NCBI GenBank assembly: GCA_019358935.1
Contig: JAHHIK010000019.1
Span: forward strand, 1 to 64,000
Source of the DNA: Tolypothrix carrinoi HA7290-LM1
GTDB lineage: Bacteria > Cyanobacteriota > Cyanobacteriia > Cyanobacteriales > Nostocaceae
Direction: 5' to 3'
DNA: 64,000 nt
Part shown: one piece after another, positions 1-64,000 of the stretch
Layout of the letters: every line of letters starts with the position of its first letter
How positions within the stretch are numbered: the stretch's first letter is position 1
Made by a program: the position numbers and the translations under genes
Notes under the pieces: generated by a model
What the model saw: the letters and a program-made list of their open reading frames with translations, nothing else
Databases searched by the model: none
What the model was told of the DNA's origin: nothing

Positions 1-92
1 AAGACAAATTGAAAGCCGTTCCTAACTGGCAAAAACGGCTTAGAGAATACGTTGAACGGTTGATAGCTGGACAAACGGGAAATGATGGGTAG
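1..92 (+). CDS. 3' end of a small hypothetical protein (partial, runs off window)
   Basis: Open frame from base 3, DKLKAVPNWQKRLREYVERLIAGQTGNDG*, ending TAG at 90-92; recalls small proteins found beside cyanobacterial IS605-type elements. Confidence 0.4.
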   Translation, partial: DKLKAVPNWQKRLREYVERLIAGQTGNDG

Positions 93-357
93 GTTTGTCC
101 AGATATTAGCGAACAGCAACTAACCCCCGCAAACATTCACATTTTCACCGCCAACAGGTGCAAAAAAAGTCAAATCGCTCTCCATCAGCCCATTTTAAAC
201 ACTTAAAAGACTTACACAAAAACTCTCTTAAACTCTTATTCCTCTGCGTCCCCTGCGTCCTCTGCGGTTCGTTTTCTCCTCTAAAAGCGTAACTCCTATT
301 TGTCAAAGATAGCAGCATCCGCATCTAAAATCGGTAAAGAAGCAATCAAGAATAATT

Positions 358-792
358 ATGCGCTTACTACACACAATGTTACGCGTCGGCAACCTCGAAG
401 AATCCTTGAAATTTTATTGCGATGTCCTGGGAATGAAATTATTGCGACGAAAAGATTATCCAGGTGGAGAATTTACCCTCGCTTTTGTCGGTTACGGTGA
501 CGAATCAGACAATACAGTGCTAGAACTAACCTACAACTGGGGTGTTGAAAAATATGACCTAGGTAATGCTTACGGTCACATTGCCTTAGGAGTCGATGAT
601 ATTTACTCTACCTGTGACGAAATCAAAAAGACTGGCGCGAAAGTAGTCCGGGAACCAGGACCGATGAAACACGGTTCAACGGTAATTGCTTTTGTAGAAG
701 ATCCAGATGGGTACAAAGTAGAACTTATTCAACTAGGTACACAGGGTTCAAATGCCAAACAGGAGTCACAAGAAAAACTTGTAACTCAGTAA
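358..792 (+). CDS. gloA: Lactoylglutathione lyase (glyoxalase I)
   Basis: [33 protein letters not shown] motifs. Confidence 0.96.
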
Positions 793-808
793 TTATGTTG
801 TTACATAG

Positions 809-2617
809 GTGAGATTTCGCGTGAAGGAATGTCTGCGGCAAAGAATTTATTCTCAAAAGTTGTCTTCCGAGAACTTAGTCGGTTGCAAAACTATCAGCAA
901 CCGACGAAAGTTTTATTGGATTGTAGCGCTAAGTATTATCACTAGCAGTGTCCAGACATGCTTGCCATTAAAAGCACAGATGAATCTTGAAGGGGAGACA
1001 AGGGAGGCAAGGGGGACAAGGGGGACAAGGGAGACAGGGGAGACAGGGGGACAGGGGGACAAGGAGACAGGGGAGACAGGGGGACAGGGGGACAAGGAGA
1101 CAAGGGAGACAAGGGAGACAGGGGGACAGGGAGAAAAATTTGCTCAATCTGTAATTTATAATTCCCAATCTGCTGTCAATCAAGAAGTAGCAAATGAGTC
1201 TGCTAATTTGGATACGGATTCGGAGTTTTTAACTCAAGAAACTTCGGTTTCTCAATTGTCTGATGTGCAACCAACAGATTGGGCTTATCAGGCATTACGA
1301 TCGCTTATGGAACGCTATAATGTTATATCTGGCTTTCCTGATAACACCTTTAAAGGCAATCGTCCTCTCAGCCGTTATGAATTTGCCGCAGGTTTAGCGG
1401 CTACTTTAGATAAAGTTGAAGGTTTGATTGCTACAGCCATCGGCGATCAATACGTTCAAGAAGATATTATCACCTTAAGGCGGTTGCAAAAAGAATATCG
1501 CTCTGCTTTGGATGATTTACAAAAACGGGTTAGTACAACAAGCACAAGCGCAAATTATCTCGAAGCACATCAATTTTCTACCACAACAAAGCTGCAAGGT
1601 CAATTAATTTTTGCCCCCACCAGCGGTAGTAATGCCAGCACTACCATAGTCGCCCGTTCACGCTTAAATCTCAATACCAGCTTTAACGAAAAAGATTTAC
1701 TCGTCACTCAGTTAGAATCTGGGAATAATGGCGGTGATGCGATTAATTTAGCACAGAATGAAAATTCTAATAATCTAGCAAACAGCGGCTTTATCGGCAA
1801 TTATGGAGGACTCGATTACACTAACGTAGAGGAATTGCATCTGAGGCGGTTATACTACTCGTTTCGTCCCTCGCCAGATTTATCTGTCACCGTTGGGGCA
1901 AAAATGCTGCCACGGGATTTTATTGATCGTAACAGATATGCGAACAACGAAGCGGTTGATTTTAGTTCCACCTTTTTTATTAATAATCCTCTGATTGTTC
2001 AAAATGAAATTGATCGAGAGGGTGGTGCAGGTGCAGCGATCGCATGGCAACCTAAAAATAGCAAATTCACCGTGCGATCGCTTTACATCGCTGCCAACGC
2101 TAATGAATTCAATTCAACCACAGACGGCGGTTTGTTTAGCGATCGCCATCAAGCCAGTGTAGAAGTGGAATATTCGCCAAGTTCGCGCTTTGCATTTCGG
2201 CTACAATATACTAATGCGGAAATTAATAATACTGATATTAATGCCTTTGGTGTCAATGCCGAATATACTTTAAATCGCAACACCGGAATTTTTACTCGTT
2301 TGGGAGTCGGTAACTATCAAGGATTTAACACTGCCATCAACCAAAATATAGATTTACATCCTTTGAGTTGGGCGATCGGTGTCGGTTTGCGTAACTTTGT
2401 TCTTCCCGGAACCGTTGCTGGTGTAGCAATTGGTCAACCTTTCGTAGCTGAGGATTTTGGTAACGCTACCCAAACCAACTTCGAGGCATTCTACAATCTA
2501 CAGTTAAGCGACAATATCAGTATAACCCCTATACTATCCCTAGTAAGCAACCCTAATAACGATAGCTCCAACGGCACCATCTGGCAAAGTACACTCAGAA
2601 CGGTGTTTTCGTTTTAG
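809..2617 (+). CDS. SLH-domain outer membrane porin (OprB-like/iron uptake porin family); start uncertain
   Basis: TSVSQLSDVQPTDWAYQAL SLH start, RYEFAAGL, QFSTTTKLQG, C-terminal LRTVFSF. Confidence 0.9.
   Translation: MRFRVKECLRQRIYSQKLSSENLVGCKTISNRRKFYWIVALSIITSSVQTCLPLKAQMNLEGETREARGTRGTRETGETGGQGDKETGETGGQGDKETRETRETGGQGEKFAQSVIYNSQSAVNQEVANESANLDTDSEFLTQETSVSQLSDVQPTDWAYQALRSLMERYNVISGFPDNTFKGNRPLSRYEFAAGLAATLDKVEGLIATAIGDQYVQEDIITLRRLQKEYRSALDDLQKRVSTTSTSANYLEAHQFSTTTKLQGQLIFAPTSGSNASTTIVARSRLNLNTSFNEKDLLVTQLESGNNGGDAINLAQNENSNNLANSGFIGNYGGLDYTNVEELHLRRLYYSFRPSPDLSVTVGAKMLPRDFIDRNRYANNEAVDFSSTFFINNPLIVQNEIDREGGAGAAIAWQPKNSKFTVRSLYIAANANEFNSTTDGGLFSDRHQASVEVEYSPSSRFAFRLQYTNAEINNTDINAFGVNAEYTLNRNTGIFTRLGVGNYQGFNTAINQNIDLHPLSWAIGVGLRNFVLPGTVAGVAIGQPFVAEDFGNATQTNFEAFYNLQLSDNISITPILSLVSNPNNDSSNGTIWQSTLRTVFSF
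992..1132 (+). repeat. In-frame G-rich ~9-bp tandem repeats inside the porin gene
   Basis: Units such as GGGAGACAA and GGGGGACAG encode ETR/GTR/GGQGDK. Confidence 0.85.
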
Positions 2618-2626
2618 ATTAGGAAA

Positions 2627-2790
2627 TGGGGAATGGGGCAATGGGCAATGGGCATGGGGCATGGAAAGAATCGTATTACAACGCGTATCACTTACAGTTG
2701 CTTCTTTAATTCCCATTGCCCATTGCCCAATGACGGCAGATGCTCCACTTGGGGAGACCCCAAGACCGCACTGCCTCCCCAATGCCCAAT
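2627..2790. repeat. Inverted STRR heptamer arrays around a ~52 bp core, plus a small palindromic repeat
   Basis: GGGCAAT/GGGCATG units on the left, CCCATTG/CCCAATG on the right; core repeated at 31404-31455. Confidence 0.8.
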
Positions 2791-2826
2791 TACCAATTTA
2801 AAATCTAAAATCCAAAATTCTTAAAG

Positions 2827-5496
2827 ATGCAGCCTACAGATCCAAATAAATTTACAGATAAAGCCTGGGAAGCGATCGTTAAATCTCAGGATGTAGTTCG
2901 TGCTTATCAACAACAGCAATTAGATGTTGAACATTTAATTATCGCTTTATTAGAAGAACCCACTGGATTAGCAACACGCATCCTAGCGCGGTGTGAGGTT
3001 GATCCGTTTCGTTTGCAGCAGCAAGTCGAAGCATTTACCCAACGTCAGCCGAAAGTTGGCAAAAATGAGCAGCTTTACCTCGGTCGCAATTTAGATATTA
3101 TGTTAGACCGAGCCGAAGAAGCCAGAGTCAGGATGAAGGATTCCTTCATTTCTGTCGAACACATGCTTCTGGGTTTTGTTGAGGACGATCGCATCGGACG
3201 CAAGATGTTCAAAGCTTTTAATTTGGACACCTCCAAGTTAGAGGCTACCATCAAAACCGTTCGCGGTAGCCAAAAAGTAACCGATCAAGCTCCAGAATCT
3301 CGTTACGAAGCTTTACAAAAGTTCGGCAGAGACTTGACAGAACAAGCAAAAGCTGGTAGGCTCGACCCGGTAATCGGGCGGGATGATGAAATTCGCCGCG
3401 TAATTCAAGTATTATCGCGCCGCAGCAAGAATAACCCGGTATTAATTGGTGAACCTGGAGTAGGGAAAACAGCGATCGCTGAAGCATTAGCACAGCGCAT
3501 GGTTAATGGTGACGTTCCCGAATCTTTGAAAAACCGCCAGCTAATTTCCCTAGATATGGGTAGTTTGATTGCTGGCGCAAAATACCGAGGTGAATTTGAA
3601 GACCGTTTAAAAGCAGTATTACGTGAAGTTACTGAATCAAACGGTCAAATTGTTTTATTTATTGACGAGTTGCATACCGTTGTTGGTACTGGTTCTAACC
3701 AACAAGGAGCGATGGATGCGGGGAATTTGCTTAAACCGATGTTAGCGCGGGGAGAATTGCGTTGTATTGGCGCAACTACCTTAGATGAGTACCGTAAATA
3801 TATCGAAAAAGACGCCGCATTAGAAAGACGCTTTCAGCAAGTATTTGTCGATCAGCCCAGCGTGGAAAATACGATTTCGATTTTGCGCGGTTTGAAAGAA
3901 CGTTACGAAGTGCATCATAATGTAAAGATTTCTGACTCGGCGTTAGTCGCAGCGGCTACATTGTCATCAAGATATATAAGCGATCGCTTTTTGCCAGATA
4001 AAGCGATCGACTTAGTAGATGAAGCCGCCGCGCAGCTGAAAATGGAAATTACCTCCAAACCGGCGGAATTGGAAATTGTTGACCGCCGCTTAATGCAGCT
4101 AGAAATGGAAAAGCTGTCATTGGCAGGAGAAGAGAAAGGTACGGCACAAACAAGAGAGCGTTTGCAGCGAATAGAGCAAGAAATCGCCAATTTGACCGAA
4201 AAGCAACAGGAATTTAATGAGCAATGGCAAGGCGAAAAGCAGTTATTAGAAGCTATCAGCGCTTTAAAGAAACAAGAAGAAGCGCTGCGGGTACAAATTG
4301 AGCAAGCCGAACGCGCTTACGATCTCAACAAAGCTGCGAAGTTAAAATATGACGATTTGGAGCGAGTACAGCGCGACTTGGAAGTAAAAGAAGCGCAACT
4401 TCTGGAAACTCAAAACCAAGGTACTACCTTACTGCGCGAACAAGTTACCGAAGCTGATATTGCCGAAATCGTCGCCAAATGGACGGGAATTCCTGTAAAT
4501 CGCTTGTTGGAATCGGAACGGCAAAAATTACTGCAATTAGAAAGCCATTTGCACGAACGAGTCATTGGGCAAGAGGAAGCGGTAGCAGCGGTATCAGCCG
4601 CAATTCGTCGCGCTCGTGCGGGGATGAAAGACCCAGGACGCCCGATTGGTTCATTTTTGTTTATGGGACCGACTGGTGTGGGTAAAACCGAGCTAGCGCG
4701 GGCATTAGCGCAGTTTCTCTTCGATTCTGGTGACGCATTGGTGCGGTTGGATATGTCCGAGTATATGGAGAAACATTCAGTTTCCCGGTTAGTCGGAGCG
4801 CCTCCCGGATACGTAGGCTATGAGGAAGGCGGTCAACTTTCGGAAGCAATTCGCCGCCGTCCATACTCGGTGGTGCTTTTGGATGAAGTGGAAAAGGCAC
4901 ATCCAGACGTATTTAACATTTTGTTGCAGGTTTTAGATGACGGTAGAATTACTGATTCGCAGGGTAGATTAGTTGATTTCCGCAACACCGTAATTGTCAT
5001 GACGAGTAACATCGGTAGCGAATACATTCTTGATGTATCTGGTGATGATTCCAAATATAACTTGATGCAAAAGCGGGTAACAGAAGCTTTGCGATCGCAC
5101 TTTCGCCCAGAGTTTCTCAACCGCGTCGATGATATAATTATTTTCCACACCCTCAGTCGGACAGAAATGCGGCATATCGTCCGCATTCAACTCAAACGGG
5201 TGGAAAATCTTCTCGCAGATCAAAAAATATCATTGGAGATATCGCAGGCAGCGTGCGATCGCTTAGTAGAAATCGGTTACGATCCAGTTTACGGCGCACG
5301 TCCGATCAAACGGGCAATACAGCGAGAAGTAGAAAATGCGATCGCTACCAAGTTGTTAGAGAACACCTTTATCTCTGGCGACACCATTTTAATCGACAAG
5401 GGGGATAACGGACTCACCTTTAGTAAAAAAGTGACAGTTAAAATTTCACTGCCACAAACCACCGTCAACTCGCTCAAGTCATTGCCTGAGGCTTGA
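2827..5496 (+). CDS. clpB: ATP-dependent chaperone ClpB
   Basis: Two AAA+ modules ([16 protein letters not shown]), coiled-coil middle domain, Clp N-domain. Confidence 0.97.
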
Positions 5497-5528
5497 AACT
5501 ATATACACAGATAGTCCTGGCAATTTTT

Positions 5529-5561
5529 CGTTACTAGGCTGTAGCCTAGTAACGCTTTTTT
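5529..5561 (+). terminator. Intrinsic terminator after clpB
   Basis: CGTTACTAGGCT-GT-AGCCTAGTAACG followed by a T run. Confidence 0.75.
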
Positions 5562-5653
5562 AGATGCTCTGCATCCTGAGGATGAATTTCTCAGCTACTG
5601 AGTGGCATACTAAAATTATCAGTTCCATTAAGGTTAATCCCTAATTAATTATC

Positions 5654-6640
5654 ATGTCCGTTGATTTTACTGTAGCCATACCTACTTACAACGGAGAAAA
5701 CCGTTTACCCAGAGTACTCGAACGGTTGCAAGAGTGCTTTATATACACTACGCGATCGCACAATAAAGTAGAAGACCTCTGCTGGGAAATTATTATTGTT
5801 GATAATAACAGTACAGATGGTACAGCAAAACTAATTCAGGAATACCAAGCCAACTGGCATCATCATGTACCCTTACGCTACTATTTTGAACCAGAGCAAG
5901 GGCTAGCTTTTGCAAGACAACGTGCCGTAAAAGAAGCAAAAGGTGAATTTGTTGGTTTTTTAGATGATGATAACCTCCCCAAACCCAACTGGGTAAGCGA
6001 AGCATACAAGTTTGGGAAACAGCATCCCGGATCTGGTGCATACGCAAGTCAAATTCATGGTTTATTTGAAGTCGAACCATCAGAACACCTCAAACAAATA
6101 ATTTTTTACCTAGCTATTACTGAGAGGGGGTATGAACCCCTTTTATATGAACCTCGAAAAAAGGGATTTCCTCCTGGTGCTGGCTTAGTCGTGCGTCGCC
6201 AAGTATGGAATAATTATGTTCCCAACCGTCTTTTTTTAGTAGGTAGAGTTGGCTCATCAATGTTAGCTGGTGAAGATGCAGAAGCTCTGCTGTATATTCA
6301 TCGTGCAGGCTGGGAAATTTGGTATAACCCAGCGATGGAAATAGAGCATATTATCCCATCTTGGAGACTAGAAAGAAGTTACTTAATTTCCCTGATGCGG
6401 GGTATTGGTCTAAGCCGTTATCATTTGCGGATGCTACTACTTGAAAGCTGGCAAAGACCATTCGCTTTTTTTATCTACCTACCGAATGACCTACGTAAAT
6501 TTACATTATATTTTCTCCGTCATCATACCGTAATTGATAGTGATGTTGTTGCTGCTTGTGAGATGGAGCGGCTGCTAACTACTTTCATGAGTCCTTTTTA
6601 TTTAGGTAAAATCCAAATTAAAAGATTTTTGCGAATTTGA
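5654..6640 (+). CDS. GT2 glycosyltransferase, HpsE-like paralog
   Basis: DFTVAIPTYNGE, FLDDDN, GWEIWYNP; closely similar to 19574-20533. Confidence 0.88.
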   Translation: MSVDFTVAIPTYNGENRLPRVLERLQECFIYTTRSHNKVEDLCWEIIIVDNNSTDGTAKLIQEYQANWHHHVPLRYYFEPEQGLAFARQRAVKEAKGEFVGFLDDDNLPKPNWVSEAYKFGKQHPGSGAYASQIHGLFEVEPSEHLKQIIFYLAITERGYEPLLYEPRKKGFPPGAGLVVRRQVWNNYVPNRLFLVGRVGSSMLAGEDAEALLYIHRAGWEIWYNPAMEIEHIIPSWRLERSYLISLMRGIGLSRYHLRMLLLESWQRPFAFFIYLPNDLRKFTLYFLRHHTVIDSDVVAACEMERLLTTFMSPFYLGKIQIKRFLRI

Positions 6641-6745
6641 TATAAATTACTTAATTTCCCGGATGCTTATTATTGATTTTAGCCATTACTCTTTGTAAAG
6701 AATACTTGTAAATCGACAAGTAAATTACAAAACTTTGCTTATATC

Positions 6746-7729
6746 ATGCCTAAAATATCTGTCATTATTCCGGTTTATAATGGCGAAAAAACCATTGAAG
6801 CAACAATTAATTCTGTTTTACAGCAAACGTTTGATGATTTTGAATTAATCATAATCAATGCTAGTTCAACAGATTCGACATTGGAAATTATTTCTCAAAT
6901 TCAAGATGAGCGTATAAAAGTATTTACATATAATCGCGCTAATGTAGCTGTCAATCGTAATCGCGGTTTTAATCAGTCGAAGTGCGAATTTGTTACGTTT
7001 TTAGATGCAGATGACCTCTGGACAGCAGATAAGCTAGAAGCACAGTATAAAATACTGCAAGAAAATCCCCAAGCTGGCGTTGTTTACAGCTTAACTGATG
7101 CGATTGATGAAAATAGTAAATTTCTATGCCGATGGAGTTACGCCACTTGGACAGGTGATGTTTACACGAAGCTATTACTGGCTAACTTTATAGGTAGCGG
7201 TTCCAATGTGATGGTTCGTAGCAAAGCTTTAAAGGAAGTTGGCGATTTTGATGAGTCATTGACTAATGCACAGGATCTCGATATGTGGTTACGGTTAGCT
7301 AAAAAATATGAGTTTATTTCTATAAAAAAAGTACAAATCTTCTATCGCATCTCTGCCAATTCGATGTCTTCTAATATTTTAGGTATGGAGAAATCATACT
7401 TACAAATAATTGAAAAAGCTTGCTATGACGAGAGAGCAGCATCTTATCAGTACCTGAAGCAATATAGCATTGCTAATCTCTACAAATATCTTGGTTACAA
7501 AGCATTAGAAGCATCTCCGGGTCAGCAAAAACCTTTACAAGTAGCCCAATTGATTTGGAAATCCATTAGATACGATCCCCCTATCTTGCTAAAGCCAGTT
7601 ATATATAAAGCTTTATTAAAACTTGCAGTAATAACTCTATTGCCTACTAATATGGCAAGACTATTATTTACTAACTTTCCCAAAATATTTAATACTATTA
7701 CTTTATTAGGATACGCCAAAATTTATTAA
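6746..7729 (+). CDS. GT2 glycosyltransferase
   Basis: PKISVIIPVYNGE, FLDADDLW, DLDMWLRL. Confidence 0.9.
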   Translation: MPKISVIIPVYNGEKTIEATINSVLQQTFDDFELIIINASSTDSTLEIISQIQDERIKVFTYNRANVAVNRNRGFNQSKCEFVTFLDADDLWTADKLEAQYKILQENPQAGVVYSLTDAIDENSKFLCRWSYATWTGDVYTKLLLANFIGSGSNVMVRSKALKEVGDFDESLTNAQDLDMWLRLAKKYEFISIKKVQIFYRISANSMSSNILGMEKSYLQIIEKACYDERAASYQYLKQYSIANLYKYLGYKALEASPGQQKPLQVAQLIWKSIRYDPPILLKPVIYKALLKLAVITLLPTNMARLLFTNFPKIFNTITLLGYAKIY

Positions 7730-7769
7730 ATATATAATTTAAGTAAAAAATAAGTGAGACTAATCTTAT

Positions 7770-8705
7770 ATGCCTTTAATATCTGTAGTTATTCCTGTTT
7801 ATAATGGTGAAAAAACCATTAATTCAACAATTGAATCTGTCTTAAAACAAACATTTGTTGATTTGGAAATATTAGTCATTGATGATGGATCAACAGATTC
7901 AACGGTAGAGATTGTTAAAAGTATTTTGGATTCACGTTTACACATATATTCTTATCCGAATGCCGGTATATCTGCAAATCGCAATCGCGGATTAGCCAAA
8001 GCTACAGGCGAATACCTGTCCTTTATTGATGCCGATGATCTTTGGGTATCTGATAAGCTAGAAGCACAATTAAACGCACTATTAAAACATCCCCAAGCTG
8101 CTTTAGCTTATAGCTGGACTGATTATATTGATATGAATGGTAATTTTTTAAAATCAGGTAGACGCATTACAGAAACTGGTAATGTTTACAGCAAGCTTTT
8201 AATGTATAATTTTTTAGAAAATGGTTCAAATCCTTTAATCCGCTCTGAGGCTTTCAATACCGTTGGTGGTTTTGATGAATCACTTCCCGTTGCTGAAGAT
8301 TGGGATATGTGGTTGCGTATTTCAGCTTATTACGAATTCGTATTAGTGCCAGAAGTAAAAATATTTTATAGAGTACAAGCTAATTCTTTATCTACTAATC
8401 TTGTACAGATGGAAATAGACAGTTTGCAAGTTATCGAACGTGCTTTTACTCATCCAAAGGCTAAATCTCTACAGCATTTAAAAAAAAATAGTCTAGCTTT
8501 GCTTTATAAATACTTAACTTTTAAAGCTATTGAAAATCACGACGAAAAACAGCACTCGCTGAAAGCTGCCCAGTTTTTTTGGAATTGTATTAGATATGAT
8601 CCCTCAGTGCTACGCCAGCGGCGTATCATGTTAATAGCAATCTTGAAAATAGTCTTTCCTCAGCTTTACTACGGTATCAATCAGCTATTGCATGGTAAAC
8701 GGTAG
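7770..8705 (+). CDS. GT2 glycosyltransferase (paralog of the preceding gene)
   Basis: PLISVVIPVYNGE, FIDADDLW, EDWDMWLRI. Confidence 0.9.
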   Translation: MPLISVVIPVYNGEKTINSTIESVLKQTFVDLEILVIDDGSTDSTVEIVKSILDSRLHIYSYPNAGISANRNRGLAKATGEYLSFIDADDLWVSDKLEAQLNALLKHPQAALAYSWTDYIDMNGNFLKSGRRITETGNVYSKLLMYNFLENGSNPLIRSEAFNTVGGFDESLPVAEDWDMWLRISAYYEFVLVPEVKIFYRVQANSLSTNLVQMEIDSLQVIERAFTHPKAKSLQHLKKNSLALLYKYLTFKAIENHDEKQHSLKAAQFFWNCIRYDPSVLRQRRIMLIAILKIVFPQLYYGINQLLHGKR

Positions 8706-8831
8706 ACTAAATATTATTCGCTTAAATCAGATTTTTACTTTTTTGTTATCATTACATCGCCCATATTTGTAAATTAGCGTAGGTTATGGGACAAGCCGTA
8801 ACCCACCTGAGAGTGTAGGTAATTTTACTAG

Positions 8832-8847
8832 GTGGGGAAATCCGAAT
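8832..8847. promoter_or_regulatory. Possible K-box-like chaperone regulatory motif upstream of htpG
   Basis: Minus strand ATTCGGATTTCCCCAC versus recalled consensus GTTCGG-NNAN-CCNNAC, 2 mismatches. Confidence 0.3.
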
Positions 8848-9014
8848 CGCTGCTTGGGGGCAAACAATCCTTTAAAAGCGAGCGATCGCCTAACTTTAAG
8901 CATTAAAATTCTGATTGATAAGATTTCCCCATAGCGCCTTACTTAACAAATGAGGGTTAAGGGTGAATCTCGCTTCAGTTATCATTCAAATACTTGTACC
9001 GAACATTAGGAATC

Positions 9015-10994
9015 ATGCTTGAACAAGGCACTATCAGTATCCATACTGAGAATATTTTCCCGATTATCAAAAAGTCTCTCTACTCCGACCACCAAATATT
9101 CTTGCGGGAACTGGTCTCCAACGCTGTAGATGCCATCCAAAAACTGAACATGGTATCTCGCGCTGGGGAATATTCAGGTGACATCGGTGAACCAGAAATT
9201 CAAATTGCTATTGACAAAAACAACAAAACCCTCTCTATTACCGACAACGGCATCGGGATGACTGCTGATGAGGTGAAAAAATATATCACCCAAGTTGCTT
9301 TCTCCAGTGCCGAAGAATTTATTCAGAAGTACCAAGGCAAATCAGACCAACCGATAATCGGTCACTTTGGTCTAGGCTTCTATTCTTCGTTCATGGTGGC
9401 GCAAAAAGTCCAAATCGATACCCTATCTTATAAAGAAGGTTCCCAAGCAGTTCACTGGAGTTGTGATGGTTCTCCAGAGTACACCTTGGAAGACTCACCG
9501 AGGACAACTCGTGGCACTACCATTACCCTCACCCTGCAAGAAGAAGAAGAGGAATATTTAGAATCATCACGAATTAAGAATCTTGTCAAGACTTACTGCG
9601 ATTTCATGCCAGTACCCATCAAACTTGAGGGTGAGGTGTTAAACAGGCAGAAAGCACCTTGGCGAGAATCTGCAAGTAGCTTGAGTAAAGAAGATTATTT
9701 AGAGTTTTACCGCTACCTGTATCCTTTCCAAGAAGAACCGCTTTTGTGGGTGCATTTGAATACAGATTATCCGTTTATCATCAACGGGATTTTGTATTTT
9801 CCGAAGATGAAGCCAGATGTCGATGTTACAAAAGGGCAAATTAAGCTATTTTCCAACCAAGTTTTTGTCAGCGACAACTGCGAAGAAATTATTCCGCAAT
9901 TTCTGGTTCCCATGCGGGGTGTGATTGATAGCACCGACATTCCCCTGAACGTATCGCGGAGTGCCTTGCAAACCGATCGCACCGTGCGGAAAATAGGCGA
10001 TTATATAGCGAAAAAAGTAGGCGATCGCTTAAAAGAAGTTTATCGAGGCGATCGCGAACAATACATCAGCATCTGGAAAGACCTCAGTACCTTCGTTAAA
10101 TTTGGCGTTCTCAACGACGATAAATTTAAAAAACAAGTCGAAGACATCATCATCTTCCGCACCACCGCCAAGCTATCAGAAAAAACCGCTGATACCCCAG
10201 CAGTACAGGTACAATCTGAAGAAGGCGACGCATGGCAAGATATAAGCCCCCAAACGGCTGATTCCACCCCTCAGTCACCATACACCACCCTCAAAGAATA
10301 CCTAGAACGTAACAAAGAACGTCACGAAAACCGCGTTTTCTACTGTACCGATGCAGCCACGCAAGCTACATACGTAGAATTGCACAAAAACCAAGGCTTA
10401 GAAGTCCTATTTATGGACTCCTTCATCGACACCCACTTTATCAACTTTCTAGAGCAAGAATATAAGGATGTTAAATTCACGCGGGTAGACTCTGACTTAG
10501 ATAACACCTTGCTGGATAAAGACAAGGCTAGCGAAATAGTTGACCCCGCGACCAACAAAACCCGCAGTGAAGTTGTTAAAGAACTCTTTGAAAAAGCACT
10601 CAACAAACCTAGACTCAACATCCGCACCGAAGCCTTAAAATCAGACGATCCGCAAGGAACACCACCAGCAATGGTGTTACTACCAGAAATTCTGCGGCGT
10701 CTGCGGGAAATGAACGCCATGATGCAACAGCAAAGTGCAGAGTTTCCCGAAGACCACATTTTGCTAGTGAATACCGCTCACCCGCTGATTCAAAATCTCG
10801 CGAACCTCAACCAAGGCACTATAATTCAAGGTGATGGTCAGTCGCCTACAGGTCAATTGGTGAACATGATTTGCCAACACGTCTACGATTTGGCGCTGAT
10901 GTCTCAGAAAGGCTTTGACGCTGAAGGAATGAAATCCTTTGTCGAACGCTCAAATGAAGTCCTCACCAAGCTGACAGAACAAGCTGCAAAATAG
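9015..10994 (+). CDS. htpG: Molecular chaperone HtpG (Hsp90)
   Basis: IFLRELVSNAVDA, DNGIGMT, IGHFGLGFYS; likely start MLEQGTISIH at 9015. Confidence 0.97.
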   Translation: MLEQGTISIHTENIFPIIKKSLYSDHQIFLRELVSNAVDAIQKLNMVSRAGEYSGDIGEPEIQIAIDKNNKTLSITDNGIGMTADEVKKYITQVAFSSAEEFIQKYQGKSDQPIIGHFGLGFYSSFMVAQKVQIDTLSYKEGSQAVHWSCDGSPEYTLEDSPRTTRGTTITLTLQEEEEEYLESSRIKNLVKTYCDFMPVPIKLEGEVLNRQKAPWRESASSLSKEDYLEFYRYLYPFQEEPLLWVHLNTDYPFIINGILYFPKMKPDVDVTKGQIKLFSNQVFVSDNCEEIIPQFLVPMRGVIDSTDIPLNVSRSALQTDRTVRKIGDYIAKKVGDRLKEVYRGDREQYISIWKDLSTFVKFGVLNDDKFKKQVEDIIIFRTTAKLSEKTADTPAVQVQSEEGDAWQDISPQTADSTPQSPYTTLKEYLERNKERHENRVFYCTDAATQATYVELHKNQGLEVLFMDSFIDTHFINFLEQEYKDVKFTRVDSDLDNTLLDKDKASEIVDPATNKTRSEVVKELFEKALNKPRLNIRTEALKSDDPQGTPPAMVLLPEILRRLREMNAMMQQQSAEFPEDHILLVNTAHPLIQNLANLNQGTIIQGDGQSPTGQLVNMICQHVYDLALMSQKGFDAEGMKSFVERSNEVLTKLTEQAAK

Positions 10995-11164
10995 CATTCA
11001 TCAGAGTCTCTCTCTCGTTCCCGTGCTCTGCATGGGAACGTCTACCAGAGGCTCTGCCTCATATTCTCACATTGCTAATGCCGAAGGATATAATATTGCA
11101 TCTTACTCGGCAAGAATTTAATACAATAAGAGATTGTGTTCAAGATAAATAGGATATTCCAAGT

Positions 11165-11401
11165 ATGTCTCGTCGCTGCGAATTAACTGGTAAAAAGGCA
11201 AATAACGCCTTTGCAATTTCCCACTCCCACCGTCGTACCAAACGGCTTCAGCAAGCGAATTTGCAAAGCAAGCGCGTTTGGTGGCCCCAAGGAAACCGTT
11301 GGGTTAAACTGAAACTGTCAACCAAAGCCATCAAAACCTTAGAAAGCAAAGGGTTGCACGCAATGGCAAAAGAAGCCGGCATTAACCTTAATCATTACTA
11401 A
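11165..11401 (+). CDS. rpmB: 50S ribosomal protein L28
   Basis: [11 protein letters not shown]...[15 protein letters not shown]. Confidence 0.97.
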
Positions 11402-11540
11402 CAATCGCCAATTCATAAAAACGCACCCAACATAAAGCGCATTTTCGTAGTAAGCGCTTCAGCGCTTTAGCCTTTACTAGTCCATCAAAATTAATGTGGT
11501 CAACTACCACACTAACCGCACAGAAGAATACTTACCACTC

Positions 11541-11567
11541 AAGCCTCCCCAGTTAGGGGAGGCTTTT
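11541..11567 (+). terminator. Intrinsic terminator after rpmB
   Basis: AAGCCTCCCC-AGTTA-GGGGAGGCTT hairpin followed by T residues. Confidence 0.7.
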
Positions 11568-11969
11568 AACTATCTAATATTAATTTTTCATCAACTGATA
11601 TGTTTTCTTTAATAGATGGGTACTATAAGTTTACTTTGCTAACAACAGCTTCAGGAAATCACCTGTTGCTGAAATACCTTTGGCAAAATTAATGTTAAAT
11701 TATGGCGCTATTTTACTTTGTCGGCTATAAATTAAAGAATTCAGATAAAATCCGTATTTACCGGAATAATCTTCAAATATCACAAATGATATAACTCTAA
11801 TAACAGGGATTTTTTGTGTTGTTACCACATTTAAAAATCGGTAAAACACAGTGAATTAGTCACATAAATAAAATCTCTACACGTTGCCTGCGAAATTATT
11901 CGATAGGCTTAATTTTCAAAGTCAAAAAAATACAAAAATTCGGGAAATACACTTGACAGGAAAGCAGCT

Positions 11970-14900
11970 ATGTCTTCAAAACGCCGGCTAGTCAAGGCAA
12001 TAAAAATATTATCTAGAAGGTTTAGTAAGTTTAGTAAAAAGTATCTAACCGCAATTAACAAGTTAATTAATTGGCTATTGCGGACTTTGTTTATTACCAA
12101 GAGACGACGAGAATCAGCAAATGCTGGTTTTGTGTTGCCAACGGTGGTAATGGTAGCGTTGGTCGTTGTGTTGCTGACAACTGCAATATTATTTCGGTCT
12201 TTTGAACGCTCCCAGAATGCCAGTAATGTGAGAGTTAATCAGGCTGTTCTCAATGCTGCAACGCCAGCAATTAACCGAGCCAAAGCAAAAATAGAGCAAT
12301 TATTTAATGACCCTACACTGCCACGTTCCACGCCATCAGATGGAACTTTATACACTGCTTTTACCAAAAATATCGAAAAATATACATTTGGAGACGAGGA
12401 ATCTTTAGAAGTTAATTATGACATTAACGGCAATAAAACAATTTCTAAAACAGGCGATTTAGAAGTTCAAGAAGCTGTAACCACAGCTTGGAAATTTCCA
12501 GTAGATACAGATAATAATGGTAAATATGACAGCTATATTTTGTATGGCGTTTTCTTCCGCAGTCCTAGTCGCGGAAATGATGGAAAATTTGACCGTTCTC
12601 GTAACCCATTAGATGCTAGAACGCCACCTATGGATGACGGGAGTTTAGGTGGAATTTGTGCTGCGGCAAAAGGTACTAGCGCCAGCTTGGTAGGTGAGTC
12701 TGGTTGGTATAAATCAGGGGCTACCATCAAGAAAAGCTTTTTTGTCTATTCGACTACAGTACCTATTACTACTGCTCAAAATGATAAAGAGGAGCAATAC
12801 AAAGGAAATAAAGGCTTTTCTGCTTTAGAGTATCAGCAAGACCAAGAGCGAATTCCAATTATTAATAATGCAGTTGTCTATGAAGATGATTTAGAGATTA
12901 CTCCTGGTAGTGGACTAAATATAAACGGAAGTATTTTCACGAATAGTAATTTGCTGACTGCTAAAACTTCTGATGGTGATATTAGATTCTATCAAGTTAG
13001 TAGCCCAAAATCTTGTTTTTACCAAGCACAAAATAGCAAAATAACAATTGGTGGTAACGTCGGTAATGGTCGGATTTCAGGAGAAGGAGAAGGAAGTGAA
13101 GTTTTGGTAGATTTATTTAAAATTCTTCCCAAAGATAAATCTATCGATGAATTCAGTATTGGTCAAACAAAAATTAACGAAACGAATAAATCTGCTAATA
13201 ATAAAGCAGGAGACATAGCTTATAATACCAAAGCTTATGCTGAGAGAATTAACCTTTTAGTAGAAACACAAACCAAACAAGATTTAAGCAACGATCCTAA
13301 AGAGGTTCAGGATAATATCGAGGCTCGGATTAAAGAAAACGATGGTTTAGATGCTGCGGAAGTACGCCGACAGGAACTAGAGGCTTACTTTAAAAAACGG
13401 ACACGCCGTGTTCCTTTTGCTGAAGTCAAGTTAACTGATACTGCACCTACAACAGTTACTCTAAAAGGATCGGGTGACAAGCTAAGACCACCAGATGAAT
13501 GGATTAATCCTACTGATACAAATACAGGACTGAAGCTTGACCCGAAAAAATTACCTGCTACAGAGCCGAATAAACTTAAAGAAACTAATAAAGACGAAGA
13601 GAAATTTGTAGGCGATCGCATTTATGCAGGTAATAATTTACCAGCCTTATGGTATGACTCCAGTAAAGACGACTTTTTTGGTAAAAAAACACCGCAAGAT
13701 GTTGATCCCAAAACCGAATGGAATGATTGGAAGCCAAACGACAAATACAAGTATCGCACCCGTTTCACCAACGTCCAAGACCTGATTAGTCTGTCAGGTA
13801 CTACTGACCGAGATGGCTACTTTGAAATCAAAGCCGCAGAAAAGCCTAAAAACGTACTTGATAACGTTGGGGGTATGCGTGTAGTGACGGGAGCAGGCAT
13901 TTACGTTGATGGTGACACCTCAGAAGTAGCAAATGCCTCTTATCGGTGGGACGAGGATCTTGGTGGGAAATTTAGAACTTCTTTAAAGCCACGCCCCACA
14001 TTAGATACAAACTTTGTAGATAAAAGTAGTGCCGATCCAAACAAAATTAAATTCAAGGATCTCAAGTTTAATTTAAAAGACCCAATAGTGGTATATCCCG
14101 ATTCTATGCCGATGGCAGGTAGCACTGGTCAGTCAGCGGATAAAGGCGACCTGCAAATGAGAGCTTCGGCTGTTTATTTCTATACGGATAATTCTGGAAA
14201 AGATAATTCCGGAAAGGATCAGGTGCCGATCGCCTGCGTTAGCAGTTACTACGATCCGACAAATGCTGTCACAGCCCAAAACCAAACACTTCTGTTAACA
14301 TCATGGCAAAATCCTAATGCTGATACTACTACTAATGGCAAGTCCAACAACGGCGTTGTTTATGCCGCTCCCTACACTAGCGATAGCGCAAGACTTAGTG
14401 CCATAGGCACATACTCTAAACAACTCAGACAACAAGCACGACTAGTGTTTCCTGATGGGCGTTTGGTTAATGAACCCTTAAGAAATGCTTTGACACAATT
14501 TGATACGGACGCTAGCAAACGATCAATGGCTGACAATTCAGCAATTGATACAGCCGTTTGTGCGATTCAAATCCTTGGTGGTGCAACTCCGAGCGGTAGT
14601 CCATTAGTGCCTCATGGAGCAATTTACGAAACAGCATTTTTGGATGCTCGACAAATCAAATCAATAGAAAAAGAGGCTAGCGTCTTCAACGTACCCAATC
14701 AGGATTATACGCGCAGCATCGAACAGCGTCAGCCTTTGGAAGTTCGCGTAACAGTTTTGGATCTGGACAAACTGCGTAAGGTAGCGATTGGCAACGATGG
14801 AAAGAAAGGCACAACAGAATCTAAACAAGAGTACTTATTACCAAACAGCGGTATTATCTATGCCACTCGTGATGATGCACTGCGCGATCTTAGCGACCTA

Positions 14901-16835
14901 CCCAGCAACAATACAGATAAGAGAAAACTAATTAGTCCCACTGACTACAAGCTTGACCCAACTCGTCGCCCAAACGGGATCATGTTGGTTAAAGGTGAAA
15001 ATTTAGTACGCGAGCCGCAGTACAGAGATGCAGAAAAGGGTTTAATATTAGCCACCAACGTTCCTGCCTACATCAAGGGCGACTTTAATCTTCACAGCAA
15101 AGGTGGAGACAAGACTAACCCAGTTGAGGAGTTTACAGATCAACTAAGAGACAAAAAGACAGGGGAAATCACATGGACTAACTTTTACAAACGCAGCTCC
15201 TTTGATGATGATTTTGCTTGCCGCAAAGAAGATCCAAGGCTCCCCAAGGGGAAATGTACAATGGGTGACAGTTGGCGACCTGCAACAGTACTTGCAGATG
15301 CAGTCACCATACTTTCTGATAATTTCCGATTCGGTTTCCGCGATGAAGGAGACTATGACCTGAGAAATAATCAGGGGGATTTAACATCAGATGCCTACAA
15401 AACACAGGGATTTTTTGACAATAATTTTCTCACCAGTAGCTCCTGGTTCAACGACAGTGGTAGTAAAAAAGGCTATCCCAAAGACGATTTTGACACCAAT
15501 ACTCCCGGTGATCAGTCAAGTAGTTCTTACGTCAACAACTTTGTTACTCCAATTCAGCGACGGGTAAAATTTAACGAATACTTGATGGAAATCTGCCCAA
15601 AAGTGCCTGTTTCAACCTGTACAGCGAGTGACTGGTCTGTTGATGGTGCAGGAAAAAAAGCAACAGATGAAGTAGGACAAGATTATAAGATTGCAATACA
15701 CAAGGCTGGTACAACAGTTGAGCTTGCAGATTCAAGCTTGCGACGCTACGCTCGTCGTGTGGCTTTTGCCCGAAAGCCTGATGGCTCACTGGTACTGGAC
15801 GAAAAAGGTCATCCGGTTCCTTTGGGAGTTGATAGCTCATCACCAGCTAAAATCGAGGCATTTCCCAATTACAAAGCCACAATAACAGTTAAAGTCAAAG
15901 ACAAAGACACTGAGAAATCCTATCCCGGTAGTGCAACTTTACCTCGCATACGACCGGATACCGACCCTCTCGCTTTGTGGTATAGAACAACCAAGCGAGA
16001 CTCGTTGCTCGATAAAAAACTACCAACAGATACTAATTACGGATACAAGTATCCACTGTTTTATCAAACGATTGACGGTCTGCCGTTAAAAGGAACTGAC
16101 GCAAACGAACAACCGCTTTTAGTTCCTGTGCTACAAATTCACATGCCATATGATGAGTGGACTAAATCGGGTAATGATCCTAATAACGATAGAGATAACC
16201 TTCCTGAGCCGAAAAACAGAGGTATTGCTACAGATAAAAACTGGTTGCAAATAGCTAACGCCACAACATCTAATCTAGTGATAGCTGGTGGTGATACGCC
16301 GGGACGTCCAACTGAATCGAATGGTGGTTTAGAAAACTTTGTACGTTATCTAGAAAGTTGGAAAGACTCTAGCGACAAGGATGTGAACAGCAACATTAGT
16401 GGTTCATTGATCCAGTACAAACGTAGTATTTATGCAACAGCACCCTGGCAAGCTGTCCAACTAGATACATCTAAGAACCCTAAAGGTGAAACTACTTTAT
16501 TCGGAACTGACTACCCCCAATACTACAGAATTAATTCCACCACAATAGGCGATGACGCTAATAATAAAGGTAATGGTCTGTCGCCTTTTTACAAAGCACC
16601 AAGCCGTCAATGGGGTTTTGATGTAGGCTTATTATCTCAGTTGCCTGACTTATTTGCCCAACAATTCACTATACCGCCTACAACTAAGCCTAACGAGTTC
16701 TTTAGAGAAGTTAGTCGGGATGATTCTTGGGTGCAAGCATTACTGTGTGCCAAAACCCAAGATGGTAAAACAAATGCCGTTCCTGACAGTGAACGTCCTA
16801 AAGACTTCTGCAAAAAAAATACAGATTTCAACTAA
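11970..16835 (+). CDS. hpsA: Hormogonium polysaccharide biosynthesis protein HpsA (large pilin-like protein)
   Basis: Class III-like signal ANAG|FVLPTVVMV with hydrophobic helix, 1621 aa, leads a minor pilin cluster. Confidence 0.88.
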   Translation: MSSKRRLVKAIKILSRRFSKFSKKYLTAINKLINWLLRTLFITKRRRESANAGFVLPTVVMVALVVVLLTTAILFRSFERSQNASNVRVNQAVLNAATPAINRAKAKIEQLFNDPTLPRSTPSDGTLYTAFTKNIEKYTFGDEESLEVNYDINGNKTISKTGDLEVQEAVTTAWKFPVDTDNNGKYDSYILYGVFFRSPSRGNDGKFDRSRNPLDARTPPMDDGSLGGICAAAKGTSASLVGESGWYKSGATIKKSFFVYSTTVPITTAQNDKEEQYKGNKGFSALEYQQDQERIPIINNAVVYEDDLEITPGSGLNINGSIFTNSNLLTAKTSDGDIRFYQVSSPKSCFYQAQNSKITIGGNVGNGRISGEGEGSEVLVDLFKILPKDKSIDEFSIGQTKINETNKSANNKAGDIAYNTKAYAERINLLVETQTKQDLSNDPKEVQDNIEARIKENDGLDAAEVRRQELEAYFKKRTRRVPFAEVKLTDTAPTTVTLKGSGDKLRPPDEWINPTDTNTGLKLDPKKLPATEPNKLKETNKDEEKFVGDRIYAGNNLPALWYDSSKDDFFGKKTPQDVDPKTEWNDWKPNDKYKYRTRFTNVQDLISLSGTTDRDGYFEIKAAEKPKNVLDNVGGMRVVTGAGIYVDGDTSEVANASYRWDEDLGGKFRTSLKPRPTLDTNFVDKSSADPNKIKFKDLKFNLKDPIVVYPDSMPMAGSTGQSADKGDLQMRASAVYFYTDNSGKDNSGKDQVPIACVSSYYDPTNAVTAQNQTLLLTSWQNPNADTTTNGKSNNGVVYAAPYTSDSARLSAIGTYSKQLRQQARLVFPDGRLVNEPLRNALTQFDTDASKRSMADNSAIDTAVCAIQILGGATPSGSPLVPHGAIYETAFLDARQIKSIEKEASVFNVPNQDYTRSIEQRQPLEVRVTVLDLDKLRKVAIGNDGKKGTTESKQEYLLPNSGIIYATRDDALRDLSDLPSNNTDKRKLISPTDYKLDPTRRPNGIMLVKGENLVREPQYRDAEKGLILATNVPAYIKGDFNLHSKGGDKTNPVEEFTDQLRDKKTGEITWTNFYKRSSFDDDFACRKEDPRLPKGKCTMGDSWRPATVLADAVTILSDNFRFGFRDEGDYDLRNNQGDLTSDAYKTQGFFDNNFLTSSSWFNDSGSKKGYPKDDFDTNTPGDQSSSSYVNNFVTPIQRRVKFNEYLMEICPKVPVSTCTASDWSVDGAGKKATDEVGQDYKIAIHKAGTTVELADSSLRRYARRVAFARKPDGSLVLDEKGHPVPLGVDSSSPAKIEAFPNYKATITVKVKDKDTEKSYPGSATLPRIRPDTDPLALWYRTTKRDSLLDKKLPTDTNYGYKYPLFYQTIDGLPLKGTDANEQPLLVPVLQIHMPYDEWTKSGNDPNNDRDNLPEPKNRGIATDKNWLQIANATTSNLVIAGGDTPGRPTESNGGLENFVRYLESWKDSSDKDVNSNISGSLIQYKRSIYATAPWQAVQLDTSKNPKGETTLFGTDYPQYYRINSTTIGDDANNKGNGLSPFYKAPSRQWGFDVGLLSQLPDLFAQQFTIPPTTKPNEFFREVSRDDSWVQALLCAKTQDGKTNAVPDSERPKDFCKKNTDFN

Positions 16836-16916
16836 TGCCATTTTGAATCCTAGTTTTTGGATTTTGGCTTGACCAAACCATATTAATCTGACCATCAGCA
16901 AGTTTCAGCAGTTTGA

Positions 16917-17579
16917 TTGTTTGCAACGATGAAACAAAATTGTATGACTGTAAGCAAGTACAAAATTAAGCACCTCTTTCCTCAATCGAGCGAAGCAGGT
17001 TTTACTATCATTGAGTCGTTGGTAGCAATTCTTGTGGCTGCCATTCTTTTAGCAGCGATCGCACCGGCAATAATTTTAGCAACAGGTAATCGAGTTCAAG
17101 CAAGACGGGTGGAACTGGCTAGCCAAGCGGCTAAAGCATATATTGATGGCGTTAGTGCTGGCTCAATTCCGGCTCCAACTACTATAGTGGCTAGTGGTAA
17201 ATCCCTCAATAGCGCTCCAGTACCCACCAAATTAGAAGATTTATACTGCGTTGATTTAGATAGTAATGACGGTGAGTGTAGTAAAGACAGTTTTAAAGAC
17301 TTACTAATTCAAGGTTTTAAGACAGAAGGTGAAGCTAAAACAGGTTATGGTTTAGGTTTGCGAGTTTATCGAGCAGATGCTTTTAAAGACAGCGAAACTT
17401 TACTAAAAAATACTGACACAAAAAAAGCAACACAATCTAGTTTCGGAGTCAAACTAGGTGTGAACGCTCGCAAAGCACCTCTAGTCGAAATGACAACAGA
17501 AATTGTGACTCAAGAAACTACATTTAAAGATTTTTGTTCTCGTTTAAAAGACGGCACAAATAAATCTTCAGGGTGCTAA
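16917..17579 (+). CDS. hpsB: Minor pilin/pseudopilin HpsB-like; start uncertain
   Basis: EAG|FTIIESLVA prepilin motif; synteny. Confidence 0.8.
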   Translation: MFATMKQNCMTVSKYKIKHLFPQSSEAGFTIIESLVAILVAAILLAAIAPAIILATGNRVQARRVELASQAAKAYIDGVSAGSIPAPTTIVASGKSLNSAPVPTKLEDLYCVDLDSNDGECSKDSFKDLLIQGFKTEGEAKTGYGLGLRVYRADAFKDSETLLKNTDTKKATQSSFGVKLGVNARKAPLVEMTTEIVTQETTFKDFCSRLKDGTNKSSGC

Positions 17580-17605
17580 TTAGCTAGTAATACAAATACC
17601 ACATT

Positions 17606-18664
17606 ATGAGCAATCAATTGATTTTTTTTATTATCACTCAACTCAAGCCAAAACGCTTGCAGTTGGCTGTGATAAATAGCGGTTTTACCCTCATAGAACT
17701 TTTGGTAGCAATGGTTCTTGCATTTTTGGTAATTACGCCTTTATTAGGGTTCATGATTAATGTTATGGACACTGACCGCAAGGAGCAAGCCAAAGTTAAC
17801 TCTGAGCAAGAAGTACAAGCAGCACTTGACTATATCGCTCAGGACTTGCAACAGGCAATATACGTCTATGATGCTAAAGGTATTCAAGCAATTTATAGGA
17901 AAGATAAAACGGGGCTACCCTACACCGATAAAACAGATAGAGTTCCTGTGTTGGTATTTTGGAAACGAGAGTTTAAGAATCAGGCAATCAATGTGAAAGT
18001 TGGTTCAGTTGACAAAGGTAAAAATGATAGTTTTGTCTACTCTCTTGTAGCTTACTATTTAATCAAAAACGATTCCCAAACTATATGGTCAGATCAACTC
18101 CGAATTGGCAGGTTTGAAATAAAAGACGGAGTTAGAGATCTTGATGATCCAATTAATGCGGATGGTACACCTAAATATGTTAAGGATGAAGATCCAGACA
18201 ATGGCTTTAAGATGTTTAGCCTCAATAATACATCAGGTACTCTTGAGGACAAGATGAATGCGTGGACGAAATCTAGCGACGCATACACTAATGATGCAGT
18301 GGCATTAGTTGATTATATCGATGAAAGCCTTGCAACTACAGAAAATAAACTAGAACGAGTAGGCTGTACAACAGTTTTTCAAGACAGAGATAATAAAGAC
18401 ACACCCCAAGCTAAGAAAGATGCACTAAGAGTTCCTGCTTTTAAAGGTGACAACAATTACGCATATTTTGATAACACTGACTTGAATACTGGTAGCTTCT
18501 ATGCTTGTGTAGATACTGACAAAAACTTAGTTAAAGTATTTATTAGAGGTAATGCATTGGCTAGAATTGACAAGCAAAATAATACCTATAATCCTAACAA
18601 GACGACATATTTTCCTAGTGCAACTATCCAAATTCAAGGCAAAGGACTCATCGGTATAAAATAA
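17606..18664 (+). CDS. hpsC: Minor pilin/pseudopilin HpsC-like
   Basis: SG|FTLIELLVA prepilin motif; synteny. Confidence 0.82.
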   Translation: MSNQLIFFIITQLKPKRLQLAVINSGFTLIELLVAMVLAFLVITPLLGFMINVMDTDRKEQAKVNSEQEVQAALDYIAQDLQQAIYVYDAKGIQAIYRKDKTGLPYTDKTDRVPVLVFWKREFKNQAINVKVGSVDKGKNDSFVYSLVAYYLIKNDSQTIWSDQLRIGRFEIKDGVRDLDDPINADGTPKYVKDEDPDNGFKMFSLNNTSGTLEDKMNAWTKSSDAYTNDAVALVDYIDESLATTENKLERVGCTTVFQDRDNKDTPQAKKDALRVPAFKGDNNYAYFDNTDLNTGSFYACVDTDKNLVKVFIRGNALARIDKQNNTYNPNKTTYFPSATIQIQGKGLIGIK

Positions 18665-18677
18665 TTCACAGGATAGT

Positions 18678-19433
18678 ATGGAAGATTTATTTTTATTCAA
18701 ATTACTACAGCGAGGCAACTTGAGGAAAGTAACTGCAAAATATAACATCTACCTAGGGCGATATCTTGCGAGAAGCCGATTTGCATCTACAGGTCTTACT
18801 CAACCAACTGCTGGGTTTACCTTAATTGAGTTGATAGCAGTGGTGGTGATGGTGGGAATTTTATCAGCGATCGCAGCTCCTGGGTGGCTTGCGTTTACTA
18901 ACCGACAACGGGTAAATAAAGTTAATGATGTAGTTTTGTTAGCACTACAGGAAGCGCAACGAGAAGCTAAAAAGAAAAAACTTGACTACAGCGTCAGTTT
19001 TAAAGTTAAAGACAAAGTTACTAAAATTGCCATTCATCCTGATTCTACCCCCGCTAAAGACCTACCTGAAGATGTCTGGAAACCTTTAGGCGGAGATTTA
19101 GAAATTAAACCTGGACAATTTATTCTAGGTACAAATTTTAGCGATAAGGATACAAGTGATAAAAAGAAAGCTGTTACTGCTGTATCCTACGATTTAAGTA
19201 ACCCAAAAACAATTTCCTTTAACTATATGGGTTATTTGCCGTCAAATGCAAACTTAGTTTCAGCCGCAACAGATTCAACAGAAGCACCCGGTTTAAAAGT
19301 TGTAGTAGCTGTACCTCAACCAGGAAGTATTACAGAAGCTAGTAATATTAAACGATGTGTAATTGTGAAAACTATTTTAGGTTCAATAATAACTGAAACA
19401 GATGACAAATGTGATAAACAAATACACAAATAA
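18678..19433 (+). CDS. hpsD: Prepilin-type protein (FimT/HpsD-like)
   Basis: AG|FTLIELIAV motif; C-terminal KRCVIVKTILG. Confidence 0.72.
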   Translation: MEDLFLFKLLQRGNLRKVTAKYNIYLGRYLARSRFASTGLTQPTAGFTLIELIAVVVMVGILSAIAAPGWLAFTNRQRVNKVNDVVLLALQEAQREAKKKKLDYSVSFKVKDKVTKIAIHPDSTPAKDLPEDVWKPLGGDLEIKPGQFILGTNFSDKDTSDKKKAVTAVSYDLSNPKTISFNYMGYLPSNANLVSAATDSTEAPGLKVVVAVPQPGSITEASNIKRCVIVKTILGSIITETDDKCDKQIHK

Positions 19434-19573
19434 AATATTAAAAACTTACGTCTAATTAATATATAAAATTAATTTTTTAAAGGAGAATATACTTAAAAAA
19501 ATATGATTTTATTTATATATTAATCGTGAGAATTTAGCTCTAAAATATCAAAATCCAATACAAATTTTACCTT

Positions 19574-20533
19574 ATGACTGAGAACCTTGACTTTACTGTA
19601 GCCATCCCAACTTACAATGGTGAAAGTCGCTTGCCTGAACTGCTGGAACGGTTACGAAATCAACTTAATACCGAACACTTATGTTGGGAAATCATCGTTG
19701 TAGATAATAACAGCACTGACAACACAGCTAAAGTTGTTCAAACCTATCAAGCAAACTGGCAATGTCCTTACCCCTTAAAGTATTGCTTTGAACCGCAACA
19801 GGGAGCAGCATACGCCAGAAAACGAGCAGTTGAGGAAGCCAAAAGCAAATTTATCGGTTTTCTTGATGATGATAATTACCCAGTATCAGACTGGGTTGCA
19901 AAAGCTTATGACTTTGGTCAAAAAAATCCAAAACTGGGGGCTTATGGTAGCCAAATCCACCCAAACTGGGAAGTAGAACCACCAGAAAATTTTCAGCGCA
20001 TCGCGCCTTTTTTGGCAATTACTGAGCGCGGAAATTTGCCTTTGCTGTATGAAGCTTCAAAAAAATTACTACCACCTTCTGCTGGACTTGTTGTTCGCCG
20101 ACAAGCGTGGTTAGAAAGCGTGCCGAATCATTCTATTTTAACTGGCAGAGTCGCTGGCAATATGCTTACCAGTGAAGACTTAGAAATGTTGTCTTACATC
20201 CAGAAAGCTGGTTGGGAAATTTGGTATAACCCAGAAATGGAAATATATCATCAGATACCTCATTGGCGCTTGCAAAGAGAGTATTTGATTCCATTTTTTC
20301 AAGGTATTGGACTTAGCCGATATGTTACCCGAATGATGAATATAAACCCTTGGGTTAAACCATTCGCTTTTTTTGCCTATATAATAAATGACTTGCGTAA
20401 AATTGTCTTGCATTTACTTAAATATCGGACACAGGTAAAAACTGAGTTGGTCGCTGCTTGTGAAATGCAACTGTTTTTAAGTAGTTTAATTAGTCCTTTT
20501 TTCCTGTGGAAAAAGGGATATTTTAATAAATAA
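19574..20533 (+). CDS. hpsE: Hormogonium polysaccharide glycosyltransferase HpsE
   Basis: GT2 motifs (FLDDDN); position after the pilin genes. Confidence 0.82.
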   Translation: MTENLDFTVAIPTYNGESRLPELLERLRNQLNTEHLCWEIIVVDNNSTDNTAKVVQTYQANWQCPYPLKYCFEPQQGAAYARKRAVEEAKSKFIGFLDDDNYPVSDWVAKAYDFGQKNPKLGAYGSQIHPNWEVEPPENFQRIAPFLAITERGNLPLLYEASKKLLPPSAGLVVRRQAWLESVPNHSILTGRVAGNMLTSEDLEMLSYIQKAGWEIWYNPEMEIYHQIPHWRLQREYLIPFFQGIGLSRYVTRMMNINPWVKPFAFFAYIINDLRKIVLHLLKYRTQVKTELVAACEMQLFLSSLISPFFLWKKGYFNK

Positions 20534-20603
20534 TTTTTCATGATTAATTATTATTTTTAAGAGTGGAAATGAAATAAAAAATAATAATTAATGTATCAAG
20601 ATA

Positions 20604-21188
20604 TTGGGTGCATTAAATTTGGAAAAAACCTTGGTGCGTCTTCTACTTTTAGTTAATACAAAAAATATCTCCAAGAATCGCTTTAACAGTGGCTTTACGC
20701 TGCTAGAGATTTTGGTAGTTGTAGTATTAATAGGTATATTAGCTGCGATCGCTCTCCCCAGTTGGCTGACTTTTGTAAACGTTCAACGCCTCAACACTGC
20801 CCAAAACCAAGTTTACAACGCCATGCGCCAAGCTCAAAGCCAAGCCAAAAAACAAAAATTAACCTGGCAAGTCAGCTTTAAAGAACAAAACAATATCGTT
20901 CAGTGGGCAGTTCATCCTGCTACCCTAAATGCATCTGTCGCTAATTGGAACAATCTAGATTCTAATATACGCTTAGATGAAGAAACAACCTTACAACAGT
21001 CAAATGGGATCAGGCAAATCCAATTTGATTATGGAGGTAATGTCACGAAGCCACCGTTAGGAAAGATAACGCTATCTAGTAAATATGGTGGTAAAGTCAA
21101 GCGTTGCGTCTATGTTTCTACAATTTTAGGGGCAATGCGAACGGCAAAAGAACGTGCTACAACTAAAGACGGTGATTATTGCTATTAA
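20604..21188 (+). CDS. Prepilin-type protein (HpsH-like); start uncertain
   Basis: SG|FTLLEILVV motif; KRCVYVSTILG. Confidence 0.8.
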   Translation: MGALNLEKTLVRLLLLVNTKNISKNRFNSGFTLLEILVVVVLIGILAAIALPSWLTFVNVQRLNTAQNQVYNAMRQAQSQAKKQKLTWQVSFKEQNNIVQWAVHPATLNASVANWNNLDSNIRLDEETTLQQSNGIRQIQFDYGGNVTKPPLGKITLSSKYGGKVKRCVYVSTILGAMRTAKERATTKDGDYCY

Positions 21189-21225
21189 AATATTTGTGAT
21201 TGTTTAGACAAGATACTCCGCGTGC

Positions 21226-21861
21226 GTGCTGAAATCACCAAAATACTCGAAACAGCATCTAATTATTTTTACTCGCTACCCAGAACCGGGAAAGACAAAA
21301 ACTCGGCTGATACCTGCTTTGGGGAGTGTTGGTGCTGCGAATCTTCAGCGACAGATGACTGAACATACAGTATCCCAAGTTAAACAATTGCAAGCAAATA
21401 CTGCTATCTCTTTAGAAATACGGTTTGCGGGTGGTAATTTGCAATTGATGCAAGATTGGCTGGGGTCTGATTTAGTTTATCAGTTACAAGGTGAAGGCGA
21501 TCTGGGTTCGCGAATGATGCGATCGCTCTTAAATTCTTTTCAAAAAAATGCCGAACAAGTAGTTATCATTGGTACAGATTGCCCTGGTGTAAATCCTCAG
21601 ATTGTCGCAACAGCTTTTGAGCAACTGCACGTCTTTGACTTGGTGCTTGGTCCTGCGGTAGACGGTGGCTATTACTTGATTGGTTTGCAGCAGCCGTTTC
21701 CCGAATTATTGACTAACATCGATTGGGGAACTTCTCAAGTTTTCTCACAAACTGTGGATATTGCCCAGAAACTTAACTTATCAGTCGCTTACTTACCTAC
21801 CTTAGCTGATGTTGACCGTCCAGAGGATCTGCCGATTTGGGAACAAGAGACTAAGGAGTAG
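21226..21861 (+). CDS. DUF2064/TIGR04282-like glycosyltransferase (HpsI-like)
   Basis: IFTRYPEPGKTKTRL, QGEGDLGSRM, IGTDCP, GPAVDGGYYLIG, DVDRPEDL. Confidence 0.85.
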   Translation: MLKSPKYSKQHLIIFTRYPEPGKTKTRLIPALGSVGAANLQRQMTEHTVSQVKQLQANTAISLEIRFAGGNLQLMQDWLGSDLVYQLQGEGDLGSRMMRSLLNSFQKNAEQVVIIGTDCPGVNPQIVATAFEQLHVFDLVLGPAVDGGYYLIGLQQPFPELLTNIDWGTSQVFSQTVDIAQKLNLSVAYLPTLADVDRPEDLPIWEQETKE

Positions 21862-22105
21862 GGACTAGGGAGTGGGCAGTGGGGAGTGGGGACAAGGGAG
21901 ACAAGGGGGACAAGGGGGACAAGGGGGACAAGGGAGACAAGGAAGACAAGGGGGACAAGGGAGAAATTTACTTTTCCTATCTCCCCCATCCCCCCTCTCC
22001 CCCTCTCCCCATCCCCCTTGTCCCCCCCATCCCCCTTGTCCCCCTTGTCCCCCTTGTCCCCCCCATCCCCCTTGTCCTCCTTGTCCCCCCCATCCCCCTC
22101 TCCCT
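21860..22105. repeat. Inverted purine/pyrimidine tandem repeat arrays (GGGGACAAG)n ... (CCCCTTGTC)n
   Basis: Seen directly; forms a long imperfect hairpin. Confidence 0.85.
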
Positions 22106-22320
22106 TAGTCAACGCTTGTATAGTCGAACACGAGGAATTTCCGGAAGACACCCTAAACTACAGGTGCTACCGTGGTGTAGTTTAAAATCAAGGGGTAAAA
22201 ATTCAATTTAATGTATTAAATTTGCTCTGAGGTTCTAAATAACAGATAAGGTCAAGGGAACAATATTCCAGTAACTTTAAATATGACATTCAATAATATT
22301 CACTACAAGACCGAAAAACT

Positions 22321-23163
22321 ATGATTGACCGTTTGGCTACTGTGAACGCTGCCCGCACACTAAAAGTGGTTGGGACTATCTTAATTTTGTCCTTTTTGCT
22401 GGACTTTTTGATTCTGTTGTTTCCCTTCCAACCGACTGATAAAGGGTGGCAAATCGGCTTGGCAACAGCGCTAGTTGACCGAGGAATTGTGCCTATGGTT
22501 GGCTTGGGGATGCTGTTTGCCGGATATTGGATTGATGGTACTAGTGATGGCGATCGCCCACAACCTGTAGATTTAAGATTTCCTGCACTGATACTATCGA
22601 GTATCTTAGGGTTGTTGTTCTTACTGATTTTTCCCTTGCACCTCAACAATGTGAATCAAGCTAAGTCTCAGACAGTAACTCGAATCAACCAAGATGCGGA
22701 GCAGGCAGAAAATCAACTCAATAGCCAGTTAACTCAATTACAAGCACAACTGGGTAACGCTCAGGTTAAGGCTCAATTAGAACAGCAAAAGAGCCAAATC
22801 AAAGCTCAGTTTACTGACTTGCTCAAAGATGAGCAGAAATATAAGCAAGCACTTGATAATCCTAACTTACCTCCAACTCAGAAAGAATTACTCAAAAAGT
22901 TTAAGGCAAATCCCCAAGAACTTGACAAATTTCTAGCGCAGCAAAGCGATCCTCAGGGACTTGCAAAAGAAAGACTTAACCAAATTCGCCAGCGCAAGGA
23001 AGAAGCCCAAAAACAAGCTCAACAAGAAGCTTTGAAGTCTGGACTGCGGATTGGTATGAGTAGTTTGCTATTGGCTATTGGTTACATTATCATCGGCTGG
23101 ACAGGATTAAGAGGCATGGGTGCTTTACAAGGTGGTGGACGTAAAAAAGCGCCCGCACGCTAA
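22321..23163 (+). CDS. hpsJ: HpsJ family membrane protein
   Basis: TM helices with LVDRGIVPMVG, Q-rich coiled coil, C-terminal TM; synteny. Confidence 0.8.
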   Translation: MIDRLATVNAARTLKVVGTILILSFLLDFLILLFPFQPTDKGWQIGLATALVDRGIVPMVGLGMLFAGYWIDGTSDGDRPQPVDLRFPALILSSILGLLFLLIFPLHLNNVNQAKSQTVTRINQDAEQAENQLNSQLTQLQAQLGNAQVKAQLEQQKSQIKAQFTDLLKDEQKYKQALDNPNLPPTQKELLKKFKANPQELDKFLAQQSDPQGLAKERLNQIRQRKEEAQKQAQQEALKSGLRIGMSSLLLAIGYIIIGWTGLRGMGALQGGGRKKAPAR

Positions 23164-23325
23164 TCTTTCATCTGTAGAGCAGTTAGACTGTCAACATGAA
23201 AAATAGAGACAGACTTAACTTGTAGTTAGCGCTTTAGCGCTAAAGCGCCAACTACAATGAGTCACATCTGTACGCAGTTGATGACGGCTGTTTAGCAATT
23301 AGTAAAATCTTTATAAAACTAGAAA

Positions 23326-24216
23326 ATGCTCTCAGTTTACATACTCACATATAACGAAGAGTTAGATATTGCCGCTTGTATTGAGTCAGCAATGCTATCG
23401 GATGACATTATTGTTGTAGACTCATGCAGTAGCGATCGCACTGTCGAAATAGCAAAAAACTATCCTGTACGTGTTGTTCAACATGCTTTTGAAAGCCACG
23501 GCAAACAACGTACCTGGATGCTAGAATCTATTGCCCCCAAATACGAATGGGTCTACATTCTAGAGGCTGACGAGCGCATGACACCAGAACTATTTGCTGA
23601 ATGCCTCGAAGCGATGAATAATCCAGAGTATATCGGCTATTATGTCGCTGAACGTGTCATGTTCATGAATCGCTGGATTCGCCACAGCACTCAATATCCC
23701 CGTTACCAACTGCGGCTGTTCCGTCATGGTAAAGTTTGGTTTGACGACTACGGTCATACTGAACGCGAAGTTTGTGATGGCGCAACCAGCTTTTTAAAGG
23801 AAACTTACCCCCACTATACTTGTAGCAAAGGCTTGACCCGCTGGATAGAAAAGCACAATCGTTACTCTACAGATGAAGCTAAAGAAACTCTATATCAACT
23901 AGAACACGGCAACGTTAACTGGCGAAGTTTGTTTTTTGGTAAGTCAGAAGTCGAAAAACGCCGCGCTTTAAAAGATTTGTCTTTGCGTTTACCCGCTCGA
24001 CCACTGTTACGCTTTTTGTATATGTATTTTATTTTGGGCGGTTGCTTGGACGGACGCGCCGGCACTGCTTGGTGTACACTACAAGCATTCTACGAATATC
24101 TAATTTTGCTGAAAGTTTGGGAAATGAAGCACATGCCGAAACCCCCTTCAGATATAGAAGCAGCTATAGGCGAGAATAATGCCCAGATGACAGCACCTGA
24201 AAAACTATCTCTATAA
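23326..24216 (+). CDS. GT2 glycosyltransferase (HpsK-like)
   Basis: SVYILTYNEE, ILEADER, WIEKHNRYS. Confidence 0.85.
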   Translation: MLSVYILTYNEELDIAACIESAMLSDDIIVVDSCSSDRTVEIAKNYPVRVVQHAFESHGKQRTWMLESIAPKYEWVYILEADERMTPELFAECLEAMNNPEYIGYYVAERVMFMNRWIRHSTQYPRYQLRLFRHGKVWFDDYGHTEREVCDGATSFLKETYPHYTCSKGLTRWIEKHNRYSTDEAKETLYQLEHGNVNWRSLFFGKSEVEKRRALKDLSLRLPARPLLRFLYMYFILGGCLDGRAGTAWCTLQAFYEYLILLKVWEMKHMPKPPSDIEAAIGENNAQMTAPEKLSL

Positions 24217-24599
24217 TAAGGCGATCGCCAATAGGAAATAATTTTTTTCCTATTCCTTAATAATGTTACATTTACTATAAATTAAGATTTGTAACATAAC
24301 TTTTTATCTTCTGCCGTCGTGCCGATGTAAGACTGACTCACCGAGCTAAACAGAGCAATAACGCTGAACGAATAAAGCTTTCAGAATTATGGGCAGCTTT
24401 TTAGCTAGCGCGGTAGGATCAATAAAAGCCTAAAAGACTTGCAACAATCATTTACAAGTCTGACAAAGAAAAGTAACAACCTCTGAGAATAACCAGCCAT
24501 CATTCTGGTTGGTACATGTCCATATGGACTAAAGCTGAGGTTTACAAAGGAATCAGAACTTCAGGTGATTTGGGCTTGCATCGCGTCAAATCCCATTGA

Positions 24600-24920
24600 G
24601 TGAAGTACCTACACTGTATACGAAGTATACAGTGTAGGCTTACCGTCTCACTTGCCGTCGCCTCATTAAACCCGTGTTTAATTTGGTCTTACACAGCATC
24701 TCTGGTCTTTACGACCTTTATCCCCTCATGGAGAACCCAGGCAGCCGCCCATCTTCCATAGGCAGTTTATTATTTTTTCAGCGATACACTTACCTTGGAT
24801 TTATGACAATGGTCAACCAGCAGGGTTTGCGTTTTTCCCGATCTCTGATGTTGCACACGTCTAGTCTGACTACTTTGAAGTTAGCCTTTCTGTTCCATAC
24901 AGTCGGGTGGGTCATCGACC
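24600..24920 (-). ncRNA. Candidate omega/reRNA-like structured RNA
   Basis: Non-coding segment running from an extended -10 box (TGtTAATAT, 24927-24935) to the right-end hairpin; starts with a GGTCGATGACC hairpin. Confidence 0.5.
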
Positions 24921-24939
24921 ATTTATATATTAACATAGA

Positions 24940-24960
24940 TAGACGTATATTGTATGTCTA
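24940..24960. promoter_or_regulatory. Palindromic operator between the RHH gene and the candidate ncRNA
   Basis: TAGACGTATA-T-TGTATGTCTA, 8/10 inverted match. Confidence 0.5.
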
Positions 24961-25142
24961 CTATGAAAGCCGGAAGACTTAATCTGAGAATATCTGAAAA
25001 AAGATTAGTTAAGCTCAAAGCCTATGCAGCAATCAAAGAAAAAACAATTACGCAGTTGTTTGAAGATTGGATTGACCGACTACCGACGAAGGATATTGCG
25101 GATTCGTCATCGACCTCACTCCCTAATCAGCCTGGTGGTTGA
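24954..25142 (+). CDS. Ribbon-helix-helix (CopG-like) DNA-binding protein; start may be 24963
   Basis: RLNLRIS beta strand, then KLKAYAA and TITQLFEDWIDRL helices. Confidence 0.75.
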   Translation: MSTMKAGRLNLRISEKRLVKLKAYAAIKEKTITQLFEDWIDRLPTKDIADSSSTSLPNQPGG

Positions 25143-25385
25143 TATCGGTAGTCGGTCAATTCCTCATCAAGAACAAAAATTCACGCTCTAACTGACCTTA
25201 TCGGGTACAGTGTGAGCCTTCTTTTTGAAAAAGGTAAAAGTTAGTATAGGTTGGCGGAAATGACTAGACAGTTATAGAAAAGCCAAAAGGTAGATGATAT
25301 ATATATGTATCATTCGCGTTGCTGCCTCTTGCACTCTTAATTTTGAAAGCAGATTTAAAATGCAGGCAAACGACATTAGTGCAAT

Positions 25386-26174
25386 TTGACGATGCTGGTT
25401 ATGAATACCAATAACAGAAGTTCCAATAACCTAAAAAAGGAGAATAGGGGCTTGTTAATCGATCGCCTAAAGCAGGACTTAAAAAATGACCTGATTGCTG
25501 GTTTGTTGGTAGTGATTCCCCTAGCGACAACCATCTGGCTAACGATTACCATTGCCAGTTGGGTAATCAACTTTCTCACCCAAATTCCTAAACAAGTGAA
25601 TCCCTTTCAGGGGATGCACCCTATTGTAGTAAATCTACTGAATCTTTTAGTTGGTCTGGCAGTACCGCTATTCAGTATTCTCTTGATTGGTTTGATGGCT
25701 CGGAATATTGCTGGGCGGTGGTTACTAGATTTTGGCGAGCGAATATTGCAGGCGATTCCCTTAGCAGGACAGGTGTATAAAACCCTGAAACAGCTTTTAG
25801 AAACATTATTAAAAGATACTAATGGTAAGTTTCGCCGCGTAATTTTGGTAGAATATCCGCGCCGGGGAATGTGGGCGATCGGCTTCGTCACGGGCACAAT
25901 TAGCAGTGAGATTCAATCTCAAATGTCTCGCCCAGTGTTGAGCGTTTTTATCCCCACCACTCCAAATCCGACTACTGGATGGTATGCAGTACTTCCGGAA
26001 GATGAGGTAGTAAATCTATCAATCTCGATAGAAGATGCCTTTAAAATAATTGTTTCTGGTGGCATTGTCGCTCCAAATACGCCCTTACCGACCTTAGTTA
26101 TCGCTAAAGACCGCAAACTGGAAGCGCCACAAACTGAAACAAAACGGCAGATCATACCTCTAGAAGAGACTTAA
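25386..26174 (+). CDS. DUF502 membrane protein; start uncertain
   Basis: LIAGLLVVIPL, VEYPRRG, PTTPNPTTG. Confidence 0.9.
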   Translation: MTMLVMNTNNRSSNNLKKENRGLLIDRLKQDLKNDLIAGLLVVIPLATTIWLTITIASWVINFLTQIPKQVNPFQGMHPIVVNLLNLLVGLAVPLFSILLIGLMARNIAGRWLLDFGERILQAIPLAGQVYKTLKQLLETLLKDTNGKFRRVILVEYPRRGMWAIGFVTGTISSEIQSQMSRPVLSVFIPTTPNPTTGWYAVLPEDEVVNLSISIEDAFKIIVSGGIVAPNTPLPTLVIAKDRKLEAPQTETKRQIIPLEET

Positions 26175-26281
26175 AATTGTACAGCTGTACGCAAGTGAAA
26201 CTGGCAAACAGTTTCACCAGCGTGTAGTTACCAATTCGCAGCCAAAATCAATTCAGTTTTCACATACTTAGATACACTTTT

Positions 26282-26911
26282 ATGCAACCCCGTAAACCCC
26301 GTCAAATTGCTCGTGAATTGGCGCTTTTAAGTCTTAGTCAGATGCCAATTAACCCCAAAAAATTGACAGAAGCACAACTACCTAAGTTAGTGCTAGCGGC
26401 TGTACGTACCCTGACACTAGAAGTGCAAGACTCTCTAGATAATGCTGCTGGGGAATTACAACGCAGTAACGATCGCCTTTTAAGCAGCCAAACTCGCACC
26501 ACTGATGTTAATGTTGCCAGAACTATGGTCAAAGAGGCGATTGAATATACCCAAACCGCAATTAATCAACTTGGCACCGCTCTTGAGTTTCCAGAACTGA
26601 TTCAGCTAGCTAACCAAGACAAAGATGTTGCTAGATACGCAATTGAAATTGTCAAAACAGTCAATGAAGAACGAAAAGCGATCGATCAATTACTCACCGA
26701 CGCTTTGGTAGATTGGCAAGTAACTCGTCTGGCTCAAATCGACCGCGATATTCTGCGAATCGCTGTGGCTGAAATGGAATTTTTAGGAGTTCCAGACAGC
26801 GTGACAATCGACGAAGCAGTAGAGTTAGCCAAACGCTACAGCGGAGAGGACGGTCATCGATTTATCAATGGTGTTCTGCGTCGATTCACCGACCAGAAAA
26901 AAACTGCATAA
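26282..26911 (+). CDS. nusB: Transcription antitermination factor NusB
   Basis: [33 protein letters not shown]. Confidence 0.95.
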
Positions 26912-27104
26912 CGTTTGATAACTTTAATATCGCGGTTATGAGATTGCTTGTTTAAAGGCACCAAGGCGATCGCACTTGCTCGCAACGCTGCGCGGTTTTG
27001 AGTTGATGAGGATAACCTGGGGTGAAAACCCCAGCATAAGTGAGGATATCCAAAGTTTAAAATTTTATGAAAGCGTGACAAGTTAAATTAAACTCATAAC
27101 TCCC

Positions 27105-27170
27105 GTACAGACGTTCCATTGGAACGTCTCTACATAAGTACAGACGTTCCATTGGAACGTCTCTACATAA
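27105..27170. repeat. Two tandem REP-like palindromes GTACAGACGTTCCATTGGAACGTCTCTAC
   Basis: Same family at about 35641, 45287, 56267 and 63281. Confidence 0.8.
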
Positions 27171-27191
27171 CTCATAACACTTATAGCTGCA

Positions 27192-28790
27192 ATGGTTTTT
27201 AATTGGTTCCGTCGTCAAAATAACAATCCTGCTAACACCCCCGCTCAAGAAAAACAAACAGAAACTCCTTCTACACAAGAATCTCAAACAGAGTCAGCCG
27301 AAACCTCAAGCAACGATGCACCCGCAGCAGCGACAGACTTGTTAGCATTCGCTAAATCCGCTTACAAAAACATCCAGCAAAAGCAACAAGCAGAGGAAGT
27401 AGAAACTCCTTCTGTTGATGTCACAGAACCGCCACAAGTAGAAACAGCATCACCAGAAGAACCAGATGCTGAACAGTTACCAGATGAAACAACTGCTGAT
27501 GAGCCAGATCCGGAACAGCTACCAGATGAAACAACTGCTGATGAGCCAGATCCGGAAAATATAGATACCACAGCGACTGAGGCAGAAGTAACACCCAGCG
27601 AAGCAGTTGTTAGTTCAGAGGATGCACAACCCACACCGCCAGCAACTTTATCCTTTTTAGAACGGGCAGCGGCAGAAAGGCAAGCAAAACAGGAACGATT
27701 GATCGCAACTGCAATTGAAGTACCAGAAACCGAGGTAGTACAGCCAGCTACACCAGAGATAGTAGAGGAAATCCCCGGACTTGCCTTTGATGATGGATTT
27801 GTGTGGTCTACAGAAGTTTTGGCGGCGCAAGGTAGGCGTGCGGAGGACGTTTCGATTGAAGAAATTAACTGGCTGAAAAAGCTGCGACAAGGCTTAGACA
27901 AAACTCGTCGCGGTATTGTTAACCAACTGAAGGCGATTGTCGGTCAAGGACCGCTAAATCAAGCAGCAGTCGATGAAATTGAATCGTTGCTGTTGCAAGC
28001 AGATGTGGGTGTGGAAGCGACAGACTATATTATCAAAGCGTTACAGAAACAGCTACGAGAAGAAGTTACTCCACCAGATAAGGCGATCGCCTACCTAAAA
28101 ACTATCCTCCGGGATATGCTGGATGCGCCACTCAAAACATCCTACAAACCTAGTTTTACTCCAGAAAAAGAAAATCTTAATATTTGGTTAATAACTGGGG
28201 TGAATGGCGCTGGGAAAACCACTACCATCGGCAAAATCGCTCACTTGGCACAAAAATCTGGCTATAAATGCTTGATTGGTGCGGCAGATACATTCCGCGC
28301 TGCTGCTGTGGAACAAGTGAAAGTTTGGGGTAGCAGAAGCGGTGTAGAAGTAATTGCCAATCCTGGTCAGAATACAGATCCAGCAGCCGTTGTATTTGAT
28401 GCGATCGCCGCTGCCGTTGCACGAGAAACAGAGTTACTTCTGGTCGATACCGCAGGACGACTGCAAAACAAGAAAAACTTGATGGATGAACTTAGTAAAA
28501 TCCGGCGAATTATCGACAAAAAAGCCCCGAACGCAAAAGTAGAATCGCTGTTGGTTCTTGATGCCACTTTAGGTCAAAATGGATTGCGGCAAGCCGAAGT
28601 CTTTTCTCAAGCTGCCCAACTCAGTGGCGTAGTCTTAACTAAGCTTGATGGTACCGCTAAAGGAGGTGTCGCCCTCGCCGTCGTGCAGCAACTAGGTTTA
28701 CCGATTCGCTTTATTGGTGCTGGAGAAGGAATTGAAGATTTGCGTCCGTTTTCTAGCTACGAGTTTGTCGAAGCTTTATTGAGTGGTTAG
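27192..28790 (+). CDS. ftsY: Signal recognition particle receptor FtsY
   Basis: Acidic N-terminus, GVNGAGKTTT, DTFRAAA, DTAGR, TKLDGTAKGG. Confidence 0.96.
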   Translation: MVFNWFRRQNNNPANTPAQEKQTETPSTQESQTESAETSSNDAPAAATDLLAFAKSAYKNIQQKQQAEEVETPSVDVTEPPQVETASPEEPDAEQLPDETTADEPDPEQLPDETTADEPDPENIDTTATEAEVTPSEAVVSSEDAQPTPPATLSFLERAAAERQAKQERLIATAIEVPETEVVQPATPEIVEEIPGLAFDDGFVWSTEVLAAQGRRAEDVSIEEINWLKKLRQGLDKTRRGIVNQLKAIVGQGPLNQAAVDEIESLLLQADVGVEATDYIIKALQKQLREEVTPPDKAIAYLKTILRDMLDAPLKTSYKPSFTPEKENLNIWLITGVNGAGKTTTIGKIAHLAQKSGYKCLIGAADTFRAAAVEQVKVWGSRSGVEVIANPGQNTDPAAVVFDAIAAAVARETELLLVDTAGRLQNKKNLMDELSKIRRIIDKKAPNAKVESLLVLDATLGQNGLRQAEVFSQAAQLSGVVLTKLDGTAKGGVALAVVQQLGLPIRFIGAGEGIEDLRPFSSYEFVEALLSG

Positions 28791-29082
28791 ATTAAGAGAC
28801 TGGAGACTAGGGGCAGGAGCGAAAACACGCCTTAGTCCCTTATTAATAATTTTTCTTTTCAAACTAATAAATGTACTCGCTTCCCGCCCAAATAATACCT
28901 GATTTAACGAACCGCCTTCTCTTCTCCTTCAAAGACGCTTCGCTCTCCTAGAGGCTTGTCTGCGACACGCTTCTCTTCGAGAGGCTTCGCCAACGCGCTT
29001 CGCGTCTCGCTCCACAAGACGCTGGTCGTACACCAAGGAAAAAGAAAAAGAGGATAGGTAATTTTACACTGCTGATGGAAGT

Positions 29083-29152
29083 AGGACTTACGGACTTGGT
29101 GTTATCAATTGAATTAAGTCAGAACAAAAAATCGGCTTTCTTCGTAAGTCCT
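29083..29152. mobile_element. Short MITE-like element with AGGACTTACG terminal inverted repeats
   Basis: AGGACTTACG...CGTAAGTCCT; same TIRs at 55228 and 57355. Confidence 0.65.
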
Positions 29153-29918
29153 AAAATTATTAATTCGTCACAACAGTGCTAAAATCTGACACTAATGCCG
29201 TCTTTCTCGAACCCTACAAGGGTTTTCCGCTCTTTAGCACCCCTTTAGTGAATTGGCATAACTAAGGTGGAGCAATACTTTTATATGTATTACCCGTGTC
29301 TGCTTCAAAAAACGTCACTGAATATTCTCTGTCCAAAATTTATAAATTTGAAGTGTGTTGCTTAAATTAAAACACCATTACTAATTTATAGGTTAAAGGT
29401 CTTGTGCTATGCTTTTTCTGGCTTTTGTTTCCTAAGCCTGTAGATTTGTAGTCAAGAAAGTAGGATGAATATTATTTACATAACTTAAACTTGGAAGAAA
29501 GCGTAAGTATATCTGCCCCAGAGTGCCTGACCCATGAGGTTCTAAGCCCCCTAACCCCCAGACCCCGAGTCTCAACACTGACTCGGAGAGCGTAAAAATT
29601 TATCTGTATACCCAGGTATTTTCTCTATCTCAAGATATATGACTTGGTTATTAAGTTATGAAAGAATTGAAAGCTTTCTAGGATCTAAGAGAAATTGCTG
29701 TCAATATCAGTCTCTTTTTGAGCAAAAAACTTACTTAAAACTTCTGTTTTGACGAATAAATACAATCAGCAAATGCAATACTTATTAAATTGACATCTTA
29801 CGTCTTTCTACTCTTGCTAAATTGACAAACCTTGTTTCAATATGGTTTAGCAATTGCCTTTGCCTGCATGATTTATAAATAATCTAATTCGGTTTTTCAG
29901 TTAAGTGAAATAATAGCT

Positions 29919-31319
29919 GTGCCTGTGTCTCAACTGCCCTCTCAACCAACTGATAGTAATAGTAGTGCCGCAACGGATGTCACTCCGGTTGTAGCGCTAA
30001 AAGAACTCGTGGCACGGCTGCACCGAGAACAAAACAAAATTCAAGATTTGTTAAGTTCTTTAGGATTTGCTCTGAGAAGCTTCAATAATTTGAATCAGTT
30101 TTTAGAGCTAATTCCGTTGATGGCGACACGAGTAACAGATGCAGATGGTAGTGCTCTGTTTCTCTATAAACCTAATGGTCAAGTTCGATTAGAGCAGTTG
30201 CATTGGCAGGATAGTCACCAGCGCAAACATATTCGCAAAGCGCTAGAAACCGCTACCAGTCAAATCACACTTCTGCCAAATACGGCACCTTTAGCAAACG
30301 CTACGGGTGTTTTGGATGCCCAGATGCATCGCTACTTAGGACCAGATATGCAAATATTTGGTACGGCAATTTTGGTGAAACATGCAGAACGAGGATGGTT
30401 GTACGTGTTGAGTCGCGATCCGGAATATAGCTGGACGGAAACTAGACAAAAATTAGTCCGGTTAGTGGCAGACCAAACAGCAGTAGCGATTGAAAACGAT
30501 GAACTGGCTGTAGAATTACGAAAAAAAGAACGCTTAGATCAAGAACTAGAAATTGGTGCGGAAATTCAACGCCGGCTTTTACCTCGTCAATGTCCCTCGA
30601 TTCCTGGTATAGCTTTGGCTGCGCGTTGTAAACCGGCAAATCGTGTCGGCGGAGACTATTATGATTTTATTCCTACCAAGCAGAATCAGTTTCAGCTAAA
30701 TAGTAAAGATACTATCAGCTTAGAAACTGGTCGTTGGGGTTTTGTAATTGGTGATGTCATGGGCAAAGGTGTCCCGGCTGGGTTAATTATGACCATGATG
30801 CGGGGAATGCTACGAGGAGAAGTATTACACGGTAATTCACCAGCAGCAATTCTCCAAAATTTAAATCAAGTCATGTATGCGGATTTGGAAAATTCCCATC
30901 GTTTTGTGACACTGTTTTACTCAGAATATGACCCCCAAAATAGAATTTTGTCTTATAGCAATGCAGCACATAATCCTCCTTTGTGGTGGCACGCAGCTAC
31001 AAAAACTGTGACACGTTTGGATACATTAGGTATGTTGATTGGTTTGGATACTAACAGCGAATATGAAGATGCTCAGGTACAGTTAGAACCTGGAGATACA
31101 ATTATTTACTATACAGATGGTTTGACTGAGGCGGCTTCTGCGGGAGGCGATCGCTTCGATGAAGAAAACTTTGTCGATGCTTTTAATTTGGCTTGCAGGC
31201 ATTGCAATGGACCAGAAGAGATTCTCGATTACCTGTTTAACCAAGTTTATCAATTCATCGGTGCCGATAAGCAAAACACCGATGATATGACGTTGGTGGT
31301 GCTGCAAGTTAATGGATAG
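29919..31319 (+). CDS. GAF plus PP2C/SpoIIE serine phosphatase
   Basis: VGGDYYDF, GDVMGKG, YTDGLTE, DDMTLVVL. Confidence 0.92.
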   Translation: MPVSQLPSQPTDSNSSAATDVTPVVALKELVARLHREQNKIQDLLSSLGFALRSFNNLNQFLELIPLMATRVTDADGSALFLYKPNGQVRLEQLHWQDSHQRKHIRKALETATSQITLLPNTAPLANATGVLDAQMHRYLGPDMQIFGTAILVKHAERGWLYVLSRDPEYSWTETRQKLVRLVADQTAVAIENDELAVELRKKERLDQELEIGAEIQRRLLPRQCPSIPGIALAARCKPANRVGGDYYDFIPTKQNQFQLNSKDTISLETGRWGFVIGDVMGKGVPAGLIMTMMRGMLRGEVLHGNSPAAILQNLNQVMYADLENSHRFVTLFYSEYDPQNRILSYSNAAHNPPLWWHAATKTVTRLDTLGMLIGLDTNSEYEDAQVQLEPGDTIIYYTDGLTEAASAGGDRFDEENFVDAFNLACRHCNGPEEILDYLFNQVYQFIGADKQNTDDMTLVVLQVNG

Positions 31320-31502
31320 TGGGCATGGGGCATCAAGCATGGGGCATGGGGCATCAAGCATGGGGCATTGGGCATGGGGCATCAAGCATGGGGCATCAAG
31401 CATGGAAAGAATCGTATTAGAACGCGCATCACTTACAGCCGCTTTTTTTATTCCCAATGCCCATTGCCCATTGCCCATTGCCCATTGCCCATTGCCCATT
31501 GC
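31320..31502. repeat. Inverted STRR arrays around the same core as 2663-2714
   Basis: GGGCATG/CAAGCATG arrays and (TGCCCAT)n. Confidence 0.8.
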
Positions 31503-31538
31503 GATAGGGCCCATTACCTATTAACAACCAACAACTAA

Positions 31539-32591
31539 TCAAAACACAATCGTCCATCCCTGGTCTTTGGCATCTTCTTTAGTATAAGAAACACCATCAA
31601 CTTTAATACCTTCTTGATTGAGAATGGTGATAATTCCACCATCATTAGAAAGCTGAATTTTTTCTTTATTTAAAGGCACTGTGACAGATGCACTAGGCGC
31701 GATTTTTAATTGATCAAGTAGTTGTTTTTGTTTCAGTTTATTAGTAAGTGTCCAACCGCTTAAGTCTATTTGTTCGGGTGAGGAATTGATTAAAGTAACT
31801 GACTCCTTTCCTGAATCTTCTCCTAGAGGATTTACTAAAGCAGCAACGATTTTTACTCGTGCCTTCACTGCTGGAACGCTGGGATCTGGTGGTTCAGTTC
31901 CTACTTTCTTATTTATTGGATTTCCTGTGCTATCGTCTGTGTGGAAGGACTGCGATTGAAAGGCAAAAAATGCTCCTACCCAGTATTCTTGGGATGCGAT
32001 CGCACTCGGAAAATGAATTAACAATGCCCCATCTTGGTAAACTCCATTTTCTTTAGCAAAGCTTCCGCTGTTGCCTTGATTCATGTGAATATTATGAATG
32101 CCTCTCCCTGGTTCAAAGCCGAATATCTTGTCAGGCTTATCTTCCTTTTTTTCAACTCCCCACGGTTCCCCGAATGCGTAGATAACCGCTTTTGTCTCAA
32201 TTGCCCTTTGAATATATGAGTCAATCAGTTCGTTGAGATCGTTGTTTTCTCCTGGTAAGTTGAAGGGCAAAGGTTTCATATTGGTGACTTTAAATAAATT
32301 TGCTCTGATGTAGTCCAGCGCAATTCCTCCGGCTTTTCTATCTGTCTCGGCAATCTTCGTAAAGCCAAAGTCCAATTTTTTGAGTTTGTCGGTGATGTAA
32401 TGTTCAAAACTGTTCTCGACAAGATACAACAAATCGAAAGGTTTTTGACTTGATCTAACGTTGACTGCAAGACGATAGGAAAACTTACCATCATTCACAT
32501 GGACTTGATAGTGTGGGGTATCTGTGCCAAGTTCGATTTTGCCAGCGATCGCCTGACACTTTAACACACCATAACCTTGGTCTAAATTCAT
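31539..32591 (-). CDS. DUF2278 (YukJ-like) protein with C-terminal lamin-tail domain
   Basis: YGVLK, ALDYIR, GIHNIHMNQG, QDGAL, FQSQSFHTD; ALVNP.GED..ESVTLIN. Confidence 0.85.
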   Translation of the reverse strand: MNLDQGYGVLKCQAIAGKIELGTDTPHYQVHVNDGKFSYRLAVNVRSSQKPFDLLYLVENSFEHYITDKLKKLDFGFTKIAETDRKAGGIALDYIRANLFKVTNMKPLPFNLPGENNDLNELIDSYIQRAIETKAVIYAFGEPWGVEKKEDKPDKIFGFEPGRGIHNIHMNQGNSGSFAKENGVYQDGALLIHFPSAIASQEYWVGAFFAFQSQSFHTDDSTGNPINKKVGTEPPDPSVPAVKARVKIVAALVNPLGEDSGKESVTLINSSPEQIDLSGWTLTNKLKQKQLLDQLKIAPSASVTVPLNKEKIQLSNDGGIITILNQEGIKVDGVSYTKEDAKDQGWTIVF

Positions 32592-32914
32592 TGGACTTTC
32601 TCCTTTTTAATTAAATTAATCGAAATTCATTTGCAAGACAAATGCAATTACAGCAGCCAGCGAGAAAGCTTGGAAATGCATGACTCCAAAAGGCGAATCG
32701 CGGTATTTTTTTTGTCAGCTATTCGCCAGAGCAAGAGCCGCGAATAGTATAACGTTTTACTCTTAACTTTTCCCTAAGCTTTTGTAAAAGGTGGTGCTAA
32801 GTAACTTGTATGTCTTTGGCGTAGCAATGATTACGCCGCACTAAGACAAGATAGCTTAGTATTATGAGGCACGGTAGTACCCATGAGGGTGGTTTTTACA
32901 TGGCAGGTAAACAG

Positions 32915-33535
32915 TCACCTACAAACAAGTTCTAGCCAACTGGGATAAGCGAAAGAATCCGCAGCCAGCAACTTTGACTCACGATAAGTCTTAAATATCC
33001 AACTAGCTGTTTTTTGAAGATTATCCATCAAACAGGCTTCTTCGCCACTAGCTTCAAACGCTAAACTCCACCAAGGATTCTCCCGAATCAGTAGATGGGT
33101 AAGTTCTACGCTACAACCGTTGTCGATAGATTCATTAGCTGAAACAGCTTGTGGTGGAAACTCCGGGACAATTTGGTAAAGTTGCGAATAACGAACTTTT
33201 TGCACACTCACCCATGAAGGGGTATTTACAACCGTTGTCTTCCGAAAACTTTCTTTTGTAGAATCTTCACACAGCCACTTGCCCCATTTTTCTGCTTTGC
33301 CTTCTACAGAATCGCCAAAACGGATTATCCCTAATTCTGATTTGCGCCATTTGACTTCTAGGCGTCCTTGCCGGAGTTTGATTCCCAAGAAGTCACATGG
33401 GGAGTACAAATATAAATCTTCTCGTTCTTCTGGTGACTGCAAAGAGTCAAGGAGACAATTTTGTTTAAACCAAAGTTCAATGTCTTCCGGTATACTGCCA
33501 GGGTAAAACCAACGTAGTTCGTTACTTATCAGCAT
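32915..33535 (-). CDS. Hypothetical protein, CYTH-like
   Basis: ELRWF, REDLYL, GIKLRQGRLEVK. Confidence 0.65.
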   Translation of the reverse strand: MLISNELRWFYPGSIPEDIELWFKQNCLLDSLQSPEEREDLYLYSPCDFLGIKLRQGRLEVKWRKSELGIIRFGDSVEGKAEKWGKWLCEDSTKESFRKTTVVNTPSWVSVQKVRYSQLYQIVPEFPPQAVSANESIDNGCSVELTHLLIRENPWWSLAFEASGEEACLMDNLQKTASWIFKTYRESKLLAADSFAYPSWLELVCR

Positions 33536-33762
33536 AATTTGTTTCGTTGGTGGGAGCGTGGGAGCGTTGTTGGTGGGAGCGTTGTTGCTGGGAGCGTTGT
33601 TGCTTGACGGTTAACAGTTATCAACTATCCACTATCCACTATCTACGCTCCCACTAACTACTAACCTCTCCCCCTCTCCTAAATGTCCCTGTTGATGGGA
33701 GAATGAAAACGGTAAATTTAAGCGTGCCTTGTGTTGCTTCCAGCCCAAAGGAATCTGTAGAA

Positions 33763-34308
33763 ATGTGGAAACGAATTGTATTGATTTTGCTATTGGTGTT
33801 TAGCTTCAGCCTCAGTAATTCTGGTGTAGCGGTTGCGGCTGGACTCAACAGCTTTGTAGACACTACTGATGGCTATCAGTTCTTATATCCTAACGGTTGG
33901 GTGCAAGTTAAAGTTGCCAACGGACCGGATGTGGTATTTCACGATTTGATTCAGGTGACTGAAAATGTTTCTGTGGTGATTAGTCCGGTTCCAGATAACA
34001 AAACTTTGACAGAACTCGGCACGCCTGGAGAGGTAGGATATAAGTTGTCAAAAAATGCGATCGCTCCTCCTGACTCTGGTCGCAAAGCGGAATTAGTCAA
34101 CGCCGCACAACGAGAATCTAATGGTAAAACTTACTACTTATTAGAGTATGAAGTTCAACTTCCCAATAACAGAAAACGGCATAACCTCGCCAGTGTCGCT
34201 GTTAGCCGAGGTAAACTTTTTACCTTTAACGCCTCTGTCACCGAAAACCGTTGGCAGAGAGTTAAATCAATAATAGAAAACTGTGTGAATTCTTTTTCTG
34301 TATATTAG
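33763..34308 (+). CDS. psbP: Photosystem II PsbP (CyanoP) family protein
   Basis: Signal MWKRIVLILL; DGYQFLYPNGW, GPDVVFHD, RGKLFT. Confidence 0.9.
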   Translation: MWKRIVLILLLVFSFSLSNSGVAVAAGLNSFVDTTDGYQFLYPNGWVQVKVANGPDVVFHDLIQVTENVSVVISPVPDNKTLTELGTPGEVGYKLSKNAIAPPDSGRKAELVNAAQRESNGKTYYLLEYEVQLPNNRKRHNLASVAVSRGKLFTFNASVTENRWQRVKSIIENCVNSFSVY

Positions 34309-34423
34309 GGACTGGGGACAAGGGACTGGGGACTAGGGATTAGGAAATAACTTCTTTACAATGCCCGATGCCCCATGCCCAATGCCCGATGCCCAATGCC
34401 CAATGCCCAATGCCCAATGCCCC

Positions 34424-35011
34424 ATGCCCACTTTTATACTCGCCTCTGCTTCCCCGGCGCGACGCCGTTTGTTGCAAACTGTTGGAATTGAGCCGACTGT
34501 TTGCGCCAGTGATTTTGATGAGTCACAAATCCAACTCAGTGAGCCAGGACAGTTGGTGCAAACTCTTGCTCAGTGTAAGGCAGAAACTGTAGCGCCTCAG
34601 TTTGCATCAGGTTTGATAATGGGTTGTGATTCGGTTTTGGCACTAAATGGTGAGATTCATGGTAAACCAGCAGACGCTGAAGAAGCGATCGCTCGTTGGC
34701 AAATCATGCGAGGTAATTTTGGCGATCTGTATACTGGTCATGCTTTGATTGACAAAGACCAAAATCGTACTTTAGTCAAGTGTCAGGTAACAAGAGTTTA
34801 TTTTGGGGAAATGAGCGATCGCGCGATCGCTGCTTATGTTGCTACAGGTGAACCGCTCAAGTGTGCTGGTGCTTTTGCCCTTGAGGGTTTTGGTAGTTTA
34901 TTTGTGGAAAAAATCGAAGGGTGTCACAGTAACGTGATTGGTTTGAGTTTACCTCTGCTGCGGCATATGTTGGCAGAACTGGGGTACGAGGTTACTGATT
35001 TTTGGCGATAG
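34424..35011 (+). CDS. maf: Maf family nucleotide pyrophosphatase
   Basis: [30 protein letters not shown]. Confidence 0.93.
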
Positions 35012-35187
35012 TTTGATGGTTGTTGGTTGTTGGTTGTTAGTTGTTAGTTGATGGTTGAGAGTTGATGGTTGATGGTTGAGAGTTGATGGTTGGAGTGTTG
35101 GAGCGTTGACGCTTAACAGTCAACACTCAACAGTCAACAGTTATCCACTATCCACTATCAACTAACCACGCTCCCACCAACCATTAA

Positions 35188-35460
35188 CTAATAACTAAAT
35201 TGCCTGGTATTCAATAACGCTTCCCCATGATCGGGAATCCAAGCTAGCCATTCGTCTTCTGTAACCTGACACAATAACAGTGCTTCGTCAAAACTAAAGG
35301 TGCTCGGAAGTTCTAAAAGCTTTACCCAAGTAGAAGCTTGCAACTTATGCTGCGAATTGGGGTAAGACTTACTTGATCCATCTAGATTCTGTCTTTGCCC
35401 TGCTACGCTAAAACCTAGTTTACGGGAATCTAGTTTCATGGCTTTGTGTTCCCTTAACAC
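35188..35460 (-). CDS. Conserved-type cyanobacterial hypothetical protein
   Basis: WVKLLELPSTFSFDEALLLC...WLAWIPDHGE; start may be 35439. Confidence 0.7.
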   Translation of the reverse strand: MLREHKAMKLDSRKLGFSVAGQRQNLDGSSKSYPNSQHKLQASTWVKLLELPSTFSFDEALLLCQVTEDEWLAWIPDHGEALLNTRQFSY

Positions 35461-35485
35461 TCATCGATTAATTTGAAAATATTTC

Positions 35486-35501
35486 TGTAACCTAGGCTAC
35501 A
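35486..35501. promoter_or_regulatory. Putative NtcA binding site
   Basis: TGTA-ACCTAGGC-TACA matches TGTA-N8-TACA, in an intergenic region. Confidence 0.5.
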
Positions 35502-35640
35502 AAATAATGAATACTATTGCAAAGTGGCTGTCGTATAACTTTACGTTTGGGGAGATGGTGAGTGCGATCGCACTCACATAACCTTGGAATAGGCAATATC
35601 ATGTCCGCTTAATTAACAGTGATAAAAACACCACAACCGT

Positions 35641-35802
35641 TGTAGAGACGCAAGGAACCGGAGCGTCTCTACCAAGATTAATCGCGTCTCTACCAAGATT
35701 AATCGCGTCTCTACCAAGATTAATCGCGTCTCTACCAAGATTAATTGCGTCTCTACCAAGATTAATTGCGTCTCTACCAAGATTAATTGCGTCTCTACCA
35801 AG
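35641..35802. repeat. REP-like palindrome followed by ~6.5 tandem 21-bp copies of its right arm
   Basis: (CGTCTCTACCAAGATTAAT[C/T]G)n. Confidence 0.9.
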
Positions 35803-35907
35803 AATTTCGGGCAATAGTAAAATTACTTTGTCAGTAAAGACTAGATGACCTGTTGTAGTGGTAGTGGTGATAGTAGGGACTTGTACAAACCATTACACTT
35901 CTTCCCT

Positions 35908-38752
35908 GATGAATAATAAAGCGGGTGTCCAAACGATTTTACTGTTGGCAGCGAATCCCAGAGATACTTCTAAACTGCAACTTGATGTAGAGGTGCGGGA
36001 AATTGATGAAGGGTTGCGACGAGCGAATAAGCGGGAACAGTTTAAATTGAAGCAAAAGTGGGCAGTGCGATCGCGTGATTTTTACCGCGCTATTCTCGAC
36101 ACTCAACCGCAGATTGTTCACTTTAGCGGACACGGGACTGCTGAGGATGGAATTATCCTGGAAAATGAGATGAAGCAGACGGTGTATGTACAAGCTGATG
36201 CGCTGGCAAGTATGTTTAAGCTGTTTGCGAGAAAGGGTGTGGAGTGTGTTGTTCTTAATGCTTGTTATTCAGAAGTGCAAGCAGAGGCTATTAGCCAATA
36301 TGTAAAATATGTCATTGGCATGAATAAAGCTGTGGGTGATAAAGCAGCTGTTGCCTTTGCTGTCGCGTTTTACGATGCGCTCGGTGCTGGGGAAGATGTG
36401 GAATTTGCCTATGAGTTAGGCTGCTCTCAGATGATAGGCTTTTTGGAGCATCAAACTCCGGTTCTGAAGAAAAATGAGTTAACTCATGTCTTAACTCCTT
36501 TTCAAACAGATGTTATTCCACCCAACCCTTACCAGGGATTGTCTGCTTTTGGGGAAGAGGATGCAGCTTTCTTTTTTGGACGGGAGACTTTTGTTAATGA
36601 GTTAGTTCAGACGACTCGCAAACAGCCTTTGGTAGGTGTGGTTGGTCCGAGTGGTAGTGGTAAATCTTCTATCGTGTTTGCCGGACTGATTCCGCAGTTG
36701 CGAAGTGAGGGAAACTGGCTGATTTCATCTTTTCGTCCTGGTAATCAACCATTTTATCAGCTGGCTTGTGCGTTGGTGCGTTTATTAGAGCCAGAACTGA
36801 GTGAAACTGGACTACTGCGAGAAGCTGCGGGACTGGCAGGTGATATGCAGTCCAGTAGAATTACTTTGCAGCAAGTAGCGTCTCGCATCAAAGAACGCAA
36901 TGGTGGTAAACGTCTGTTGTTAGTTGCAGACCAATTTGAAGAACTTTATACTCTTTGCCAGAAGGAAGAACAAGAACGCTTTGCTGATGCTTTGTTGGGG
37001 GCTATTTCTCCAGAAATGACACTGGTTTTCACTTTACGAGCAGACTTTTACGGCTATGTGCTTTCCTACCGTTTGTTTCGGGATGCGTTGCAGCAGTTTA
37101 CACCTCAGTTGCTGAGTTCGATGAAACCAGAGGAACTGAAAGCAGCGATCGCACTACCGGCACAAAAGTTAGAGGTGCAATTAGAAGCGCAACTGACGCA
37201 ACGAATTTTGGATGATGTGGGACAAGAACCGGGTAATTTGCCATTGTTGGAATTTGCTTTAACTCGACTGTGGGAAAAGCAAGAAAATCGGGTGTTAACT
37301 CACCAAGCATACGATGAAATTGGCGGTGTGAAGAAGGCGATCGCCAATCATGCAGAACAGGTTTATCAACAACTTAGTGAAACACAGCAAAAACAGGCAC
37401 AGCGAATTTTTGTGCAATTAGTGCGTCCTGGGGAGGGAACGGAGGATACTCGACGCATGGCGACTCGTGCGGAAGTTGGGGAAGATAATTGGGGCTTGGT
37501 GAGTTATTTAGCGGGATATCAAGCGCGGTTGGTGGTGACGGGGGGAGGGAAGGCAGGGGAGGCAGGGGAGGCAGGGGAGGCAGGGGAAGCAGGGGAAGCA
37601 GGGGAAGGGATTAAAAGTTCCTCGGTTTCTTTCGCGGAAGATACGGTAGAGGTGGTGCATGAAGCGCTGATTCGGGAATGGGAAACTTTGCGAGAGTGGA
37701 TAAATGCTAACCGTGAATTTCGCACTTGGCAAGAAAGGTTAAAAGTAGCATTACGAGAATGGAAAAATAACAACCATGACGCTGGGGCTTTGTTGCGTGG
37801 TGTGCCGTTGACTGTGGCATCCGATTGGTTGCACAAACGTGCAGAGGAAATGACGCAGGAGGAGCGAGATTTTATTCAAGTTAGCGGACAACAACGGGAT
37901 AGGGATAAGCAGGAACGCGAACATCAACAGCAGCGCGAATTGGCTTTAGAGCGACAAGCACGATATCGGTTGCAATGGTTGGTAGCTGTCTTGACTACTA
38001 TTGTTTTTAGTACCACAAGCTATCTCGCCTATCCTCAAGTATTGCGCTACCAAGCTGCTGCATTAGGAAGAATGATAAAAATTTCATCTGGTGAATTTAT
38101 TGTTGGTACAAATGATCCTGACGCAGAAACTGAAGAAAAGCCACAAAGACGCACATATCTACCAGAATTTGAGATTGAAAAATATGAAGTCTCCAATCGT
38201 CAGTATGACTTATGTGTCAAAGTTGCAGCTTGTTCTCTACCTGCAAAAGGGTTAAGTAGATTTTATGACAAGAATACTTTGGATCATCCAGTTGTGGGAG
38301 TTACAGCAATTCAGGCAAATGAATACTGTCGTTGGTTAGGGAGGCGCTTACCAACAGAATTAGAATGGGAGCGAGCTGCACGAGGTTCTAATGGTCGCTT
38401 ATGGTCTTGGGGCAATACAAAGCCAACACCTCAGCAAGCAAATATTGTCCTTCGCACAAAAAATCCCGAAAACACTGAACCTGTGACAAGTTATTCTCCT
38501 GGTCGTAGTCCAGAGGGTGTTTATAACTTAGTAGGAAACGTCTGGGAGTGGACAGCATCTTATTTTGAAGGCTATTCTGACTCTGATGAAAAAAAGCACA
38601 TTTGGGATGGTCAAATAAAAACATTAATTTTGGATAAGTCACTAGCTGTACGAGGAGGTAGCTGGAAAGACTCTATGCCAAGAATTACATCTCGCATACC
38701 GAGTTCATCAGAAAATGCTGATGACGTAGTTGGCATACGATGTACTAACTAA
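35908..38752 (+). CDS. CHAT domain + nSTAND1-type NTPase + TM + FGE-sulfatase (SUMF1) domain protein
   Basis: VHFSGHG and VVLNAC (CHAT), PNPYQGL and GPSGSGKSS (P-loop), RLPTELEWE, GNVWEW, RGGSW (FGE). Confidence 0.88.
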
Positions 38753-38821
38753 AAACTGTAGTAGTATTGTATGTAAAACTACTAATCAAATGCGAAAGTA
38801 ATTCTTTTAGGAAAAGAAAAA

Positions 38822-39127
38822 ATGTCTGAATTGAAACCTAAGAAAGTAGGTGTACCAACACGTTCAATTCGTGCATCGAGACCACCACAACCTAGTCGCA
38901 TTGATCCTGTCATAACTCCAAAAACAATTGTTACAGTAACTCAAGGAAAGGTATTAGCTGAAATTCAAAAGAATGGGATAACTATAGAAAGTAAGGAGAT
39001 AACTGCCGTAGGAGAATATACCTTCCATGTTCCGAATAATTCTTCAACAGATGTATACAAAGTTGTAATTAGTTCCCTCGCTATTAGAAGCGAATATCAA
39101 ATTCATGGAAATACCACAGTCTTGTAA
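38822..39127 (+). CDS. Hypothetical protein
   Basis: 101-aa ORF with an AGGA RBS just downstream of the CHAT gene. Confidence 0.55.
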   Translation: MSELKPKKVGVPTRSIRASRPPQPSRIDPVITPKTIVTVTQGKVLAEIQKNGITIESKEITAVGEYTFHVPNNSSTDVYKVVISSLAIRSEYQIHGNTTVL

Positions 39128-39186
39128 AATGTGGCAGTCCTGAAAAACGAAAACATCTTAAATATTTGTACAGATCGCCCTTCGTA

Positions 39187-39367
39187 TTGTAACCACACCT
39201 TAAATAATTGTAACGAAAGTTTAAGCATTTGCCATGAACACTTGTTTTTTGTAACGAAAGTTGAAGTGTTTATCACCACAGCTTTAATGTTGGTAGCGAT
39301 CGCGCTGAGTATCCTAACCATAGCTTCAACGTTGGTAGCGATCGCGCTGAGTGTCGTTACCACAGCG
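39187..39367. repeat. 21/42-nt periodic HIP1-containing repeat block 1
   Basis: Units such as GGTAGCGATCGCGCTGAGTGT and TTGTAACGAAAGTT. Confidence 0.75.
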
Positions 39368-39429
39368 AATCGTATTGTGCTAAAACGATTATTAATGACT
39401 TTATTTTAACTTTAAGTAAGAATTTACCA

Positions 39430-39684
39430 ATGATACCTGTAACAGTTGAATTCCCAGAAAGCGTATTTTCTGCTCTCCGCAAAAACCCCAATGAATTCAT
39501 CGTAGAAATGCGAATTGCTGCTGCTGTTAAATGGTATGAACTTGGAGAAATATCGCAGAATAAAGCATCAGAAATTGCTGGATTAAGCCGTTATGAATTC
39601 ATCAACGCTTTATCTCGTTATAGAGTTGATTTTATGCAATATAGTGCTGAAGAGTTAGCCCAAGAGATTGCCAATGTCGATTGA
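39430..39684 (+). CDS. UPF0175 family antitoxin
   Basis: EMRIAAAVKWYELGEISQNKASEIAGLSR. Confidence 0.88.
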   Translation: MIPVTVEFPESVFSALRKNPNEFIVEMRIAAAVKWYELGEISQNKASEIAGLSRYEFINALSRYRVDFMQYSAEELAQEIANVD

Positions 39685-40162
39685 GCAAATTATTATCAAC
39701 TCTTCACCTCTAATTGTTCTGTTTAAAAGTCAACAGGCAGAACTATTACCACAATTATATTCAAAAATTCTAGTTCCATCGGCAGTTTGGGATGAAATTA
39801 CAAACTCCGGTTTAAATGACCCAGCCTCTCAAAAATTACCTAGCACTTCTTGGGCGCAACGAGTAGAAGTTGAAGCAATTGTACCTGAAATTGCCGCTTG
39901 GGATTTAGGAAAAGGAGAATCAGCAGTGTTAACTTTAGCTTTAAAAACTTTCAATTGTGCAGCTATTGTTGACGATAGAGCAGCGCGGCGTTGCTGTCAA
40001 ACCTTTGGGATCACTACCATTGGTACGGGTGGCTTGCTAATACTAGCAAAACGACGCGGATTAATTCCTAGCATATCTCCAGGAATTCAAGCTTTACGCG
40101 ATGCAGGCTTATGGTTATCCGATACAGTTGTAAACTTGCTGAAACAACAAGCTGGGGAATAG
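39674..40162 (+). CDS. DUF3368 / PIN-domain toxin
   Basis: IINSSPLI, DLGKGES, DDRAARR, GTGGLLILAK; overlaps the antitoxin. Confidence 0.88.
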   Translation: MSIEQIIINSSPLIVLFKSQQAELLPQLYSKILVPSAVWDEITNSGLNDPASQKLPSTSWAQRVEVEAIVPEIAAWDLGKGESAVLTLALKTFNCAAIVDDRAARRCCQTFGITTIGTGGLLILAKRRGLIPSISPGIQALRDAGLWLSDTVVNLLKQQAGE

Positions 40163-40199
40163 AATCTACGAAACGATTGGACGATTGGGGAATTGGAGC

Positions 40200-40413
40200 A
40201 GTAGCGATCGCCCTTTGTATCTTAACCACGGCTTCAACATTAGTAGCGATCGCGCTTATTGTCCTTACCACAGCTTTAACGTTTGCAGCGATCGCGTTTC
40301 GTGTCGTCACTACAGCTTTAACATTTGTAGCGTAGGCGCAGCCCGCCGTAGGCATCGCTTGTTTGTTTGTAACGAAAGCTTTAATGTTGGTAGCGATCGC
40401 GCTGAGTGTCGTC
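40200..40413. repeat. 21/42-nt periodic repeat block 2 with an SDR insertion
   Basis: Same units as block 1. Confidence 0.75.
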
Positions 40414-40420
40414 CCGTCGA

Positions 40421-40669
40421 TTATTCGTCATCATTCAAAATCGATTCTAAGATTTCAGGCGTTAATCCTCGCTCTTGTGCTTCAAGGCTAGCTTTATCCA
40501 TTGTATTTCTCAGCCGTGCGATCGCCTCAAGTCTCGGAGTTGTAAATTGAGACTGCATAATTGCCGCAATCTTAAGTTGCAATTGTTCACGTTCTTCTTC
40601 AGTGGCATTGCGGTATGCTTCTGCTACCTCAAAGGGAACTTTGATAGTAATTTCTTCTTTAGTAATCAT
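40421..40669 (-). CDS. Orphan antitoxin-like small protein
   Basis: ITIKVP.EVAEAYRNA...AQERGLTPEILESILND, resembles partners of PIN toxins. Confidence 0.65.
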   Translation of the reverse strand: MITKEEITIKVPFEVAEAYRNATEEEREQLQLKIAAIMQSQFTTPRLEAIARLRNTMDKASLEAQERGLTPEILESILNDDE

Positions 40670-40739
40670 GGCTTGTTTGCTTCCATAATTTCTCATCTTT
40701 AATCATGTTACTTCCTTGGCTTGTGAGTTCCTCAGCTTA

Positions 40740-40926
40740 CATATTTGTAATGATCGCACTTATTGTCGTCACCAGAGCTTTAACATTGGTAGCGTAGGCG
40801 CAGCCCGCCGTAGGCATCGCTTGTATGTTTGTAACGAAAGTTAAAGCATTAGTAACCACAGCTTCAACATTGGTAACGATAGCTTTAACGAAAGTAACGA
40901 TCGCACTTATTGTCGTCACCACAGCG
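40740..40926. repeat. 21/42-nt periodic repeat block 3 with the identical SDR insertion
   Basis: Shares GTAGCGTAGGCGCAGCCCGCCGTAGGCATCGCTTGT.TGTTTGTAACGAAAG with block 2. Confidence 0.75.
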
Positions 40927-40943
40927 CGTCCCCTATAAACCCG

Positions 40944-41060
40944 ACACCCTGAAGGGTGCGGCTATACGAACAAAGTCCACCTGCGTGGACTAAATGCCGA
41001 AAAATTCTTTTAGCCTGCGGAGGCAGGCTTTGTTTGTAGAGCCAGCGGCTTCCAGCCTGA
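40944..41060. repeat. REP-like multi-hairpin repeat
   Basis: CACCCTGAAGGGTG, AGTCCACCTGCGTGGACT and AGCCTGCGGAGGCAGGCT hairpins. Confidence 0.6.
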
Positions 41061-41149
41061 GGGCTTCTGTTTGATTATATTGCAAGCGCGATCGCCCGAT
41101 CGCCCAACAGCGATAAACTGACAAATAGACAATATTCCCCAATTACAAC

Positions 41150-41884
41150 ATGTCAGTTACTTCTACACCCTCACTGCGCGAGCAACAACATCCTTTAATT
41201 CGTCAGTTGGCTGATACGATTGAAGGTGCTTGGCACAAACACCTTGATTTATCACCCTACCATTTGCCGGCAGAGTTGGGATATGTAGAAGGTAGACTCG
41301 AAGGTGAAAAACTGACGATTGAAAATCGCTGCTATCAAACACCGCAGTTCCGCAAGATGCACTTGGAACTAGCGAAAGTGGGAAATATGCTGGATATTCT
41401 GCACTGCGTTATGTTTCCCCGTCCAGAATACGACATACCGATGTTTGGCTGCGATTTAGTCGGGGGTAGAGGTCAAATTAGTGCTGCGATCGCTGATTTA
41501 TCTCCACTTTCACAACGCACTTTACCAGAAGCGTATAATTCTGAACTTTCCGCGTTACCTGCAATCAACTTTTCTCAACCCCGTGAATTACCAGAGTGGG
41601 GAGATATATTTTCGGAATTTTGTATCTTTGTTCGTCCCGGTTCTCCCGAAGAAGAAACGCTGTTTTTGTCACGGGTGCGAGACTTTTTAGATATTCATTG
41701 TACGAGAGCGATCGCTTCCCATCCCGCTTCACCAGAACAAGTATTAAAAATCATCGCCGGACAGCATAATTACTGCACCAAACAGCAACAAAACGACAAA
41801 ACCCGTCGCGTACTCGAAAAAGCCTTTGGTTCAGATTGGGCTGAAAATTATATGACTACAGTGTTATTTGACCTTCCAAATTAA
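41150..41884 (+). CDS. pcyA: Phycocyanobilin:ferredoxin oxidoreductase
   Basis: [41 protein letters not shown]. Confidence 0.96.
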
Positions 41885-42637
41885 TTATTCGCATTAGGAC
41901 ATACAAATACAAAAAAAATAAAGTGACAATATACCAAGAATTATAAATGTTGACTTATTGTCACTTTTTCTGCATAACTATCACTTCAAATGCTGAAAAC
42001 TGCTTATCTGTAAGCTGTGCTACGTTTTCCGACAAATCATGAATGTAGAATTCAGAAAACAACAGTTTAATGGAGTCATAAAATAGCATTACATAAAGCA
42101 GCGAGTAATTCTACTAACAGTTTGATAGAAACTTTCGGAATTCGTTAAAAAAACAAGATACCCGACTTATTAGATAAATCGGGTATCTAAAAAAGGGCAA
42201 TTTTAAATTGGCAAATAGCATTGCTATAGCATCAACTAAAATTAACCAGGTGTATCTGACCAAATTAAGCAAATCTCTCTACCAATAGAGCAAAACTTGT
42301 AATAGGTGTAGCCATCTGAAATGATTCGTAAATATTACCTTTTGCTCATAAAAGGCTAAATACTGCACTGCATATTTATCTGCTTAATTAATAGCTAAAA
42401 TCCTTTTAATTCGTAGTGAGCGGTTTACCCAACGGGAGAGCCAGTCGCTCATGGGGGTAACGAACATGACCGCGCTGGCTCACCGCTCATAGCTTCGCTT
42501 TTAAGGGCTGAAGCCCTTACTACATTAAGTCCGCGTTTATTTATCATTATTCAGCTGGCTGGAAATCTAAAACCCTTTTTTGACTAATCCAACTACATCT
42601 TTTACTGAAATCACCACAATCAAACGGACAATATACC

Positions 42638-44056
42638 ATGTCAAGGGTGAATGAAAATTCAAGGTCAAGCGAACAACCACTTGATCAACCTAAGATTTGG
42701 TGGGGTATCGCTGTAGCCCTACCAGTAGTCATCGCTTCCGGGGTACTAGCTACAGCCAGAATAGAGCAGCTAAAAAAACTCAGCAGTTCAGTACCAGTAG
42801 CACCAGTTCCTACTAGTATCAGTGCTGTGGGACGCTTAGAACCGCGAGGAGAAGTAGTTAAACTATCCGCTCCAACCGCAGGAGTGCAAGCTTCTTCACG
42901 AGTTGAGCAAATTTTGGTGAAAGAAGGAGAACGAGTCAGGAAAGGTCAAATAGTGGCGATTTTGGATAACCACGATAGCCAAACAGCAGCAGTGGAAGAA
43001 GCCAAAGCAAAACTGCAAGAATCCCGCGCCAATTTAGCACAAGTCAGAGCCGGTTCACCAAGAGACATTCAAGCTCAAAAAGCGGTAATTGCTCGTTTAC
43101 AGGCTCAGTTAAGAGGTGAAAGTCAAGCTCAACAAGCAACGATCGCTCGCATTGCCGCTCAGTTAAGTGGAGAAAAAATCGCCCAACAAGCAACGGTTAA
43201 TCGTCTGGAAGCCGAACTACAAGGACAACGAGATACTTTAAGAGCCACCGTTTCTCGCGTCCAAGCAGAAGCTAACAATGCCCAAGTCGATGCTCGACGC
43301 TACGAAACATTATACAGAGAAGGTGCGATTTCTCAGCAGGAATGGGACAGAAGACGCTTGAGTGCAGTAACTTCCTCTCAACAAGTTGCAGAAAGCCAAG
43401 CCACTTTAAGACAAGCAAAAGCAACTTTACAACAACAACTTGCCGAAGCTAGGGCAAACCAAATACAAAGTCAAGCAACTTTACAACAGCAGTTGATTGA
43501 AGCCAAAGTCAACCGCGATAAAACTATAGCGACATTGCAAAGGCAAATTGACGAAGAAAGAGCCAAATTCAACAGACTTTTAGAAGTTCGTCCCACCGAT
43601 GCACTGATAGCACAAGCTCAAGTTAGTAATGCGATCGCTAACGTCAGAAAAGCCCAAGCAGACTTGAAATTAAGCTACGTTGCCGCACCCATCCCCGGAG
43701 AAATCATCAAAATTCACACCAAAGCGGGAGAAAACATGAGTGTAAATGGCATCGCTGAGATTGGAAGAACCGATCAAATGATTGCGATCGCCGAAGTTCC
43801 CGAAGACAGCATTGGTAAAGTACGTCTCGGTCAAAAAGCCACCATCGCTAGCGATAACGGCGCTTTTAACGGCGAATTACAAGGAACAGTCGTTGAAGTT
43901 GGCAGAAAAATCGGCAAAAAAGATGTCTTAAATACAGATCCAGCAGCAGATGTAGATGCCAGAGTCGTAGAAGTAAAAATCGCCTTACCTCTAGAAGCCA
44001 GCCAAAAAGTTGGCGGTTTAACTAACGCCAAAGTAGTAGTCGAAATCAACATTTAA
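42638..44056 (+). CDS. DevB-type membrane fusion protein
   Basis: AVGRLEPRGEV, long coiled coil, DVDARVVEVKI. Confidence 0.9.
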   Translation: MSRVNENSRSSEQPLDQPKIWWGIAVALPVVIASGVLATARIEQLKKLSSSVPVAPVPTSISAVGRLEPRGEVVKLSAPTAGVQASSRVEQILVKEGERVRKGQIVAILDNHDSQTAAVEEAKAKLQESRANLAQVRAGSPRDIQAQKAVIARLQAQLRGESQAQQATIARIAAQLSGEKIAQQATVNRLEAELQGQRDTLRATVSRVQAEANNAQVDARRYETLYREGAISQQEWDRRRLSAVTSSQQVAESQATLRQAKATLQQQLAEARANQIQSQATLQQQLIEAKVNRDKTIATLQRQIDEERAKFNRLLEVRPTDALIAQAQVSNAIANVRKAQADLKLSYVAAPIPGEIIKIHTKAGENMSVNGIAEIGRTDQMIAIAEVPEDSIGKVRLGQKATIASDNGAFNGELQGTVVEVGRKIGKKDVLNTDPAADVDARVVEVKIALPLEASQKVGGLTNAKVVVEINI

Positions 44057-44114
44057 CCATCACCTATTACCCATTACCAATTCCCCATTACCAATTCCCC
44101 ATTCCCCCTATAAA

Positions 44115-45269
44115 ATGAGTCCAAAAATACCCTTAGCATGGCTACAATTAACACGCGAAAAAACTCGCCTTATCGTGGCTCTGGCAGGAATTGCCTTTGC
44201 CGACGTTCTCATGTTTATGCAACTTGGTTTCCGGGATGCCCTGTATTACAGTAACGTCCGGATGCATAGCAGTTTGCAAGGTGATATAGTTTTAATTAAC
44301 TCTCAATCTAACGCCGTATTAGCAATGAAAAGCTTTTCACAAAGGCGGTTATATAAAGCTTTAGATTTGCCAGCAGTGCAATCAGTTCATCCTATATATT
44401 TAGACTACGCCAGTTGGAAAAATCCGATAACAGGTCGCCCTAGGAGTATTCTCACCTTAGCTATGAATCCAGAAGTTAATGTATTTAACTTGCCTGGAGT
44501 TCAAGAAAACTTAGATAAACTGAAACTGCCGGATGTAGTTTTATATGACCGTTCATCCCGAACAGAATATGGTCCGGTTGTAGCTAACTTTGAGCAAGGC
44601 AAAAGTGTCACAGCAGAAGTGCGGGGTAGACAAATTAATGTAGCTGGATTATTTACTTTAGGTGCATCATTTGGAGCTGATGGTAATTTAATTACTAGCG
44701 ATGTTAACTTTTTTAGAATATTTAGCCATCGCCAGCGAGGATTGATTGATATAGGCTTAATTAAATTAAAGCCAGGAGCAAATGCTAACTTAGTTGTACA
44801 ACAATTGCGAAGTTATTTACCAAAAGAAATCAATGTATTAACTAAACAAGAATTTATTGACTTTGAAAGAAATTATTGGGCAAGCAGCACAGCGATAGGA
44901 TTTATTTTCACCTTAGGTACAATCATGGGTTTTGTAGTCGGAACCGTGATTGTATATCAAATTCTTTATAGCGAAGTTACAGAACACTTAGCTGAATATG
45001 CGACCTTAAAGGCAATCGGCTATACACAAAATTATCTATTATTTGTCATTCTTCAAGAAGCTTTAATTTTAGCAGTTTTAGGATACATGCCTGGATGGGC
45101 TTTTACGATGTTTTTATATAAACTGGCTAAAGACGCAACACTTTTACCAGTTTTCATGAGTTTAGATCGTGCAATAATGGTGCTAGTTTTAACAATTTTA
45201 ATGTGCTTTATATCCGGTGCGATCGCCGTGCGTAAATTAGAAGCCGCCGATCCAGCAGATATATTTTAA
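44115..45269 (+). CDS. DevC-type ABC exporter permease
   Basis: IPLAWLQL, LMFMQLGF, EYATLKAIGY, ADPADIF. Confidence 0.92.
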   Translation: MSPKIPLAWLQLTREKTRLIVALAGIAFADVLMFMQLGFRDALYYSNVRMHSSLQGDIVLINSQSNAVLAMKSFSQRRLYKALDLPAVQSVHPIYLDYASWKNPITGRPRSILTLAMNPEVNVFNLPGVQENLDKLKLPDVVLYDRSSRTEYGPVVANFEQGKSVTAEVRGRQINVAGLFTLGASFGADGNLITSDVNFFRIFSHRQRGLIDIGLIKLKPGANANLVVQQLRSYLPKEINVLTKQEFIDFERNYWASSTAIGFIFTLGTIMGFVVGTVIVYQILYSEVTEHLAEYATLKAIGYTQNYLLFVILQEALILAVLGYMPGWAFTMFLYKLAKDATLLPVFMSLDRAIMVLVLTILMCFISGAIAVRKLEAADPADIF

Positions 45270-45344
45270 TTTAACCCCTAACCCCCGTACAGACGTTCCA
45301 CTAAAACGTCTCTACCGCTTTTCCTAACCCCTCTTCAAACGAAA

Positions 45345-46058
45345 ATGACAAAAAAACCTGTAATCGACATCAAAAATATCAGCCATTACTACGGTAAAGG
45401 TTCGCTGAAAAGACAAATATTATTTGACATAAATCTAGAGATTTATGCAGGGGAAATTGTAATTATGACCGGACCATCAGGTTCAGGAAAAACAACATTA
45501 CTGAGCCTGATTGGTGGTTTGAGGTCTGTGCAAGAAGGAAGTCTAAAATTTTTAGGTGAAGAACTATCTGGAGCCAGTCAAAGTAAACTGGTAGAAATTA
45601 GACGTAATATTGGTTATATTTTCCAAGCTCACAACTTGTTGGGGTTCTTAAACGCTAGGCAGAATGTGCAAATGGCAGTAGAACTGAACAAAGAGATTTC
45701 TAAGCAACATGCGATTAACAAATCAGAAGCAATGCTTCAAGCTGTAGGTTTAGAAGACAGGATTAATTATTTCCCAGATAATCTTTCTGGTGGACAAAAA
45801 CAAAGAATAGCGATCGCTCGCGCTTTGGTGAACCATCCCCCACTAGTGCTAGCAGACGAACCCACAGCCGCTTTAGACAAACAATCAGGACGCGATGTGG
45901 TAGAAATAATGCAAACCCTTGCCAAAGAGCAGGGAACTTCTATTTTGCTCGTGACCCACGATAACCGCATTTTAGATATTGCCGATCGCATCTTGGAAAT
46001 GGAAGATGGTCATTTAGCCCGTAATTCCCAAAGCACTGTCAAAATAATTCATAACTAA
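45345..46058 (+). CDS. DevA-type ABC ATP-binding protein
   Basis: GPSGSGKT, LSGGQKQR, LADEPT. Confidence 0.92.
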   Translation: MTKKPVIDIKNISHYYGKGSLKRQILFDINLEIYAGEIVIMTGPSGSGKTTLLSLIGGLRSVQEGSLKFLGEELSGASQSKLVEIRRNIGYIFQAHNLLGFLNARQNVQMAVELNKEISKQHAINKSEAMLQAVGLEDRINYFPDNLSGGQKQRIAIARALVNHPPLVLADEPTAALDKQSGRDVVEIMQTLAKEQGTSILLVTHDNRILDIADRILEMEDGHLARNSQSTVKIIHN

Positions 46059-46287
46059 TAATTAATAATTCATAATTACACTATAAGTGGGTGGCAGTTA
46101 CTCTCCACTTATAGTGAAGACCACGCTCATCAAAAATTGAGTGGGAGGTTGTACCCATTTTTTAATTATGAATTATTAATTATGAATTAATAATTATTCG
46201 GTTAATAATTATGAGTCAAAAGTTAAACATCACAACTCGTAACTCATAGCTGGTAGCTCATAACTCATAAATATACACAGTTATTAC

Positions 46288-47112
46288 CTAGAAATGTGAT
46301 TTTTTCGTTCCAGATAGCTTATCGGGTGACGGAGAATTTGCTTGACGACTAGTACGGAAAGTCACATTCACACCTTCATTTGATTGTTCCAGCACCAGCA
46401 AAGGCGTGGGTTTAGCCTTTTGATCCCAATGCATATAAGCAATTCTACCTTGAATCGTCGGTTGCCAAGTATCTTGGTCTTCAGCAGGGCTAAGATAAGT
46501 TTCAATACAATCGATAATTTGGCTGATGCTGGCAGAAGTTGCTTGCGTGGGTAACTTCATTAACCGAATTTGAACGCGAAACAGCACTCGCTTGGCAGGA
46601 ACTCCCTCTATATTAGTCTCGTACTCTACATCAAAAACCTGATCCACCTGCCGTCCAGAACTATTGGCAATCCCAACAATTCCTTGTTGAGCCTGATTTG
46701 GACGTAGTGCTTGAGAAATTTGCTCTTTGACTTTGATTTTTACTTGATTGACGATCGCAAAATGAAACACCTCCTCAGCCATCCGCATTCGCAAATAATC
46801 CAAATTAAAATCCCGTGAGTTAATCAAATCGGGATTAGTCTCCATTTTTCTAATTGTTTCCAGCGCTAGCTTAAACTTTTTCTCTAGTTCTCGCGCCCGA
46901 AATTTTTCAAACTTGATTTTCTTCTCCAGCTTCTTCATCTCAAGTTTGCCATACACAATCAAAGCAATCACCGTCAAAGTTAGTACTCCAGAGGTTACGA
47001 CTAACAACAATTGCGGTATTTGCTGATTGTTTGCTGGTGTCACTGGCACTTGCTGAATTGCCTTACTAATCTTAGACCCTGGCGATTGGGCAACAGATAT
47101 TAAAATAGACAT
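46288..47112 (-). CDS. Hypothetical membrane-anchored protein
   Basis: Likely start MSILISVAQ; one TM plus coiled coil; the longer ORF call runs through repeats. Confidence 0.7.
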   Translation of the reverse strand: MSILISVAQSPGSKISKAIQQVPVTPANNQQIPQLLLVVTSGVLTLTVIALIVYGKLEMKKLEKKIKFEKFRARELEKKFKLALETIRKMETNPDLINSRDFNLDYLRMRMAEEVFHFAIVNQVKIKVKEQISQALRPNQAQQGIVGIANSSGRQVDQVFDVEYETNIEGVPAKRVLFRVQIRLMKLPTQATSASISQIIDCIETYLSPAEDQDTWQPTIQGRIAYMHWDQKAKPTPLLVLEQSNEGVNVTFRTSRQANSPSPDKLSGTKKSHF

Positions 47113-47200
47113 GGTTGCAAACAAAAATACTTGACTCCTGATTTTTAGGATGCCCAAATCCTTGATGTCATCTTGCGGTATTTTTGTTAATTTTTGACTA

Positions 47201-47412
47201 AGGGCATTGGGGATGGGGGGATGGGGAGAGGGGGGAATGGGGAGAGGGGGGAGACAAGGGAGACAAGGGAGACAAGGAAGACAAGGGAGACAAGGAAGAC
47301 GAAAAGACAAACTCCCCCTGCCCCCTGCCCCCTGCCCCCTGCCCCCTGCCCCCTTGTCCCCCTTGTCCCCCTTGTCCCCCACTCCCCCCCTCCCCCCCTC
47401 CCCCATGCCCAT
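47201..47412. repeat. Inverted G-rich/C-rich tandem arrays
   Basis: (GGGAGACAA)n ... (CCCCTGC)n (CCCCTTGTC)n. Confidence 0.85.
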
Positions 47413-48178
47413 TGCCCCAATCAATTCTTTTAGCAACATTCGTCTGATTGCTACAGATATGGATGGCACCCTAACGCAACAAGGTAAATTTACTTCTGCC
47501 TTATTGCAAGCTTTGGAGAATTTAGCGGCAGTTGGAATCAAAGTAGTAATTGTTACTGGACGTTCCGCCGGCTGGGTGAGTGGACTAAGTAGCTTGATGC
47601 CCATCGCTGGTGCGATCGCCGAAAATGGCGGTATATTCTATTCATCTAATAGCCAGACTGTAGCTTTAACGCCGATTCCCGATTTAGTTGCCCATCGCCA
47701 ACATTTAGCCGCAGCTTTTGCCCAATTACAAACACATTTTCCCCAAATCCGAGAATCTGCCGACAATCGCTTTCGCATCACCGACTGGACTTTTGATGTA
47801 GCTTCATTGACTTCAGGTGAACTGCTTTCCTTAAGTAATCTCTGTCAACAACTGAATTGGGGATTCACCTACAGCAACGTCCAGTGTCACATCAAACCCT
47901 TGGGGCAAGATAAAGCTGTAGGATTATTGCAAGTATTGCGAGAATACTTTCCTGGTTATTCACCTCAACAAGTTGTCACCGTTGGCGATAGTCCCAATGA
48001 TGAAAGTTTATTCGACCAACGTTATTTTCCCGTTTCTGTCGGTGTAGCGAATGTGATGGAATATGCCAATCAGTTGCAGCATCAACCTGTTTATATCACC
48101 ACTGCTTCTGAAGGTGCAGGATTTTGTGAATTATCTAATTACTTATTGCAAACCGTGAAAATACGAAATAACACGTAG
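47405..48178 (+). CDS. HAD-IIB family hydrolase
   Basis: TDMDGTLT, VTGRS, ENGG, GDSPND. Confidence 0.9.
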   Translation: MPIAPINSFSNIRLIATDMDGTLTQQGKFTSALLQALENLAAVGIKVVIVTGRSAGWVSGLSSLMPIAGAIAENGGIFYSSNSQTVALTPIPDLVAHRQHLAAAFAQLQTHFPQIRESADNRFRITDWTFDVASLTSGELLSLSNLCQQLNWGFTYSNVQCHIKPLGQDKAVGLLQVLREYFPGYSPQQVVTVGDSPNDESLFDQRYFPVSVGVANVMEYANQLQHQPVYITTASEGAGFCELSNYLLQTVKIRNNT

Positions 48179-48252
48179 CCGTTACTAAAGCGCTAAAGCG
48201 CTCACTACATTCTCAATTCGTCTAAAATAAACTCGTAGCACCGAATACAACC

Positions 48253-48984
48253 ATGACAGCTACTTTACCTGTCGCTCAATCGGAAATTTTCTACCCCAGT
48301 GCTGATGGTGAACCCGTGGCAGAAACTTACGATCACCTTTATGTTTTGCTAACCACCCTGGAAGTATTAAAACAGTATTTAGCAGAAACTCAGGCAACTG
48401 TTTTAGCAAATCAATTTATGTATTACGCTCAGGGATATCCTAAATTGCGGGTTGCCCCAGATGTAATGGTGATTTTTGATGTAACCCCAGGAGGTCGAGA
48501 CAATTATAAAATCTGGGAAGAAGGTCAAGTGCCCAGTGTTATTTTTGAAATGACATCCAGCGGTACTAAAGACCAAGACCAAATCTTTAAAAAGACTCTT
48601 TATGAACAGTTAGGAGTCAAAGAATACTGGCTATTTGACCCGAAACGCGAGTGGCAAGAAGAACAATTACGCGGTTATCGCTTGCGGGGAGAAATTTACG
48701 AGCCAATATCTGATAATCGTAGCGAACCGTTAAAATTGCGCTTACAAGCTGAGGGACGGCTAATTAATTTTTATCGAGAGGATACCGGAGAAAAGCTGCT
48801 GATTCCTGGTGAACTAGCACAAGCGCTACGAGATGAAGTTGTGGCAAGGCAGCAAGCAGAAGCACAAGCAGAAGCTGAACGTCAACGTGCAGAAGCTGAA
48901 CGTCAAAAAGCAGAACAAGCACAAGCGCAGGTAGAACAGTTAAAAGCAAGATTACGATCGCTTGGTATATCCGATACTGAGTAA
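48253..48984 (+). CDS. Uma2 family endonuclease
   Basis: YPSADGEPVAET, APDVMV, YEQLGVKEYWLFDP, AERQRAE tail. Confidence 0.9.
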   Translation: MTATLPVAQSEIFYPSADGEPVAETYDHLYVLLTTLEVLKQYLAETQATVLANQFMYYAQGYPKLRVAPDVMVIFDVTPGGRDNYKIWEEGQVPSVIFEMTSSGTKDQDQIFKKTLYEQLGVKEYWLFDPKREWQEEQLRGYRLRGEIYEPISDNRSEPLKLRLQAEGRLINFYREDTGEKLLIPGELAQALRDEVVARQQAEAQAEAERQRAEAERQKAEQAQAQVEQLKARLRSLGISDTE

Positions 48985-49098
48985 TTTAAATTGCAAATTT
49001 TTCCGAACACTACTCAAATCATATTAAGATGAAATAAAAAAGTTGCACTTGCTCCGCGTTTTCGCTGATGCTATGTAAAAACTAACTATGTAGTTTCT

Positions 49099-51654
49099 AT
49101 GCAGGGCAAGCAATCATCAATCAAGCCGAGGGTAAAGACGCGAAAGTTACGATTTTGGAGTTTTTTATTACTCTTGATTGTCAGTGCGATCGCTATCTTT
49201 CTGTTTTACCCAAGACCGCAACCAGTAGTCAAACGCGAAAGCAATTACTTAATTCATAGACGGCAAGAATTTAATCAGCCTGAATTTTACCCAATCAAGC
49301 CATCCGAAAACTTAAAACTCTATCGACCTGTCGGTGAGTGGGTAGGAAAACTGATTTTACCCAAGAAAGAGCAGATAGACGCAAAATCGGACTGGTCGTG
49401 GTTACTAGTTCAACATGCACCAACTCAAGCGCAAAACCTTATCGGTCAAGTCGTTCGTTTGCAATGGAAAGATAAGCAAAACTCTTACGTAAAAACCACA
49501 AGCAGAGATGTGCGTTTTACTCCTGGCACTATCAAGAGTCAAAATAAGGGAATAGTTCATCCAAACCGTCTCAATGGTCGTCTTGGTGTCGGACCGCTAC
49601 AGTCACTCGCTGGTGCGAAACCGAATGATGATATGATTGTTACCTTAGACCGTGCCGATGTCGTGACGGGCAGTGACGGTAAACCAGTTCTGCAAATTGA
49701 GCAAGAACCAACCCAGGCAACCGGACGCTTTTACGCTTTAGTGAAAATTCTCAAGCCAGAAGTAGCAAGCAGCACCTACCCGGCTCCGAAATTTTGTCCG
49801 GGAACGCGCCCCTGTCCGAGCGAATATTTCCGCGTTCGTCATTACAATCCGGCATCCGGTAACTTTGACGGACCAGAGGGAACAGTCAGGATTCCCCAGC
49901 AAATTTTAGATTCACGGGCATTCTTTTCATCTACTTCGCGCCAAATAGAAGCATCCCCCGCAGGCAAAGAAGGGTGGTATATATACGGTGCAAGAGATGC
50001 TAAAGGTATGTTTGTTACTCAAGCAGTAGCACCGCGATCGCTCTTTAAAATAGAACCAGATCGCGTATTGTTGGGAACATCCGCAGGGCTAAAATACATT
50101 AAAGTAGATAATTGGCGCAATACCGAGCAAAACAAAGGCAAGATTGAAACAGTTTTGCTCGATCCGACAGTAGCCCAACCGCTGCAAGCGCTATCAAACT
50201 GGAAACCAGGAGATAAAGCGATCGTCATGCACCTATTTGGCGGTATTGGCGGCAAACAAGGTGAAATCAGTGGGCTGATGCGTTTAGCCAACACTGTCGC
50301 CGGACACTTTGCCTTTGGAGTAGCTGAAGTAGTTCGCGACCCCTTCACGCAAGAGTTACGCTTTGACATCAAATATCATCAAGTTTACGCTCACAGTCCT
50401 GACGGGATAATATCCGGGACACAGCGCTGGGCAAACTATATGGGTAACTTTCAATGGGGATGGGCTGCAACGCGACCGGTTTCTGATGTTGTCGTCAAGT
50501 TTGAACCTGTGACGCAAGATTATGATTTTGGTGGCATTAAGCTTTCACCCTTGCAGGAATTTACCCGGCAGTTGCAGATTATGATGGCTCGTTATCGAGT
50601 CGGAGATGGAACGGGAAGTGCAACAGTTAGTCCTGCTACTTCTTGCGTTCAAGATGCCAGTCAAGCACTTTACATTACCTTGAAAGTCATCGAACAGCAA
50701 GTTACTTCAAATCCAGCAATCCAGAAGTGGCTTAAGGATCATCCTAGCGATCCGCAAACTTTTCGCTTTGAAAAGCTAGTTTCTCTCGGTTCATCTTTAG
50801 AACGGCAATTGAGTCCTTTGGGGATAGTCCGCGCTGACTGGGAAAGCAATGCATCTGCTTTAAGCGGAATCGGTAACGAAGAAGAGCCAAGGCTATCTCA
50901 AAACCGTAGCATCTGGGCAGCGCTGACAAGTTGGCGGACAATGTTACCCCGACAAGCGCACGATGAACTTGCTAGTATCTTCTTAAGCCAAAATGCGAAA
51001 CTCTGGTTTCTGCGAAGCAACCAAATTGGCGGATGGCAGCAGGATATTATTCCAGAGGAAGCAACGGCAGTACTTGGCAGATTGAAGCTTCCCTTTACCA
51101 ATGTTGCACCGATCCCGATTCTGTTGAATCGTGTATTAGGGTCTTTTGTCATACCCAATCAACAAGATTGGCTGATAGTAGGAGTGACATTATTGATTTA
51201 TAGCGCGATCGCTCTACCCTTGGGCTTCTATTCCGGATTTTTGCGCTTTAATCTTTCCCCTATCAACTTACCTAACCGGTTATTTACAGGATTTCGAGCT
51301 TCGATAATTCCTGCTTTTCTAGAAGAGTTAGTATTTCGCGTTTTGATGCTTCCCCACCCCATAGAACTAGTCAATTGGGTAACGTGGTCATTGTGGGCAG
51401 CATTTTGTTTACTACTGTTTGTCCTTTATCACCCGTTCAATGCCAAAACCTTTTATAAAGCGGGAATTCCCACCTTTTTTCAGCCAGTTTTCCTTGCATT
51501 AACGGCATTGTTGGGTTTAGCCTGTACGATCGCCTATGCATTGACCGGTTGTTTGTGGACAATATTTTGCATCCACTCGATTATATTGCTAGTTTGGCTG
51601 CTAGGATTTGGAGGAATGCAAAAGTTGCGATCGCACCACACACACCCAGCCTGA
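49099..51654 (+). CDS. Large protein with C-terminal CPBP (CAAX/Abi) intramembrane protease domain
   Basis: FLEELVFR, LFVLYHP, C-terminal TM cluster. Confidence 0.85.
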   Translation: MQGKQSSIKPRVKTRKLRFWSFLLLLIVSAIAIFLFYPRPQPVVKRESNYLIHRRQEFNQPEFYPIKPSENLKLYRPVGEWVGKLILPKKEQIDAKSDWSWLLVQHAPTQAQNLIGQVVRLQWKDKQNSYVKTTSRDVRFTPGTIKSQNKGIVHPNRLNGRLGVGPLQSLAGAKPNDDMIVTLDRADVVTGSDGKPVLQIEQEPTQATGRFYALVKILKPEVASSTYPAPKFCPGTRPCPSEYFRVRHYNPASGNFDGPEGTVRIPQQILDSRAFFSSTSRQIEASPAGKEGWYIYGARDAKGMFVTQAVAPRSLFKIEPDRVLLGTSAGLKYIKVDNWRNTEQNKGKIETVLLDPTVAQPLQALSNWKPGDKAIVMHLFGGIGGKQGEISGLMRLANTVAGHFAFGVAEVVRDPFTQELRFDIKYHQVYAHSPDGIISGTQRWANYMGNFQWGWAATRPVSDVVVKFEPVTQDYDFGGIKLSPLQEFTRQLQIMMARYRVGDGTGSATVSPATSCVQDASQALYITLKVIEQQVTSNPAIQKWLKDHPSDPQTFRFEKLVSLGSSLERQLSPLGIVRADWESNASALSGIGNEEEPRLSQNRSIWAALTSWRTMLPRQAHDELASIFLSQNAKLWFLRSNQIGGWQQDIIPEEATAVLGRLKLPFTNVAPIPILLNRVLGSFVIPNQQDWLIVGVTLLIYSAIALPLGFYSGFLRFNLSPINLPNRLFTGFRASIIPAFLEELVFRVLMLPHPIELVNWVTWSLWAAFCLLLFVLYHPFNAKTFYKAGIPTFFQPVFLALTALLGLACTIAYALTGCLWTIFCIHSIILLVWLLGFGGMQKLRSHHTHPA

Positions 51655-52782
51655 ACCGAAGGCTAGTAACCGTGAAGTTCAAACTTTGCACAGCATCTTT
51701 CCTGTAATGATGCTGATTTTTTTTGAAGGTGTTTATTTCAGACTTTCACAAGCGATTTATTGTACTGTTGACGAGGTATTTCAACATAAATAAATCCTCA
51801 ATTAAGTTATGTTTAATGGTAATTTAAACATAACTTAATTCATAATTAACCAAAAATGTAAATTTTTTCATTTTTGTAGCTATAATCACATTTACGCATC
51901 AAAATAATCAATAAATAAAAGCTCTAAATATGCTGTCAGCCATATCTATCTATTTAAATTTAAAAATTGCTTGACACGGATGGCTTTAATCTTTTAGTAT
52001 AACTTTTGATAGATTTTCAGTGTCAAAAATAATATATACTAAAGTTAACAATTCAAGCCAAATTTTTGAGGTAGCAAGTTATTAAGAAGACCACTAGCAG
52101 TACTAGAAACTAATCCTAGTTTAAGGAAGCTAATAAATATCTAGATTTTGTTTAGAACAGCGCTTCAGCTTTTAGTAAACGCTTATGCAGCCAGCATAAT
52201 ACTCATGCTACTAGCCTAGACAAGTTGGTTTATCAGTTTGTATAAGTCAGCAAAGCTTCAAGAGATGACGATACTGTAAAAATGTGAATTCTATATCTGC
52301 ACAGACAAAATTTGACTGAAGCCAGTGCATATACTAACTGGAGTTTTACTATGTCTTCTAGCTTATCAAATAAAACAAATCAATTAGTTACATTCAAAAA
52401 GTATTTGCGTTCTGCCAATCTACAGTTTCTGAGAACATCAAATATTGGCGAATTTCTCCTTCAGCACTCGCAACTCTTCAAACCATGAATAAGTGATATT
52501 TACATAATTTACGCACTTTACAAATAGACCATTATGTGTATGGTAATAAAAGTATGGTTTTGCAATAGTCAGAAGGAAAAACTTTTCATTTCTATCTCAG
52601 GCATTGCATAAGTTGATTTTGGTTGCGGCTATATGAAAAAGAAAGTAAGTAAGTCTTAATCACAGAGAGCAGCTTTTTGCCAATGCGTAAGTTCTAATTT
52701 CTAATCCACAACATTTCTGAAAGTGCGACTGCTATTGTAGCCAAAAAACAAAAATCAACAACATTTATTCGACGATTAAAGT

Positions 52783-53418
52783 ATGAAATATAACAGCATT
52801 GAACAAATCATCAAAAATAATCGGGCTTGGGTTGCACAAAAACAAACCCTAGACAGCACTTACTTTGAAGAAATGGCAACTGGACAAAAACCGCCTTATC
52901 TCTACATTGGCTGTTCAGACAGTCGTCTAGCCCTAACAAGATTTCCCGGCACAGAACCCGGAGAGTTATTTGTCCATCGCAATATTGCCAATCAAGTTTC
53001 TCTCACGGATATGAACTTTTTAGCCATTTTAGAATACGCAGTTGTCCATCTTGAGGTAAAACACATTATTGTTGCTGGACACTACGGTTGTGGTGGAATT
53101 AAGGCGGCTTTAGAAAGCAGAACAATTGGACTTATAGATAATTGGGTGAATCCAATTCGAGAAATATATTTACAAAAACAAGACGAAATTGATGCTTTGC
53201 CAACACAAGAAGAACGCTTGAATCGTTTAGCAGAGTTGAATGTGATGCTGCAAGTTAAAAATGTCTACCAAACTAGCATAATGCGTCAGTCACTCGCACA
53301 GTAAAAAGCGCCTGAGGTTCATGGCTGGGTGGTGGATATACGCACCGGGTTGATCAAAGACCTGCAAGTCTCAACCAAAGAATGGCAACTGCGCTCATTA
53401 TCTCTTGCTGCACTTTGA
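52783..53418 (+). pseudogene. Beta-carbonic anhydrase interrupted by an in-frame TAA at 53302-53304
   Basis: GCSDSR, HRNIAN, GHYGCGG; frame resumes as KAPEVHGWVVDIRTGLIKDL to TGA at 53418. Confidence 0.85.
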
Positions 53419-54388
53419 GGTAGGATGACTAAGGGCTATATAGGAGGCGATCGCCTTCTGGATGCCTTTACCTCAAGCGATGGATAAAAATCTATATCAA
53501 CCGCTGTCTCGTCCACTGTTTGTCTACGTCAACTACCACTCTGCCCAAATCAAACCCAAAGTTAGATTTTGTTCAATTCAATCAAGGTGAGGTTGGGACA
53601 GTGTTTAATGGGGAGGCTCAGTTAAACCTCACCCTGACGCAAGTGTTACGCAAACGAGCAACCTTATTTTAGCTTATAGCGCGATCGCACTTTCAGAGCG
53701 CATCAATGCGATCGCTATACAAAGGAAAGCACATCCGCAAAGCTTTTGGGCGGCAACGTTTTTCCTTGCCGCTCTATGCATGACTATCCGCAGTTTTTTT
53801 CAGTGGGAATTTTCCCAAATTTAAGCAGGCTAGGCGATCCCCATTTTTTATTAGTTAATTGCATCCACTTACTTGCTTAAATTTATCAAAGTATGCTGCG
53901 TTGATATCAGATAAATTATATCATGAAGTTTTGTAATATAGATAACATTTCCCTATGAAGTGGGTAGCCTAAAATGAGTTACTTTCCTGGCTATCTGCGG
54001 CGAAATCTGGCTTTAGTCATAAAAAAACCGCGTTAAGGCAAGAAAAAGTACATCTCAAGATACTGTTTGATTTTAGGTTAATTCATTTACATTGAAATTA
54101 TCAAACCACATACCTAACAGCGGCGCTTAACAGACTAATAATTTAAAAAAATACCAATTTTATAATTTCTTTGTTATTTTGTATTTAACGGGACAGTTCT
54201 AAGTCTGGAGGGTGAGTTTAAATATCAATTGATTACACAATTTGATTATCATATCATTCGTGTAAATCAATTCATTCTCTCTTGCCATAATTGTATTTAA
54301 AACACAATTCAAATGGCGAAAATAGCTAGCGTAGTAATACGCAACCATTGGCAAAATCATTAAAACCAGGAAAATCTTAGTTAAGAAT

Positions 54389-54748
54389 ATGCTCAGAACA
54401 AACAATCGACGGATCATCTTCTCTGCTTTTGTTAACTCCGCAGAAGAAATCAAAAAGACAGAAATCAAAAGTCAATTCGCTCAACCTAAACCAGATTTCC
54501 TGCAACCTTTACGTCAATGGCTTGATTCTCTAGAGATTCAAAACCCTAAACTAGCGAAATTTATTGCTAAACTAATTCCCGCACAATGTCCCTTCGAGCG
54601 CGATATAATGCTCTTTGGTCGCAAAATAGCTCATATTCCACCGATGTGCAAGCTGAATCCTCTTTACGATCAGTTTGTGGGCTTGCGTTTTCGCGCTTTG
54701 TGCTATCTAGTAGATCAATGTGGTGAAGACATCCAGTCTTACTGCTGA
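54389..54748 (+). CDS. Mo-dependent nitrogenase C-terminal domain protein
   Basis: IPAQCPFER, HIPPMCKLNPLY, LRFRALCYL. Confidence 0.88.
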   Translation: MLRTNNRRIIFSAFVNSAEEIKKTEIKSQFAQPKPDFLQPLRQWLDSLEIQNPKLAKFIAKLIPAQCPFERDIMLFGRKIAHIPPMCKLNPLYDQFVGLRFRALCYLVDQCGEDIQSYC

Positions 54749-54770
54749 TTGTAATTACGATTAACGCAAG

Positions 54771-55043
54771 ATGGAAATTAAAATTGAGCATCAACCCAGT
54801 CTAGAACATTTGCACAACTTAGGTGTGTTCGCATGGGACATTTGGGAAAAAGAAATCTCAAAATTTCCCTGGACTTATGATTCTCAAGAAACTTGTTACT
54901 TTTTAGCAGGTAATGTCATAGTTACCCCTGATGGGGGACAACCAGTACAAATGGGTCAGGGTGATTTAGTAATTTTTCCAGCAGGAATGTCGTGTATGTG
55001 GGAAATTACCAGCGACGTGAAAAAACATTATTTCTTTGATTAG
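54771..55043 (+). CDS. Cupin (DUF861-type) protein
   Basis: FPWTYDSQETCY, GDLVIFPAGMSC.W, KKHY. Confidence 0.88.
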   Translation: MEIKIEHQPSLEHLHNLGVFAWDIWEKEISKFPWTYDSQETCYFLAGNVIVTPDGGQPVQMGQGDLVIFPAGMSCMWEITSDVKKHYFFD

Positions 55044-55227
55044 TCAAGAATCAAGCAATTAGCTTTTAGCTAAAACGCTATAAAAGACAGCTAGATATAT
55101 CACAAATTGAACTAATTGACAAGTTCGATATCATAGCAGTCTCCAAACAATTTTTTCTTCTCTTCACACCGCGCATTCGATAGCTAATAATTAATAGCTA
55201 GCAGCTTTTTGTCCCTTTATCTAAATT

Positions 55228-55320
55228 AGGACTTACGCACCCACTAAAGTCTTGTAGGGGCAATTGATGAATTACCCCTACGTAAATTCAAAGTTTTAAC
55301 GACATGAGTGCGTAAGTCCT
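55228..55320. mobile_element. MITE-like element with AGGACTTACGCA TIRs enclosing a REP-like hairpin
   Basis: TIRs plus internal GTAGGGGCAATT...AATTACCCCTAC. Confidence 0.7.
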
Positions 55321-55490
55321 ATAAATAAAGAACGTAGTGAGCGGTAAACCGCTCAAATCTTCGCTTTTAACGGCTAAAGCCGTTACTACGTTAAAACCTA
55401 TTCTTCAGACATCGCTCATAATCATGTTAGTGGGGGGTTGGCAGATAAAGATGCTCCCACAGCAATTTTTATGAGGAGGAGGAAGAAAAG

Positions 55491-56237
55491 ATGTTATTAC
55501 ATTTGAGTACGTGGCAGGAAGTTGAAGCTTATTTACAGCAGTCTCGTGGTATAATCCTTCCTATAGGTTCCACCGAACAACATGGACCTACAGGATTAAT
55601 TGGGACTGATGCGATTTGTGCAGAAGCGATCGCTCGTGGTGTTGGTGAAGCAACTCAAGCATTAGTCGGTCCGACAATCAATGTCGGCATGGCGCTGCAT
55701 CACACCGCTTTCCCCGGTACAATCAGTTTGCGTCCCAGCACTTTGATTTTGCTGGTAAAAGAGTATGTAACTTGTTTAACTAAAGTCGGTTTTACCAAGT
55801 TCTATTTTATCAACGGGCACGGCGGGAATATCGCCACTCTAAAAGCTGCTTTTTCCGAAACTTACGCGCACCTGGAAGATTTGCAGATTGCCAATGCCGA
55901 AAAAGTGCAATGTCAAGTTGCAAACTGGTTTATGTGCGGTTCTGTATATAAATTAGCTAAAGAATTATACGGCAATCAAGAAGGTTCTCACGCAACGCCG
56001 AGTGAAGTAGCTTTGACCCAGTACGTTTATCCAGAAGCGATTAAGCAAGCACCTTTGTCAACAGAAGTCGCAACCGGACATAGAATTTATGGTGCAGCTA
56101 ACTTTCGGCAACATTACCCAGATGGACGCATGGGTTCAAATCCCGCATTAGCGACACCAGAACACGGTAAGCAGTTTTACGATTTGGCAGTGAAAGAACT
56201 CAGCAACGATTATTTAGAATTTGTGAACGCAGAATAA
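55491..56237 (+). CDS. Creatininase family protein
   Basis: PIGSTEQHG, GTD, INGHGGN, SHA...E. Confidence 0.9.
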   Translation: MLLHLSTWQEVEAYLQQSRGIILPIGSTEQHGPTGLIGTDAICAEAIARGVGEATQALVGPTINVGMALHHTAFPGTISLRPSTLILLVKEYVTCLTKVGFTKFYFINGHGGNIATLKAAFSETYAHLEDLQIANAEKVQCQVANWFMCGSVYKLAKELYGNQEGSHATPSEVALTQYVYPEAIKQAPLSTEVATGHRIYGAANFRQHYPDGRMGSNPALATPEHGKQFYDLAVKELSNDYLEFVNAE

Positions 56238-56412
56238 ACCTTATACGTCGATAAATTTAACGTATTGTAGAGACGTTCCAATGGAACGTCTCTACGATTC
56301 ATCCGACGGTTATGCAACGCTTTATGTTTTAATTTTTCTCATAAATAACAGATTGAGACTTAAAAAATCAAGGATTTTAGTGTCTGATAAAACTATCGTG
56401 ACATGAGGTACT

Positions 56413-57240
56413 ATGATGTCCCTGAAGAGTAAATGTGCATTGATTACAGGAAGTTCACGCGGTATTGGTAGAGCGATCGCTTTGAAATTAGCCGAGCATG
56501 GTGTCAAAGTTGCTATTCACTACTATCAAAATGACGAAGCTGCTAACGATACTCTATTACAAGTAAGGCAGCGAGGCGCAGATGGCTTTATAGTGCAAGC
56601 CGATGTCTCACTGCCAACAGACATCAATCACATATTTGATCAAGTTCAGGAAAAGTTCGGCAAGCTGGATATTTTCGTGAGCAATGCCCGACCGGATATG
56701 CCGACGTTCTACCAAAAGCCGATGGAGATGACTTTAGACCATTGGCGTGCAGCAATGGATTCTCAAGCTCAAGCATTCCTCCTTGGAACTCAAAAAGCCG
56801 CCAAGCTGATGCCGGATGGAGGCAGGATTATCGCCATTACCTATTCTCCAAGTGGGCGTACCGGAAGCTGGCAGCCTTGGGCTGCAATGGGAACAGCTAA
56901 AGCCGCACTAGAATCACTTTGTCGCTACTTTGCCGTCGCACTTGGATCTCGCGGCATTACTGTCAATGGTGTGAGTCCTGGTTGTATCTTTGGCGAACCC
57001 AACCCAGTAGAAGGTGGGGTTTTGCGTTTGTTGCCGCAAGCCGTACAGGAAGCAACTCAAACCTGGCACCAAAGCGGATGGACACCCATGAGGCGGCTTG
57101 GAACTCCAGAAGATATCGCCAATGCAGTCATGCTTTTATGTATGAAGGAAGCTAGCTTTATTACGGGTCAAATAATTCATGTGGACGGTGGCGCTTCCAT
57201 CATGGACTCAGTGTATCCCCTCAATATTCAGCAGGGATAA
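56413..57240 (+). CDS. SDR oxidoreductase (FabL/FabG-like)
   Basis: TGSSRGIG, AKAALESL, VNGVSPG, ITGQIIHVDGG. Confidence 0.9.
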   Translation: MMSLKSKCALITGSSRGIGRAIALKLAEHGVKVAIHYYQNDEAANDTLLQVRQRGADGFIVQADVSLPTDINHIFDQVQEKFGKLDIFVSNARPDMPTFYQKPMEMTLDHWRAAMDSQAQAFLLGTQKAAKLMPDGGRIIAITYSPSGRTGSWQPWAAMGTAKAALESLCRYFAVALGSRGITVNGVSPGCIFGEPNPVEGGVLRLLPQAVQEATQTWHQSGWTPMRRLGTPEDIANAVMLLCMKEASFITGQIIHVDGGASIMDSVYPLNIQQG

Positions 57241-57354
57241 ACTGTTGTGCATTTAATACGCCCCTAATCCCTCTCCTTTATAAGGATGCGGCTATAGCGA
57301 ATGGTAGGTCTGACCCCTCATTTTATCAACAAACCCTCGTAATCTTTAGTTAAT

Positions 57355-57446
57355 ACGACTTACGCAAAACTAACGAATTGTAGGGGCAATTCATGAATTG
57401 CCCCTACGTCAACTCAAGGTTTTGGCGAGATGAGTGCGTAAGTCCT
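57355..57446. mobile_element. Second copy of the GACTTACGCA-TIR MITE-like element
   Basis: Homologous to 55228-55320. Confidence 0.7.
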
Positions 57447-57469
57447 GGTTAAAACAAAATATCACTTGT

Positions 57470-57692
57470 TTAACTACGAGCGATACCTTCTTCACGCGCT
57501 GCACTAGCAACAGCACTGACAACTCGCTCATCAAAGACTGAAGGTATAATATGTTCGCGATTCAAATCTCTTGGTTTAACCAAAGAAGCGATGCCTTCTC
57601 TACGAGAGGCTTCGCCAACGGCGAGCTTCGCTAACGCACTAGCTGCTTCCAGATACATTAGTACGGAAATCGTCGCCGCTCGACAATCTAAA
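57470..57692 (-). pseudogene. Duplicated 3' fragment of malic enzyme (copy A)
   Basis: Aligns to 60226-60418, with a 42-nt insertion and a 12-nt deletion. Confidence 0.9.
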
Positions 57693-57791
57693 TCGTGAAC
57701 GAGACGGTATATTTTCGATATAGTCGCAGTTATATAGCGAACTACTCCAAGTTATCGAGTCCTTGAACATCCAACGAAGAATAAGCAAATT

Positions 57792-58988
57792 ATGATCGAC
57801 TTCAGCCTCACTCAAGAACAACTTTTGTTGCAGAAGACAGCGCGTGACTTTGCCGAAAGCGAGATTAAGCCGATCGCCAAGATAATTGACGAATCTAACG
57901 ATCCCAATATCATACCTTGGGATTTTTGTCAAGGCGTATTTCGCAAAGGAGCCGATTTAGGATTTACGTCTTTGCTGCTTCCACAAGAGTACGGTGGTAT
58001 GGGTGGAAAGTGTATAGATTTGGTTTTGGTTCAGGAAGAACTCGGCGTTGCCGATGTCAGCATTGCCTGTAGCTACTTCAATCTTACCGCGAGCATGTCC
58101 CTTTTCCTTACCAGAGCCGGCACCCAAGAACAGCAAAAGCGGATGTTGTCGTCTGTAAGCTCGTCTTCGCCTCATCTGTTTAGTGTCGCAGAAAGTGAGC
58201 CAAACGTGGCAAGCTCGGATCTCTTCTGTCCCTCACCCGATCCCCAAATTGGAATGAAGACATTTGCTTCTTCAGATGGCGATCGCTACGTCCTCAACGG
58301 CAATAAGTCGGGGTTAATCACAAATGCTGGGATCGCCGATGCATATTTTATCATGGCACGCACATCTTTAGACAAACCGATGCGAGAGAGCATGTCCATG
58401 TTCTACGTGCCGGCTGATACACCGGGTCTGAAGTTCGGCAAGAGAACTCAGATGATTGGCTGGAAACCCTCTCATCACACTGAAATCTACCTCGACAACG
58501 TGCGGGTGCCTGCGGAAAATCTGATTGGGCAAGAGGGACAAGCTGGTGCGCTTTTGATGTTGCTTCCTGAGGTGTCTATCGGACTCGCAGCTAGTCATGT
58601 GGGTTTGGCTCGTGCAGCGTATGAATACGCACTTAATTATGCCAAGCAGCGGGTAAGCTGGGGTCGTCCGATTATTGAGCATCAAGCTGTGGCTTTAAAG
58701 CTAGCTGACATGATGGTGAATACGCAGGCTGCACGATTGATGGTGTGGGATGCAGCGATCGCAGCAGACACCGATCCTCAACTTGCCGCGACGGTTAAGG
58801 CACCGGCAGCCAAGACGTTTGCGGTGGATGTGGCAATTAAGAACGCGCAAACAGCAGTTGAGATTCTCGGTGGTTCTGGAATCACTAAAGAGTATCAAAC
58901 TGGCAAATTTTTGAATGACGCTTGGATCGGATATTCCTGTGACTTCACGCGAGAGATATTGCGGCTTAATTTGGTAAACTTTATGTGA
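57792..58988 (+). CDS. Acyl-CoA dehydrogenase family protein
   Basis: MIDFSLT.EQ, PQEYGGMG, SEPNVASSD, LNGNK, R..WGRPIIEHQAV, ILGGSG. Confidence 0.92.
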   Translation: MIDFSLTQEQLLLQKTARDFAESEIKPIAKIIDESNDPNIIPWDFCQGVFRKGADLGFTSLLLPQEYGGMGGKCIDLVLVQEELGVADVSIACSYFNLTASMSLFLTRAGTQEQQKRMLSSVSSSSPHLFSVAESEPNVASSDLFCPSPDPQIGMKTFASSDGDRYVLNGNKSGLITNAGIADAYFIMARTSLDKPMRESMSMFYVPADTPGLKFGKRTQMIGWKPSHHTEIYLDNVRVPAENLIGQEGQAGALLMLLPEVSIGLAASHVGLARAAYEYALNYAKQRVSWGRPIIEHQAVALKLADMMVNTQAARLMVWDAAIAADTDPQLAATVKAPAAKTFAVDVAIKNAQTAVEILGGSGITKEYQTGKFLNDAWIGYSCDFTREILRLNLVNFM

Positions 58989-58998
58989 ACTACAGATA

Positions 58999-59138
58999 TA
59001 GCGGCAGACCTAACCCCCCAGCCCCCTTCCCTAGGAGGGAAGGGGGAGTCCAGTTCCCTCCCCTTGCAGGGGAGGGGGGTTTTGCGTAGCAAAACCGGGG
59101 AGAGGTTAGCGCGTACCTCACTCAACCCAAAAGCGCTA
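58999..59138. mobile_element. 140-bp MITE with TAGCG...CGCTA ends and TA target duplication
   Basis: Absent from the paralogous copy near 60160 (CAGATAAACACAG), which shows the empty site. Confidence 0.8.
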
Positions 59139-59199
59139 TAAACACAGATGTATCAAATTCATCTGTATTTATCTGTAGTTAAAATCAAATATCAGTTGT

Positions 59200-59333
59200 T
59201 CAACTGCGAGCGATACCTTCTTCACGCGCTGCGCGTTGCACAGCACCAGAAACAGCGCTGACAACTCTCTCGTCAAAGACTGAAGGTATAATATGTTCGC
59301 GATTCAAATCTGAAGGTTTAACTAAAGAAGCGA
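59200..59333 (-). pseudogene. Duplicated 3' fragment of malic enzyme (copy B)
   Basis: Aligns to 60226-60359 and stops inside the HIP1 site. Confidence 0.9.
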
Positions 59334-59469
59334 ATTTTGGTAAATTTTTCCACAATCAAAAAGCGATCGCCTCCCAAAAATCGCATTATTAAATTATATC
59401 ATGGCTAAGGGCTAGGAAATTATCAGGTATTCGCTGCCGCTCAATTTACCTGTTAGAGGTAATAAGAAG

Positions 59470-59949
59470 ATGAGGAAAATACTATTCATATTAATTGGTC
59501 TAAAAGGAGCTGGAAAAACATATATTGGAAGTAAAGTAAATAAAAATACAGACATAAAGTTCTTAAGAGTAGAGCCTATATGGCTGAAATTAGCGCCTGG
59601 TGAGAATGGTTGGGAAAGAGTAGAGAACGAAATCGATAAGGAGTTTCAGCAGCATAGTAAGGTGATGATTGAAAGTTTAGGAGCCGGAGAAGGATTTAAT
59701 TCTTTGTATTCGTCATTAAGAAATAAATATGAAGTAAAACTGGTAAAAGTGTCTGCTGATTTTGATGAGTGCTTGAGAAGAGTGAGAAATAGAGACAATT
59801 CAGATCACATACCAGTATCAGATGAGAAAGTAGAAGAATACAATAAGATAGCAGCGACCATTAACCATAAATGGGATGCGGTTATTGATAATAATGGTCC
59901 AGCTACTGATGAAGATATACTTAGGGTCATTGAATCTATACAAGTGTAG
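59470..59949 (+). CDS. Small P-loop kinase (shikimate kinase/AAA-like)
   Basis: LIGLKGAGKT Walker A, CLRRVRNR lid-like segment; AT-rich, no HIP1. Confidence 0.8.
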   Translation: MRKILFILIGLKGAGKTYIGSKVNKNTDIKFLRVEPIWLKLAPGENGWERVENEIDKEFQQHSKVMIESLGAGEGFNSLYSSLRNKYEVKLVKVSADFDECLRRVRNRDNSDHIPVSDEKVEEYNKIAATINHKWDAVIDNNGPATDEDILRVIESIQV

Positions 59950-60009
59950 CAACCTGCAATGCTAAATCCTAAAGGCTGAACAATTAGGGGACACGCTATA
60001 AGTTTTTGT

Positions 60010-60156
60010 AATGCACAAACAGCAGTCGAGATTATCGGTGGATCTGGAATCACTAAAGAGTATCAAACGGGCAAATTTTTGAATGACGCTTGGATCGGAT
60101 ATTCCTGTGACTTCACGCGAGAGATATTGCGGCTTAATTTGGTAAACTTTATTTAA
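60010..60156 (+). pseudogene. Duplicated 3' fragment of the acyl-CoA dehydrogenase
   Basis: Near-identical to 58842-58988. Confidence 0.9.
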
Positions 60157-60225
60157 ACCACAGATAAACACAGATTAATTTGATACATTTGTGTTTATCT
60201 GTAGTTAAAACCAAATATCAGTTAT

Positions 60226-61617
60226 TTAACTTTTAGCGATACCTTCTTCACGCGCTGCACGTTGCACAGCACCAGAAACAGCGCTAACAACTCGCTCATC
60301 AAAGACTGAAGGTATAATATGTTCGCGATTCAAATCTGAAGGTTTAACTAAAGAAGCGATCGCACTAGCAGCTTCCAGATACATTCTGATGCTAATCGAC
60401 CCCGCTCGACAATCTAAAGCGCCACGAAACACTCCAGGAAACGCCAGAACGTTATTAATTTGGTTTGGATAGTCACTGCGTCCGGTAGCGATGACAGCAA
60501 CATCCTTGCTGACCAATTCTGGCTGAATTTCTGGAATCGGATTTGCCATTGCAAAGACGATCGCATCTTTCGCCATTGATTGTACCATTTCCGGTGTCAA
60601 CACTCCGGGGGCGCTGACACCGATAAAGACATCTGCACCTTGCATTGCACCAGCTAAAGTACCCTGTGCTTTGACAGCAAATTCCTGCTTTTCCTCGGTT
60701 AAATCGGTGCGACTAGTAGAGATAATGCCTTTTGAGTCGCACATCCAGATTTTTTCTGCGCCGGCTTTACAGAGTAAACGAGCGATCGCTACTCCCGCAG
60801 CACCCGCACCGTTAATCACAATACGGATTTCCGCCATTGACTTATGCACTAACTTCAGCGCGTTAAATAACGCTGCTAAAGTGACAATTGCCGTACCATG
60901 CTGATCGTCGTGAAAAACGGGGATATCTAACTCACTTCGCAGTCTTCGTTCAATTTCAAAGCAGCGAGGAGCAGCGATATCCTCTAAATTCACTCCCCCA
61001 AAAACCGGAGCGAGATTTTTTACTGTACGGACAATTTCATCTGTATCTTGAGTTGCAAGGCAAATAGGGAAAGCATCGATGCCTGCAAATTCTTTAAACA
61101 GCATCGCTTTTCCTTCCATGACTGGCAGAGCCGCATCGGGACCGAGATTGCCCAAACCTAAAACAGCACTACCATCTGTAACAATAGCGACAGTATTTTT
61201 TTTGATAGTTAAGTTGTAAACTTCTTCGGGATTTTGGGCGATCGCTGTACAAATTCTACCAACTCCAGGCGTGTAAGCCATTGCTAGGTCAGAGACGCTT
61301 TTAAGGGGAATTCTGCTAGCAATGCTGATTTTACCGCCGCGATGTAAATTAAACGTGCGATCGTAAACATTCAGCACCTTTATGTCTGGTAAAGCTTTTA
61401 CTGCTTGGACAATCGTTTCCGCGTGTTCGGTGCTAGCTGCATCTACAGTGATATCGCGGGTGGAAAAAGAGCGCGTTTGCTCGATTAAATCAATTTGACC
61501 GAGATTACCCCCACAGGTTGCGATCGCTTGTGTGACTGATGCCAACATTCCTACACGGTTAGGAATTTCTAAGCGAATCGTCAAACTAAAACTCGAATTC
61601 GGTGTTAAGGCTACCAT
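60226..61617 (-). CDS. NAD(P)-dependent malic enzyme with N-terminal ACT domain
   Basis: AYTPGVG, VMEGKA, NLEDI, FHDDQHGTA, GAGAAG, PNQINNVLAFPG. Confidence 0.95.
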   Translation of the reverse strand: MVALTPNSSFSLTIRLEIPNRVGMLASVTQAIATCGGNLGQIDLIEQTRSFSTRDITVDAASTEHAETIVQAVKALPDIKVLNVYDRTFNLHRGGKISIASRIPLKSVSDLAMAYTPGVGRICTAIAQNPEEVYNLTIKKNTVAIVTDGSAVLGLGNLGPDAALPVMEGKAMLFKEFAGIDAFPICLATQDTDEIVRTVKNLAPVFGGVNLEDIAAPRCFEIERRLRSELDIPVFHDDQHGTAIVTLAALFNALKLVHKSMAEIRIVINGAGAAGVAIARLLCKAGAEKIWMCDSKGIISTSRTDLTEEKQEFAVKAQGTLAGAMQGADVFIGVSAPGVLTPEMVQSMAKDAIVFAMANPIPEIQPELVSKDVAVIATGRSDYPNQINNVLAFPGVFRGALDCRAGSISIRMYLEAASAIASLVKPSDLNREHIIPSVFDERVVSAVSGAVQRAAREEGIAKS

Positions 61618-61650
61618 CGTGATTTTACATTTTAAATATTTGATTTTATA

Positions 61651-63100
61651 GTCAACTACCCGCCACCAAACGGAGTACCGCTATGGTGGGGGCTTGCATC
61701 TTCGTTCCACCTCAATTCCGAAAACCTTCGCAGGATTTCAGCTTTGGCTTCATCACGAGACACATCAGGGAGTGCTGACAAGACCCCCGTACTAATCCAG
61801 TCTTGCCGGACAAGCAGCGTTCTAAGTGCAATATTCCTGGAACCTACCAAGTCAGCATGGAGTTCATATCCGCAACATTCACAGCGAAATAGTAAGCCTT
61901 TGTCTGGTCTATTAGTTTTCGATGTATGCCCACATTTAGGACAACTTTGCGAAGTGTAATGAGCCTGAACCTTAGTTGCTAAACTGCCATTTAAAACTGC
62001 TTTATAGTCAATATACCCGTGTAGTTCAGCAAATGACCATTTAGCTTTATTCCGATTAGCTTTACGCTGTTTCTTGCTAACCCTCTTGCCTGACCTAGAC
62101 TTAGTTCTTTCACGAATTCCGGTCAAGTTTTCTAGTCCAATCAAGCTGTTAGGTTTAGCAATTTGTTTGCTGATTTGGTGGTTCACGTCAGCGATAAACC
62201 GTCTCTCTCTGCCAGACAAAGTAATTGGTCTTCGCTTTGCTGACCGAGTGCCTTTACGCTGAAGACTTTGCCGTCTTTTGTGATAACGGTTAGCTATATG
62301 CCTAGCCTTCTTGCCAGAATAGAATTTAGTTTTATTCTGCAAGTCCGCTTCTACTGCTAAATAGCGTTGTCCAACGTCAACTCCTGAGATCCTAGTAATA
62401 GTCAATGGATTAATACTAAGTGCCTCGATTTCTAAACTCACCATCAGATAGTAAGTTTTTGATGAACGTTGATAGACAATCTTAGCTGCGCCAATCTTGA
62501 CGCAGTTGGCAATCAAATTTAAATGCTTGTTGTATCCATCGTAACGGACAATTACACGACCATTTAAAGTATTAATACTAACTCTTTGCTCACTCTTAAA
62601 AGAGTAGTCCCTTTGGTAGTTCAAAGTACAAGTACGAGAGATGTATTTAGGGGCTTTATCTAGTCCTTTATATCGTTTATTGGTGTACCCTTGCTTTATG
62701 GCTTCACTATTTTGTTTTGCTTTAGTCCACAAAGTTTTGTAGGTTGCCGATACTTGTCTAGGAATATTACACGCCATTTGCGCTCCCAGACTGAACCGGG
62801 TTCGTAGGTCTGCATAAACTAGTTTTTGCAACTTAGTGCCATTGCTGGACTTGCCATTGTCAAAAGCCACGAGCGAAGTGTAATTCAAGGCATCACGATA
62901 AGCCAAAGTCGTTTCAGCCACCAACGTTTTTTGCTCGGAGGAGAGATTCAACTTTAATTTAGCGGTAATTACTTGGTTCACAATCTTCACTGAACTCCGA
63001 ATTATTCTAACTAGTGAAGATATTTCTGGCAAGCACAATGCATTTGTTTGTCTCTTCCATCCATCCTTCAAGAGTGGTACCCACATTAGGCACATTAGTC
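61651..63100 (-). mobile_element. IS200/IS605-family tnpB-only (IS1341-like) element; left end approximate
   Basis: Right-end hairpin CCACC..AGCGGTACTCCGTT..GGTGG then GTAGTTGAC; no tnpA. Confidence 0.8.
61656..62981 (-). CDS. tnpB: RNA-guided endonuclease TnpB
   Basis: RuvC motifs GVDVG, GLENL, HADLVGSRNI; zinc finger CPKC..CECC; likely GTG start near 62981. Confidence 0.92.
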   Translation of the reverse strand: MNQVITAKLKLNLSSEQKTLVAETTLAYRDALNYTSLVAFDNGKSSNGTKLQKLVYADLRTRFSLGAQMACNIPRQVSATYKTLWTKAKQNSEAIKQGYTNKRYKGLDKAPKYISRTCTLNYQRDYSFKSEQRVSINTLNGRVIVRYDGYNKHLNLIANCVKIGAAKIVYQRSSKTYYLMVSLEIEALSINPLTITRISGVDVGQRYLAVEADLQNKTKFYSGKKARHIANRYHKRRQSLQRKGTRSAKRRPITLSGRERRFIADVNHQISKQIAKPNSLIGLENLTGIRERTKSRSGKRVSKKQRKANRNKAKWSFAELHGYIDYKAVLNGSLATKVQAHYTSQSCPKCGHTSKTNRPDKGLLFRCECCGYELHADLVGSRNIALRTLLVRQDWISTGVLSALPDVSRDEAKAEILRRFSELRWNEDASPHHSGTPFGGG

Positions 63101-63375
63101 AGATGGGTGTCGTCATCTCACCCGCACGCGGTTCCAGTTGAATTTATTTAAAATTTCACACTTCACTACTTATTAGCCTTGCGCTCCCGCGCACGCTTCG
63201 CGAACAGGCTGAAAGATGCTGTTATAGCGAATTAGGGGTATCGCCCCTCACAGAAGGATTTTTCGTCATTTCACGCAATTGTAGAGACGTTCGGTCCGGA
63301 ACGTCTCTACGAGGGTTTTTTGGTAAGGTATCCTTCTTTCTTGTCGGTTAATTTGAAAACAGTTCCAAGTCCCCT

Positions 63376-64000
63376 TTATGCCATCGGTTGAGGTTCTTTG
63401 ACTTTCGCTGCCAACGACGTAGGGTCAACCGATTTTAGTTCACCGTGGTTGAGTGTCCAGCAACTGTCAGCGATCGCTAACATATCCCCAGCATCATGTG
63501 TGACAACTAACAGTGTCCAATGTTGCTTCAGTTTCGCCAATAAGTTTACCAATTGCCGACGCATTGACCAATCTAATCCTGCTGTCGGTTCGTCCAGCAG
63601 CAGAACGTGTGGTTGGCGAATCAACTGCACCGCTAAAGCCAAACGTCGCTGCTGACCTCCACTTAAAGCATGAGGTGGTGTACTCAGAGATAAATGCTCT
63701 AATCCGACTTCAGTAAGTGCTTCTTCAACTCGGTTTCTTCCTAGTTCTGGATGCCCCAAACGCAATTCTTCTAAAATAGTACCACCGCAAAAATGCCGCT
63801 CTGGAAACTGAAACACCAATCCGGCTAATTGTTGTAATTGTTCGGCTATAAGTACTTGTTCGCGCCATAAGACTCCGCCAGATGTCGGTTCGGCTAGTCC
63901 TGATAAAATTTCTAGTAAGGTACTTTTGCCGGAACCACTCGGACCAATAATTAAACCTAGTTGTTGCGCTGGTAAGTCCAAATTGAGTGATTTGAGAATT
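63376..64000 (-). CDS. ABC/ECF-type transporter ATP-binding protein (5' end outside window)
   Basis: GPSGSGKST, VFQFPE, LSGGQQRR, LLDEPT. Confidence 0.9.
   Translation of the reverse strand, partial: ILKSLNLDLPAQQLGLIIGPSGSGKSTLLEILSGLAEPTSGGVLWREQVLIAEQLQQLAGLVFQFPERHFCGGTILEELRLGHPELGRNRVEEALTEVGLEHLSLSTPPHALSGGQQRRLALAVQLIRQPHVLLLDEPTAGLDWSMRRQLVNLLAKLKQHWTLLVVTHDAGDMLAIADSCWTLNHGELKSVDPTSLAAKVKEPQPMA

Follow-up and report, generated by a model that had tools for sequence, protein, structure and literature searches.

How might a guide RNA be put to use by a mobile element that has no nuclease gene of its own? The question is raised by a short region of the window, that is, the whole stretch of DNA analysed here, 64,000 nucleotides from Tolypothrix carrinoi HA7290-LM1. 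A preliminary description had read this region as a nuclease-free IS605-type cassette, in which a small ribbon-helix-helix (RHH) gene diverges from an omega-like RNA of about 320 nt that would load a TnpB/Cas12f-like protein in trans. It had also named what should be looked for: empty sites, copies with different flanks, versions carrying tnpB, covariation in the RNA and any sign that the RNA is a decayed tnpB coding sequence. The cassette has been corroborated, both by an empty site and by copies with differing flanks. The 634 bp of window 24600-25233 form a non-autonomous IS200/IS605 element of filamentous cyanobacteria that carries a small putative repressor gene but codes for neither a nuclease nor a transposase (Table 1).

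Table 1. Features of the element and its borders, by position in the window
Feature	Position	Strand	Basis or detail
Whole non-autonomous IS200/IS605 element, 634 bp	24600..25233	-	Left end 25233, right end 24600; empty site
Target motif TTTAC, predicted TAM, directly outside left end	25234..25238	-	Retained at empty site
Left end	25185..25233	-	Predicted DNA guide AAGG (25220-25217) and imperfect hairpin 25217-25185
Predicted Arc/CopG-type ribbon-helix-helix repressor gene, 62 aa, pointing to left end	24954..25142	+	ORF; fold evidence
Imperfect inverted repeat, predicted RHH operator, between divergent promoters	24940..24960		Half-site tracks RHH beta-strand
Extended -10 promoter of the RNA, TG-T-TAATAT	24927..24935	-	Start predicted near 24921
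Conserved structured 5' RNA domain: 5' hairpin, long multi-loop stem, second stem, A-rich linker	24770..24922	-	Covariation
TnpB omega-RNA-like 3' core: GGAAG-loop stem (24757-24753), inner stems, right-end stem	24600..24769	-	Pair changes, profile matches
Right end: DNA guide position TAAG, perfect 14-bp hairpin 24638-24608, terminus TTCAC	24600..24642	-	
Flank, would-be RNA guide	24580..24599	-	Only TAM-flanked target is the empty site

Boundaries, mobility and the missing tnpB

The boundaries can be read from an unoccupied site. In a genome of the same genus (G001) both flanks are joined directly after TTTAC with zero duplication, an exact empty site, and an RNA-library contig also jumps from 24599 to 25235, omitting 635 bases. 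The extent of the element therefore follows from these two junctions. They also establish the insertion mode, which is 3' of a 4-5 nt motif and without target duplication. TTTAC stands at an equal distance in 9 of 58 non-redundant copies, as counted with a narrow pattern that misses the TTAAC left-end types.

Subterminal hairpins, by which IS200/IS605 elements are recognized, are present at both ends. An inverted-repeat search recovered the perfect 14-bp hairpin noticed earlier (arms 24608-24621 and 24625-24638; z -5.1 as single-stranded DNA against 200 shuffles), after which the minus strand continues with TACTTCAC to its last base at 24600. The related hairpin first placed at 25185-25218 is there as well, as an imperfect one at 25185-25217 (z -2.3 as single-stranded DNA) that has one arm in common with the right end. 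TTAC, described as about 16 nt outside it, lies at 25237-25234, about 15 nt out. The left-end DNA guide AAGG is our assignment, by analogy with IS608. At the right end the DNA guide is TAAG in the window copy versus GAAG in most copies. This is one mark of drift, and one broken stem pair and an altered inner helix are others. Given this drift the window copy may be inactive, which is a point against the reading favoured below.

It is clear that the element has recently been mobile in several genomes. Near-identical copies with different flanks occur in G057, G070, G103, G178 and G187. The Tolypothrix genome itself has five diverged copies, including a full-length one that is 72% identical, one with a different RHH and one without an RHH. 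The same genome has seven Y1 TnpA hits (one read as a full ORF) and 51 TnpB zinc-ribbon hits.

Does any copy have tnpB in cis? Scanning one genome per species for the core motif yielded 117 loci, with the right-end motif at the expected distance in 104; among the best 80 of the 117, nearly all are from filamentous cyanobacteria and two others are chance matches. TnpB is absent upstream on the RNA's strand from all 74 loci with at least 1300 nt upstream, which bears out the earlier claim that the RNA overlaps no tnpB. A second scan, of metagenomes and with the promoter and 5' motif only, gave at least 118 loci. Among the matches listed, at least 25 belong to the window family, at least 51 to a sister family (see below), at least 38 are incomplete and at least four are other; no TnpB profile match lies behind the 5' motif in the 51 of these with at least 1300 nt downstream. 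The search for tnpB in cis returned only one weak match on the opposite strand (L112, E 1.6e-4), and an unrelated tnpB lies more than 1.2 kb past the right end in three loci.

Versions carrying tnpB do exist for the RHH gene. RHH matches occur in 24 of 151 phylum genomes, and in 27 loci viewed of 30 the RHH family faces tnpB in 16, the RNA in 10 and another insertion in one. By these counts the RNA therefore occupies the usual tnpB position behind the same promoter layout. By covariance model, the 5' domain is present in 18 of 151 genomes of the phylum and in 23 of 81 genomes of the family. A plasmid search gave zero DNA matches to the element and one RHH match. In viral contigs the core motif has no matches and the 5' motif has five, one of them a sister element and four apparently due to chance.

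Two parts of the RNA

The predicted RNA of the window is 323 nt long and ends at the right end, and it was aligned with its relatives as 43 non-redundant copies of 318-411 nt. A 346-nt minus-strand stretch folds at z -3.2, partly through the end hairpin. The label omega-like, given at first to all of the RNA, stands for the 3' part of about 170 nt; it does not hold for the 5' part of about 153 nt (24922-24770), which by sequence comparison is a separate, modular RNA domain. In both halves the pairs covary, which is the signature of an RNA under structural selection.

The case for the core is as follows. Two-sided changes occur in 13 of 21 named pairs (one named pair, columns 470-553, is wrong), a number reached by one of 500 shuffles. 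The core profile matches the 3' ends of tnpB in the same genome, C33 and C97 (E 4e-6) and C95 (E 0.006), with modest scores. In 67 full-length loci, some of them redundant, the 3' end is conserved and the flanks are variable, the end motif having been part of the selection. The GGAAG loop is complementary to a 3' CUUCAC, with which it is predicted to form a pseudoknot. This match survives in 45 of 58 copies and, outside the loop-motif scan, in 17 of 28, counts that leave out the sister family because loops are mis-picked there. The two partners are invariant within the RNA family, and thus show no covariation there, and the location of the stem-loop is taken from ISDra2, in which the last bases of the omega-RNA pair with an upstream GGAAU-type stretch according to the available text (PMC10097598), a stretch that we read as a stem loop. 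Related tnpB elements have the swapped pair, GGAAC with GUUCAC. One of four RNA-library runs, X1, holds two contigs that are 99-100% alike to 24645-24836 and leave the RHH gene uncovered; strand, level and DNA carry-over are indistinguishable in them, and they were not counted as evidence of expression.

The 5' domain is structured in its own right. Mutual information on the mixed alignment gave some false pairs arising from subfamily structure, so the subfamilies were counted separately. In subfamily A (25 sequences) 18 of 30 pairs have two-sided changes, 93.6% of cells pair and none of 500 shuffles does as well; in the sister family 16 of 26 pairs have such changes. All of these pair counts overstate independence, as the sequences are related and the structures were drawn from the same alignments, which gives them an advantage over the slid controls. 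In subfamily B the signal is weak, 4 of 21 pairs, which 175 of 500 shuffles reach. Covariance model R1 matches the 5' domain of the window, the window copy being in its training set.

What is this domain? It is not a decayed tnpB coding sequence, the explanation that would have been most damaging to the preliminary description: none of 54 5' domains matches either TnpB profile at E<0.01, and the positive controls score 3 of 3. Rfam holds no relevant match at gathering score to the window, to 20 family loci or to 10 mostly sister loci. Below threshold, sister loci reach 26 bits for RAGATH-18 versus the 44.9 needed and match HgcC and sot0042 weakly. Identity as HEARO, RAGATH-18, a ribozyme or a riboswitch was rejected on these covariance models. 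An IscB-type reading on the plus strand was also dropped, because the conserved promoter and the core face the opposite way.

One clue to modularity is the company that the domain keeps. In 27 loci viewed of 30 (three of the 27 being interrupted by insertions) it always precedes an omega-like core and a right end. Another core to which it is joined matches the 3' tail found in a different TnpB clade; the ends there are GATGTCAA, and the left ends differ. At least one or two further cores carry it as well. The first of these combinations is the sister family (L205-L321, for example L228 and L292; L334-L339; L446), which has the same 5' domain, a different omega core and GATGTCAA ends. The sister family is RHH-less in the copies checked and one copy is on a viral contig. 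An internal loop seen by eye in this family resembles a K-turn.

The two families differ in a 4-nt match between the 3' edge of the domain and the RNA end. GTAC occurs in 31 of 54 copies of the window family versus 0 of 23 in the sister family, and GACA in 2 of 54 versus 8 of 23 (shuffle means 3.1 and 1.2). Possibly this complementarity is an alternative fold that would compete with the pseudoknot. The window itself has only a G-U version of it, at 24781-24790 on the minus strand.

The putative repressor gene and the divergent promoters

The small gene divergent from the RNA is real as an open reading frame, as had been described, although its start may be the ATG at 24963, which would give 59 aa by comparison with homologues. 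Several supports, individually weak, point together to an RHH fold for the protein of 24954-25142. The nearest Atlas cluster is CopG-family (0.97). The model has an extended N-terminus followed by two helices (pLDDT 81.7), and its top fold matches are ParG, KacA, AtaR, CopG and Arc, each of them weak (E > 0.2). Matches in Pfam are below the cut-off only, and sequence searches of PDB and NCBIfam gave none. A perfect 16-bp inverted repeat links the coding region (25071-25086) with a stretch just past the stop (25145-25160); it could fold the RHH mRNA or the single-stranded DNA of the element.

The palindrome at 24940-24960 was originally said to cover both promoters. This is correct for the RHH gene, whose predicted -10 and start it overlaps, and for the -35/spacer side of the RNA promoter. 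The RNA -10 is missed, however, and the repeat is imperfect, with perfect arms of only 5 bp. Nevertheless, the half-site appears to follow the beta-strand of the RHH. In 27 elements with a parsed RHH, read by eye, RLNLR goes with TAYGTCT in 6 of 6 (window copy included), SIR(I/V)R with GATAC in 5 of 5, DLHIR with TGWACA in 4 of 4, GLNLR with TCTACA in 4 of 4 and EVHIR with AGACAT in 2 of 2; the remaining six elements form smaller groups. Kin share both strand and half-site, and the pairing is therefore supportive only. Most likely the RHH binds this palindrome. The RHH variants and their matching operators amount to a small natural specificity code.

The promoter of the RNA is conserved. An extended -10 had been seen just upstream of 24920, and homologues keep it: of 43 copies that were not selected by promoter pattern, 42 have TAnnnT at 3-5 nt upstream of the RNA start, and the TG extension is found in 34 of the 43. 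Copies without an RHH conserve it too. A strict sigma-70 scan did not list 24935-24927, and its three hits are at chance level (shuffle mean 2.3).

Partners, mechanism and rival readings

Which protein could use such a guide? A TnpB/Cas12f-like partner had been suggested at first; the proteins that come nearest in their ends and in their RNA core belong to the ordinary IS605 TnpBs and not to Cas12f. A tracrRNA of Cas12k or Cas12f was considered as well and rejected, there being no Cas12k in the genome and no TnpB-like gene in cis. The left-end types of the RNA elements, TTTAC, TTAAC and TTAGC, are each also found on an intact TnpB element in G178. For TTTAC this is L405, whose left end is almost identical to that of the window and almost the same as on RHH-less RNA elements. 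Another TnpB clade of 383 aa (L368, at G228:C16; L356, L383, L384, L386) has an omega-RNA with the GGAAG loop and GTACTTCAC end of the RNA elements. It occurs in five of 81 genomes, four of them RNA-positive, versus 23 of 81 for the RNA, and the inner stems differ; these numbers do not support it as the sole partner. The window also has a separate TnpB gene of another clade, a 480-aa open frame with its own right end at 61830-62033 on the minus strand.

The would-be guide agrees with the predicted one, reading from 24599 downward. For none of five guides does the genome hold a second 14-nt match or a TAM-flanked near match, and for the window guide there is one 20-nt match with three mismatches and without TTAC. 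With the empty site as the only target, this fits retention and not gene regulation.

The reading that we put slightly ahead of even chance is a stand-alone guide, damped by a repressor, that relies on TnpA and TnpB in trans for its own retention; in place of the mRNA body, the 5' domain would serve to stabilise or load it. The TnpA of another element would move the 634-bp element. The RHH would occupy its operator and damp both divergent promoters. The 3' core would load an IS605 TnpB made elsewhere, the flank would become the guide, and the TnpB complex would cut the empty site left by excision, after which recombination would restore the element. Most likely the 5' domain substitutes for the missing tnpB mRNA. 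It would shield the naked RNA, fold it and aid its loading; trimming at the A-rich linker would follow, comparable to the trimming that the ISDra2 omega-RNA undergoes 5' of its scaffold. Two observations do not fit easily. The Tolypothrix assembly has no intact TnpB of the related clade, since C84 is frameshifted, C95 is truncated and C33 and C97 are tails at contig ends. Furthermore, one RNA family with three target motifs means that RNA, TnpB and TAM would need promiscuous loading.

What if the 5' domain is more than a substitute? It is conceivable, if doubtful, that it is an independent module set on several IS605 omega-RNAs, turning them into free-standing guides. These could capture TnpB in trans in one of three ways: the RNA might process itself, compete successfully with the cis omega-RNA or bring in another protein. 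If true, OMEGA systems would have an RNA-only parasite that brings a repressor of its own and whose RHH-operator code can be read. It is rather unlikely, in our estimate, that the domain has an activity or partner of its own, be it self-processing or the binding of TnpA, of a host protein or of a second protein, and that the RNA thereby does more than guide an ordinary TnpB. Its conservation across cyanobacterial orders, its compact internal loops and its union with at least three different cores and ends are all in keeping with such a role, as are the K-turn-like motif seen by eye in the sister family and the family-specific 4-nt match, and a simple 5' cap would need less structure. Yet the domain is never seen without an omega core and an IS end, it has no constant neighbour gene besides the optional RHH, and the absence of an Rfam ribozyme or riboswitch family and of Cas12k from the genome also counts against it. 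Alternatively, the RNA might be a sponge or decoy that titrates the nuclease away from helper elements or lowers its toxicity. This is improbable: the invariant 3' end sets the flank exactly at the guide position, and RHH repression better suits limiting a cutting activity. A decoy would account for a predicted TnpB-binding fold that is kept while the TAM type varies, and RNA-bearing genomes do have more loose TnpB candidates (median 40 versus 19.5, in 23 versus 58 genomes that are not independent), but a link with TnpB load is expected of any hitch-hiker.

The element could also be passive, a mini-element of the PATE or MITE kind whose folds were selected as single-stranded DNA for transposition, or are leftovers, with the RNA incidental. 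Many copies are indeed truncated or interrupted, some without the 5' domain persist at fixed sites, and minimal hairpin-only elements occur in the Tolypothrix genome. Passive carriage is nonetheless very improbable. The -10 box keeps its spacing and is conserved in copies without an RHH as well, G-U pairs and two-sided changes are frequent at a distance from the ends, the operator changes with the RHH, and the 5' domain is not tnpB debris. We give next to no credence to a portable promoter or leader kept for driving downstream host genes. A co-oriented ORF does lie within 60 nt of the right end in 10 of 46 copies and some sites are common to several species, but 28 of the 46 lack a co-oriented ORF within 300 nt, and in the window the RNA points against the neighbouring glycosyltransferase gene.

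Protein-less omega-RNA elements, stand-alone omega-RNAs (10.1101/2023.03.14.532601; PMC10691335) and repression by Arc are already published, so far as the accessible texts go. PATE-like IS200/IS605 elements of Geobacillus carry omega-RNAs (Meers et al., 10.1101/2023.03.14.532601, available text). Like the window element they lack tnpA and tnpB, have IS605 ends and would need a TnpB in trans. However, they have no protein gene and an extra RNA domain goes unmentioned in that text (10.1101/2023.03.14.532601), whereas the window element has an RHH with an operator, its own promoter and a covarying 5' domain of about 153 nt. Under the strict definition of a PATE, no protein gene, the window element is left out by its intact RHH ORF and its RHH-less relatives qualify. 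Standalone omega-RNAs of OMEGA systems work in trans, in a role called unknown in the part of the source consulted (Altae-Tran et al., PMC10691335), and they resemble the window RNA in being guides mobilised without an effector. RHH control and a modular 5' domain do not appear there, and cyanobacteria are absent from the main text (PMC10691335).

For the Arc repressors of IS605 elements, promoter repression has been demonstrated, according to the accessible text (Moon et al., 10.64898/2026.09.24.754181). As in the window, a small RHH gene is divergent from the tnpB position; Arc binds inverted motifs over a bidirectional promoter, which is only predicted for the window RHH. The combinations tested in that study were arc with tnpB or with tnpA and tnpB; Arc with an RNA only is not described in its available text, nor are cyanobacteria or non-coding elements mentioned (10.64898/2026.09.24.754181). 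The omega-RNA of ISDra2, in the available text (Nakagawa et al., PMC10097598), likewise has a scaffold that ends at the right end, a guide from the flank and a last-base pseudoknot, the latter predicted here. Its 5' region is dispensable and trimmed, and it is tnpB coding and disordered, whereas that of the window is non-coding and strongly covarying (PMC10097598). Also close are cyanobacterial RHH-tnpB elements (L180, L182, L199, L405, L387, L388, C95), which share the RHH family and promoter layout, or else the left ends and a similar omega core. They differ in carrying tnpB, with GTAGTTCAC as the end of the core-related clade, whereas the RNA elements carry the 5' domain and end in GTACTTCAC. 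Neither an Arc-plus-RNA element nor this 5' domain was described in the literature searched, a body of work from which subscription papers were mostly absent and whose supplements could list such elements. The loading of a guide that lacks a tnpB of its own can be tested directly in this family, which offers a long-conserved promoter-driven RNA whose 5' domain is separable, together with TnpB candidates that match and empty sites of natural origin. Should the 5' domain improve stability or loading, it could also serve as a natural component when TnpB guides are expressed in trans.

Some minor observations concern insertion sites and remnants. In the window, pilin-like and glycosyltransferase genes (17606-24216) lie upstream of the insertion, the last of them a Glycos_transf_2 gene. 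At L008 (G011:C92) a 500-aa gene, presumably transhydrogenase alpha-like, has an element at its end; the right end of the element supplies a replacement TGA stop, so that the gene stays intact. Elsewhere one site is fixed across several species (L010-L013, L015, L083, L105, L131; L057, L067, L069 and other Microcoleus loci), either between what we take to be CP12-like and FIST-like genes or before a presumed rubredoxin-like gene, and these fixed-site copies have often truncated or lost the 5' domain. A minimal single-hairpin element lies at G000:C67 near 36700 (minus-strand count), a copy of the RNA core truncated at its 5' end at G000:C87:36184-36308 and an orphan left end of the same type at G000:C114:7002-7033. 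In L102 and L116 the 3' part of the RNA core is apparently interrupted by the insertion of another element, which we take to be HEARO/IscB-like.
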